Below are positions 1-50,544 of a stretch of DNA of 50,544 nucleotides, piece after piece; within the stretch, counting starts at the first letter, position 1; the number at the start of each line of letters is the position of its first letter. The notes beneath the pieces are model-generated. The model did no database searches, was not told where the DNA came from, and saw only the letters and a list, made by a program, of their open reading frames with translations. Source of the stretch: a virus; the IMG/VR virus record IMGVR_UViG_3300007352_000005, positions 1-50,544 of that record. One strand, given 5' to 3'. Position numbers and translations under genes: made by a program.

Positions 1-406
1 GAAGGGCGTACGTAGGTCTATCATTTTGCGTTAATGTCCATGCGTTATAGTCTGGAGTACATCCTATGTCCTTAGCCTGTGGATGTTCCAGATATTTGTT
101 CTCAAACTCAGCATAGGGAGTGATTGCTAGGGTGCATCCATTCTTTTTAGCAATCTTCTCCACCTCTGCTATCATATCCCCAACAGACTTGGAGAATTCA
201 GCAGCAGTGGAGGCAGGGGCAGTGTTAAATTCCGCCATTACATTATCCTCCTGCACAGCCCCTTTCTTTACCTTACGAGGGGAGTGCTTAGTGCCTCCCA
301 CAAGTCCGATAGCGGGAAAGTATTTCCCATCTTTCTTAAAGAACATTTCAGGGTCGCAGCCTACTGTGTTCTTATGACCCTTTGGTTTTAAGCTATATCC
401 TGCCAT
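1..406 (-). CDS. COOH-NH2 ligase (glutamine-synthetase/GCS2 fold, phiEco32-type amidoligase), N-terminal part; same gene as 50012..50544 across the circular junction
   Basis: Absent from the ORF track because it runs off the window edge. ATG at 406-404 has an AGAGGGTG Shine-Dalgarno just upstream. Hand translation begins MAGYSLKPKGHKNTVGCDPEMFFKKDGKYFPAIGLVGG. 406 nt plus 434 nt (50012..50445) gives 840 nt in frame. Confidence 0.6.
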   Translation of the reverse strand, partial: MAGYSLKPKGHKNTVGCDPEMFFKKDGKYFPAIGLVGGTKHSPRKVKKGAVQEDNVMAEFNTAPASTAAEFSKSVGDMIAEVEKIAKKNGCTLAITPYAEFENKYLEHPQAKDIGCTPDYNAWTLTQNDRPTYAL

Positions 407-420
407 AACACCCTCTTTTT

Positions 421-1254
421 TTAGTGGAGAAGTTCAGAAAAATACTTAATGTAGAAGTTTTTATTCTTTGGTATATATCCCTTATGCTGCGTTCTTATGT
501 GATACAATACGTGCCTCACCATTTCGTAAGGCCCATGATACTTTTCCCCCACATTCATATATTCCTCTACTGGAATCGTCCCCTTAGCGATGGTACTAAT
601 TATCTCCGCTGCGTGAGGTTGTTCCAGCGCCATACCCAGAATGTGACTATCGTGAAATCCTAAATCTGTCAAAGTCTGTAGAAATTGTGGATAATCTTTT
701 CTTACTTTGTGATTAAACGCAAACACCCGTAGGAGATTGGCGATAAAAGATATCACCATAGGATAATCAAAATAGGAGGGAGTGATTTCCATATACCCTA
801 CGAAGCGGTCGTTGGGAATGGATATTTTCGGTAAATCAAACAATGCATTGGGAGAAATCACCCTAATTTTATTTACATTTAGATAGTTTTTTATACTAAC
901 TAAGTTAGCCTTGAGGATAGAGGTTTGATACCCCAAGAATGACCTGTCTTGAACCAGCAACACAAGTCTTTCGTTCTTGTTCTGAGGACGTGTGCTGTTG
1001 TCGTACAGACTCACAAGCTCTTTAATAAGCACATCCCTGCACCAACAGAAAGGAAATAACTGCCGCACAGTAATTTCTATAGGAGTGTATCCGTTCTCTT
1101 CAATAGGCAGCTCTATTGAAGTAGTCATCCCTACACTGAAAGACAAAGAACTAACTGTACCGGACTGTGCCACTTCATTCCAATACTCCCACTTTTTGTT
1201 AGGAACAAAGCTAATCTTCTTTACATAATTGAGCTTAATCATTAGCCTCTCCAT
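421..1254 (-). CDS. hypothetical protein (277 aa), member of the amidoligase operon
   Basis: Long ORF packed tightly between the class I amidotransferase gene (20-nt overlap) and the ligase gene. I recognise no motif. Confidence 0.6.
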   Translation of the reverse strand: MERLMIKLNYVKKISFVPNKKWEYWNEVAQSGTVSSLSFSVGMTTSIELPIEENGYTPIEITVRQLFPFCWCRDVLIKELVSLYDNSTRPQNKNERLVLLVQDRSFLGYQTSILKANLVSIKNYLNVNKIRVISPNALFDLPKISIPNDRFVGYMEITPSYFDYPMVISFIANLLRVFAFNHKVRKDYPQFLQTLTDLGFHDSHILGMALEQPHAAEIISTIAKGTIPVEEYMNVGEKYHGPYEMVRHVLYHIRTQHKGYIPKNKNFYIKYFSELLH

Positions 1255-1951
1255 TCACTATGTATTTATTGAGAGCGTCCTTGAAGAACGCAAGTCCGGG
1301 GCTGCCTACTGCTAAACCTTCTGGATGAAATTGTACCCCCAATGCCCTAATTTCTGGAAACCACAGAGCTTCCGGTTCCTTATACACATCCGCACCACTC
1401 TTAAACTTAAAGTGTTTCTCAAATTCATCCTTCACTTTAGAGGATGCTGTGTATTTAGAACTGAGGCCGGGGGCATATGCCAACAACTCATACGTCCCCT
1501 CTTTAGGAACACACATCTGGTGATGAATACTATTCACCATCACTTCTCTGCCATCTTCTACAATGACAGCACGATGGATTCCACTACTATGTCCGGTAAC
1601 GTGCTGAATGAGCTTACCTCCAGTGAGAGCTGTAAACAACTGCATACCTCTACAGATGCCGACCATAGGAACTTTGTTTACTAGAGCCCACCTATACCAC
1701 TCTAGTTCCCATGAATCTCGCATAACACCATGCCCATAACTAGCAATGTCTAGTTCCCCGTACAAAGAAGGAGTGAGGTCTTCTCCGCCAGTAAAGAGAA
1801 TAGCGTCTGGTTTGCTGCTCGTGATAGTTGAGAGATGCTTTGGACGCATGTTGCTACTAACCATGCGTACTTGGTACTCAGGGATTATTGCCTGAGCGTA
1901 TCCGTGGTAGCCCAAGACAAGGGCCTGTTTCTTATTTACTGTGTCGGCCAT
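1235..1951 (-). CDS. class I glutamine amidotransferase / peptidase C26 (gamma-glutamyl hydrolase-like)
   Basis: Nucleophile elbow VPMVGICRGMQL, C-terminal LGVQFHPE (His-Glu of the triad), and FTGGEDLTPSLYGE. Confidence 0.8.
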   Translation of the reverse strand: MADTVNKKQALVLGYHGYAQAIIPEYQVRMVSSNMRPKHLSTITSSKPDAILFTGGEDLTPSLYGELDIASYGHGVMRDSWELEWYRWALVNKVPMVGICRGMQLFTALTGGKLIQHVTGHSSGIHRAVIVEDGREVMVNSIHHQMCVPKEGTYELLAYAPGLSSKYTASSKVKDEFEKHFKFKSGADVYKEPEALWFPEIRALGVQFHPEGLAVGSPGLAFFKDALNKYIVNGEAND

Positions 1952-1959
1952 TGGTAGTC

Positions 1960-2130
1960 CTATATGATGACGGGAAATCTTTTTTGATTATCTGAAAAGC
2001 AAATACGCACAGCATCTTGCGTGATGTGCGGCAATAGAAGGTAGTAATTCCTACGAGTTTTCTTTGGTGTCTTTCGTTGTATAAACAACACCTTACGCGT
2101 AGTTTCTGATGGCAATTCTCTTTTATACAT
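1960..2130 (-). CDS. small basic hypothetical protein (56 aa)
   Basis: The ATG at 2130 overlaps the stop of the upstream 53-aa ORF (ATGTATAA). The longer track start at 2199 would overlap that ORF by 77 nt. Confidence 0.3.
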   Translation of the reverse strand: MYKRELPSETTRKVLFIQRKTPKKTRRNYYLLLPHITQDAVRICFSDNQKRFPVII

Positions 2131-2284
2131 CAGTGCTCTCCATTCTCTTAGAACGTGCAGCTTTGTCCTTCTTCGTTTTACCCGGACGCATAACACCACG
2201 GTCTTTGTGCTTCACAGGAACAAACAAGGTAATCTTGCTGCTCGTTTGTTTCATCGCCTCATCACGGCTCTTATGCTGTTTCAT
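2123..2284 (-). CDS. small basic hypothetical protein (53 aa)
   Basis: Below the 60-aa track cut-off. AAGGAG lies 5 nt upstream of the ATG at 2284. Hand translation is MKQHKSRDEAMKQTSSKITLFVPVKHKDRGVMRPGKTKKDKAARSKRMESTDV. Confidence 0.4.
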   Translation of the reverse strand: MKQHKSRDEAMKQTSSKITLFVPVKHKDRGVMRPGKTKKDKAARSKRMESTDV

Positions 2285-2312
2285 GTTATCTCCTTTTCAA
2301 TATACACAGCAC

Positions 2313-2516
2313 CTATGTAATGATTGCCCCCTTTGACGGAATCACGGAACCTATAGTTGCACCAACTCCCCAGTGTACGTCAGGCATTGCTGCTACATGC
2401 TTATGTATGAATGGTAAGCGCGAGATATTGCGGAGTTGTTGTAAAGCATATTCCTCTATGTCATCAGTCCAGATTTTCACTGGCATACCTTCATTAATAA
2501 CTTTTTTAATCGGCAT
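2313..2516 (-). pseudogene. rtcB: RtcB RNA ligase, N-terminal 67-aa stub only
   Basis: PVKIWT...LPFIHKHVAAMPDVHWGVGATIGSVIPSKGAII matches the RtcB N-terminus almost residue for residue. It then hits a stop just before the GVDIGCGM metal-binding segment. The remaining ~340 aa are not encoded anywhere in the window. Confidence 0.75.
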
Positions 2517-2526
2517 GAGTTAGTTC

Positions 2527-2856
2527 CTATTTAACGTATAAACGAACGGTGTCATCTCCGTGAAGAGCTTCCTCTTCACAGTAATACACCTCCACTAATG
2601 CTTTCACAACAGCACTGTTGTCTTTTACATCTGGAAGGTCGAATTTACGGACGATAGAAGAAAGACGATGGGTAGATACTTGCCTCCCAATCTTCTTATT
2701 ATATCTGTCTTTGAAATAACATTTAGCAAGGCCATATTGCACGGTGTTGCCTGTCACAGTGTAGGCAATGGTAGCTCCGCCATGAGCATCAGGAAATGCC
2801 GCATCTTCGGATAGATAATGCCCTCGAAGATGAATGTATTTAATCTTGTTTGTCAT
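2527..2856 (-). CDS. hypothetical protein (109 aa)
   Basis: ORF in the co-directional gene chain. No motif recognised. Confidence 0.55.
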   Translation of the reverse strand: MTNKIKYIHLRGHYLSEDAAFPDAHGGATIAYTVTGNTVQYGLAKCYFKDRYNKKIGRQVSTHRLSSIVRKFDLPDVKDNSAVVKALVEVYYCEEEALHGDDTVRLYVK

Positions 2857-3031
2857 TTTTCTTTATTCTCACCATCTTAACAAAATGAGGGGCGAAATAT
2901 GTATCGAACTTGTAGGGAGACTCGGAGCCTCCTGAATTCCAAAAACGGATGCCGCCGTTGTCTTCAATGGAATAGAAGTCGGCCTTCACTGTTCTATACC
3001 CTTCCGTAGTTAGCACTTCGTATGTAATCAT
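2840..3031 (-). CDS. hypothetical protein (63 aa)
   Basis: Internal ATG at 3031 preceded by a GGGAGAC Shine-Dalgarno. The upstream part of the track ORF is low-complexity and overlaps small membrane micro-ORFs. Confidence 0.4.
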   Translation of the reverse strand: MITYEVLTTEGYRTVKADFYSIEDNGGIRFWNSGGSESPYKFDTYFAPHFVKMVRIKKNDKQD

Positions 3032-3292
3032 TAGTGTCTCCCTGAAATAAACATTTGAAGAAGGAATAACACTATACAGCCCCCGATGATAGTACCTGCA
3101 ACTAGCGCTAGGGCGTCTAGTATTGTCATAACTCCCTCCTAATTTTCCAGAAATGTTACAATTATCCAACCGCACACTATAATAGTGGTAATAATTACAG
3201 CCGCATCAGTGAACTCCATAAATATCTCCTGTGAATGGTGGACAGAGAAGGATTCCTACATCGCGCCTGATTTATACCCATCTGTCCGTAAA

Positions 3293-3366
3293 TGGTACTA
3301 CCGTCTGGAATCGAACCAACATCTCTCGCTTATAAGGCAAGTGCTCTACCATTGAGCTACGGTAGT
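3293..3366 (-). tRNA. tRNA-Ile, anticodon TAT (reads AUA), CCA encoded
   Basis: Hand-folded cloverleaf. Acceptor ACTACCG/CGGTAGT, D arm GCTC-AATGGTA-GAGC, anticodon arm CTTGC-CTTATAA-GCGAG, T arm with TTCGATT loop, discriminator A plus CCA. One mismatch at the base of the T stem. Confidence 0.8.
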
Positions 3367-3381
3367 TAATAAATTCCTACG

Positions 3382-3612
3382 TCATTTATTCAGTTTCTTA
3401 CTGTCTGCTACATAGCCCTTAACATGGGCAAATTTCTTGCTCTTTTCTTTTGGCACACTGTGCTCCACTATCTTCTCAGTAGTGGTGCCTAGATGTTTCC
3501 CGTAAAAACCATAAATAAAAAAACCAAATACACTAAGACTAATGGCTATAGCTAAATAGCCAGCAATCTTAGAGCATTTAGATGGATGGAATATTTCTTG
3601 GTCAGGATGCAT
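3382..3612 (-). CDS. small membrane protein (76 aa, one TM)
   Basis: Hydrophobic span IAGYLAIAISLSVFGFFIYGFYG followed by a lysine-rich tail. Confidence 0.5.
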   Translation of the reverse strand: MHPDQEIFHPSKCSKIAGYLAIAISLSVFGFFIYGFYGKHLGTTTEKIVEHSVPKEKSKKFAHVKGYVADSKKLNK

Positions 3613-3719
3613 TCATTCTCCTATGTCCCATAATGTGTGCCATAGCCAACTAACAGGACGCTTTTCCACTAAACATTCTCTTGTAGCATCGAGAATGTGT
3701 TGTATGTATTCGTTAGTCA

Positions 3720-3869
3720 TTATCTTGTAGCATCGTGAGCTGTACTAAACTTAATAACACCTACCGATACAAGTACAATCCAGTATCCCCATGTAGTTAT
3801 GGGCATACCATTAAAAGCTAGAGTGCCTCCAAGAATTCCCCACGCTAGTAGGTTGATTGCAAAGGTCAT
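3720..3869 (-). CDS. small membrane protein (49 aa, two TM)
   Basis: Internal ATG at 3869 gives MTFAINLLAWGILGGTLAFNGMPITTWGYWIVLVSVGVIKF. The stop overlaps the next micro-ORF start. Confidence 0.4.
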   Translation of the reverse strand: MTFAINLLAWGILGGTLAFNGMPITTWGYWIVLVSVGVIKFSTAHDATR

Positions 3870-3989
3870 GTTAGTGTTTCCACGGATACGCAGGATGGGA
3901 GGAAGGAATAAAACAGAATGGCCTAGACACCATTGTAGCATGGTATGTCTCGGCGTTAATCAGGCCAATAATCCATTGTTTAGTGTATT

Positions 3990-4217
3990 TCATTTAGGAA
4001 CTCCGCATTGTGTCCAGCAATTGTTAAGTTTTCTAAACCATCGTTGTTTAGAATATCCGTATTGTATTCCGTGTTTAATGTGTAAGGACAGTGTGGTGCA
4101 GATGATTTGCCCTGTCTTTAACAGTACAGGTACGTTTGAGATTTTGGCGCGTTTACTGCGGAAGTAGGAATATTGTACTTTAGAGTATAGTCTGTTTATT
4201 GGCGCGTACGTAGTCAT
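3990..4217 (-). CDS. small basic hypothetical protein (75 aa; alternative start 4229)
   Basis: The track ORF start at 4271 lies inside a terminator hairpin. The ATG at 4217 is preceded by GGAGAAGGGA. Confidence 0.45.
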   Translation of the reverse strand: MTTYAPINRLYSKVQYSYFRSKRAKISNVPVLLKTGQIICTTLSLHIKHGIQYGYSKQRWFRKLNNCWTQCGVPK

Positions 4218-4242
4218 TCCCTTCTCCATTATTTTTAGGTAT

Positions 4243-4269
4243 AAAAAAAGGGGCCCCTTTCGAGGCCCC
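4243..4269 (-). terminator. intrinsic terminator, minus strand
   Basis: GGGGCC (4250-4255) pairs with GGCCCC (4264-4269) around an 8-nt loop. The A7 run at 4243-4249 is a U7 tract on the minus-strand transcript. Confidence 0.7.
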
Positions 4270-5002
4270 ACAACGTGCCCCCATTGGCGGGGGCGGGAGG
4301 AAGATTTGCTTTGGCAGGGATTCGCCCCACCTTTCGCGTAAGCTCACGCTGTTTTATGGATAACATTGTGAGATTAGACACAGTAACTTCTCACTCCATG
4401 CGCCGTGGTAATATCTTGTAGCATCTCACGGCGACTAGCTACAAGAGAATACAAAGCATTATCCCATAGCACCGATTTTTGTACACCCGGCAACGATGCT
4501 ATAGGCTATCGCCTTGCAGCGACAACTTCCATTGATTTGTTCCAATGGCAGAAGCAGGGACGTTCTTTGTACTTAAATCCCCTAAATCTAATTTATATCA
4601 TCTATCTCTAAATAATATAAAATAGATTACATGACTAGAGATTGTTACTATTCATCCAGCACCTATTAAACTGGTAGCGTATTCAATCCCCCGCACTCAT
4701 GCGATATTCCGGCCATGTATCCGGTGTAACAGGACATATATAAGATTCTAACCCTATATAAGTTTATCGCGCTTTATCTAGGCATTATTTACGGAACTAC
4801 ATAAATACCATCCGTTCGCCGCCTATTATTCACGCGCCCTGTATGAGATTCTTTATCCGCATTTACGCCGGGTAATCTCCACCCGCCATCATCCCGTTTT
4901 ATAGGTAAGGGATTCTATAATTCCTAGTAATAGAATATTAGTTAGTTTAATCTAACCGTAAACTATTATTAGTCATTATCGCCACGGCCAGCACCCAACG
5001 TA

Positions 5003-5014
5003 TACTTTAAAGTA
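5003..5014. repeat. 12-bp palindrome TACTTTAAAGTA, copy 1 (extended to the 16-bp palindrome TATACTTTAAAGTATA, 5001-5016)
   Basis: Read directly. It is followed by a second palindrome, GCGTATACGC, at 5018-5027. Confidence 0.9.
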
Positions 5015-5287
5015 TAGGCGTATACGCTTCTGTTCTTGCCTAATAAACCCTGTGAGTCTTGCGCCATATACTTAAACGCGCCATGTCTAATGGCTCAGGC
5101 TTACTTAACATTCCGGTCAATCCCCGGATTGATTCTAGCCCCTTGGCTAGAATAGAGCTACAAGCTAGAATATTGCGACACGAACTAAAATATAGTTCGT
5201 CCTAGCAGGTAGAAAAATATAAAATCGTAGGCCACTAAAAGCACAATCATAATCTTAGCGTACATGGGTTTATGTCCTCTCAGTATG

Positions 5288-5299
5288 TACTTTAAAGTA
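5288..5299. repeat. 12-bp palindrome TACTTTAAAGTA, copy 2
   Basis: Read directly. Confidence 0.9.
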
Positions 5300-5357
5300 T
5301 GTTTTTAGAAGCCTGTTGTAAAATAGCAACAATAAGGACAGGCCTATCCGCTTTGTA

Positions 5358-5375
5358 TATAATCGAAAGTGAGAA
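5358..5375 (-). promoter_or_regulatory. conserved 18-nt motif TATAATCGAAAGTGAGAA, copy A (candidate promoter reading leftward)
   Basis: Identical to copy C and 17/18 to copy B. Lies 70 nt downstream (minus sense) of the terminator at 5446-5474. Confidence 0.45.
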
Positions 5376-5445
5376 TAAAATTTCTGTGCTAAAATCCCCT
5401 AAACATTGTAAGACTAATAAAAATTAGGATACAAAAAAAGACAAT

Positions 5446-5474
5446 AAAAAAGGGCGCACCGGAATGGTGCGCCC
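5446..5474 (-). terminator. intrinsic terminator, minus strand
   Basis: GGGCGCACC (5452-5460) pairs with GGTGCGCCC (5466-5474) around the loop GGAAT. The A6 run at 5446-5451 is a U tract on the minus strand. Sits 19 nt after the stop of 5493..6119. Confidence 0.85.
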
Positions 5475-5492
5475 CTGCATACGGCTCACTTG

Positions 5493-6119
5493 TTAGCCCA
5501 CTCGGGCGATTCGTACGTCGTCAATTTCGCTATCATCCGCTTCAGTTTGTTCCGGGTGGATGACCCGGTATTCCTTTACCATTTCCGCGATTGTCTTTGA
5601 TACTTCACTGATAAAGGCTTCATCTTGCGTACCGATGACAATTTCCGCCACTGCACGGAATTGCTTTAGGTGCTCCGGTACGCTATCAGCTGCCTCTTTT
5701 TCGGCGGTCTTGGCGGCCTTTTTGCGCGCCTCATTCAATGCCTTGCTTGCCACTGAGTAAGACACTGGCGCACCGTTGGTATCCGTCAAAGGCACATTCC
5801 TGTCGAACATGGCTTTAACATCGGATTTGGCTTGCGTCCAGATTTTGGGCAAGCGTTTGATGCCTTTCGCCTTGTTCGCCACCTTGTAGCGCGCCTCGGC
5901 CTTATCCATCGCCAAGGTAAACACTTCCCTATTACCGCACTCTACCGCTATGGCAATCAAAGCATTGCTAATACCATTACGGTATTTTATCGTTTGTTTA
6001 TCGGCGTGCGCTGCATCTTTCAGGATGGGCGCAAGTTTGTCCGCTTCACGTACGATAAGTGCGTTTTGTTCCACTATCTGTGCCGCTGTTAACGGCGTTT
6101 CACTGTTGGCAGTTTCCAT
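5493..6119 (-). CDS. early hypothetical protein (208 aa, helical, acidic C-terminus)
   Basis: GAGGAA Shine-Dalgarno before the ATG at 6119. Forms its own unit of promoter-like motif and terminator. Confidence 0.7.
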   Translation of the reverse strand: METANSETPLTAAQIVEQNALIVREADKLAPILKDAAHADKQTIKYRNGISNALIAIAVECGNREVFTLAMDKAEARYKVANKAKGIKRLPKIWTQAKSDVKAMFDRNVPLTDTNGAPVSYSVASKALNEARKKAAKTAEKEAADSVPEHLKQFRAVAEIVIGTQDEAFISEVSKTIAEMVKEYRVIHPEQTEADDSEIDDVRIARVG

Positions 6120-6151
6120 CGGTATTTCCTCAGGTTATGCCGTATGCAAGA

Positions 6152-6169
6152 TATAATCGAAAGTGATAA
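6152..6169 (-). promoter_or_regulatory. conserved 18-nt motif TATAATCGAAAGTGATAA, copy B
   Basis: Lies 33-50 nt upstream of the ATG at 6119 and directly abuts the U tract of the preceding terminator. Confidence 0.45.
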
Positions 6170-6197
6170 AAAGAAAGGCCCGCATATAGCGGGCCTT
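6167..6197 (-). terminator. intrinsic terminator, minus strand
   Basis: AAGGCCCGC (6175-6183) pairs with GCGGGCCTT (6189-6197) around the loop ATATA. On the minus strand it is followed by TCTTTTTAT. Confidence 0.8.
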
Positions 6198-6200
6198 ATG

Positions 6201-6212
6201 TACTTTAAAGTA
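6201..6212. repeat. 12-bp palindrome TACTTTAAAGTA, copy 3
   Basis: Read directly. Lies between the stop of 6217..6690 and its terminator. Confidence 0.9.
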
Positions 6213-6216
6213 TATT

Positions 6217-6690
6217 CTAATCTTCACTATCTTCTGGTTCTGTATAGGTATCTTCCAGTTCATCCAAAAACGCAGCGCGCCACGACCGCCACGATTTAAG
6301 CGCATCCAAGGCCGCCCGGCGTCCTATCTTGAAACATAACGCTTCATCCCTTGCGCCTGTTGTCCACAAGCGTATGAGCGCGCACTGGTACGCCTCCATG
6401 TATAAATCGTAATCCCGCACCCATGCTCGTATTGTGTTGTTATAGATATGCTGCCGCCCCACTACATACTGCGCCGATAGTTTGGCTATCCGTGCCGCAT
6501 CTGCCTCAGACATTCCGAAACCCTTGGGTATAACGGCCTTGGCTTCACGGCCTTGGCTTGCCGACCGTGGGCTACCGTCATCATTCACTAGCAGCCATCC
6601 GCGAGCTTTCGCCCGGTATGCCGTGGCCTGGCTTACGTTGTACTGCTCCATTATTTGCTTCACTTCAATATACTGGATATTGACCCGCAT
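6217..6690 (-). CDS. early DNA-binding protein with N-terminal helix-turn-helix (157 aa)
   Basis: The ATG at 6690 lies 7 nt after a GGAGG Shine-Dalgarno; the track start at 6696 is a GTG. MEQYNVSQATAYRAKARGW looks like an HTH. The segment YDLYMEAYQCALIRLW...GRRAALDALKSWR loosely resembles ECF sigma region 2 (weak). Confidence 0.6.
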   Translation of the reverse strand: MRVNIQYIEVKQIMEQYNVSQATAYRAKARGWLLVNDDGSPRSASQGREAKAVIPKGFGMSEADAARIAKLSAQYVVGRQHIYNNTIRAWVRDYDLYMEAYQCALIRLWTTGARDEALCFKIGRRAALDALKSWRSWRAAFLDELEDTYTEPEDSED

Positions 6691-6721
6691 ATGCACGCCT
6701 CCATTGTTTAGGTGCGTTCAT

Positions 6722-6739
6722 TATAATCGAAAGTGAGAA
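6722..6739 (-). promoter_or_regulatory. conserved 18-nt motif TATAATCGAAAGTGAGAA, copy C
   Basis: Lies 32-49 nt upstream of the ATG at 6690. Confidence 0.45.
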
Positions 6740-7059
6740 GCACTTTACAAGTATCTCTAAAGAGATATATATTAGCTTGCGCTAACATAAGCACAAGAAA
6801 GTATGTGCATTGAGGCAGTAGGGGCATACAATCGCGCCCACTGTTCGCCGCACTGATACAGTGCAAATGAGGGAACGATGCACCATTTCGGGGCACCGAG
6901 GGAAACCTTGCAGAGCGCAGGGACGGGACGGAGCCACTTTACGACGGTGCTACAATTTTATAATGCGCTGATTTTAAAAGAATAAATGCCTTCCTCTGAC
7001 TAGGCAGGAGGTATTAGTTTTTTATATAAAAATATATTTATTTTTAATTCAAAAACAGC

Positions 7060-7088
7060 TTGACAAAGGACACAAAATATGATATAAT
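7060..7088 (+). promoter_or_regulatory. consensus sigma70-type promoter, rightward
   Basis: TTGACA (7060-7065), an exact 17-nt spacer, then TATAAT (7083-7088). An AT-rich UP-like tract lies at 7016-7057. Confidence 0.75.
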
Positions 7089-7676
7089 ACGCACTTTCCG
7101 TGGCAAGCTGGTGAGGTAACTACTTGAATTAAATACTTAATGGTATTGCCAAGGAATTAAAATAATAATAATTAATTATTCTTTAATTCATTTGGGGAAC
7201 TTTTTCCTCTTTTACCTGTCTAAGGATAACTAGGAAATAAAAAGGAAACACATATTTTTTATTAGGCGGGGATAGACTAAAGGAATAGAGGATTGGGGAA
7301 CAACCCTCATTGTGTTCAGCACACAATCCTTAGATGATGTCTTTACGTTGGGGATATTACATTTATTCTGTAAAACGAGACGACCGCTACCCATTGACGA
7401 CAGCTTCAGTCAAATGCTAGAATGGGACAATATTGGGGCAGTAAAGCAGGGGGATGATAGAGAAGGTATTCCCTGCACCAACTCGGAGGAGTGGTTTCCT
7501 CTTTAAACATCAAACAGCCCCATATCTAAATTAATAGAGAATAACAAAAGCATTTAACACCTAACGGAGCGCTGTACGAGCTGGGAATCTGAGGAGCAAA
7601 AGCTCTGAGGGTATCTAGATAGACTAAGGGCAACAGCTCTTGGGATATCATCCCATAAGCTCGTCTTTGATTACCT

Positions 7677-8000
7677 ATGTTTAAATTTAGCTGTTTAGTT
7701 TTAGCTGTTTGGCTAATGGCACTCCCTGTAGTTCTAGCTCAGGAAGAGATGACTCCGGTAGATAGTTGCTACCATAAGGCTAATTTCTACTACCACGTAG
7801 CTCTCACGAGAGATAGTGGTATTCCTAGGGTAGACCTAGAGATGTATTTCAAGAGGCTTGCTGCTCAAACAGACATTCCTCTTTCCCTGTTAGATAAATA
7901 CATAGAAGCCATTGTCTATGTTTATTCCGTTAATAGCACCCCTAAGAATATAGCTTCTGGTGTGTTTCAAGAATGCCTTTCCCCCACTAAGAGAATATAA
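7677..8000 (+). CDS. secreted protein with signal peptide (107 aa)
   Basis: MFKFSCLVLAVWLMALPVVLAQEE is a typical Sec signal with an AxA-like cleavage site. No clear Shine-Dalgarno. Confidence 0.5.
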   Translation: MFKFSCLVLAVWLMALPVVLAQEEMTPVDSCYHKANFYYHVALTRDSGIPRVDLEMYFKRLAAQTDIPLSLLDKYIEAIVYVYSVNSTPKNIASGVFQECLSPTKRI

Positions 8001-8248
8001 TGCCCCATACGAAAAAGCACAGACAAGAAAGCTATGATTCTTTAATTAAGCGTGAAATGAAGAACAATCCAGAATCCACCTCTCGTCTTTTAATGGAAAA
8101 TGAAATGCACGAAGAGAGAATGAACGCAGAGGCAAAGCGCCGTGTTCGTAAGTCTGAGAGTGGTAGGTACGAAGGACAGGATTTGTCCAACCTAGAGGCT
8201 GCCGGTAATGACGAAGATGGCGAGAGCTTGAAGAAGAAAAAGAAATAA
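8000..8248 (+). CDS. hypothetical charged protein (82 aa)
   Basis: ATGA-type coupling to the upstream ORF. Lys/Glu-rich. Confidence 0.45.
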   Translation: MPHTKKHRQESYDSLIKREMKNNPESTSRLLMENEMHEERMNAEAKRRVRKSESGRYEGQDLSNLEAAGNDEDGESLKKKKK

Positions 8249-8249
8249 T

Positions 8250-8714
8250 ATGCGGGATTATTCAATAGAGGACAAGATTGAGGCTGCTATAGCGTGGCTT
8301 ATTACAGGGTCTTCAGAAGAGGCCGGTAAGTTTTGTCAGGTGCCCGGCAGGACAATACGTAGCTGGATGCATCAGCCTTGGTGGGAGGACATCCTCAAGG
8401 AAGCCCAAGGACGCAAGCAGAAGGAGCTGGACGCTGTCTGGACGGGGCTTATACACAAGACCGCCCTAGAGCTCAGGGACAGAATTGATAACGGGGAGAC
8501 AGTGGTTAATGCTAGGACAGGTGAGGAACGTAAAGTGCCTGTCAAAGCCAAAGACCTAGCTATTGTCATGTCCATAGCTGTAGACAAGAGAGCCCTAGCT
8601 AGAGGCCAAGCCACTCATCGTACCGAGAAGGTTAATGTGGATGAGCGCCTTAGCAAGATTGGGAATAAACTAGAAGAGACAGGTAAAATTATTGCTGAAA
8701 GCAATGAGGCTTAA
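8250..8714 (+). CDS. terS: terminase small subunit (putative)
   Basis: Lies immediately upstream of the large terminase and overlaps it. Has an N-terminal HTH-like segment EEAGKFCQVPGRTIRSWM. Confidence 0.55.
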   Translation: MRDYSIEDKIEAAIAWLITGSSEEAGKFCQVPGRTIRSWMHQPWWEDILKEAQGRKQKELDAVWTGLIHKTALELRDRIDNGETVVNARTGEERKVPVKAKDLAIVMSIAVDKRALARGQATHRTEKVNVDERLSKIGNKLEETGKIIAESNEA

Positions 8715-10156
8715 TGCTTAACGCTGCTAAAGTAGCAGGATTTGTTAATAGTTTTTTAATTGATAGGTATGATAGTCCAGTTGCTATAGCTGATTTCCAC
8801 AGGGAGATGTGGGAGGATATGACCAGCGAGAGCACTAGGATTGCTAGAGCTGCTCCACGGTCTCATGCTAAGAGCACAGCTGTAACACACACCATCACAT
8901 TAGCTAAGTTTCTATTCAGAGAGAAGAAGTATGGAATTATTGTATCTGACACGGAGAGTCAGGCTTCTCAGTTTTTAGGAGACATTAAGACAGAGCTCCT
9001 AGAGAATAAGGATTTAAGGGATTTGTTTGGCGTTAAAAGGATTGTTAAGGACGCTATTACGGACATCATTGTAGAGATGGACGATGGGCATCAATTTCGT
9101 ATTCAGGCTCTAGGCGCAGAACAGAAGGTTAGAGGCCGTAAGTGGCGTAACTATCGCCCAGACTTCATCATCTGTGATGACCTAGAGAACGACGAGATGG
9201 TGGAAAGTGACGAGCGTAGAGAGAAGTTTAGGAATTGGTTCTTTAAAGCTCTCCTGCCCTCCCTCTCCAAATCAGGGCAGATTATTGTTATAGGAACTAT
9301 TCTTCATATGGACTCTGTGTTAATGCGTCTAATGAATAATAAGTCTTGGAACACGAAGCTGTATAAAGCCCACAATGGCTTTGAAGATTTTAGTGGGATT
9401 TTGTGGCCTGAACAATGGCCGGAGAAAGACCTAAGAGCTGTCAGGCAGGGGTATATTGATGACGGATATTCAGAAGGCTATGCCCAAGAATATCTAAATG
9501 ACCCCATCTCTCATAGTGAGGCCTTCTTCCGTAAGGAAGATTTTAAGCCCATAGAGGATGAGATGAGGGGCTTGGCTACCAGCAACTATGCTGCTGTAGA
9601 CTTAGCCATCTCAGATGCTGATAAAAGTGCGTACACGGTTATTGTAGTGGGTGGGCTGGATAATATGCGTAGGCTCCAAATAAAGCAAGTGCTACGCTTT
9701 AGAGGAGACGCCAATGACATCATCAATACGATGTTTGAGGTACAGAAGCTCTACGATATTCAGCTATGGAAGGTGGAGCAAGGGCAGATTAAACTCACCC
9801 TTATGGGCCCCCTCAATGAGCAGATGGCCTCCACAGGGGTGTATCTGAACATAGTGCCCGGTGTTCCCACCAAGGACAAGCGTAGTAGAGCTAGAGCTAT
9901 TCAGGCGCGTATGAGAGCAGGTGGTGTGTATTTTGACACTGAAGCTGAGTGGTATCCAGCTTTCGAGCAAGAGCTTATTCAATTCCCGAAGGGAACTTAT
10001 AAGGACCAAGTGGACGCAATAGCGTGGCTTGGTATAGCTATCAACGAATTATCTGAGGGCCCCACCTCGTTTGAACAAGAAGAGGAAGCCTATCTTGAGA
10101 GAAGTAAGGAATACCAAAGCGAATTCATAGGCAGAAGTGCCATAACAGGATATTAA
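8714..10156 (+). CDS. terL: terminase large subunit
   Basis: Walker A-like PRSHAKST, Walker B FIICDDLEND, nuclease-domain AAVDLAISD. 480 aa. Confidence 0.9.
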   Translation: MLNAAKVAGFVNSFLIDRYDSPVAIADFHREMWEDMTSESTRIARAAPRSHAKSTAVTHTITLAKFLFREKKYGIIVSDTESQASQFLGDIKTELLENKDLRDLFGVKRIVKDAITDIIVEMDDGHQFRIQALGAEQKVRGRKWRNYRPDFIICDDLENDEMVESDERREKFRNWFFKALLPSLSKSGQIIVIGTILHMDSVLMRLMNNKSWNTKLYKAHNGFEDFSGILWPEQWPEKDLRAVRQGYIDDGYSEGYAQEYLNDPISHSEAFFRKEDFKPIEDEMRGLATSNYAAVDLAISDADKSAYTVIVVGGLDNMRRLQIKQVLRFRGDANDIINTMFEVQKLYDIQLWKVEQGQIKLTLMGPLNEQMASTGVYLNIVPGVPTKDKRSRARAIQARMRAGGVYFDTEAEWYPAFEQELIQFPKGTYKDQVDAIAWLGIAINELSEGPTSFEQEEEAYLERSKEYQSEFIGRSAITGY

Positions 10157-10158
10157 TA

Positions 10159-12111
10159 ATGCCCTTAGACGAACGTATTTCTTTAGAAGATGCCGTTAAA
10201 TCAGACAACATTGCTAAGATGTTGGATGAAGACGATTTGGTCAAGATAGGGAATGAAGTGGTTGATGGATATGATGCTGATGAACAGAGTCGCAGTGAGT
10301 GGTTGGACAGATATGAGCATTCTATTAAGCTTGCGACACAGGTGGTGGAAGCTAAGTCTTATCCGTGGCCCAAGGCCTCTAATGTTAAATATCCCCTAAT
10401 GACTCTGGCTTGTTTGCAGTTTCATGCAAGAGCTTATCCTGCCCTTATTCCCTCTAAAGAGATTGTACGCATTTCTACTGCCGGAAAGGATTTCCTAGGA
10501 ATTAAGGCTAGACGGGCTCTACGTGTCTCGTCCCATATGAACTACCAAGTGTTGACACAGATGGAAGACTGGGAAGAGAATATGGACCGTCTTCTCATTA
10601 CCCTGCCTATCACTGGTACAGAATTTAAGAAGACATACTTTGACAGTGTTCTCGGTAGGAACGTATCAAAGCATGTGTTTGCTAAAGACCTAGTAGTTAA
10701 TTATTGGGCTAAGAGTTTAGAAACCGCCTTCCGTAAGACGGAGATAATGGAACTCACCCGTAACGAATTAGAAGAAAGAGTAAGGGCTGATGTCTATCTT
10801 CCTATGGGAAATAGTGCTCCTGACGCAAGACAGGATGTAACCACAGAAACTTCGGATGCAGCTCAAGGTGAACGTAGACCCCAAGAAGACTCTTCTACTC
10901 CTTTTACTATATTGGAGTGCCATACTTATTATGACATGGACTATGACGGCTATGCTGAGCCGTACATCATTACAGTTGAAAAGAGTACTAGGAAAGTGCT
11001 ACGCATTGTGGCTCGCTTTCAAAAAGATAATATTAAAAAGAAAGACGGGAAAGTAATTAAGATTAAGGCTGATGAATACTACACTAAGTATTCCTTCATT
11101 CCTTCTCCTGATGGTGGCTTCTATGATATGGGATTTGGCACCTTAATTGGTCCTCTCAATCATGCTGTTAATAGTATCATCAATCAGCTAGTAGATGCTG
11201 GTACTTTGTCCAATCTGCAATCTGGGTTTATAACTAAGAACTTCCGTCATAAAGGCGGGAACTTACAGTTTGAGCCCGGTGAATGGAAAACAGTTAATGC
11301 TATGGGCGCGGATATTAAGGCCGGCCTCTACCCCCTTCCTGTCAGAGAGCCTTCAGGCGTGTTGTTTAATCTGTTGGGCATGTTAATTGAAAGTGGACAA
11401 AGAGTGACTTCTACTACTGAGATGATGGTGGGAGAGAATCCCGGCCAGAACCAGAAGGCCACTACTACTCAAACAGTACAAGAGAATGGCATGAGAGTGT
11501 TCACTGCCATTTACAAACGTCTACGTAGGGCCCTAGGCATTGAGTTTAAGAAGCTTTATTCTCTGAATGCTCTCTACCTAGACCGGAAAGAATACTACAG
11601 AGTGATTGACCCGCAAGAGGACGATATGCAGGAAATGTCTATCTATCGTAGTGATTACGAAGATGAGACTTTGGACATCCACCCCACTGCCGACCCGAAT
11701 GCCGTCAGTCAAACTACTAAGATAATGCAAGCACAGTCTATTATGCAAGTGCTGCAACTCGGTGTTCCTCCGCGTAAGGCTCTTGAGAGATATTTCAAGG
11801 CTTTAGAGATTGAGAACTTTGAGGAGCTTATGCCTCCAGAAGGTGCTGAACAACAGCCGCCTCCTGAGATTATCTTGAAGATGCAAGAAGCGAAACGTAA
11901 AGAATTTGAAACTATGCATAATGCAGAAATCAAAGAACGCGAACAGGACCGTAAAGAAATAGAGACTGGTATTAAAGAGCGTGATATGGTTAGTAAGGTG
12001 AAGCAAGCCGAAGATGGTAATAGAAAAGACTTAGTAATTGCGGCAATGAACGCCGAACAAAAAGACATTTCCGAAAGACGGAAGGAGAAGCTAGGTGTCA
12101 AGAAAGATTGA
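10159..12111 (+). CDS. portal protein
   Basis: 650 aa directly after the large terminase. Long charged helical C-terminal tail (KEREQDRKEIETGIKERD...). Confidence 0.8.
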   Translation: MPLDERISLEDAVKSDNIAKMLDEDDLVKIGNEVVDGYDADEQSRSEWLDRYEHSIKLATQVVEAKSYPWPKASNVKYPLMTLACLQFHARAYPALIPSKEIVRISTAGKDFLGIKARRALRVSSHMNYQVLTQMEDWEENMDRLLITLPITGTEFKKTYFDSVLGRNVSKHVFAKDLVVNYWAKSLETAFRKTEIMELTRNELEERVRADVYLPMGNSAPDARQDVTTETSDAAQGERRPQEDSSTPFTILECHTYYDMDYDGYAEPYIITVEKSTRKVLRIVARFQKDNIKKKDGKVIKIKADEYYTKYSFIPSPDGGFYDMGFGTLIGPLNHAVNSIINQLVDAGTLSNLQSGFITKNFRHKGGNLQFEPGEWKTVNAMGADIKAGLYPLPVREPSGVLFNLLGMLIESGQRVTSTTEMMVGENPGQNQKATTTQTVQENGMRVFTAIYKRLRRALGIEFKKLYSLNALYLDRKEYYRVIDPQEDDMQEMSIYRSDYEDETLDIHPTADPNAVSQTTKIMQAQSIMQVLQLGVPPRKALERYFKALEIENFEELMPPEGAEQQPPPEIILKMQEAKRKEFETMHNAEIKEREQDRKEIETGIKERDMVSKVKQAEDGNRKDLVIAAMNAEQKDISERRKEKLGVKKD

Positions 12112-12385
12112 ACTAGACGACTATAAAGAATGGAAAGAAAATCCAATTACTCAGAGATTGTTTCAGTTTTTAGCAGAAGAAGCGTTAGTTAGAAAGCAAT
12201 ACATAGCAGACGGCAGTTGTAGGAAAGACAGTATATTTGAGACAGGTGAAGCGTATATGAAGCAGATTACAGCTGCGGAAATATACACACTGGTAGCAAA
12301 TATCGAATATGAAGACTTATTCTCAGAGGAGAATGCAGAAGATGAAAGTGTCCCCAGTGGGTCATCGGGTACTAATAAAGCCTGA
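12095..12385 (+). CDS. hypothetical head-module protein (96 aa)
   Basis: ORF overlapping the portal stop by 17 nt and the next gene by 44 nt or more. Confidence 0.45.
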   Translation: MSRKIELDDYKEWKENPITQRLFQFLAEEALVRKQYIADGSCRKDSIFETGEAYMKQITAAEIYTLVANIEYEDLFSEENAEDESVPSGSSGTNKA

Positions 12386-12656
12386 TAAGATAGAAGAGGT
12401 TAGTAAGGGCGGTATTATCATAGCAAAACCAGCTGTAGAAAAAGAGCAGCTTGGGCAAGTAACTGGAGTAGTGCTGGCGCTAGGTAATGATTGTTGGAGA
12501 GAGTACGATGCTCCTTGGTGTAAGGTGGGAGACAAAGTACTTTATCAGAGATATGCAGGTATGAGAATACCAGACGCAGAAAGTGAGGGCGGGTTTAGAC
12601 CCGATATGGTGTTACTAAACGACCTCGACATCACAGGAGTTGTGACCAATGAGTGA
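12342..12656 (+). CDS. GroES/Cpn10-like co-chaperonin
   Basis: MKVSPVGHRVLIKP, KGGIIIAKP, VTGVVLALG and KVGDKVLYQRYAG are collinear with GroES (RPLHDRVIVK, AGGIVL, GEVVAVG, VKVGDIV). I chose the start at ATG 12342; ATGs at 12309 and 12333 are also possible. Confidence 0.7.
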   Translation: MKVSPVGHRVLIKPDKIEEVSKGGIIIAKPAVEKEQLGQVTGVVLALGNDCWREYDAPWCKVGDKVLYQRYAGMRIPDAESEGGFRPDMVLLNDLDITGVVTNE

Positions 12657-13497
12657 AGAACTAAATAAAGAACCAGCAATTGAGGAAGAGATTGTTGCCG
12701 AAGAAGTGGTGCAGGAACAAGAGCAGGAACAGGTAGACCCTATAGAGGCTGCCGCTAGAGAGAAGGGCTGGAAGCCAGCAGAAGAGTATGAAGGAGACCC
12801 GGAAGCATGGGTTGATGCAAAAGAGTTTGTAGCTCGTGAGCCTTTGTATAAGGCCTTGCATAAGGTAAATAGAGAACTTAAGAAACAACGGGAAGAAACC
12901 ACCAAAGTCAAACAGTTGTACGATAGGATAGAAACTACGGCTAAGGATAAGGCCATGAAGGAATTACAGGCACAGTTGCGTGCTGCCTCCGAGGACAAGG
13001 ACATTGAAACAGCTCTAGCCATCAAGGACAAGATGAAAGAGTTGGAGACTCCTCCTCCGAAGGTTGAGATAAAGAATGAAGCGTTTGACGCGTGGGTTGC
13101 TAGTAATGAGTGGTATGAGGCTGACGAGGATTTGAAGGATTTTGCGGATGCACGTGGAGCTAGAATTCTACAGCAAAATCCAGATATGCCTCTTGAGCAG
13201 ATATACGCAGAAGTAGCAAGAGCAACTAAACAGGCATTTCCTAAGAAATTTATGAACCCTAACAAAGAACGAGCCACAGCAGTAGATAGCGGAAAACAAA
13301 TTCCTGCTAAGTCTGTTGGAGGCAGAAAGAGAGAAGTATCTTATGATGATTTGCCCGCAGAGGTGCAAGAAGTTTATCGTAAGATGGTTAAGAAGGACAC
13401 AACTCATACACGTGGTAATCCTAACGGGATTTTATCACATGCTGAGTTTATTAGAGACTATATCGCCGTAGGCGGCACTGTAAATACTGGAGCTTAA
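12649..13497 (+). CDS. scaffolding protein (putative)
   Basis: 282 aa, very Glu/Lys/Ala-rich and helical. Lies between the portal and capsid genes. Confidence 0.55.
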   Translation: MSEELNKEPAIEEEIVAEEVVQEQEQEQVDPIEAAAREKGWKPAEEYEGDPEAWVDAKEFVAREPLYKALHKVNRELKKQREETTKVKQLYDRIETTAKDKAMKELQAQLRAASEDKDIETALAIKDKMKELETPPPKVEIKNEAFDAWVASNEWYEADEDLKDFADARGARILQQNPDMPLEQIYAEVARATKQAFPKKFMNPNKERATAVDSGKQIPAKSVGGRKREVSYDDLPAEVQEVYRKMVKKDTTHTRGNPNGILSHAEFIRDYIAVGGTVNTGA

Positions 13498-13500
13498 TTC

Positions 13501-13944
13501 ATGGCTAACACTAGACAAACAAGAGAAGTAGCATTGGAAGCAATGCGCCCGAAGAGAGTTCCTCTTCACGAGCAACGTCGTAATCGCCTGACCTTTACCG
13601 ACCAAGACCCTAATTATGTTTATCGTGTTGTAAACGATATTGATAATAGAATTGAGCAATTCAAACTAGCAGGGTATGAAGTGGTCGAACACAAAAGTAA
13701 AGTTGGAGATACGGCAGTTGTGGATGGTAACGTGTCATTGGGTAGTGGGACTAGAGTCAGTGTGGGCTCTGGTAGGCAAGCAATTCTAATGCGTATTCCC
13801 AAAGAACTTTACGAAGCTGACCAAGCTGAAAAGCAGAAGGAAGTAACTCGTAAAGAAAACCTATTGATTCGTAAGAAACGTAAATCTAGCGAAGCGGGTG
13901 AAGATGGTACTTACGGTGAAGTTTCTATTGAAAGAAATGCGTAA
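13501..13944 (+). CDS. hypothetical head-module protein (147 aa, basic ends)
   Basis: ORF with tight spacing. No motif recognised. Confidence 0.55.
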   Translation: MANTRQTREVALEAMRPKRVPLHEQRRNRLTFTDQDPNYVYRVVNDIDNRIEQFKLAGYEVVEHKSKVGDTAVVDGNVSLGSGTRVSVGSGRQAILMRIPKELYEADQAEKQKEVTRKENLLIRKKRKSSEAGEDGTYGEVSIERNA

Positions 13945-13992
13945 TTGTATAAATACATCTGGCCTGTTAGCAATTTAAAGGAAATTTAAAAT

Positions 13993-14568
13993 ATGGCTAA
14001 TGCTGACCGTCCCTCTGGTCTGCGCCCCGTAGGTACTATTTCAGGCGCGCCTTGGATGGGACATGTTCGGTCTTTCCCAGTTGACTCGTCCAACGGCACT
14101 GCGATTTATCGTGGTGATGCTGTTAAGTTGGAAGACGATGGTAACATTGCTCCGGCAACTGCTGGCGACCTGTTACTTGGTGTGTGCGTAGGTGTTGAAG
14201 TAGACCGTACTGTTGCTGCTACAGAACATCCGGGCTATCTCCCTGCCTCTACCGCTGGCACCATTATGGTGTGCGTGGGACCAGATGTAATTTATGAAAT
14301 TCAAGAAGATTCAGTTGGTGGCGCTATGGTTGCTACTAACGTAGGTTCCAATGGTGATATTGCTGTCACCGCTGGTAGTACCGTCACTGGTAACTCCAAA
14401 ATGGAACTTGATTCGTCTGACGTAATCTCTAAGGATTCGTCTGCGGCCACTGCGCAATTGCTTGTGCTTGGCTTGGTTGACCGTCCTGACAACGCAATCG
14501 GCACCGAAGCAAAATGGCTCGTTCGTATTAACGAAAGCGTCTTCTTGCACGGTAGTGCTGGTCTCTAA
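13993..14568 (+). CDS. head decoration-like protein (putative)
   Basis: AAGGAAA Shine-Dalgarno. Gly/Ala/Val-rich beta protein directly upstream of the capsid gene. LEDDGNIAPATAGDLLLGVCVGV resembles the gpD/DUF2190-type pattern, recalled from memory. Confidence 0.35.
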   Translation: MANADRPSGLRPVGTISGAPWMGHVRSFPVDSSNGTAIYRGDAVKLEDDGNIAPATAGDLLLGVCVGVEVDRTVAATEHPGYLPASTAGTIMVCVGPDVIYEIQEDSVGGAMVATNVGSNGDIAVTAGSTVTGNSKMELDSSDVISKDSSAATAQLLVLGLVDRPDNAIGTEAKWLVRINESVFLHGSAGL

Positions 14569-14581
14569 GGGAGCATAACTA

Positions 14582-15490
14582 ATGAGCGTAATTAATCGTG
14601 GTAGTATTGGTAAAGCTCTCTGGCCTGGACTGAACAAGGTATTTACTGAAAAGTACAATGCTCATCCTCTTGAGCTGACGGACCTTTTCGATACCTATAA
14701 TTCCGACAAGGCGTTTGAAGAAGACCTGAGCATGAGTGGCTTTGGTCAGGCCTCAGTTATTGAGGAAGGCAGTGGAGTGACGTATGATAGTTTCCAGCAG
14801 GGTTTCCTTACTCGTTACACAATGACGAAATATGGAACGGGCTTCATCGTTACGTCCGAAGCTGTTGATGACAACCAGTACACTGAGATTGCACTGAAAC
14901 GAGCTGCTGAATTGGCTCCTTCGGTGAAAGACACTCAGGAAACTGTGGCTGCGAACGTGTATAATCGTGCGTTCAATTCCAGCTACACTGGTGCTGATGG
15001 CCTTGAGTTGCTCTCTACTGCCCACGTCAACGTGGCTGGTGGTACGTTTGCAAATGAACTGGCGACTGCTGCGGACTTGTCAGAAGCTTCGTTGGAACAG
15101 GCCGTTATTGACTTGATGAAGTTTACGAATGACCGTGGCCTTAAAATCGCTGTCATGCCTACTTCATTGATTATCCCTGTTGACCTGTGGGCGGAAGCTG
15201 AGAGAATTCTCAAGTCTCCTCTCCAGAGCGGGAATAGCAATAACGACATCAATGCTCTTAAGATGTCTGGGTATATTCCGAAGGTGGTCCTCAATCATTA
15301 TCTCACCGATACTGATGCGTGGTTCATCCGTACAAATGTCCCCGACGCACTGAGACGTTTTGTTCGTAAACCCGTCACCTTCTCGGAAGACAATGACTTT
15401 GATAGCGATAACCTCAAATTCAAGGTTGTGTACCGTGAGGCGTACGGTTGGTCGCGTCCTAAGGGCTTATTTGGTAGCCCGGGGGCCTAG
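14582..15490 (+). CDS. major capsid protein (HK97-fold, putative)
   Basis: 302 aa with an AAGGGAG Shine-Dalgarno. Position after the scaffold and decoration-like genes. Strongly biased codon use (Arg almost always CGT) suggests high expression. Confidence 0.7.
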   Translation: MSVINRGSIGKALWPGLNKVFTEKYNAHPLELTDLFDTYNSDKAFEEDLSMSGFGQASVIEEGSGVTYDSFQQGFLTRYTMTKYGTGFIVTSEAVDDNQYTEIALKRAAELAPSVKDTQETVAANVYNRAFNSSYTGADGLELLSTAHVNVAGGTFANELATAADLSEASLEQAVIDLMKFTNDRGLKIAVMPTSLIIPVDLWAEAERILKSPLQSGNSNNDINALKMSGYIPKVVLNHYLTDTDAWFIRTNVPDALRRFVRKPVTFSEDNDFDSDNLKFKVVYREAYGWSRPKGLFGSPGA

Positions 15491-15495
15491 TCTAA

Positions 15496-15891
15496 ATGCC
15501 GTTTGCTGATTCTGTTAAAAAGGCTGAGTATCATAAGGAGTATAGAAAAACTCATCCAGAAATTCTTATTTATTTACGGAACTATCGTAAGAAAAATCCG
15601 GATAAAGTTAAGAACATTGACTTAAAACGAACTCATGGGATTACATTGGAGCAATACCAACTGTTGTTAAAGCAACAAGACGGTGTGTGCGCTATTTGTA
15701 AAAGACCTGAATTTGTTTTATGTTCTGGAACAGGAAAGGCAAGATATTTGGCAGTAGACCACAACCATAGTACAGGAAAAATTCGTGCCTTGCTTTGTAC
15801 TAATTGTAATAAAGCAGTTGGACACTTAAAAGATAGTCCAGAACTAGCGAAAGCTTGCCTAGAATATCTTGAGTTCCATGAAGGCGCGTAA
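15496..15891 (+). CDS. Endonuclease VII-family (HNH-type) homing endonuclease
   Basis: CAICKRP...LAVDHNHSTGKIRALLCTNCNKAVG is the T4 endo VII zinc/HNH signature. Confidence 0.8.
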   Translation: MPFADSVKKAEYHKEYRKTHPEILIYLRNYRKKNPDKVKNIDLKRTHGITLEQYQLLLKQQDGVCAICKRPEFVLCSGTGKARYLAVDHNHSTGKIRALLCTNCNKAVGHLKDSPELAKACLEYLEFHEGA

Positions 15892-15904
15892 GAGGTAAAA
15901 CTGT

Positions 15905-15936
15905 GGGGAGGGTAGACATGCCCTCCCCCTTTCTCT
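15905..15936 (+). terminator. intrinsic terminator, plus strand
   Basis: GGGGAGGG (15905-15912) pairs with CCCTCCCC (15921-15928), followed by CTTTCTCTC. Confidence 0.7.
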
Positions 15937-15949
15937 CAGAGAGGTATTT

Positions 15950-16894
15950 ATGTCAGTGATGGACAATTATCCCGGTGGTTTTAAAAACGGTATTTTGATT
16001 AGAGGTATGCCCCTTTCAGTTACACATCCGGGTAAAGTGTTTTGGGTGGGCAATAGTGCGTCTCTTCTAAGAGGCGAAAAAACTGCATCGAATGGTAATG
16101 ACGGGACGTATTACGCTCCTTTCGCTACTATTGATTATGCGGTGGGTATGTGCGCGGATAACCGTGGTGATGTAATTATGGTTAGACCGGGCCACACTGA
16201 GACTGTCACAGCTGCGGCTGGACTTGATTTGGATGTGATTGGTATTGCGTTGATTGGTCTGGGTGCCGGTAGTAACCGTCCCAAGATTAACTTCACTACC
16301 GCTACTACGGCGGATATGGACGTTGACGCTGCTAATATCACTATGTATAACTTTATCTTCACTGGTGGTGTAGATGCTTTGGCGGCTCCTATTGACGTCA
16401 ATGCTGCTGACTTCACGCTGTTGAATTGTGAATATAGGGATGTCACTGGACAAGCCACTGACGTTATTCTGGCTGACGCTAATGCGGACAGACTGACTAT
16501 TGATGGTTATTTCCATAATGGTGCTGCGGCTGCTGGCGGTAGTTCTGCCATTGCCCTCATCGGCATGGACAACCCGGTGATTAAAAACTTTAAGATTGTT
16601 GGTAATTTCTCAACTGGTGGTATTGATGTTCGTACTACGGCTGCGGTAGATGTTGACATCCACGATGGCTACATCTGGAATAAGAACGCTGCTGATATTG
16701 CGATTATTGACACGGTGACGGGCTCGACTGGTAAGATTGGTCCGAATCTGTATGCTATGTTGACGGATAATGCGGCTAACGTGACCGAAGCTTTCAGTGG
16801 CGCTACGTTCCATTATTTTGATAACATCTATGTTTGTAACCTTGCTGGTGAAAAGGCAATGCTTACTAACATTACAGCTACAACCGACGCGTAA
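15950..16894 (+). CDS. right-handed beta-helix (pectin-lyase-fold-like) virion protein
   Basis: Repetitive Gly/Asn/Asp/Ala-rich coils (IDVNAADFTLLNC, LTIDGYFHNG, IKNFKIVGNFSTGGIDV). 314 aa. Confidence 0.5.
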   Translation: MSVMDNYPGGFKNGILIRGMPLSVTHPGKVFWVGNSASLLRGEKTASNGNDGTYYAPFATIDYAVGMCADNRGDVIMVRPGHTETVTAAAGLDLDVIGIALIGLGAGSNRPKINFTTATTADMDVDAANITMYNFIFTGGVDALAAPIDVNAADFTLLNCEYRDVTGQATDVILADANADRLTIDGYFHNGAAAAGGSSAIALIGMDNPVIKNFKIVGNFSTGGIDVRTTAAVDVDIHDGYIWNKNAADIAIIDTVTGSTGKIGPNLYAMLTDNAANVTEAFSGATFHYFDNIYVCNLAGEKAMLTNITATTDA

Positions 16895-16902
16895 TAAGAA
16901 TT

Positions 16903-16928
16903 GGGGGAGGAGTTCCTCCCCCTTTTTA
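16903..16928 (+). terminator. intrinsic terminator, plus strand
   Basis: GGGGGAGG (16903-16910) pairs with CCTCCCCC (16915-16922), followed by a T5 run. Confidence 0.8.
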
Positions 16929-16939
16929 TAAGGAAACAC

Positions 16940-17566
16940 ATGAGAGCAAAACTTCTTGACCTAGACCCCGCTAATGCCAGTTTAACCGGGTTTTTAAGTA
17001 ACGCAACTGGAGCTACATGGGCATTAGACGCTACGTCTAGTGGCGATTCGTTGGCGCATCAAGTTAGTATTCGTAATGACAGTGCTACTGACCACTCCGC
17101 TAAGACAGCTATTCTTACTGGTACTGATGCAGATGGAAAAGCACAAACGGAAACAGTTAATCTACCAGCTGGTAGTGCTACAATAGAATCAACTAAATAC
17201 TTCCTGACCCTCACTTCAGTGGTTCCTTCTGCTACTATTGGTGCTGACACTATGGACATAGGTTGGGTGGATGAATTTACGTCACAGACAATCCCATTAA
17301 ACCATTATGCAAATAATGCGGCTTCTGTGCAAGTCACTGTTACAGGGACTATTAATTTTGATATAGAGGACACTCTTGAGAATCCTTTTGATGCTACGTT
17401 AGTAGACCAAGCTGCCCTAGATTGGCTAAATGACGCTAATTTTACAGCCAAAACTGCATCACTAGCTAATAACCTAAGCATGACGGGAGTGAGAGCTATA
17501 CGTGTAGTAGTGAATTCCTACACTGATACGGCTGAACTACAGGTATACATCACACAATCCGAATAA
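16940..17566 (+). CDS. hypothetical virion protein (208 aa)
   Basis: The track start at 16901 lies inside the terminator hairpin. The first ATG after it is at 16940 (MRAKLLDLDP). Confidence 0.55.
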   Translation: MRAKLLDLDPANASLTGFLSNATGATWALDATSSGDSLAHQVSIRNDSATDHSAKTAILTGTDADGKAQTETVNLPAGSATIESTKYFLTLTSVVPSATIGADTMDIGWVDEFTSQTIPLNHYANNAASVQVTVTGTINFDIEDTLENPFDATLVDQAALDWLNDANFTAKTASLANNLSMTGVRAIRVVVNSYTDTAELQVYITQSE

Positions 17567-17570
17567 GCTA

Positions 17571-17903
17571 ATGGGTATTAAAACATATGCTAAACTTTTC
17601 TCATACAATGTAATCTGTCAGGTATGTAGGAAGAAGATAAAGGTAGAAGAGTCCTTTAAGAGATGGGACGGACTGATTGTATGTTCTCAGGATATGGAAG
17701 AGAGACATCCTCTGGACATGCCTCGTCCTCCATTAAAAGGACCAGTGCCTATATCACCTACAAGCCCAGAACCGGCTGACACATTTAGCAACTCATGTTC
17801 TACTAACACATCTGTAGCAGATGCAGCTGTTGCTGAGTGCATGATAGCAGATGTAGATAATGACCTTAGATATTTACAAGGCACCTTTGGGAGTTACTTA
17901 TAA
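17571..17903 (+). CDS. hypothetical protein with a CxxC...C motif (110 aa)
   Basis: ORF coupled to the fibre gene by a shared TAATG. Confidence 0.5.
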   Translation: MGIKTYAKLFSYNVICQVCRKKIKVEESFKRWDGLIVCSQDMEERHPLDMPRPPLKGPVPISPTSPEPADTFSNSCSTNTSVADAAVAECMIADVDNDLRYLQGTFGSYL

Positions 17904-19474
17904 TGGCATTACAAGGTTTTGTTAGTTACGTCACAAAAGTAACTGCTACTTGGCTTAATAAGATGGATACGTTGTTTGTCACTGTGTTTGGGGAAGCCCA
18001 AACTAAGGAGACAGCACGTACTGCACTATATTCCGACTTAACCCCGGCAGCAGATAAGCTGCCCTATTTTGCTACAGATAGCACCACACTACTCACAAGT
18101 CTGTCTACTTTTGGCCGTAGTTTAATTGACGATGCTGCGGCCAGTAATGCCCGTACTACTTTAGGGGTGGTTATTGGCACAGATGTACAGGCATACGACG
18201 CATCTCTTACAAGCCTAGCCACATTAGCTACGGCTGCAGATAAAATAGCCTACACTACAGCTGCCGATACATGGGCAGAGACCGCCATCACTACATTCGG
18301 TAGAAGCCTTATAGATGATGCCGCTGCCTCTAACGCGAGAACAACTCTTGGTTTAGGAACGTCCGCAGTTATAGATACTGGAACATCTGGTACTAAGGTG
18401 GCCCTAACTGACGGAGCAAACACATGGTCTGCGGACCAAACTCTCCAATCTACAGACGCTGGAGCTACAGTTGGTCCTACTCTAATACTAGACCGTAATA
18501 GCGCATCGCCAGCCGCCGCAGACGTACTTGGGGCCATTCCATTCAAAGGGCGTGACTCTGGGGCCGGAACAGATACATACGCCCAGATTCAAGCAGAGAT
18601 TGTTGATGCTACTGCCACAAGCGAAGATGGAAAATTAGCCTTTCAAACAGCTGTTGCTGGAACCTTAGCGACCAGAGGATACGCCCAAAACGGCTTAGTG
18701 TGGGGGTCAGCTACAGGAGGGGACCAAGGCGCAGGTACTATTAATGCAGTAGGAATTTATGATGATGGCGTGTTGCTTACTCCAGCCGCTGCCGCCACCC
18801 AATCCCAAATCCAAGCAGAGTCCAGTAACGTTGTTTTTGCAACCCCGAGCAACCTGAAATATCGCTTGGGCAGTTTAGACCCTGAAACCAAGCACGAATT
18901 TTACGAAGATTTTAATAGCGAGCGCGCTTCGGGAAGTTTCTCGGAAGGCTGGTCTATTATTGCTGGCGGTTTAACTGGGATTGCCGGTCGGGGTGGCGTT
19001 GCTCGGTTTAGTGATAGCGGCGTGAATATGTCGGTACAGCTTGCGAACAGCGCGACTACGTTGCCGTGGATTACGTCTAAAAACCCGGTCATGAAAGTCC
19101 GCATGGCGAACTACGGCTCGACCGGCGGCACCCGTCGTATCGCGTTGACTGACGGTTCTCCGGAGGGGGGGACTATCCATACCGTTCAGCTTCGTTGGAC
19201 ACCCGGTACAAATCTTATTCTCGCTTGTCGTGCCGGTGGTTCGGAAAGCACGCTGGACTCAGGCGTGGCAATGGAAACGGGCGGGACGTTTCACACCGCC
19301 AAGGTTGTTGTCACTGGCACAACGAGCGTCGAGCTTTTCGTGGATGGTGTATCGAAAGGAACAGTCACAACGAACATCCCAACCAATGCGATGCTTATGT
19401 GGCTGCTGCTATCCGGTTCGGCAGCGGCGAACGGCATAGACGTTGACTATATCCAAGTTGTTTCTGACCGATAG
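17903..19474 (+). CDS. tail fibre protein with a C-terminal lectin/LamG-like receptor-binding domain
   Basis: N-terminal fibre-type repeats (FGRSLIDDAAASNARTTLG, twice), a Gly/Ala/Thr-rich shaft, and a C-terminal jelly-roll-like segment TFHTAKVVVTGTTSVELFVDGVSKG. Confidence 0.75.
   Translation: MALQGFVSYVTKVTATWLNKMDTLFVTVFGEAQTKETARTALYSDLTPAADKLPYFATDSTTLLTSLSTFGRSLIDDAAASNARTTLGVVIGTDVQAYDASLTSLATLATAADKIAYTTAADTWAETAITTFGRSLIDDAAASNARTTLGLGTSAVIDTGTSGTKVALTDGANTWSADQTLQSTDAGATVGPTLILDRNSASPAAADVLGAIPFKGRDSGAGTDTYAQIQAEIVDATATSEDGKLAFQTAVAGTLATRGYAQNGLVWGSATGGDQGAGTINAVGIYDDGVLLTPAAAATQSQIQAESSNVVFATPSNLKYRLGSLDPETKHEFYEDFNSERASGSFSEGWSIIAGGLTGIAGRGGVARFSDSGVNMSVQLANSATTLPWITSKNPVMKVRMANYGSTGGTRRIALTDGSPEGGTIHTVQLRWTPGTNLILACRAGGSESTLDSGVAMETGGTFHTAKVVVTGTTSVELFVDGVSKGTVTTNIPTNAMLMWLLLSGSAAANGIDVDYIQVVSDR
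18107..18352 (+). repeat. two copies of a 20-aa peptide repeat (18107-18166 and 18293-18352) inside the fibre gene
   Basis: TFGRSLIDDAAASNARTTLG is identical at the protein level, while 17 of 20 codons differ. Confidence 0.95.
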
Positions 19475-19486
19475 GAGCATCCAGCC

Positions 19487-19957
19487 ATGTACGCGCTAAA
19501 AAACGGCACACCGAATTTCAGGGAAGTTCCTGATGACTACGTCGCACAGGCAGGGGAAACACTTACTTCTGTTTATCCGACTTCCGATAATTACCCGCCG
19601 TTGTGCTGGGCAGGAAAGATTAAAGCCCTCAGTGCATCCTGCAAAGCCGAGATTCTCGCCGGTTTCGTTTCGTCCGCCCTTGGTGCTGCCTACAAATACG
19701 ACGGTGACCTTGAATCGCAGCTTAACCTCGCCGGGGCCAAGGACTACGCCGTGACGAACAACGTCAACGTGGACTTCACCTGCACCAAGCAAGCGACTGG
19801 TGTAAAGGCCGCCGTGACGCACACACCCGCGCAGATTCAGCAAGCGTTCAACGACGGGGCCGTGTTCAAGATGGCGCGGCTGTCGAAGTTCCGCACGCTC
19901 AAGGCTCAGGTGGAAGCGGCGGCGACTGTAGCGGATGTTAAGGCGGTGACGTGGTGA
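19487..19957 (+). CDS. tail-fibre-associated protein (assembly/chaperone-like, DUF4376-like)
   Basis: Directly downstream of the fibre gene and shares its elevated G+C. The pattern KALSASCKAEILAGFVSSALGAAYKYDGDLESQLNL resembles DUF4376, recalled from memory. Confidence 0.45.
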   Translation: MYALKNGTPNFREVPDDYVAQAGETLTSVYPTSDNYPPLCWAGKIKALSASCKAEILAGFVSSALGAAYKYDGDLESQLNLAGAKDYAVTNNVNVDFTCTKQATGVKAAVTHTPAQIQQAFNDGAVFKMARLSKFRTLKAQVEAAATVADVKAVTW

Positions 19958-20280
19958 TACTTCTCTGCGCCCTCGGCCTGTTCTACGCAACATGGCTGTT
20001 CTATCTAGCCGTGATGAATCTAAAGAGGGCCAAGGATGCAGGGACGTTATCTACTACTGCCTTGGTTATGGGCTACCCATTATTGCTGATTGGCCTTGCT
20101 CTTGATTGTCTACTCAATCTCACGGTAATGACTGTGTTGTTATTGGAGCTTCCCAAGGAATTACTAGTTACTGCACGGCTAAAGAGACACGCGCCGGAAC
20201 AGACATGGCGTGGTTCAGTTGCTCGCTGGCTTGCAAAGCACCTACTTGACACATTCGACCCTAGTGGAAAACACATCTAA
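19951..20280 (+). CDS. membrane protein (109 aa, 2-3 TM) embedded in the tail module
   Basis: GTG start. Hydrophobic spans LLCALGLFYATWLFYLAVM and ALVMGYPLLLIGLALDCLLNLTVMTVLLL. Confidence 0.5.
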   Translation: MVILLCALGLFYATWLFYLAVMNLKRAKDAGTLSTTALVMGYPLLLIGLALDCLLNLTVMTVLLLELPKELLVTARLKRHAPEQTWRGSVARWLAKHLLDTFDPSGKHI

Positions 20281-21227
20281 TGGCTACTTCAGGCACCACA
20301 TCCTTTGCTTCTAATAGAAACCAATTACTAACTGATGCTCTAATTGACGCTGGCATTGTTGCTGTAGGCGTTACGCCAGAATCAGACATCATGGCGTTTG
20401 CTGCTCGTAAACTAAACATGATGCTTAAGGCATGGCAAGCGGATGCTATGCAACTATGGAAACTTAGAGAAACTACCCTCTTCCTAGAATACAATGACAA
20501 CTCCTATCAGTTAGGTGGTACAGGACAACACTCCACTGAATCATTCACCACCACTACGATAGCCACTGCTGCTGTTGCTGCCGACACTTCTATTGTCGTA
20601 GACAGCACCACAGGAATGACCGCTGCTGACTACGTTGGTGTTGAACTAGACGATGGCAGTATGCATTGGACTACTGTAGCATCGGTGACTAATAGCACTA
20701 CCTTTGTTCTCACTACAGCTATCCCTACGGGAGACACTGTAGCCGTGGATAACACAGTGTATTTCTACACCACTAAGGCTCCGCGCCCTTTGGCCATTAT
20801 GGACCTAGTGGTACGTAACGAATCTAATGAGGATGTTCCTGCTACCCTTATTTCTAGAGAGGAGTATTATGCCTTTGGGGATAAAACTACCACGGGTACT
20901 CCGACACAGTTCTTCTTTAATCCTTCTCTGACAAACTCTACTTTGAAGGTATACCCCACTCCATCTGATGGAAAACATAGGCTTGTTTATACAGGGCAGT
21001 ATTCCATAGAAGATATGACGTCAGCTAATGATAGTTTTGACTTTCCTCAGGAATGGCAACTAGCTGTGCAACTGAACCTAGCTGTTCTTCTCACTCCCTC
21101 CTATGCCACCAATACAGCTGAATTTAAGAAACTTAAACTCTTGGCTGATGAGGAGAAAAAGAGAGTGATGGGATGGGACAAGGAACAGACCAGTATGTAT
21201 ATTCAACCAGCTAAACATGGCAGATAA
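20280..21227 (+). CDS. head-to-tail adaptor (P22 gp4-like N-terminus)
   Basis: NQLLTDALIDAGIVAVGVTPESDIMAFAARKLNMMLKAWQADAMQLW follows the gp4 pattern (L..AL..LGV...T....A...L..M...W), recalled from memory. Confidence 0.45.
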   Translation: MATSGTTSFASNRNQLLTDALIDAGIVAVGVTPESDIMAFAARKLNMMLKAWQADAMQLWKLRETTLFLEYNDNSYQLGGTGQHSTESFTTTTIATAAVAADTSIVVDSTTGMTAADYVGVELDDGSMHWTTVASVTNSTTFVLTTAIPTGDTVAVDNTVYFYTTKAPRPLAIMDLVVRNESNEDVPATLISREEYYAFGDKTTTGTPTQFFFNPSLTNSTLKVYPTPSDGKHRLVYTGQYSIEDMTSANDSFDFPQEWQLAVQLNLAVLLTPSYATNTAEFKKLKLLADEEKKRVMGWDKEQTSMYIQPAKHGR

Positions 21228-21229
21228 CT

Positions 21230-22450
21230 ATGACGACACAGGCATTTGTAAGTAGCTTCACACCTATTCTCACTAACAGTGGCGCAGTTAATGCCAGTGG
21301 TACGCTTGAATTCTATTCTCCGGGCACAGCCTTCGCTACAACCAAAGCGGTATATTCTGATTCCTCGTTAGCTACTTCTCTAGGAGTTACGGCTACTCTA
21401 GACAGTGCCGGACGTAAGGCTATATTCCTTGACGGCAATTATGATTTAAAGATTAAGGATAGCACAGGGTCCTTAATCACTACATTATATAATATTAACC
21501 CCGACACCACCTCTACGTCCACAGACCCGAACATAATTCTGAATGGTAGCTTTGAGAACTCTACAGGCGGTGCGCCGGATAGCTGGACTCTTACAGATTA
21601 TAATAGTGGCGCTAACTCTGTAGTTAGCAGTGCTTCGTATCATGGGAAATATTCCATGAAATTTGTATCAGCTGGAAGTGGCGGAGGGTATATAACTACT
21701 ACTGCCTTTTTTCCTGTATCTCTGGGCAGACAATTAAAACTTAAGTTTGCCTACAAATCGTCTGTAGCTAATGTGCGAAATTTAGTAGAAGTGTTATGGT
21801 ATGACGCAGACCAAGTTGCGTACAGTACTCCTTCTACTACTATTATGGATGATAGTACAACAAACCCTACGTCCTTCACGCAAAAGACATATCAAGTTGT
21901 TCCTATTTCTGGAGCATACTTTGCTAAACTAAGATTCACGGGCTGCCATAGCAGCAATGCTACTTCTGGTAGTACATGGTTTGACGGCATCTCATTAGTA
22001 GAAGAGACCGTAGAAGCTGGAACAATCAAGCCATTCGGTAGCACCACTGTTCCTTCAGGTTGGTTAGCTTGCGACGGAACCGCCGTATCTCGTACCACTT
22101 ATTCGACCCTCTTCACAGCTATTGGTACTACCTTTGGTGTTGGCGATGGTAGCACTACGTTTAACGTCCCGGATATTAGGGGCAGAGCTCCGATAGGTAA
22201 TGGTACTGGAAGTGGACTTACAGCTCGCACTATAGCAGCTACTGTCGGTGCTGAAACCCACACACTTACTACGGCTGAAATGCCAGCCCATACGCATGCT
22301 GTCAACGCAGGTGGAGGCACTCGTCCGGAAGGAGCTGGTGCTAGTAACGCTACTGACACCTCCTCTCAGACCTCCACCTCAACGGGTGGCGGAGCCGCGC
22401 ATAATAACATGCAGCCGTCCTTAGTGCTAGCATTTATAATTAAAACCTAA
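21230..22450 (+). CDS. tail fibre with a carbohydrate-binding-module-like middle and a C-terminal phage tail collar domain
   Basis: GWLACDGTAVSRTTYSTLFTAIGTTFGVGDGSTTFNVPDIRGRAPIG and THTLTTAEMPAHTH form the classic collar domain. NGSFENSTGGAPDSWTL is CBM-like. Confidence 0.8.
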   Translation: MTTQAFVSSFTPILTNSGAVNASGTLEFYSPGTAFATTKAVYSDSSLATSLGVTATLDSAGRKAIFLDGNYDLKIKDSTGSLITTLYNINPDTTSTSTDPNIILNGSFENSTGGAPDSWTLTDYNSGANSVVSSASYHGKYSMKFVSAGSGGGYITTTAFFPVSLGRQLKLKFAYKSSVANVRNLVEVLWYDADQVAYSTPSTTIMDDSTTNPTSFTQKTYQVVPISGAYFAKLRFTGCHSSNATSGSTWFDGISLVEETVEAGTIKPFGSTTVPSGWLACDGTAVSRTTYSTLFTAIGTTFGVGDGSTTFNVPDIRGRAPIGNGTGSGLTARTIAATVGAETHTLTTAEMPAHTHAVNAGGGTRPEGAGASNATDTSSQTSTSTGGGAAHNNMQPSLVLAFIIKT

Positions 22451-23883
22451 TGATAGTCGAATTGCCTTTATATCGTAAGGGATACTTTGGGGATAGTAGC
22501 GCCATTAATTCTCAACGGTGCATAAACCTATTTCCTGAGATAGTTGAGGGAGAAGTAGACTCCAAGATAGCTCTAATTAATACCTCTGGTTTACGTAAGC
22601 TAGGTGATATAGGCACTGGTCCAATTAGAGGCATGGTGGAACATCTAGGAGATGTGTTTGTAGTTAGCCGTAATGAGCTATATAAATACACTACTACAGG
22701 AACCAAAACACTAATAGGCACCCTTAATACTTCTGGAGGCTCTGTCTCAATGGCCTCTAACGGTGTCTCAGGGGGGGAGATTATAATCGTAGACGGAGTG
22801 GATGGCTGGACTTATGACGGCACCACACTAGCTACAATTAGTGACGCAGATTTTCCAGTGTCCCCGACTAAGGTGATATTCTTTGATGGCTACTTCATCG
22901 TACTAGATGACAACTCTGATTACTTCTACTTGTCAGCTGCGTATGACGGTACTTCATGGAGCAACCTTGACAAAGCTCGTACAGAACGTGACCCGGACAA
23001 TATTCTAGCTGTAGCAGCACATGACAGAATGGTGTGGTTTATCGGAGAAACTACCACAGAGCTTTGGTATAACAGTGGGAATGATTTTCCGTTTGACCCG
23101 GTTCCCAACTCTATCATTGAGGTGGGTATACACGCTCCTGATTCCTTGTCCCACCTAGGAGATGAGGGACTTATCTGGCTTGCTAGTGACGAGAAGGGTA
23201 AGTTACAGGTTGTTAAATCTGAGGGAACTAAAGTAAAGAGCGTAACTCCTTCGTCTATTCAATCTATCTTTGAAACCTATTCCACCACTGATGATGCTAT
23301 ATCGTTTGCATATCAGGAAAGAGGACACATATTCTACCAACTAACTTTTCAAACTGAGAAAAAAACTTGGGTGTACGACGTCACCTCGGATGCTTGGCAT
23401 GAAAAGAAAGATTTTGTAGCTTTAAGACATAGGGCTCAAAACTACATATTCTTTAATAAGATGCATACTGTTGGTGACTTTGAAAATGGTAATATATACG
23501 AACTAGATATTAATACGTACACGGATAATAGTGAGACTATTTATAGAGAATTCACTACTAGCCATGTAGCTGATAAAGGCCAACTCCTGAGGCATAATTA
23601 CCTGGAGTTGGTGGTGGAGACAGGTGCCACGGCTCTCCTGTCAGGGCAGGGCTACTCTCCTATTATAACTATGGAATTCTCCGATGATGACGGGAATACG
23701 TGGAGTAATGCGCGCAGCAGGTCACTAGGAGTACAGGGAGCATACAAACAGAACATACGTTGGACCCATTTAGGAACCACTAGAAACAGAGTGTACAAGT
23801 TTAAGCTGTCTGACCCTATTAGAATTAGAATCAAGGCTCTCCTGCTCAGTTTGCCAGATGAGAAAGTGGAGCGTAGTACCTAA
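22450..23883 (+). CDS. tail hub / stabilisation protein (P22 gp10-like)
   Basis: 477 aa. The beta-propeller-like repeat pattern, N-terminal LPLYRKGYFGDSSAINSQRCINLFPE and C-terminal VYKFKL...IRIKALLL run parallel to P22 gp10, recalled from memory. Confidence 0.55.
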   Translation: MIVELPLYRKGYFGDSSAINSQRCINLFPEIVEGEVDSKIALINTSGLRKLGDIGTGPIRGMVEHLGDVFVVSRNELYKYTTTGTKTLIGTLNTSGGSVSMASNGVSGGEIIIVDGVDGWTYDGTTLATISDADFPVSPTKVIFFDGYFIVLDDNSDYFYLSAAYDGTSWSNLDKARTERDPDNILAVAAHDRMVWFIGETTTELWYNSGNDFPFDPVPNSIIEVGIHAPDSLSHLGDEGLIWLASDEKGKLQVVKSEGTKVKSVTPSSIQSIFETYSTTDDAISFAYQERGHIFYQLTFQTEKKTWVYDVTSDAWHEKKDFVALRHRAQNYIFFNKMHTVGDFENGNIYELDINTYTDNSETIYREFTTSHVADKGQLLRHNYLELVVETGATALLSGQGYSPIITMEFSDDDGNTWSNARSRSLGVQGAYKQNIRWTHLGTTRNRVYKFKLSDPIRIRIKALLLSLPDEKVERST

Positions 23884-24224
23884 TGGCAAAGATTACAACG
23901 AAAGGAATTTCTCCTCCTATCGAGGACAGGGAAATGTGGTTTAAGGTGATAGCTGATAACTTCCCTTATCTTAGAGTGTATTCAGAGTCTCTTAATCCTA
24001 CAGCAGTAGGAGCTAACAGTGAAGATACACAAACCTTCACTATTACAGGGCTTAGCACGAATGACGTAGTGTTTATGAATCCACCCGCATTAGACACAGG
24101 AATAGGGATTATGTATTATAGAGTGAGCGCTGCTGATACATTGCAGATTAGATTTAGAAACTTTACTGGTGGTAGCATAAATCCTGCTGCCGGTACCTAC
24201 AATATTGTAGCAATCAGGAAATAA
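23883..24224 (+). CDS. hypothetical virion protein (113 aa, beta-rich)
   Basis: Coupled to the upstream gene (TAATG). Confidence 0.55.
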   Translation: MAKITTKGISPPIEDREMWFKVIADNFPYLRVYSESLNPTAVGANSEDTQTFTITGLSTNDVVFMNPPALDTGIGIMYYRVSAADTLQIRFRNFTGGSINPAAGTYNIVAIRK

Positions 24225-24226
24225 CT

Positions 24227-24772
24227 ATGGGCTTATTTGATTTTGTTGGAGATATCCTCGGAGCACCGGGAGAAGGTGATATTAATAGGGGCACTAACGA
24301 GGGCTTAGGCCTATCAAAAGAGCAATTTAATATTGCTAGGGGAGAGCTACAGCCGTTTATAGACTTTGGTAAGACCCAAGGTATGGAAGGGCTAAAGTCA
24401 TTGATGGCTTCTCCTTCTTCTATTACAGAAACTCCTTGGTACCAATTTAGCATGTCAGAGGGACTTAGAGGACTACAGAATAAAGCTCTTGCTGGCGGTA
24501 AATTCTTCTCTGGACAAACGACTAGAGACGTTCTGAAGTTCTCGCAGGGCCTTGCTTCACAAGAATATGGAAATGAGTTTAATAGACGGTTTTCATTAGC
24601 ACAATTAGGGCAATCGTCTGCTGGAGCATTAGCTGGTGCGTCTGTCCAGACAGGCAACACTTTAGCTACATTAGCTATGACTAGAGGACAAGACTTAGCG
24701 TCAGCTAAGGGCGGAGTACTTGAAGGCCTATTTAGTTTAGGAGGGGCGACCAAAGGCTTTGGTCTGTTTTAA
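24227..24772 (+). CDS. internal virion / ejection protein (putative, 181 aa)
   Basis: Gly/Ala/Ser/Gln-rich. Lies downstream of the hub gene. Confidence 0.45.
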   Translation: MGLFDFVGDILGAPGEGDINRGTNEGLGLSKEQFNIARGELQPFIDFGKTQGMEGLKSLMASPSSITETPWYQFSMSEGLRGLQNKALAGGKFFSGQTTRDVLKFSQGLASQEYGNEFNRRFSLAQLGQSSAGALAGASVQTGNTLATLAMTRGQDLASAKGGVLEGLFSLGGATKGFGLF

Positions 24773-24777
24773 ATAAT

Positions 24778-25902
24778 ATGGCATATCAAAAACCAGATTT
24801 AGGCGGTTCATTACTAAGAGGACTACAGGGAGCTAAAGCTTTGGAAGAGCTTGAGAAACTTAAACGAGAGGCTAAAACGGAGCAGGAACTTCGCGACGCC
24901 TTCACCACTCCTATAGCATCAACTACTCCTCAAACCACAGAGATTGAGGGCAAGGGAGTTAATTTAGGCACCACAGCGAGACCTCCTACTAAAGAAGAAG
25001 GTATTGCTAGAGCATATCAGATAGACCCGGATAAGGCCTCTAAGATTGAAGAGAATCTAATGAAGGCTAGAAATTATATTGAGAGTTCTAGACAACACAA
25101 GATAGCTTCGGATATGCAGGAAAAACGTAATAAGATAGGAATTATGTCTCATGCTTTAGAGGTATTTAAAGCTGGAGATAAAGAACAAGCTATAAAATTA
25201 CTACAAGAAAACGACCCTAATGATGACACTACAGATATTATTCAGGTTGGACAGGATGACTTTAGAGTAACCTCGAAAAAGAATCCAAAGGGAATCACCG
25301 TTAATCTTAAGCAATTAATCACTGCTGGTGCGACAATTGAAGAGCAATTCAAGCAGATGGAAGCTGATAAGCGGTTTAATATGGAGCTTAACAGAAAAGA
25401 GGCTAAGGACAAAGAAGGCTCAGCTGCTAGATTGAAACAAGCTAAAACTGTCACACAGGGTGAGAGACAAGCTATCTTTGCAGACCTGTCGGATAAATTC
25501 AAATCGTTCGCACCTTGGGCTGGCATGAGTGACGGTAAACAACGGAGTTTGTCTGAAGACGTAGCTCGTCGCACCAAAGAGCTGTACGCTGAAGCTCTTA
25601 ATCGTGGAGAGGAATTGCCTATCCAACAAGCCAAGGACCAAGCTTTAGGAGAGATTACGCCTAGAATCCGTGAAGCACGCAAAGGCAAGATAGGCTCCAA
25701 TAGTAATGCCAGATATTATTCTTCAGCCGCCGAAGTAATTAAAGACGGACTCAAGAAAGACCCTAGTCTGTTGTCTGTAGATGAAATGAAGAACATTCTC
25801 AAATATGGATTTAAACCAGAAGATGTAGACAACGCGGTTAAGAATGGCTTAATCTCCGCACAAGTGGCAGAGAATATAAAGAAAAAAGTGTGGGCTGAAT
25901 AA
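24778..25902 (+). CDS. internal virion / ejection protein (putative, 374 aa)
   Basis: Charged helical protein, assigned by position. Confidence 0.45.
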   Translation: MAYQKPDLGGSLLRGLQGAKALEELEKLKREAKTEQELRDAFTTPIASTTPQTTEIEGKGVNLGTTARPPTKEEGIARAYQIDPDKASKIEENLMKARNYIESSRQHKIASDMQEKRNKIGIMSHALEVFKAGDKEQAIKLLQENDPNDDTTDIIQVGQDDFRVTSKKNPKGITVNLKQLITAGATIEEQFKQMEADKRFNMELNRKEAKDKEGSAARLKQAKTVTQGERQAIFADLSDKFKSFAPWAGMSDGKQRSLSEDVARRTKELYAEALNRGEELPIQQAKDQALGEITPRIREARKGKIGSNSNARYYSSAAEVIKDGLKKDPSLLSVDEMKNILKYGFKPEDVDNAVKNGLISAQVAENIKKKVWAE

Positions 25903-28892
25903 TGGCTGAGGCCGCCCTAAGCTACGATAGTTTGTTTGGGGAAACATCTAGCCCTAAGGCGGGGGATGTTGCTGCGCCTGTGGTTAAGGAAAACACGAAG
26001 GACACTTATGATGACGTGTTTGGCACAACCGATGCCTCGAATAAGTCCGATTATGCGGATTTATTTGGCACTGATAAAGCCCCGGAAGAGCCTTCATTTA
26101 GTGAGGAAGTTTCGTACGGGTTTAAAGGCGACCATATAAACTCATGGCAAAAACTAGGGGATTGGCTGGATACATACTATCCGGGAACGTCTCTTGAGTT
26201 TGTTCGTCCTTCTAAAGCCTTGAAGTTAATGGCCGGTAGTATGGCCAAAGACCCGAAGATAATTCAATCTGCTCTAGACGACTACGCTAATATATTCGAC
26301 AATGCTAAGCGGAAGTACGGAGAGGACTATAACACCCTAACTCCAGACGAACGTCTAGTTAGACAGAAGGAATATAAGAACGCACAACTACAAGAGATGT
26401 ATCCTAATATACATGGCACGGAGAATGCCGACTCTTTTGGTGTAGGCGTTGGTCAGGCCTTAAGTGTCTTGGACGACCCTTTAGCTGCGGTGTCTTTAGG
26501 AGCAACATATATACAGTCTGCCCTTAGAACGGGAGGATTGTTAATGTTTGATAAGACAGCAAATGATTTAGGTAACACTGGAAAGGTAGATGTGTACGGA
26601 ACTAGCATAGCTGGAGGAGCAGGACTTATATTAGGGCCCTCCCTGCTGTTTGCTGGTAAATATGTTAGTAAGAAGTATGGAGAATATATTACTAATAAGC
26701 TTGATGAAATGGCGGAAGAGCCTGTCAAACTTATGAATAAAACTATTGATGATGTTAATGAGTTTATCATAGAAGCTAGAGCTACAGGTAGGGACGAGTT
26801 GGATAGTTTGCTATATGCCCTAGAAAAAACTGGGGTGAAGCACGACGACTTGTTCGGAGCTTTACTAGAAACTGATAGACGTTTGATTATTCCCAAGACA
26901 GCAGAGATGGCAGAAGATATGTTCTTAGGTGGCTCTGTGCGTACCTCTCGTATGGGCGGTAAGGTGTCTCAGTGGGTAGATGATTTCATTGAACCTGTGC
27001 AAGCAGGTATCAAGCGTATTTCTGGCGCTGTACATGGTAGGCTGATGAAGTATGAAGCTAATATACGGATTAAGTTGCATGACGCGATTGCCGAAGTTGG
27101 CCCTTTAAGGGAATATATACGTACTCTCCCTAAAGAATCTCAGGCTAGGTTCAATAGACTGTGGCAAGACCAAGACATTGACAGTATGAAACTATTTTTA
27201 AGACAGTCGCCAGAGGCCCTCCAAGCTTTTGAGAAAATCCGTCCTAGAATGGATGCACTCTATAAAGAATTAAAGGAAGTTGGATATAAAGACTTAGAGT
27301 ATATCGCCAACTACCTTCCTAGACAATTACTTGACTATGAGACATTAGTTAAGAAACTCCCGGCTAGACTACAAGACCGTATATCTGGAGCTGTGTCTGC
27401 CAAGGCCTCCAAGCTCGGGCGTAAGCTCACCGACTTAGAGGAAGCTGATACGATTAACAAAGCCTTAAGAGGAATAAGACCTAGTAAGGAAGGGCCTATC
27501 TCTGCTTCTAAAGAACGTAAGTTCTTAGAAAAGATACCTGAGGAATGGAGGGACCATTACGCTTCGTGGGATACTGCGTACACCCTGTATCTGAAGAAAG
27601 CTATTGGAGATGCAGAGAAACGTACGCTATTCGGTAGACATATTCAAATTAATAAAGACACTAACACCGTAGACATGGATAAGAGTATTGGCGCGGTAAT
27701 AGCCGCTGATAAAGAACTAATGCTTAACCCGGAAGCTAAGACTCGACTTGTAGAACTCCTGCAAGCAAGGTTTATAGCGGGAGAAGCTCCTACTAATAAG
27801 ATTGTGCAAAGTCTTAAGAACTTTATCTACACCACTACTCTCGGTAATATAAGAAATACATTAGAACAAGTAAAAGACATATCCCAATCGTTCTATAAAC
27901 AAGGACTATTCAATACGGTTAAAGCCCTGTCACAGGATAAGTTCGTCAGGGCAGTGGATATCGGTGTGTCTGATATTGCTAATGAACTTGAGCAATCTGC
28001 TATTAGGTCTGCTAGAAACATGGAACGGGCTTTGAGGTACAACGGCTTCTCCACTGTTGATAAGTTCGGAAAAACTGTACACATCAACGCCGCTATGCAT
28101 AGAATTCTTAGTGCTATAGCATCCCCGGAATCCAAGGGCTATAATGCGTTTGTAGCTAAATATACAGACATGTTTCCCGGAGAAGAGCTTGTTAAATTGA
28201 TGGATGACTTAAAGGCAGGTAATGTTTCGCATGATGTAAAGACATTATTGTTCACTGAATTGTCCCAAGTGCAGCCTATTTCCAAGAGTGTTACGCCTGT
28301 TAAATATTTACAAAATCCTAATGGTAGATTATTCTATTCGTTAAAGACTTTCCAATTAACTCAATTCAATGTGGTTAGGGAAGATATATTTAGGCAATAT
28401 GCGAAGGGTAATTACATGGAAGCTACTAAGAATCTAGTCAGATTCGGGGCATACACCTCACTTCTAGGAGTGCCGGTGGAAATGGTGAAAGCTATGTTGG
28501 CAGGGCATGAGGTCAGTGTGGACGACATCCCGGACATCGTGCTTAACAACTCGCTCAAGGTATTAGGCACTTCTGAGTATGCTCTTGCTAAATCTGCCTC
28601 GGGAAAAATTTCCAATCTTGTGTCTTCTCAGCTAGAGATACCTATCTGGTCAGTAGTAAATGCGGTTACATCTGACACAATAGCACTACATGAAGAATTC
28701 TTTGGTGATAGTTTCACTATGAAGGACGGCAAATTTCAGGACAAGCCGGGCCATGATTATAAATCACTCAAGTATGTCCCCTTAGTAGGAGATTTCATGT
28801 ACAAATATTTAGGCGGTGGGATGGAAAAAGCTGCCTATGAAGACAAGAAAAAGAAAGAAAAGAAAATAAATGATATGTTTAAAGGACACTAA
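25902..28892 (+). CDS. large internal virion / ejection protein (996 aa)
   Basis: Largest ORF in the window, at the end of the tail/ejection module. Three N-terminal Y-[DA]-x-[LV]-F-G motifs. No catalytic motif recognised. Confidence 0.5.
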   Translation: MAEAALSYDSLFGETSSPKAGDVAAPVVKENTKDTYDDVFGTTDASNKSDYADLFGTDKAPEEPSFSEEVSYGFKGDHINSWQKLGDWLDTYYPGTSLEFVRPSKALKLMAGSMAKDPKIIQSALDDYANIFDNAKRKYGEDYNTLTPDERLVRQKEYKNAQLQEMYPNIHGTENADSFGVGVGQALSVLDDPLAAVSLGATYIQSALRTGGLLMFDKTANDLGNTGKVDVYGTSIAGGAGLILGPSLLFAGKYVSKKYGEYITNKLDEMAEEPVKLMNKTIDDVNEFIIEARATGRDELDSLLYALEKTGVKHDDLFGALLETDRRLIIPKTAEMAEDMFLGGSVRTSRMGGKVSQWVDDFIEPVQAGIKRISGAVHGRLMKYEANIRIKLHDAIAEVGPLREYIRTLPKESQARFNRLWQDQDIDSMKLFLRQSPEALQAFEKIRPRMDALYKELKEVGYKDLEYIANYLPRQLLDYETLVKKLPARLQDRISGAVSAKASKLGRKLTDLEEADTINKALRGIRPSKEGPISASKERKFLEKIPEEWRDHYASWDTAYTLYLKKAIGDAEKRTLFGRHIQINKDTNTVDMDKSIGAVIAADKELMLNPEAKTRLVELLQARFIAGEAPTNKIVQSLKNFIYTTTLGNIRNTLEQVKDISQSFYKQGLFNTVKALSQDKFVRAVDIGVSDIANELEQSAIRSARNMERALRYNGFSTVDKFGKTVHINAAMHRILSAIASPESKGYNAFVAKYTDMFPGEELVKLMDDLKAGNVSHDVKTLLFTELSQVQPISKSVTPVKYLQNPNGRLFYSLKTFQLTQFNVVREDIFRQYAKGNYMEATKNLVRFGAYTSLLGVPVEMVKAMLAGHEVSVDDIPDIVLNNSLKVLGTSEYALAKSASGKISNLVSSQLEIPIWSVVNAVTSDTIALHEEFFGDSFTMKDGKFQDKPGHDYKSLKYVPLVGDFMYKYLGGGMEKAAYEDKKKKEKKINDMFKGH

Positions 28893-28894
28893 GT

Positions 28895-29167
28895 ATGGAA
28901 CAAGATGAGCGAGTAGCTGTCATAGAAACTAAAGTGGAACGTCTAGTGGAAGAAATAGACCAGCACAGGAAGGAACATGCCCTTGACCGGGAGGCTTTAA
29001 TGAGACGTATGGAAACCATGCATGTAGAGCTTATGGGAGAAATAGCCCCCATTAAGGCTGATTGGCAGAAATACAAAGGAGCAGCTGGTATGGCAGTGCT
29101 AGTAGCATCTATAATTTGGGCGGGTATAATGCTCTTTAAAGAGAATATTCTCTCTTGGTTTAAATGA
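28895..29167 (+). CDS. tail-anchored membrane protein (90 aa), lysis-cassette associated
   Basis: N-terminal coiled-coil-like segment and a C-terminal TM (AAGMAVLVASIIWAGIMLF). Overlaps the endolysin start. Confidence 0.5.
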   Translation: MEQDERVAVIETKVERLVEEIDQHRKEHALDREALMRRMETMHVELMGEIAPIKADWQKYKGAAGMAVLVASIIWAGIMLFKENILSWFK

Positions 29168-29511
29168 CTTTAGGCGAACATCAAGAAAAGTTTTTATATC
29201 TTTTATCCTTGTTGATAACAAAGATATATGAGCTTGGCTATAAAGGTAGAATAGGAGAAGCTCTGCGTACACCTGAACAAGCAGCTATCTATGCTGCCTC
29301 TGGTAAAGGTATATCTAATTCCCTGCATACAGTTAAGCTGGCTATTGACATAAACATTACTAAAGACGGTGTGCTCCTAACAGACGGGATGCAGTTTGAA
29401 GACATTGGGGTGTATTGGGAATCACTGGACTCTGGATGTAACTGGGGCGGGAGATTCAAAGATGGAAACCATTTCAGTTATTCGTGGGCAGGACTTAAAG
29501 GTGTGAAATGA
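29164..29511 (+). CDS. endolysin, peptidase M15 (VanY / L-Ala-D-Glu peptidase-like)
   Basis: RTPEQAAIY, SNSLHTVKLAIDIN and GGRFKDGNHFSYSW correspond to the His/Asp/His zinc-ligand pattern of the M15 family. Confidence 0.75.
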   Translation: MTLGEHQEKFLYLLSLLITKIYELGYKGRIGEALRTPEQAAIYAASGKGISNSLHTVKLAIDINITKDGVLLTDGMQFEDIGVYWESLDSGCNWGGRFKDGNHFSYSWAGLKGVK

Positions 29512-29924
29512 ATATATTAGATTTAATTGGCGGGATATTTAAACCAGCAGCAGACTTAGTAGACAACCTTCACACTTCAGATGAAGAGAAACTATTGCTT
29601 CGTAATAAGTTTGCTGAGATTGAGAGTTACTTAAAGATTAAACTCACTGAGTTTCAGTTGGAGTTTGGTAAGCTTCAAGCATCTGTTATCAACGCCGAGG
29701 CTGGTGGGGATAGTTGGCTGCAACGTAATTGGCGTCCCCTTACGATGGTTACCTTTGTCACATTGGTTGTGGCTAAATGGCTAGGGTGGGTTGCCCCCGG
29801 AATTACGGAGGCAATGGAGTTGAAGTTGCTAGATATTATTGAGATTGGACTTGGCGGGTATATAGTTGGTAGGAGTGTAGAGAAGGTGGCGGATAAGATG
29901 AAGGACTTCCTTAAGAAGGAATAA
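29508..29924 (+). CDS. holin (3-TM, GTA-type holin family-like)
   Basis: AEAGGDSWLQRNWRPLTMVTFVTLVVAKWLGW plus further hydrophobic segments. Adjacent to the endolysin. Confidence 0.6.
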   Translation: MNILDLIGGIFKPAADLVDNLHTSDEEKLLLRNKFAEIESYLKIKLTEFQLEFGKLQASVINAEAGGDSWLQRNWRPLTMVTFVTLVVAKWLGWVAPGITEAMELKLLDIIEIGLGGYIVGRSVEKVADKMKDFLKKE

Positions 29925-30186
29925 TACGGTTCTTCCTGATGTAATACACCATCTGTATAAACCAGACAGTGTTGGCTAAGGTGACAAACATCCCTCCACA
30001 AAAGCTAACCCATTGGTCAAGAGAAGGATAGTAATAAAGATTCCAATATCCCCATAAACCAAAGAATAAAACAGGCGTCCAATGGACGCCTTTTATTTGC
30101 TTATCTCTATATAAGGTGAGGACATTCATCCATAGAATAATACCCCCTCCTACCTCAAACAACCCATTAATCAAATCATTAGTCAT
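29911..30186 (-). CDS. membrane protein (91 aa, about 3 TM)
   Basis: Last gene of the leftward block. Its stop region overlaps the holin stop by 14 nt (convergent). Confidence 0.5.
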   Translation of the reverse strand: MTNDLINGLFEVGGGIILWMNVLTLYRDKQIKGVHWTPVLFFGLWGYWNLYYYPSLDQWVSFCGGMFVTLANTVWFIQMVYYIRKNRIIPS

Positions 30187-30577
30187 GTCGTAAGTGTATC
30201 CATCGTGAGCCTATACTCTCTACCTTAAACCCGCACTTAATTAGTAGGTTAATACTGCGGATGTTATGCACACTGGCATAAGTGAGGAGCCAGTAGTTCT
30301 GCCGTAGTGCCCATTTAACAGCTCTCTTAACTAGAATAGCTCCGAGCCCTACTCCCCTATTCTCTCTCCTTATACCAATAAAACTAATCCAACAGGCATC
30401 ATCCCTGATGGTAGCTAATACATATCCCTGTACTCTTCCCTTCCTCACTCTACAAAACACCTTACCTCCCTTAGCCAGCTCTTTCTTTAGTTCCCTCATA
30501 GAAAGACCAGCATCAGGAAAGTAAGATTCGTTCATCTTAACTATCTGTCTTAGGACATTACTATCCGACAATTTCAT
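30179..30577 (-). CDS. GNAT-family N-acetyltransferase
   Basis: Acetyl-CoA motif RGVGLGAILVKRAVKWA. Confidence 0.75.
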   Translation of the reverse strand: MKLSDSNVLRQIVKMNESYFPDAGLSMRELKKELAKGGKVFCRVRKGRVQGYVLATIRDDACWISFIGIRRENRGVGLGAILVKRAVKWALRQNYWLLTYASVHNIRSINLLIKCGFKVESIGSRWIHLRHD

Positions 30578-31160
30578 AATATGTACTTAGGAACGCTTGC
30601 TCCACTACCTTAGACCTCTCCGGCGTAATCTTAAATTTAGACAATCTATCCGAAGTAAATGTCTCATCCCAGTTCTGCATACTCTCTATCTCATCCCTAC
30701 GGATATACTTATCCACCGAATGAATAATAGAATGAATGTTCTCAGGTAGCCCAAAGCTTTTCATCAAATGCTTCTGTAGCCTCTTCTCCATAGATTTAAA
30801 GTCTGGCAGGAATTGCTTAATAGGACTAGGCATATCTGGAATGTACGCTTCTGTAGCATCGTGAAGCAGAGCCTGTAAGCTAAAGAGTCTAAGAGATGAT
30901 GGATGTATGTTAGGATTGATGTCCTTCATAACTTGAGTGGCGTGCTTCTCCACTATCAAGCTGTGTTGCCCCACGGAATAAAAATCCTTAAGATGTCCGT
31001 TATACCTACACACTAGGGACAGAGCGTGTGCTATGTCCCTAATGTCGGGCACCAACTGTTCGGGTTGTTGGGGATAGAAGTAGCCACCAGTGAAGGTGCG
31101 TATATATCCGTGAGCGTTCCACTCTACCGTTTTAGGCTGACTTAACATTGGCCATCTCAA
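30561..31160 (-). CDS. HD-domain phosphohydrolase (YfbR-like 5-prime-deoxynucleotidase type)
   Basis: DIAHALSLVCRYNGH, YSVGQHS and LLHDATEAYIPDMPSPIK. Confidence 0.75.
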   Translation of the reverse strand: MRWPMLSQPKTVEWNAHGYIRTFTGGYFYPQQPEQLVPDIRDIAHALSLVCRYNGHLKDFYSVGQHSLIVEKHATQVMKDINPNIHPSSLRLFSLQALLHDATEAYIPDMPSPIKQFLPDFKSMEKRLQKHLMKSFGLPENIHSIIHSVDKYIRRDEIESMQNWDETFTSDRLSKFKITPERSKVVEQAFLSTYYEIVG

Positions 31161-31422
31161 TAGCAGGAACTTCCTGCCGTCTAACTGGAGGATTAGGCTC
31201 TTTAATCATAACGAAAGTCCATCCTTCCTTAGGCACAGTTTCCATTACAATGCCCTTTGGGAATTTAACTTCCCCTTTAAACTTCACCAACCTGCCTAGC
31301 ACATTAGCTTCTACAAATGTACCACTGGACAAATCTTCCGCAGCTTGGATGTATACATACTGACTACCGTCTGGATACTGGAGAACAGCTCCATTAGGAT
31401 GCTTGTTTTTTGCGTCTGACAT
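31132..31422 (-). CDS. hypothetical protein (96 aa)
   Basis: ORF in the gene chain. Confidence 0.5.
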   Translation of the reverse strand: MSDAKNKHPNGAVLQYPDGSQYVYIQAAEDLSSGTFVEANVLGRLVKFKGEVKFPKGIVMETVPKEGWTFVMIKEPNPPVRRQEVPAIEMANVKSA

Positions 31423-31473
31423 TATGAGTATTTCCTCTTTAGATATTCTAGTGACACAGGCATGGGATAATCC

Positions 31474-31809
31474 CTAGCCATTTCTTATTTTAAAATTTTC
31501 AATAGTTACTTCTACGGACTTTCTTCGTTTAGAAGAAAACCATGTGTATAGAGCCACACATACAGCGTAAACCTCATTCTTTTTTCTAAGTCTCCAGTAA
31601 TGAACCTTAGAGGCATTAGGGCCTAGCACTTTTCCCCCGAATAACTGGACAAGCATGTGTAGCAATTCAGGGTCTTTTTGATAGCACACTATGTAAGCAC
31701 TAGGATTTTTATTTCGTTGGCTTGGAGAGTCAAGTCCTATAGAACCTTCGCCATCTATAAACCCCGCCGCCCATGCTAAATTTTCTCTAGTCCAATTACT
31801 ACTATCCAT
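31474..31809 (-). CDS. LAGLIDADG homing endonuclease (single-motif, short)
   Basis: LAWAAGFIDGEGSIG motif and LVQLFGGKV. 111 aa. Overlaps the upstream gene stop by 8 nt. Confidence 0.7.
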   Translation of the reverse strand: MDSSNWTRENLAWAAGFIDGEGSIGLDSPSQRNKNPSAYIVCYQKDPELLHMLVQLFGGKVLGPNASKVHYWRLRKKNEVYAVCVALYTWFSSKRRKSVEVTIENFKIRNG

Positions 31810-32572
31810 ATCTTTGCTTCAAGAAATTTATGGATACTGGGCAAGGATAATAAAACCCATCCCGCACTTCGTGCTTCATCCATATCTGTCTATGCTTGGG
31901 ATTCCCCTGAGGGCCTAAGTAATCTTCATCATGCAGACAGAACGACCCGGCAAACAGTCCTAGGATAGGTGTGCCGTCTCCCTTCACCTGTGACATATCA
32001 AGCTCTGTGTTCTGTACATGGCCCATAGTGCAGCTCATGTGCTTCTTCGTACACAATGCTCTAGCACTGGTGACAGGTCTGCCCATTACACCTGTAGTGA
32101 AATAGTGGCAGTACATGATGCCATCAATCTCTATAGGCTGTAGGAAGGGAACCACCTTCCAACCAAACTCCTCAAACTTAAGGTCGTCAATGCTAACGGT
32201 ACCTTCCAGCTTACGGTCTGCTTCCACTACTTTATTAATTCTATTCTCATGGTTACCCAATGTAAGGACAAACTTAGGATTCCACGGAGACTTGGTCTTC
32301 TTAGACCTAGCTATCTCCTTATTGATAGGAGCAAACAATAAATGCTGCGCTTCATGCACCGCCTCACAGTCTGCTTTATATGTCCTGCCCTCGTAGCTCT
32401 TCTTCCCTATATCATAAGAGCTAAGGCTAGACATATCAGCAAAATCTCCAATATGTACAATAACGTCTGGTCGTTTCTCGGCAGCATATTCTCCAGCCCA
32501 TGTGAAGTGGTCAAGCTTTACCTTAGGCTTTACCTGTGTATCAGGTATTACCATGTGTTTCTTATTTCGCAT
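31802..32572 (-). CDS. calcineurin-like metallophosphoesterase / protein phosphatase
   Basis: VIVHIGDFADM and TLGNHENR. Confidence 0.75.
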   Translation of the reverse strand: MRNKKHMVIPDTQVKPKVKLDHFTWAGEYAAEKRPDVIVHIGDFADMSSLSSYDIGKKSYEGRTYKADCEAVHEAQHLLFAPINKEIARSKKTKSPWNPKFVLTLGNHENRINKVVEADRKLEGTVSIDDLKFEEFGWKVVPFLQPIEIDGIMYCHYFTTGVMGRPVTSARALCTKKHMSCTMGHVQNTELDMSQVKGDGTPILGLFAGSFCLHDEDYLGPQGNPKHRQIWMKHEVRDGFYYPCPVSINFLKQRYG

Positions 32573-32673
32573 TAGCTTCCTCTTTATTAGCTCTAGTCAT
32601 AAGACCTAACATCTTATTAGCCATACGTTCAATCTTCTCTTCTCTTGTTTCCTTAGTTACATCTAATTCAACA

Positions 32674-34371
32674 CTACGCACCACATGTACCGCCTTTTCC
32701 TGAGAGTTCACAAATATCGTCTTCTGCATATATCACTCCTTTATGATTTATCGCTTCTTTATATTCTACTCTTGTGAGTGGCTGACCACCTCTGCTACCG
32801 TCTGGATAACAAGTGAATCCCCTAAGACGCTGAGCGTATCGGCTAAGAATAGTGGAGAAACTCTTAACGTCCCTCTCTTCATTCCCTCTCGTGCCCCAAG
32901 GCGGGAGATTAATAGTGGATGATATGGACATATCAACGTAATCTTGCACATCTGCTTGGAACTTGATTCTTCGTTCATAATCCTCCGCTAAATCTAATGC
33001 TGTCTCTATCTTGTCTGGATTGAGTCCATATTTCTTAATCATATTGTCTGCCACTGCATCAACTACAAATTCGTATTTCCATTTCGTTCCTTCTGTGAGA
33101 TATCGGCGCTTATAAGCAACAGCGAATAGAGGCTCGATTCCAGTAGTTGTACTAGCCAAGATACCAATGCTTCCAGTAGGAGCAATGGCACGATAAGCAA
33201 CAGGACGGCTAATATAAAGACGGTCACAATGTTCATTCGCAGCACGCTCAGACTCCGACTTATAAACAGCAAGCCATTTGTGAAGCTCTTCAGATACTTC
33301 ATATTTCATTCCTCTTTTGAGTAGCCATTCGTGAATCCCCATGAGGCCGAGGCCAAGGCGTCTATTCTTTTCCCTTACTTGATGAACCTTAGGATAAGGT
33401 AAATCAGCCCTAATTGTACCACAAACCAAGAACTTAGAAGCCACGGCAACGATACTGCGAAACTCCTCAAGGTCTGTAATAGCACCGATGTTGACGCTAC
33501 CGAGATTACACACGTCAGAATCGTCAGCGCTAGTAACTTCTGTACAGGCGTTACGCAATGTTTCATTTTCTTTATCTCCAAAGTTAAAACTAAAGCCCGG
33601 CTCACCAGTACTCATAGCCTGTCTACAATTCTCTAGGAATATAGGATTAATAGCGCGTCTGTCACTGTCACTATTACCGACCTTTGGGCCATTAATATCC
33701 AACCAAGCATTATCATAATTAACACTGATGTTAGTCATATCCAAGGGAGCAGGGAAATTAAAGTTCTCTTGCTTCGCTTGCTTTACAGTGTAGCCGCTAC
33801 TACCAATCTTAATGTTCTGCCAATTCTTAGCGTGCAGGAATTCCTGTACATCGGAGTGCTGCCAATTAAGAGAAGCGTATATCGCGCTTCTGCGCGACCC
33901 GCCCTGCATAACATTACGTCCCACTTCATTGATGGTGTACATCAAAGGAATAGGCCCACTGGAAATCCCGCCTGTTCTATGCAGGAGTCTTCCTGACGCC
34001 CGTAGTCTACTGTAATCAATGCCGATGCCCCCGCCTGTCATTAGACAGGACATAGCTCGCTGTGTTACAGCTGCCCATTCCTCTCTTGTGTCTTCCTCCG
34101 CACGGAGAAGGTAACAGTTATTGTAAAATTTTGCCGGCCTACCGGAATAATAGATATACCTGCCACCCGGCAAGAACTTAAACTTCGTAATAGCTTGGGT
34201 AAGGAATTCTCTTTCTTCTTTAGAAAGGAGAGGGTGCTCCGTTCCACCATTAGTGCCGCATATAGAATCAACAATAGTAATCGCTCGTTGAGCCCACGTC
34301 TCAGATTGCGTAAGCGCATACTTGTTCTGGAAAATATGTTTACTAAATTCATTTTTAAACTCACTGGTCAT
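32674..34371 (-). CDS. nrdJ: ribonucleotide reductase, class II (cobalamin-dependent) type
   Basis: NCYLL, MTGGGIGIDYS, GGSRRSAIYA, NACTEV, VCNLGSVN, APTGSIGILASTTTGIEPLFA and a C-terminal Cys pair CELSGKGGTCGA. The window has no beta subunit and no NrdD/NrdG. ATG at 34371; the track start at 34383 is a TTG. Confidence 0.8.
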   Translation of the reverse strand: MTSEFKNEFSKHIFQNKYALTQSETWAQRAITIVDSICGTNGGTEHPLLSKEEREFLTQAITKFKFLPGGRYIYYSGRPAKFYNNCYLLRAEEDTREEWAAVTQRAMSCLMTGGGIGIDYSRLRASGRLLHRTGGISSGPIPLMYTINEVGRNVMQGGSRRSAIYASLNWQHSDVQEFLHAKNWQNIKIGSSGYTVKQAKQENFNFPAPLDMTNISVNYDNAWLDINGPKVGNSDSDRRAINPIFLENCRQAMSTGEPGFSFNFGDKENETLRNACTEVTSADDSDVCNLGSVNIGAITDLEEFRSIVAVASKFLVCGTIRADLPYPKVHQVREKNRRLGLGLMGIHEWLLKRGMKYEVSEELHKWLAVYKSESERAANEHCDRLYISRPVAYRAIAPTGSIGILASTTTGIEPLFAVAYKRRYLTEGTKWKYEFVVDAVADNMIKKYGLNPDKIETALDLAEDYERRIKFQADVQDYVDMSISSTINLPPWGTRGNEERDVKSFSTILSRYAQRLRGFTCYPDGSRGGQPLTRVEYKEAINHKGVIYAEDDICELSGKGGTCGA

Positions 34372-34549
34372 CGCGCCCCACAATATAATCTATCTCGGAT
34401 TTAAGTTCTGCAATACGGTCGGCTGCTTCCTGTAAATCCAGCACTGTGCCCCCGCATTCTACACACACCTTCTTTTCTGAATGCACTATAATATATCCCC
34501 TATTCACCTCATAACAGCTATCGCATAGGTGCCCTCCTGTATTAGTCAT
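34361..34549 (-). CDS. zinc-ribbon protein (62 aa)
   Basis: The internal ATG at 34549 overlaps the upstream stop. CDSC...CVECG. Confidence 0.5.
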   Translation of the reverse strand: MTNTGGHLCDSCYEVNRGYIIVHSEKKVCVECGGTVLDLQEAADRIAELKSEIDYIVGRDDQ

Positions 34550-34910
34550 TGTCTCGTTCCTCGTTTGTAATCTGTTGGTGACACTCCTTACACACAGTTC
34601 GTAGCTTATCACTAGATACAAATAGCTTACGAACAAAATCAGCAAGATGGTCGTAGGATTTTAATGTGCCTACTGGCTCGATGTGGTCTACCTGCACGTT
34701 CTTCTGCATATGCCATTTTTTACAGACAGCACACTTAATCTCCCACTTATGTCTCTTGCCTACTACAGCTCTTCTGGATTCCTTAATGGCGTCAAATCTC
34801 GGAGGCCACATCACCCATTTCCTTCTTAGCCCACTACGTACGAATGACCAGAACTTAGCATCACTCCAAGCAGGATAGTTTTTATTGGGAGGGGTTTTCT
34901 TGGACACCAA
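34542..34910 (-). CDS. HNH endonuclease
   Basis: CAVCKKW...VQVDHIEPV...CKECHQQ. Confidence 0.7.
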   Translation of the reverse strand: MVSKKTPPNKNYPAWSDAKFWSFVRSGLRRKWVMWPPRFDAIKESRRAVVGKRHKWEIKCAVCKKWHMQKNVQVDHIEPVGTLKSYDHLADFVRKLFVSSDKLRTVCKECHQQITNEERDND

Positions 34911-35130
34911 GAAGTTCCTGTCTAATAGTTTGTAGAGCAGCTATCAGGCTGTCTAATTCCTTAGTAACCTCACCCACATCGCCGCTAGCTATAGTGGTGT
35001 GCCGCTCATAGTCTAACAACTTAACCGCCGAGTATAAAAGAACTTTACCAGAAGTGTCATATTCTTTTTCTAGCAAGATAGTGCCGTTGTCAATTCTAAA
35101 GACATCAAATTTATATTGCTTCTTACTCAT
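34882..35130 (-). CDS. hypothetical protein (82 aa)
   Basis: ATGA coupling with the upstream micro-ORF. Confidence 0.5.
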   Translation of the reverse strand: MSKKQYKFDVFRIDNGTILLEKEYDTSGKVLLYSAVKLLDYERHTTIASGDVGEVTKELDSLIAALQTIRQELLGVQENPSQ

Positions 35131-35297
35131 AGCACAGGTATCCAGAATAAATCAATGCTCAGCTTAAACTGCCTACTCAATGCAATCCCAAACAAACACT
35201 TCGGATTGTCGTTGAACGTGCTACTGGATATAACACCAATAGCCAGCTCCATTCCATCTTCATCAAATCCAAAACCACCTAAACTAAATGTGAACAT
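35127..35297 (-). CDS. hypothetical protein (56 aa)
   Basis: Below the track cut-off. Hand translation is MFTFSLGGFGFDEDGMELAIGVISSSTFNDNPKCLFGIALSRQFKLSIDLFWIPVL. It fills the gap, and its stop overlaps the next start (ATGA). Confidence 0.4.
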   Translation of the reverse strand: MFTFSLGGFGFDEDGMELAIGVISSSTFNDNPKCLFGIALSRQFKLSIDLFWIPVL

Positions 35298-35595
35298 TTC
35301 TATCGTCCTCTCCTATTTTTCTTTGTTCGTATGTAATTAGAAACGCAATACAACAGGCCGCGTGCCACAGATGAGACTTGCCTGTTTCCGGGTCTCCCTT
35401 CTCTCCCCACCACCACATCCATAGATGGCGCATCAATCCCCCAAACACCCTGCCCCACTTCATTCCCTTTTCCCAATTCCGGTCGGCATATTTCTTAGCC
35501 CCGAATGTCAAGATGGTACCTACCGCAAATAAAAGCTCAGGCGGGATAAGCTCTAAGCGTATCTTATCTTGGTCGTGTTTAATTCCTTCACTCAT
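35284..35595 (-). CDS. MazG-related dNTP pyrophosphohydrolase-like protein (dATP/dGTP diphosphohydrolase N-terminal domain family)
   Basis: HDQDKIRLELIPPELLFAVGTILTFGAKKYADRNWEKG...RHLWMWW...ETGKSHLWHAACCIAFL matches the K.D.GK...P......GA.KY...NW..G pattern of that family, recalled from memory. Confidence 0.6.
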   Translation of the reverse strand: MSEGIKHDQDKIRLELIPPELLFAVGTILTFGAKKYADRNWEKGMKWGRVFGGLMRHLWMWWWGEKGDPETGKSHLWHAACCIAFLITYEQRKIGEDDRNVHI

Positions 35596-35672
35596 GTTAT
35601 CCCCTCACTAAAGCTAATATGCTTCCTATCATAAAACATATACTGCCAGTTATGTACAAAATATAAATAACA

Positions 35673-35870
35673 TTATGCATAAATCTCTCCTGTATCTTTG
35701 CATCTCTTACACATCCACGCTTCCCCGTCATGGGTATAAACAGTGAGGCCCATACAATCGGGACATACGACAGGATAATGACGTTTAACTTTCATAGGCC
35801 CTGCCTTCCTATGAATTGGGTCTGTAACAAGCTCCTTCTTAGTGAAATTCTTCTTGGTAGTACGGCTCAT
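35673..35870 (-). CDS. zinc-ribbon protein (65 aa)
   Basis: ATGA overlap with the flap nuclease stop. CPDC...CKRC. Confidence 0.5.
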   Translation of the reverse strand: MSRTTKKNFTKKELVTDPIHRKAGPMKVKRHYPVVCPDCMGLTVYTHDGEAWMCKRCKDTGEIYA

Positions 35871-36712
35871 ACTGGCGCTGTCCACTCCTTATCAGGCTGT
35901 CTCCTAATCCACAACAGCTGTGCCATCTCATTCAACATCTGCTCACCCTTATCCCCGTATGCAGCGGTGTATTCGGCGAGTGCTTTAGCATAATATTCTT
36001 TCTCTGTTCCACATCCTTCCAGAGCCTTTGCAGCTCCTCTTGGTCCCATTCCTGTAATTCCTTGGATGTTGTCTGTAATGTCTCCTGTGAGGAGTTGAAG
36101 ATAAAAGTTTTTAATTGCCACATCTTCGTCTATCCAATAGGTTAGTTTCTTGTTAAAGTTGTAATGCCATCCCGGAATCATATCCATATCTTTATCTATG
36201 GAGCAAATAATAGTATTATTACCTCCATTACCAGTGTCAGAATAATCTCTAGATGACCATTGCTTGATGCCCATAGCATCATCAGCTTCCATCCCGTCAA
36301 CAACCTCTGCCTTCCAGTGCTTTATGAGATATTCTTTAATCTCAGCATACCACCTAGGCTTATGGAGAGCGTCTCTATTTCCTTTATACACCCTAGTGAT
36401 TGATATAGCATCACGGAAATTACCTTGTCCTGTTAGGAACACTCTACAATCAGTGGCCTTTACTTCTGTTAGGATAGCTTCTATAGTAGTTTTAACCGCC
36501 TGTAGTGCGTTCTCAAGTGGCTCTATCTCAGTGTGCTTCTCAATTACATAGCCACTGTCTTTAACATATTCTTCCGGTATGTCCTTCTTATATCTGTAGA
36601 TAGCTACAGCTCCATACATCTCTTCCCCTTTAATAGACACATGGTATTCACCATGCTCTACGGCAAAGCCACATCTGTATACTAAAATATCCCCGTCAAT
36701 TAATGCTAACAT
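35867..36712 (-). CDS. 5-prime-3-prime exonuclease / flap endonuclease (PIN-like plus H3TH)
   Basis: LALIDGDILVYR, YKGNRD, GMEADDAMG, ICSIDKDMDMI and LLTGDITDNIQGITGMGPRGAAKAL. Confidence 0.85.
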   Translation of the reverse strand: MLALIDGDILVYRCGFAVEHGEYHVSIKGEEMYGAVAIYRYKKDIPEEYVKDSGYVIEKHTEIEPLENALQAVKTTIEAILTEVKATDCRVFLTGQGNFRDAISITRVYKGNRDALHKPRWYAEIKEYLIKHWKAEVVDGMEADDAMGIKQWSSRDYSDTGNGGNNTIICSIDKDMDMIPGWHYNFNKKLTYWIDEDVAIKNFYLQLLTGDITDNIQGITGMGPRGAAKALEGCGTEKEYYAKALAEYTAAYGDKGEQMLNEMAQLLWIRRQPDKEWTAPV

Positions 36713-36720
36713 ATTTCTCC

Positions 36721-36747
36721 ATAAAAACGGGGGAGAGAAGCTCCCCC
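36721..36747 (-). terminator. intrinsic terminator, minus strand
   Basis: GGGGGAG (36729-36735) pairs with CTCCCCC (36741-36747). On the minus strand it is followed by GTTTTTAT. Confidence 0.7.
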
Positions 36748-36755
36748 TATTCTTA

Positions 36756-37025
36756 TTAATGGGCTAATGCCTTAGCTTCAATAACATTACCATCAGCCTG
36801 ATGAAGGTTCTCAAATCCATCTTGAGCCATCTTCAAATACTGAATAGCCACTACAATACTATCACTCTCTGCCTCAATAGTGTTCAACGGCTTATACACT
36901 AAGAGATAGTTAGCAATGCTCTCGTCCTTCCAAGCCTCAATAGGATTTTTGTTAGGATTGTACAGCACAGCAAAGTTAATAGTTTCTTCAACCTTAGCAT
37001 ACCCTTCAAATTTATTCAACTGCAT
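36756..37025 (-). CDS. hypothetical protein (89 aa)
   Basis: An internal ATG at 37025 cuts the overlap with the upstream gene to 14 nt. Confidence 0.5.
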   Translation of the reverse strand: MQLNKFEGYAKVEETINFAVLYNPNKNPIEAWKDESIANYLLVYKPLNTIEAESDSIVVAIQYLKMAQDGFENLHQADGNVIEAKALAH

Positions 37026-37548
37026 ATTGCTTGGCCTCCTCAACGTCGTTGTCAATCGTCTCATCCTTCACAACTTCAGGATGCCATGCATCGGCGGTCA
37101 TCTTAGCCGCGTACTTATTAATCAGGCCATACAGAATGTCAGCCTTGTCGGACTTCTTAGTACCCAATGACACAGCGTCAGCTGCTATCAGCATCTTCAC
37201 AAACTCCATGCTATCCTTACGTGACGCCAAGAACGTAATACGAAAGTCCTTAGTGTCGGGATTGTACGCAGGACGGGCCGCTGTAGCACCAGCAGGGGCA
37301 TCGTGCTTAGCTGCCTCCACCACTGCAACAGTGTTGATGTTCTTGAAATCCCCTTTCTGTTCATAGGAGATACGAACACTGTCACCCTCATTGACAGACT
37401 CAATCATAGCCTTGTTCTTGTCATTAACGAACGTGCTATACCAAGCCCCATTAACTTTAAGGCTACGCTTCACCCACTTGCGAGGACTACCTGCGGGGGA
37501 ATACGATACATTTGCTTGCTCAACTACACCAATGGTTTCACTACTCAT
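37012..37548 (-). CDS. single-stranded DNA-binding protein (tentative)
   Basis: OB-like N-terminal half, acidic C-terminal tail (IDNDVEEAKQYAVE), and a position between the polymerase and the nuclease. Confidence 0.3.
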   Translation of the reverse strand: MSSETIGVVEQANVSYSPAGSPRKWVKRSLKVNGAWYSTFVNDKNKAMIESVNEGDSVRISYEQKGDFKNINTVAVVEAAKHDAPAGATAARPAYNPDTKDFRITFLASRKDSMEFVKMLIAADAVSLGTKKSDKADILYGLINKYAAKMTADAWHPEVVKDETIDNDVEEAKQYAVE

Positions 37549-37973
37549 GCTGTTGCCTCCTGAGGCTTATTATAGTTTAATATGGCGTACGCTAACTCCA
37601 ACATATCTTCATCTGTACCTACACTTTTTCCTGCATTATACATATGCAGTACCACTCTACAATTATCTTCTGTATATCCTTTCGAGTTATCAATGCGGTC
37701 AATCGAAGGGGAATGGACAGAATGTGCTACATACTTAAAGGCTATTCCAGTAACCTCACAAACACCTCTTGTCAGCTTGGATAGCACCCACTCCCTAGTT
37801 AAATTGAAAGAATACCCGTACTTAGTGGCCCTACTTTTAGCGGATGTCCAAAGAACATACGCTCGACCGTCTGGGGTATTTCTATATTTCCTGTGAATTG
37901 CGTTCATTTTAGGCCTGTGCCTCTCCGCGTACTCCTTAGCATACTTCTTTCTATAGGCTTTCCTATCAAACAT
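37545..37973 (-). CDS. HNH-family homing endonuclease-like protein
   Basis: SPSIDRIDNSKGYTEDNCRVVLHMYN. Lies immediately downstream of the DNA polymerase. Confidence 0.6.
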   Translation of the reverse strand: MFDRKAYRKKYAKEYAERHRPKMNAIHRKYRNTPDGRAYVLWTSAKSRATKYGYSFNLTREWVLSKLTRGVCEVTGIAFKYVAHSVHSPSIDRIDNSKGYTEDNCRVVLHMYNAGKSVGTDEDMLELAYAILNYNKPQEATA

Positions 37974-39744
37974 TGTAATCCCAATGACTTAGGGACTTCT
38001 GCTCTACTTCTAACGGGTAATTAATGTCATACCCAATAACCTTTTTGAAAAATCCCACTACATCCTTAGACAGCGCCTTCTCCAATAAGTTCCCTACTTC
38101 TTCAGATTCATTTGGTTCCTCCTCGACAATAACGCTATCATGCACCTCATTGATAATGAAAGACTTTAGGTTCCGGGCCTTCAGTTCGTGCCATAAGAGA
38201 CACACACCTGTAGGGGATATATCAGCTGTAGCAAACATCTGCACAGGGTAGTTACGAATACTCTCGTTATTAGTTATATACCCGGAGGATGTATAGTCGG
38301 CATTAGGCCAATAAAAAATCAATCCTGTGACGGTACGTAGCTGCTTAGTCTTAATAACCTCCTCAATCCACCGCATGTGCATGGCATCAATTGCCCTATA
38401 CCTATCCTTAAACCATTTATAGTAGGTTTGTTCGGCCTTTGTCCCCGACGTACCCCCGTATAGGGGCTTAAAGGTGTGGGACTTAGCGTCCTGTCTATTG
38501 GTTTCCTGCCCTGCCTCGGTGAGGACAGCACTGGTACGGGCATGAACATCCACGTTGTGTACATAAATATCGTCATACGCTACCTTGTCCTGAGCCAACA
38601 TAGCTGCCACTCTAAACTCTAGTTGCTTATAGTCTCCACTACGTATCTTCCATCCCTTCGTACGGGCCGTAATCACCTTCTTAAGATTGCGGTCTATGTT
38701 CTGTAGATTAGGATTGGAGGACGTTAAGCGATGGCTCTGTGCTATAGACTGATTAAGGGAGCCGTAGATAATGTTATTGTTATTCTCACAGGCATCTACA
38801 AATTTTTTTGTGTAGGCGCTAATCTTTTTTCTAAGCTTACTCTCCTCTGACTTGAGGGCGAGGAAAGCACGTTGTTGTCTATTAGTGCATTTAAGAGCCA
38901 AGATTGTATCTTCATCCGTCTTAGGATTTCCTTCTGGAAACGCCTTAGAGGGTTTGCCCCTAATCGGATTGCCTCTCCTATCTCTGAGTTCTTCAAATCC
39001 CATCTCCCCATATAAAAACTTAGCTACCTGTTGTGGACTACCCATGTTAATACCGCCAGTAATCTCGTCAAGTTCTACCTCAAGAGTGCGGTGTCTGGTT
39101 TGGGCTTCCTTATGTAGGCTTATAACAAGCTCCTTGTCTAGGAATATTCCCTTCATCTCTATGTCAGCTAACACAGGCGTAGAAATATTTCGTATAAAAA
39201 ACACAGGAAGAAGTCCCTTCTCTTTTAATATCTTCCTCTGCTTAAGGAACACACCATGCGTTATCTCCACGTCCTGTATACAATAGTCATGCAACAGGCT
39301 ATAAGGGATTTCACTAGGGCACACTCCTGCCTTAATCATCCTAGATACTACAGACTCTTTCCCTGAATACCCATAGCGTTTAGCTATGCTATCTAGGTCA
39401 AGGGCCCATTGCCTATTACCAGCTAGTACAAATTCCCCGAGCAGAGTGTCATAAAACAGTAGCTTAGATACATCCACACCTAAACGAATAAGCCACTTGA
39501 TTTCAAACTTAGCGCCTTGAGCTACAATAAAATCTACCTTATGTATTTCCTCTAGCACTTCATCTAGTGTACGTATTTCGCCATGACTGCGATTACTATA
39601 ACAATACAAATCAACAATACAATTGTCTCCATGCCTAGCGTCACCTTTATTATTATTCTTTGTCTCTAGGTCGAAAACTAAATAGTTCTCTGATAAATAA
39701 ATGTCAGGATTTGGGTGCGTTATGAAGCTTGGCAACTGTGCCAT
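37966..39744 (-). CDS. DNA polymerase, family A, with 3-prime-5-prime exonuclease domain
   Basis: Exonuclease motifs LVFDLETKN and HDYCIQDVE. Polymerase motif A GDYKQLEFRVAAMLA, motif B RQDAKSHTFKPLYGG, motif C INEVHDSVIVE. AGGAGGGG Shine-Dalgarno before the ATG at 39744. Confidence 0.92.
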   Translation of the reverse strand: MAQLPSFITHPNPDIYLSENYLVFDLETKNNNKGDARHGDNCIVDLYCYSNRSHGEIRTLDEVLEEIHKVDFIVAQGAKFEIKWLIRLGVDVSKLLFYDTLLGEFVLAGNRQWALDLDSIAKRYGYSGKESVVSRMIKAGVCPSEIPYSLLHDYCIQDVEITHGVFLKQRKILKEKGLLPVFFIRNISTPVLADIEMKGIFLDKELVISLHKEAQTRHRTLEVELDEITGGINMGSPQQVAKFLYGEMGFEELRDRRGNPIRGKPSKAFPEGNPKTDEDTILALKCTNRQQRAFLALKSEESKLRKKISAYTKKFVDACENNNNIIYGSLNQSIAQSHRLTSSNPNLQNIDRNLKKVITARTKGWKIRSGDYKQLEFRVAAMLAQDKVAYDDIYVHNVDVHARTSAVLTEAGQETNRQDAKSHTFKPLYGGTSGTKAEQTYYKWFKDRYRAIDAMHMRWIEEVIKTKQLRTVTGLIFYWPNADYTSSGYITNNESIRNYPVQMFATADISPTGVCLLWHELKARNLKSFIINEVHDSVIVEEEPNESEEVGNLLEKALSKDVVGFFKKVIGYDINYPLEVEQKSLSHWDYNV

Positions 39745-39934
39745 TCGCCCCTCCTACGATATCTGTTCCACAAACTGCACAATATCTAACCTCTCGTTGT
39801 CCGTGAGGATAATGTGTCACGGTCATATGTATCTCACATCTACATGAGGCACACGTAGTTTTCCATCCAATGTAATTAAGACGAGGGTTCCATCCAATGT
39901 AATTAAGACGAGGGTCATTGAAATGATTTCTCAT
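39704..39934 (-). CDS. zinc-ribbon protein (76 aa) carrying a 9-aa tandem duplication
   Basis: ATGA coupling to the helicase stop. CASCRC...CAVCG. PRLNYIGW occurs twice. Confidence 0.55.
   Translation of the reverse strand: MRNHFNDPRLNYIGWNPRLNYIGWKTTCASCRCEIHMTVTHYPHGQREVRYCAVCGTDIVGGANGTVAKLHNAPKS
39862..39915. repeat. perfect 27-bp tandem duplication (2 copies)
   Basis: TCCATCCAATGTAATTAAGACGAGGGT occurs at 39862-39888 and again at 39889-39915. Confidence 0.95.
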
Positions 39935-41109
39935 ACAGTTATCCTGTTGGTCGCGTAATCTATGTTAGCAGAGAATGCTTTGATTGGAGCAGTGAACTTA
40001 CTCTTAGGAAAGGACAGCATCACCCTTCCTGTGCTTACCATTTCTGGGCTTTGCCCAAGTCCTATCATCAAGTCCATCTGCGCGGCAACCCCTGTGTTGC
40101 TCCACTCCACATCCTCCATATCCAGCACAAGCTTGCTTCTAGCACTATCCCCTGCCTGTGTCACCACAACAGACACACAATCAAATTCCTTGGCTAGATT
40201 ACGAGTGCCAATACAGCCTTGCTCAAGATTGATGGTCATGCTTTCTTTCTTGATGTGCATGTTTCTAATCTGGTCTATGACAAATACATCTGGCTTGATG
40301 CGTTCTATCCATTTCCTAAGTTCCGGCAACGTACCCGGATGCGTAGGAATAAAGAATAGATTGCTGTAGCCATTAGACAGAGCTATATCAAAATACTTCT
40401 TAGGGTCTTTCTTAAGCTCATGTTCCGGTATACGTGTAAACCGACTGACAATACGATACATCATCTTAGGAGCAGGGTCTTCGTTCCCTAGGTAGAGAAC
40501 CTTGTATCCCGCCTCAGCTGCTCCCACAGCCATATTGATAGCCACTGTGGATTTACCTACGTTGGGCCTAGCAAATACACACAGCTGTGATTGCCGGGGC
40601 ACACCTCCACCTAAAATATTATTAAGATGTGTGGGATAGACAGGTATCATATTCTTCCCAGTGAAATGTTCCTCCAGCTTATCAATAGGCGTGGCATTAA
40701 ATAGCTCGTCCTTAACCTCCTCAACACCGAAGGTAAGGTATTCCTCCATATAGGCTTTGGCTTTCTCTTCGTCCTTACCGGCAATACTTTTCATTATCTC
40801 TTGCGAGATTTTTTCCTTTTGTACTGACGTAAAAAGTTCAAGGAGATTTGGAAGTGAAGGTGGTGCTGGAAGAGACGCAAAATATTCTTCAACGAGATTT
40901 TCTTTTTTCGCATTTTTCTTTTTTATAATTGTTTTTATTATATCTACGTCCACATGGGAGGCGGACGAGTCCTTCTTATAAAAGTTTACTACCTCATCAA
41001 ACACCAGAGAATTGAAATCATAAAACGTATTCTCCTTTACGAAGGGATAGATTTTATGGAACGCATCTCTGGATTGAATGAGTGCTGCTATTAGTTTATT
41101 TTCTTGCAT
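39931..41109 (-). CDS. replicative DNA helicase (DnaB-like, RecA-fold C-terminal domain)
   Basis: Walker A ARPNVGKSTVAINMAVGAA and Walker B-like VFVIDQIRNM. Confidence 0.85.
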   Translation of the reverse strand: MQENKLIAALIQSRDAFHKIYPFVKENTFYDFNSLVFDEVVNFYKKDSSASHVDVDIIKTIIKKKNAKKENLVEEYFASLPAPPSLPNLLELFTSVQKEKISQEIMKSIAGKDEEKAKAYMEEYLTFGVEEVKDELFNATPIDKLEEHFTGKNMIPVYPTHLNNILGGGVPRQSQLCVFARPNVGKSTVAINMAVGAAEAGYKVLYLGNEDPAPKMMYRIVSRFTRIPEHELKKDPKKYFDIALSNGYSNLFFIPTHPGTLPELRKWIERIKPDVFVIDQIRNMHIKKESMTINLEQGCIGTRNLAKEFDCVSVVVTQAGDSARSKLVLDMEDVEWSNTGVAAQMDLMIGLGQSPEMVSTGRVMLSFPKSKFTAPIKAFSANIDYATNRITV

Positions 41110-41112
41110 AGA

Positions 41113-41679
41113 TTAAAACTTCACAGCCATAATCTGAGCAAGTGTTACCAACTTATTACCAATCACTTCTAAGCTACAGTCAAACGTACGGTGATTCTCC
41201 CTACCCATACCGTGAGTGTGTCCATGCAAGTTGAGGATGCAACTGTTTGCATTAAACTCTCTCTCATGCTTACCCATCAATCCCAAATACCTATCATCCC
41301 CAACAGGAACTACTGCTGGAAATGCAGGTACGTGAGTGAGTAGGATGTTGCCCCACTCGTGAGGAAACACTAAAGACTGCCCAAACGGAACAACCTTATC
41401 CACCCACTTAGAATACCAACTGGTACGGTTTTTATCATGGTTGCCCATAACTAACATCTTACTTCCCGGAGCTTCCTTAATGCGATGGAACCAATAGCTC
41501 TGCTTTCTAAAAGCTATATCCCCTAGGAGGACAACAACATCATCCTTGAAGACGCAATCATTCCATGCTTTAAAGAACTCTTCTTCATACCCACGTGCCC
41601 TACTGCCTACTTTATCGGTGAGGAGTTTATGGTCGAGATGGAGGTCGGACGCAAGCCAGATTTTATTATAGTTTTTCAT
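41113..41679 (-). CDS. calcineurin-like metallophosphoesterase
   Basis: IWLASDLHLDH, LLGDIAF, VMGNHDKN and LHGHTHG. Confidence 0.8.
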   Translation of the reverse strand: MKNYNKIWLASDLHLDHKLLTDKVGSRARGYEEEFFKAWNDCVFKDDVVVLLGDIAFRKQSYWFHRIKEAPGSKMLVMGNHDKNRTSWYSKWVDKVVPFGQSLVFPHEWGNILLTHVPAFPAVVPVGDDRYLGLMGKHEREFNANSCILNLHGHTHGMGRENHRTFDCSLEVIGNKLVTLAQIMAVKF

Positions 41680-41733
41680 TATTATTATTATTATTATACC
41701 TACGGCTTATAATTGTTATTAGGAACTACTTTC

Positions 41734-41958
41734 TTATTTTGCTTTTGCTACTTTATCAGACGGAATTTCAAACACTGCTGTTTCCTTTACACACGTAAAG
41801 AGTTTACGAGGACGCCCGCGCTTACCTGTATGTAGGTTTACAATCTTAGTAACTTCCAGTTCGTCACCTACCAATAGTGATACAGACGTATCCCCGTCAA
41901 CTGGAACAACCCCGTCAAGATTAAATATTACTACTTTATCACCAACATTGATTTTCAT
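41734..41958 (-). CDS. hypothetical protein (74 aa)
   Basis: The internal ATG at 41958 forms an ATGA overlap with the upstream stop. Confidence 0.5.
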   Translation of the reverse strand: MKINVGDKVVIFNLDGVVPVDGDTSVSLLVGDELEVTKIVNLHTGKRGRPRKLFTCVKETAVFEIPSDKVAKAK

Positions 41959-42197
41959 TTTAGATTTTTCCCATAAGCAGACCACAACGCCCCACAAGAG
42001 GGGCACTCGTAATGAGTAGTTCTATCTTCTTTCATACTATAATGCCCTATTTCTTTTTTCCATCTACCTGTTGTCTTAGTAGCCCCGTACATTTCTGCTA
42101 TACGGAGGGCTTCCTTTTCATCTCCAGTTTCTCGAAGAAAGTAATTATAGATTAACTCTCCTTCTAAAGAAATCTTACAGCTTGGGCAATTCTTCAT
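41955..42197 (-). CDS. zinc-ribbon protein (80 aa)
   Basis: CPSC...CPSCG. Confidence 0.5.
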   Translation of the reverse strand: MKNCPSCKISLEGELIYNYFLRETGDEKEALRIAEMYGATKTTGRWKKEIGHYSMKEDRTTHYECPSCGALWSAYGKNLK

Positions 42198-42206
42198 ATA
42201 GAGCCC

Positions 42207-42494
42207 TCATAGTTCCGCACATTTATCACACCTAGTTTTTAGCCAGCCGTGGCCCATTAACGTTCCGGGATTTCCACACAATTCACAAATCTTATATGAA
42301 AGAGCTTCTGCGCTGTCTATAGCATCGTGTAATTCATCACTACACCCGGCGACATAGAACCGGAGCCCTCCATATTTTTCCTTTACCTGAAGAATGTTCA
42401 CTCCCTGTTCGTTGCATTTTTCTATTAGAGGCTCAATGAGGTTTCGCCATCCAGCCCCACACTCAACCCCAAACAACTCATAGCTGGTTTTCAT
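42207..42494 (-). CDS. hypothetical protein (95 aa) with KEKYGGLRFY motif and C-terminal Cys cluster
   Basis: ORF directly downstream of the tRNA. Confidence 0.55.
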   Translation of the reverse strand: MKTSYELFGVECGAGWRNLIEPLIEKCNEQGVNILQVKEKYGGLRFYVAGCSDELHDAIDSAEALSYKICELCGNPGTLMGHGWLKTRCDKCAEL

Positions 42495-42515
42495 GCCCGT
42501 CTCCTGTTATAAACA

Positions 42516-42592
42516 TGGTGCCCACGGAGGGATTCAAACCCCCAATACACAGATTAGAAATCTGTTGCTTTATTCAATTAAGCTACATGGGC
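42516..42592 (-). tRNA. tRNA-Arg, anticodon TCT (reads AGA), CCA encoded
   Basis: Hand-folded. Acceptor GCCCATG/CGTGGGC, D arm GCTT...AAGC, anticodon arm ACAGA-TTTCTAA-TCTGT, 5-nt variable loop, T arm GGGGG-TTTGAAT-CCCTC, discriminator A plus CCA. Confidence 0.8.
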
Positions 42593-42622
42593 CTTAGACA
42601 GCCAGTTCTTTAAAAAGTTCCC

Positions 42623-42805
42623 TTAGTCGTCCAATTCTCCGCCATTAAGAAAATCACCTAGAACAGCGCCAGCAATACTGCCTCCTAAGATAGTGCCTAA
42701 TACAGCACTGTCAGTTACCGCAGCAATCACAGCGGAATCAATCACGGAAGTATCTTCTTCCTTAGTATTGCAAGGTTCTTTATTACCACACTTACATTTG
42801 CTCAT
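42623..42805 (-). CDS. small glycine-zipper peptide (60 aa)
   Basis: N-terminal CKCGNKEPC and a C-terminal segment AVLGTILGGSIAGAVLGDFLNGG. Confidence 0.45.
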   Translation of the reverse strand: MSKCKCGNKEPCNTKEEDTSVIDSAVIAAVTDSAVLGTILGGSIAGAVLGDFLNGGELDD

Positions 42806-43116
42806 CGTCTGCCCCTTTCATATGCTTCATATAGATTGTCCGATGCAGAGCCTAGCAACAAGTGCTTTGGATTTATGCACTTATAATTATCACACGTATG
42901 GCATATCAACTTATCCTCAGGGATGTTTCCCTTGAATAAATAATATGACACCCTATGTGCTCGCATCACCCTACTACCCACTTTAATAGCTCCATAAGGC
43001 TTGCTGCCCCTTGTAGCTCCCTGCCATTCCCAACATCCGTTGTCCTTGTTGTACTTAATCTTTTGCATGAGCCTGTCATACAAACCCACAGAATTATGTA
43101 CTAAATCATAGGACAT
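42802..43116 (-). CDS. HNH homing endonuclease (HNH_3-like)
   Basis: NGCWEWQGA, RAHRVSYYLFKG and ICHTCDNYKCINPKHLLLGSASDN. Confidence 0.8.
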   Translation of the reverse strand: MSYDLVHNSVGLYDRLMQKIKYNKDNGCWEWQGATRGSKPYGAIKVGSRVMRAHRVSYYLFKGNIPEDKLICHTCDNYKCINPKHLLLGSASDNLYEAYERGRR

Positions 43117-43439
43117 TTAGGTTCCCCCTGACTAGAATTCTCTCTCACTTTTCCTTACTGTTCTTATCAAGTTCAATGGCTATCTGAATAACTAGCCATG
43201 CTAAGACAACTGTACCTGCTCCAAAGAAATAACAAATTAAGTCGTCCATAATTCCTCCGTTACAAAATAAAGAACAGATAGAGATTCATACAAGCAGCCC
43301 CAAGTAGTAATATAATAAAAATCCTAGTCATACTAATATCCTCTTTATGTGCGGTGTATTCTGTATACATTCCGCTGGTTGGTAATATAGATACATAATC
43401 GTCCCTAGTAAAATGATGTATATCAGCAGCCATACAGCG

Positions 43440-50544: not shown

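Follow-up and report, generated by a model that had tools for sequence, protein, structure and literature searches.

Between positions ~5375 and 4243 on the minus strand of the window (the whole stretch of viral DNA that was analysed, 50,544 nt) lies what we judge, at a probability of roughly 60%, to be a self-contained early transcription unit whose main product is a large structured non-coding RNA of an undescribed family. Its core (5125-4590) is conserved over seven phage lineages, and at least 16 of its helices are backed by compensatory changes. The initial annotation had already proposed a discrete, large structured non-coding RNA on the minus strand, extending from a repeated motif to a terminator, and this proposal is supported by conservation, covariation, an asymmetry in the G·U pairs and the lack of a coding signal. 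The genome assembly is complete and circular (50.4 kb, with a 99-nt terminal repeat), and the presence of terminase, portal and capsid genes identifies it as that of a phage.

We scanned the whole genome for stretches lacking open reading frames (ORFs) of at least 75 amino acids. Three such stretches of at least 400 nt were detected, 4272-5492, 6737-7676 and 45080-45526, of which the first is the longest in the genome (1221 nt). It stretches between the repeated promoter-like motif and a strong terminator on the minus strand. According to the ORF list, the longest ORF on either strand of 4270-5492 encodes 68 residues, which agrees with the earlier description of this region as ORF-poor. That description named the 68-aa plus-strand ORF as the only one listed; none is longer, but a conserved 26-aa minus-strand ORF preceded by a Shine-Dalgarno sequence had been overlooked.

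The structured core (4590-5125, minus strand), ~535 nt with at least 16 helices, was analysed by nhmmer searches, RNAalifold predictions and pair counts. Matches to it were obtained by nhmmer in the related loci L003/L004, L005, L011-13, L015 and L017. The DNA sequence of the core is 80-82% identical to that of L003 and 75% identical to that of L005, and for comparison, the neighbouring gene B shows 66% identity at the DNA level and 55% at the protein level. Hence, the core is better conserved than the flanking protein genes. The fold predicted by RNAalifold contains 91 pairs in 16 helices. When these pairs were counted in six sequences, 93.6% of the cells were paired, as opposed to 35-43% in controls in which the partner strand was slid. 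Compensatory base changes across related phages, a check that the initial annotation had recommended, were found on both sides of 44 of the 91 pairs, against 6-13 in the slid controls. The covariation score was 0.50 (0.06-0.09 in the controls), a value reached by none of 500 shuffles in the alignment test. Since seven lineages are known, three of which are mutually close, the covariation is strong for the helices and does not extend to resolving tertiary or intermolecular contacts.

Several results show on which strand this selection operates. The paired cells include 101 G·U cells, and reading the identical pairs on the opposite strand leaves only 75.5% pairing. The minimum free energy is -153 kcal/mol for the minus strand (z -3.3) and -116 kcal/mol for the plus strand (z -2.2), and the orientation of the terminator agrees with the minus strand. 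Selection thus acts on the minus-strand RNA of the core.

Being gene-sized and flanked on both sides by real genes of the same strand, the region might be taken for a decayed or recoded protein-coding gene. Codon periodicity is nevertheless lacking: mismatches in the core are spread evenly over the three codon positions (p 0.45-0.95, against p 1e-8 for the control, gene B), and the length of most indels is not divisible by three. Stop-free stretches in the core do not exceed 70 codons in any frame of the six sequences, and every homologue has stops in all frames. In addition, conservation above that of the neighbouring intact genes is the opposite of what decay would produce. The core is not protein-coding, and a decayed or recoded gene is hardly conceivable as its source.

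The most conserved part of the RNA is its 3' domain (4628-4766, minus strand), for which alignment A5 and covariance model R1 were made. In this domain, 94.5% of the cells are paired and compensatory changes affect 20 of the 40 pairs. A closing helix, formed by 4719-4712 and 4635-4628, encloses a single-stranded segment (CCGGAAUAU), a CGCA-UGAG-UGCG hairpin and a three-way branch; a separate hairpin, GGGUUAGAAUC, is located upstream of it. The latter was considered as a T-loop, a reading that was rejected because the covarying register gives a loop of 4 nt. Also discarded was a helix of four CCGG/CCGG pairs, which is near-invariant, has one unpaired cell and no compensatory change, and competes with the preferred, covarying closing helix. 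Model R1 gave scores of 134-155 bits for the six sequences used for training and 67 bits (E 3e-14) for L022, on which it had not been trained. By the covariance model, L022 is therefore an independent seventh member, in which the closing helix has been altered completely while its complementarity has been kept.

Upstream in the core, helix 5 forms the covarying hairpin UGCUG-GCCG-UGGCG (4980-4993, minus strand), in which a G-C pair is replaced by A-U in three of six sequences and a C-G pair by G-C or A-U. The loop region of this hairpin (UGGCCGUG, 4990-4983) contains a GGCC that is identical in all seven sequences. As the loop is invariant, the covariation supports the stem and not the loop itself. 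Palindromic GGCC loops make symmetric kissing contacts in OLE and GOLLD (PMC12286853), and by analogy one may speculate that the GGCC loop, together with other invariant palindromes at junctions (CCGG, CUAG), could mediate self-association of the RNA, as happens in OLE, GOLLD and ROOL.

Downstream of the core, a variable linker (4310-4589, minus strand) starts with an AT-rich covarying hairpin (~4640-4590). Most of the linker is deleted in L005, it is shorter in L013, and it differs in L015, L017 and L022; the distance between core and terminator ranges from ~50 to 280 nt among the relatives. With the linker varying to this extent, the 68-aa plus-strand ORF (4405-4611) is not conserved. The linker is followed by a 3' module (4270-4309, minus strand) composed of a pyrimidine tract, UCUUCCUCC, and the hairpin GCCCCC-GCCAAU-GGGGGC. 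This module is near-identical in L003, L005 and L013, the last of these carrying a compensatory change from C-G to U-A, and a similar CU-rich tract plus hairpin is present in L022 and L015. The 3' end of the unit is a predicted intrinsic terminator, GGGGCCUC-GAAA-GGGGCCCC followed by U7 (4243-4269, minus strand). As the initial annotation had stated, this is a minus-strand terminator; its stem (4269-4250) has eight pairs, seven of them G-C, with a GAAA loop and a T7 tail. In L003, L005 and L013 its position is kept and the stem shows covariation, and equivalents are present in L015, L017 and L022.

At the other end, the presumed start of the transcription unit is the third copy of a promoter-like motif (5358-5378), which reads TTATTCTCACTTTCGATTATA on the minus strand. 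The earlier claim that a repeated motif bounds the unit and also precedes the two neighbouring genes proved correct: TATAATCGAAAGTGA has exactly three copies (5358, 6152 and 6722), all of them exact 15-mers within a family of 22-nt repeats, and the remaining two precede the start codons of gene A and gene B by 32-33 nt. In L003, L005, L013, L015 and L022, gene B and the RNA unit are likewise each preceded by this motif. From its sequence and placement, we infer that the motif would act as a promoter. It departs from the canonical sigma-70 promoter, and a simple scan gives a better TATAAT on the plus strand. Immediately downstream of the motif, a conserved 5' leader (5301-5352, minus strand) could form two small hairpins, GGAUA-GGCC-UGUCC and UUGUUG...CAACAG; inspection by eye indicated that the window, L003, L005 and L013 all retain it, with changes that are complementary.

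Next to this leader is an operator-like palindrome without strand assignment, GTACTTTAAAGTAT (5287-5300), immediately ahead of the small ORF's Shine-Dalgarno sequence. Further copies are present at 4175 (with one mismatch), 5002, 6200 and 44456, of which the last lies inside a listed ORF and is probably unrelated. The palindrome also precedes the Shine-Dalgarno sequences of small ORFs in L003 and L005, and other relatives have a different one (TATTCTAGAATA in L017 and L018). The palindromes reported at 5001-5016 and 5018-5027 are both present.

The small ORF itself (5185-5265, minus strand) encodes a hydrophobic peptide of 26 residues, MYAKIMIVLLVAYDFIFFYLLGRTIF, and has the Shine-Dalgarno sequence GAGAGGA, 8 nt and then ATG. 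Its homologue in L013, MIYSKIIIVLLVAYDFILFYSLGRMVF, is 73% identical with many synonymous differences, indicating conservation at the protein level. Conserved short ORFs, which the initial annotation had regarded as speaking against an RNA, are thus found at the 5' edge of the unit, and none is present in the core. Between the small ORF and the core lies a spacer specific to the window (5126-5184, minus strand) that aligns with no relative and holds most of the perfect hairpins listed previously. Those hairpins, at 5132-5153 (9 bp, CCTT loop), 5181-5199 (7 bp) and 5117-5132 (6 bp), do exist, but the hairpins cited within 5117-5207 are mostly in this non-conserved spacer and in the 3' end of the 26-aa ORF, whereas the conserved core covers 5125-4590.

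The position of this ORF raises the question of whether the RNA might be the long structured 3' UTR of an mRNA for a small, putatively toxic membrane peptide, in the manner of hok, with the fold controlling translation or stability. A hydrophobic ORF with its own Shine-Dalgarno sequence directly upstream of the RNA, conserved in L013, would suit such an arrangement, as would another small hydrophobic ORF at this place in L003 and L005 and a pyrimidine tract near the 3' end that resembles an anti-Shine-Dalgarno sequence. The ORF of ~46 residues in L003 and L005 is, though, unrelated to the 26-aa ORF, so that two mutually unrelated kinds of small ORF accompany a constant RNA, and the RNA is present with no small ORF at that position in L017 and L022. 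It was on the basis of this distribution (present in the window, L013, L003 and L005, missing in L017 and L022) that a hok-like type I toxin-antitoxin mRNA was rejected. RNAduplex analysis of the 3' CU-rich tract against the Shine-Dalgarno region or another fixed site revealed no consistent pairing, and the core is far larger than the fold of any known type I toxin mRNA. We therefore regard a peptide mRNA with a long 3' UTR as quite unlikely.

The initial annotation had mentioned a replication origin as another possibility. Such a region could act as an origin, or provide the primer transcript for one, like the primary origin of T7 or RNA II of ColE1, and an early promoter-like motif, a long untranslated transcript and an AT-rich stretch (4585-4640) are features that could be read in this way. 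Two DnaA-like 9-mers with one mismatch are present at 4355 and 4853; the second, TTATCCGCA, was reported at 4852-4860 and does exist, but it occupies 4853-4861, one base away. These 9-mers are not clustered, and 24 of them were found genome-wide when 14 were expected; moreover, the box at 4853 falls within a conserved segment of the RNA. Neither iterons nor, within 4243-5375, tandem repeats were detected, and the AT-rich stretch forms an RNA hairpin in which compensatory changes occur. The sign change in GC skew near 6-8 kb coincides with a switch of the coding strand, and the replication genes (37966-41109) are ~17 kb off around the circle (~33 kb along the window). Together with the selection on the RNA strand that the G·U asymmetry demonstrates, these results leave the origin proposal unsupported, and we consider it very improbable.

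A stronger competitor comes from the genes that follow. Directly after the terminator is the Shine-Dalgarno sequence (GGAGAAGGG) of gene C (3990-4217, minus strand), which encodes a basic protein of 75 residues and whose start codon is located 32 nt past the terminator. No copy of the promoter motif was found downstream of the terminator, leaving gene C without a motif of its own, and consequently some read-through must occur. The RNA could then be a cis-acting leader that modifies RNA polymerase or controls the terminator at 4269-4250, thereby setting the read-through into gene C and the leftward operon, either in a put-like manner or as a very large attenuator or riboswitch. The proximity of gene C, with Shine-Dalgarno sequence and start codon within 32 nt of the terminator, its apparent dependence on read-through, the conserved 3' module (CU tract, hairpin and terminator) and the order of promoter, structured RNA, terminator and genes, which is typical of such elements, are all in line with this idea. 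The put RNAs of phage HK022, like other known RNAs of processive antitermination, are ~70-120 nt long, consist of two stem-loops and act only in cis. They too are found shortly after early promoters, ahead of terminators that have to be passed if later genes are to be expressed. They differ in size from the core described here (~535 nt), and the cassette studied here is missing from relatives that share the operon layout.

Other observations also fit poorly with a leader. A non-conserved linker of ~50 to 280 nt is ill-suited to couple an aptamer to an expression platform, and the downstream gene is not constant, being different in L015 and L022. Furthermore, L018, which lacks the RNA, retains gene C in place, and a terminator scan found none directly upstream of gene C there. 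For these reasons, a cis-acting leader appears less probable than a stable RNA product, although it is the rival that we take most seriously.

Gene C is conserved in L003, L005, L013, L017 and the RNA-less L018, and its presence in the last weakens the case for its product as a protein partner of the RNA. Its homologues form only two clusters among 1.84 billion representatives; no match was obtained in Pfam or in a word-indexed search, and the AlphaFold2 single-sequence model is poor (pLDDT 55).

The unit occupies a locus that is associated with tRNA genes. As described before, a tRNA-Ile gene (3293-3366) is located 0.9 kb downstream on the same strand. Besides the window, tRNA genes are present downstream in L003, L005, L013, L015 and L017, with L022 being the exception among the RNA-bearing loci searched. 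In L017 and L022, the unit is reduced to motif, RNA and terminator without an ORF. In the RNA-less L018, the same slot contains a small membrane-peptide ORF and two tRNAs, which points to the locus being a slot for stable RNAs. Some relatives carry RtcB, or Ro60 with a Y-RNA-like match; a weak YrlA-like match beside a Ro60 gene was seen only in L014, which itself lacks the RNA. The YrlA Y RNA (RF02553) acting with Ro60 was rejected as a candidate, as there is no YrlA match in the window.

Known RNA families were searched in several ways. With cmscan and Rfam 15 gathering scores, the whole window yielded only three tRNAs, and the seven related loci likewise yielded only tRNAs. A permissive scan of Rfam, with E values up to 10 and permissive filters, revealed nothing relevant in 3900-7700 of the window and 4550-5900 of L017. 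The covariance-model check that had been advised, including GOLLD and ROOL, was thus run and matched no family, and the suggested kinship with these two RNAs finds no backing in Rfam even at E values up to 10. Group I (RF00028) and group II (RF00029, RF02001 and related) introns were rejected as well, since there is no Rfam match and the flanking ORFs are uninterrupted, each being complete with its own Shine-Dalgarno sequence and stop codon. A scan of the neighbouring and of the largest proteins disclosed no reverse transcriptase or intron-encoded protein, and no homing endonuclease adjoins the RNA. From its phage setting, the nearby tRNA genes, its size and its many helices, features common to GOLLD and ROOL, the RNA could have been expected to be a diverged member of one of the large classes already known (GOLLD, ROOL, group I or II intron, RNase P RNA, tmRNA or Y RNA); in view of the Rfam results and the absence of a split gene, we consider such membership highly unlikely.

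The distribution of the RNA is narrow. Relatives were obtained via TerL. Searches for DNA similarity to the region among GenBank phages (in near and distant modes) and plasmids gave no match, and scans of IMG/VR, JGI metagenomes and GTDB genomes with exact patterns of conserved blocks gave nothing or chance matches only. Model R1 had no match in L027-L042, nor in 81 IMG/VR loci, 80 of which are TerL relatives (42-68% identity). L006-L010 proved to be unrelated by BLAST, and the sequences of L016 and L043 stop short of the locus. The RNA is absent from L014, L018 and L024-26, whose gap regions have nothing in common with those of the RNA-bearing loci. Gene B has only two relatives in 5.8 billion proteins. 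This range (seven lineages, with none found in IMG/VR, GTDB genomes or GenBank phages) limits the general reach of the finding for now.

If the unit does produce a stable non-coding RNA, its expression may be envisaged as follows. Transcription would start at the conserved motif TCTCACTTTCGATTATA, whose three successive copies would serve gene A, gene B and the RNA unit. In this phage, the transcript would encode the 26-aa membrane peptide first and then the RNA. The RNA would accumulate as a stable molecule working in trans, rather than as a DNA site or a leader, and its role in trans might be that of an RNA-only assembly or of a protein-binding scaffold or decoy during host takeover. More tentatively, and with the odds against it, the RNA may represent a new class of ornate RNA without a dedicated protein, either a self-assembling particle held together by GGCC, CCGG and CUAG contacts or a ribozyme, which the phage would produce within minutes of infecting the host, so as to take it over or to protect against it. 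This idea draws on analogy with GOLLD, ROOL and OLE; if true, it would mean a further independent evolutionary origin of ornate phage RNAs, in a defined early promoter-to-terminator cassette.

To our knowledge, few bacterial or phage RNAs longer than ~500 nt with complex conserved folds have been described, such as GOLLD, ROOL, OLE, HEARO and raiA. The RNA reported here is an independent example with unusually clean genetics, in that promoter motif, RNA and terminator, with or without a small ORF, make up a compact cassette. This cassette has a fixed place within the earliest operon of a lytic phage; some close relatives carry it, and in others tRNAs or other content take its place. The pattern of presence and absence, together with the early timing, makes the purpose of large phage RNAs testable by cassette swaps, and both the 3' domain (~140 nt) and the 535-nt core are tractable for structure work.

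Among known systems, the species 1 and 2 RNAs of T4 are stable, non-coding RNAs of ~140 nt and unknown function that are encoded beside the phage tRNA genes in an early/middle unit; the RNA described here is several times larger. OLE resembles it in size (~600 nt), in its ornate fold and in having a GGCC palindromic loop, which OLE uses for dimerisation (PMC12286853). In contrast, OLE is chromosomal, occurs in Gram-positive extremophiles and anaerobes and works with OapA, OapB and OapC, whereas no Rfam match was obtained here and no Oap genes were seen.

ROOL has a core of ~500-600 nt with many helices, is encoded by phages and prophages, often near tRNAs, and has no known protein partner (PMC12286853). 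The RNA described here is similar to ROOL (RF03087) in being phage-borne, in its 535-nt core of 16 or more helices and in the tRNA gene that follows on the same strand, 0.9 kb downstream. It differs in that neither its sequence nor its structure matches the Rfam model, and in being known from seven related environmental phages. GOLLD (RF01998), whose function is unknown too, is likewise phage-borne and near tRNA genes. GOLLD is longer than 800 nt, so the core studied here is smaller, and its expression has been reported to rise during lysis (PMC12286853), whereas the RNA described here is located in a very early region behind a repeated promoter-like motif. The two RNAs are alike in that the 3' domain, 4766-4628 in the window, is the most conserved part, and, by analogy, the palindromic loop through which GOLLD makes its symmetric kissing contact may have a counterpart in the invariant GGCC in the loop of a covarying hairpin.

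The window is a complete phage genome, a circular assembly with a 99-nt terminal repeat and therefore a unique length of about 50.4 kb. On the plus strand, structural genes extend over 7677 to roughly 29.9 kb, and the remaining genes are all on the minus strand; the proteins scanned from this minus-strand block include a family A DNA polymerase, a DnaB-like helicase, ribonucleotide reductase and amidotransferases. A screen of the whole genome for stretches of 400 nt or more that lack any ORF of at least 75 aa gave just three, 4272-5492, 6737-7676 and 45080-45526, of which the first is the longest (1221 nt). The third contains a plus-strand tRNA-Arg(TCT) (45116-45199) amid minus-strand genes, and a second tRNA-Arg(TCT) is located at 42516-42592 on the minus strand. 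The regions 421-1951 and 46710-50416 form a cluster with a class-I glutamine amidotransferase (Peptidase_C26) and a GATase_6/7 protein, which seems to resemble cassettes for peptide or metabolite modification known from phages; COOH-NH2 ligase and Amidoligase_2 genes are added in relatives (7218-11709 of the related contig L003).

The early minus-strand region is composed of three similar units in series. The first has its motif at 6736, followed by gene A (6690-6217) and a terminator (6197-6175); the second has its motif at 6166, followed by gene B (6119-5493) and a terminator (5476-5450); and in the third the motif at 5372 is followed by about 1.1 kb and a terminator (4269-4250). For genes A and B, the start codon is located 32-33 nt past the end of the motif. 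The initial annotation had pointed out the shared motif, the terminator of the third unit and a nearby tRNA-Ile. We found the 15-mer TATAATCGAAAGTGA at 5358, 6152 and 6722 and nowhere else in the genome, and both the terminator and the tRNA-Ile (3293-3366) were confirmed.

Read along the minus strand, the third unit starts with the motif (5378-5358) and a conserved leader containing two small hairpins (5352-5301). Palindrome GTACTTTAAAGTAT (5300-5287) is located about 90 nt past this third motif, and is followed by the Shine-Dalgarno sequence GAGAGGA and an ORF for a hydrophobic peptide of 26 aa (5265..5185), which is conserved in the related locus L013 (73% identical, with many synonymous differences). 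Next come a spacer specific to the window phage (5184-5126), the conserved core (5125-4590), a variable linker (4589-4310), the conserved tract UCUUCCUCC with the hairpin GCCCCC-GCCAAU-GGGGGC (4309-4270), and the terminator (4269-4243). Directly downstream, gene C (4217..3990, minus strand) encodes a basic protein of 75 aa and has its own Shine-Dalgarno sequence. Gene C is conserved in several relatives, though missed by gene callers; it has no match in an index of 5.8 billion proteins, only two related clusters among 1.84 billion representatives, no Pfam match and no confident fold. Because of the conserved 26-aa ORF and gene C, the RNA unit is not wholly non-coding, and the proposed ORF-free unit shrinks to about 900 nt without coding sequence. 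The perfect hairpins and palindromes reported there were found where described, but most of the hairpins fall in the phage-specific spacer, outside the conserved core.

No close relative of the phage was found among GenBank phages or in IMG/VR. Related contigs were reached via homologues of gene B and of the large terminase (L003/L004, L005, L011-13, L014, L015, L017, L018, L022 and L024-26), and every relative covering the locus lacks gene calls over some 0.7-2.5 kb after gene B or its counterpart. Identity over window 5065-4499 is 80% with L003 and 75% with L005, and the 3' end together with gene C is 88% identical to L005; identity for gene B is 66% at the DNA level and 55% at the protein level. 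The middle of the gap is more conserved than the surrounding genes. A profile search recovered the core, about 520-550 nt long, in L003/4, L005, L011-13, L015 and L017. Across the six lineages in the alignment, pairwise core identity is 47-82%. R1, a 3'-domain covariance model, added a reduced version in L022 (67 bits, E 3e-14). The RNA is thus known from seven distinct lineages, all environmental phages. It is missing from L014, L018 and L024-26 and from 81 IMG/VR loci, all but one of which are TerL relatives, and it was not retrieved when IMG/VR, the JGI metagenomes and the GTDB genomes were scanned for patterns. The large terminase of L024-L026 (gene at, e.g., L024 10001-12499) has 832 aa and an intein-like insert, whose Hom_end and LAGLIDADG_3 matches are weak or faint.

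The six sequences were aligned with MAFFT without fitting to any structure, and RNAalifold gave a consensus of 16 helices with 91 pairs. Standard pairs are formed in 93.6% of the cells, 44 pairs are changed on both sides and the covariation score is 0.50; when partners were slid by 1-3 columns, these values were 35-43%, 6-13 and 0.06-0.09, respectively, and none of 500 column shuffles reached any observed value. The core includes a covarying hairpin (4993-4980) whose loop region has GGCC in each of the seven sequences, the hairpin GGCGGGUGG-AGA-UUACCCGGC (4887-4867, minus strand) and a long helix (4843-4835 with 4736-4728) with compensatory change in eight of its nine pairs. The 3' domain (4766-4628), with the invariant single-stranded CCGGAAUAU and the hairpin CGCA-UGAG-UGCG, alone gives 94.5% pairing, with compensatory changes in 20 of 40 pairs. 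Its long-range closing helix (4719-4712 with 4635-4628) covaries at two positions, and in L022 its sequence is entirely different while complementarity is kept.

Among the pairs, 101 cells are G·U, and the opposite strand gives only 75.5% standard pairs at the same positions. The folding energy is -153 kcal/mol (z -3.3) for the minus strand versus -116 kcal/mol (z -2.2) for the plus strand. The terminators also agree with the minus strand, and these three results together show that the RNA is read from it. Mismatches in the core are spread evenly over the three codon positions (p 0.45-0.95; p ~1e-8 for the gene B control), most indels are not multiples of three, and the longest stop-free stretch is at most 70 codons in any frame of all six sequences. 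The core is non-protein-coding. The compensatory changes above controls, the G·U asymmetry and the flat codon-position mismatches bear out the structured minus-strand RNA first proposed, and we put the probability of a conserved structured RNA at about 0.9.

At gathering score, tRNA was the only Rfam 15 family detected in the window and seven relatives, and permissive scans (E up to 10) returned nothing relevant. The suggested kinship with GOLLD or ROOL thus finds no support, and the same holds for introns, RNase P RNA, tmRNA and Y RNA. A replication origin, another reading offered initially, is not supported either: neither iterons nor tandem repeats are present, DnaA-like 9-mers occur dispersed across the genome (the one cited is at 4853-4861, one base off), and the AT-rich stretch proves to be a hairpin with compensatory changes. 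The GC-skew change near 6-8 kb follows the coding-strand switch. No reverse transcriptase, recombinase or transposase-like protein was found among the neighbouring and largest proteins scanned. As judged from sequence, the feature is real and the RNA family is new.

The surroundings of the RNA vary between relatives. In L017 and L022 the unit consists of motif, RNA and terminator without an ORF; the upstream small ORF is of two unrelated kinds or none while the RNA is constant; and the spacer from core to terminator is variable. L018 has no copy of the RNA, and at this place between its genes B and C (region 4998-5163) lie two tRNAs and an ORF for a 29-aa membrane peptide, suggesting a slot for stable RNAs. 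Together, these features support a putative independent RNA gene, a moron-like cassette, over a leader or a 3' untranslated region. The main rival, that the RNA acts in cis on read-through into gene C, draws on gene C having no promoter motif of its own, so that it must be reached through the terminator; we consider this rival unlikely. With the evidence for an independent cassette, we adopt the view that the RNA is autonomous and would accumulate early as a stable, trans-acting molecule, which we regard as probable.

The early operon also varies downstream of the RNA slot. L003 encodes an RtcB RNA ligase (5121-6311). The RNA itself is longer in L017, where some 340 nt of additional G+C-rich sequence at its 5' end (5780-5440, minus strand) look strongly structured and have no ORF or Rfam match. 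The RNA-less L014 (GCA_034680565.1, JAXOUH010018719.1) has a gene for a vWA-domain-containing Ro60/TROVE protein (region 874-2887); adjoining this gene is a YrlA-like (Y RNA) match (2756-2887; 37 bits, E 1e-5, below gathering score), and a 2.5-kb gene-free gap is present at 3345-5876.

Motif TC-TCACTTTCGAYTATA is located upstream of each first early unit in the window (5358-5378, 6151-6172, 6721-6742) and in relatives (L003 1031, 1821; L005 10762; L013 7175, 6382; L015 6065; L022 3833). On the minus strand no -35 element could be recognised, and on the plus strand the motif reads as a perfect TATAAT; it may be a host promoter of unusual form, a promoter specific to the phage, or a promoter and operator in one. 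Small early ORFs have operator-like palindromes immediately upstream of their Shine-Dalgarno sequences (window 5287-5300, 6200-6213, 5002-5015, 4175-4188; L017 ~5365, 4705, 3770; L018 ~5620). The palindromes are of type GTACTTTAAAGTAC in the window phage, L003 and L005 and of type TATTCTAGAATA in L017 and L018, suggesting a co-evolving pair of regulator and operator. By eye, gene A contains a helix-turn-helix-like sequence; it has no Pfam or PHROG match. The second long ORF-less stretch (6737-7676, plus strand) lies between the divergent operons; at 7060-7088 it has a sigma-70 promoter with perfect elements (TTGACA-17-TATAAT), preceded by a TG. The leader of about 590 nt between this promoter and the first plus-strand gene at 7677 is conserved (74-78%) in L004, L005 and L013, contains several helices with compensatory changes (RNAalifold), and probably serves the late or structural operon as a structured 5' leader.

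Two modes of action appear most plausible for a trans-acting RNA. It might bind proteins of the host or the phage as a scaffold or decoy, which would fit the clade's investment in RNA functions (tRNAs throughout, RtcB, and Ro60 with the Y-RNA-like match), or it might form an RNA-only assembly. In kind, it belongs with the large ornate phage-borne ncRNAs near tRNA genes, with no detectable relationship to described members. OLE and GOLLD use symmetric kissing loops (PMC12286853), which the invariant palindromic GGCC hairpin loop of the window RNA parallels as an analogy only.
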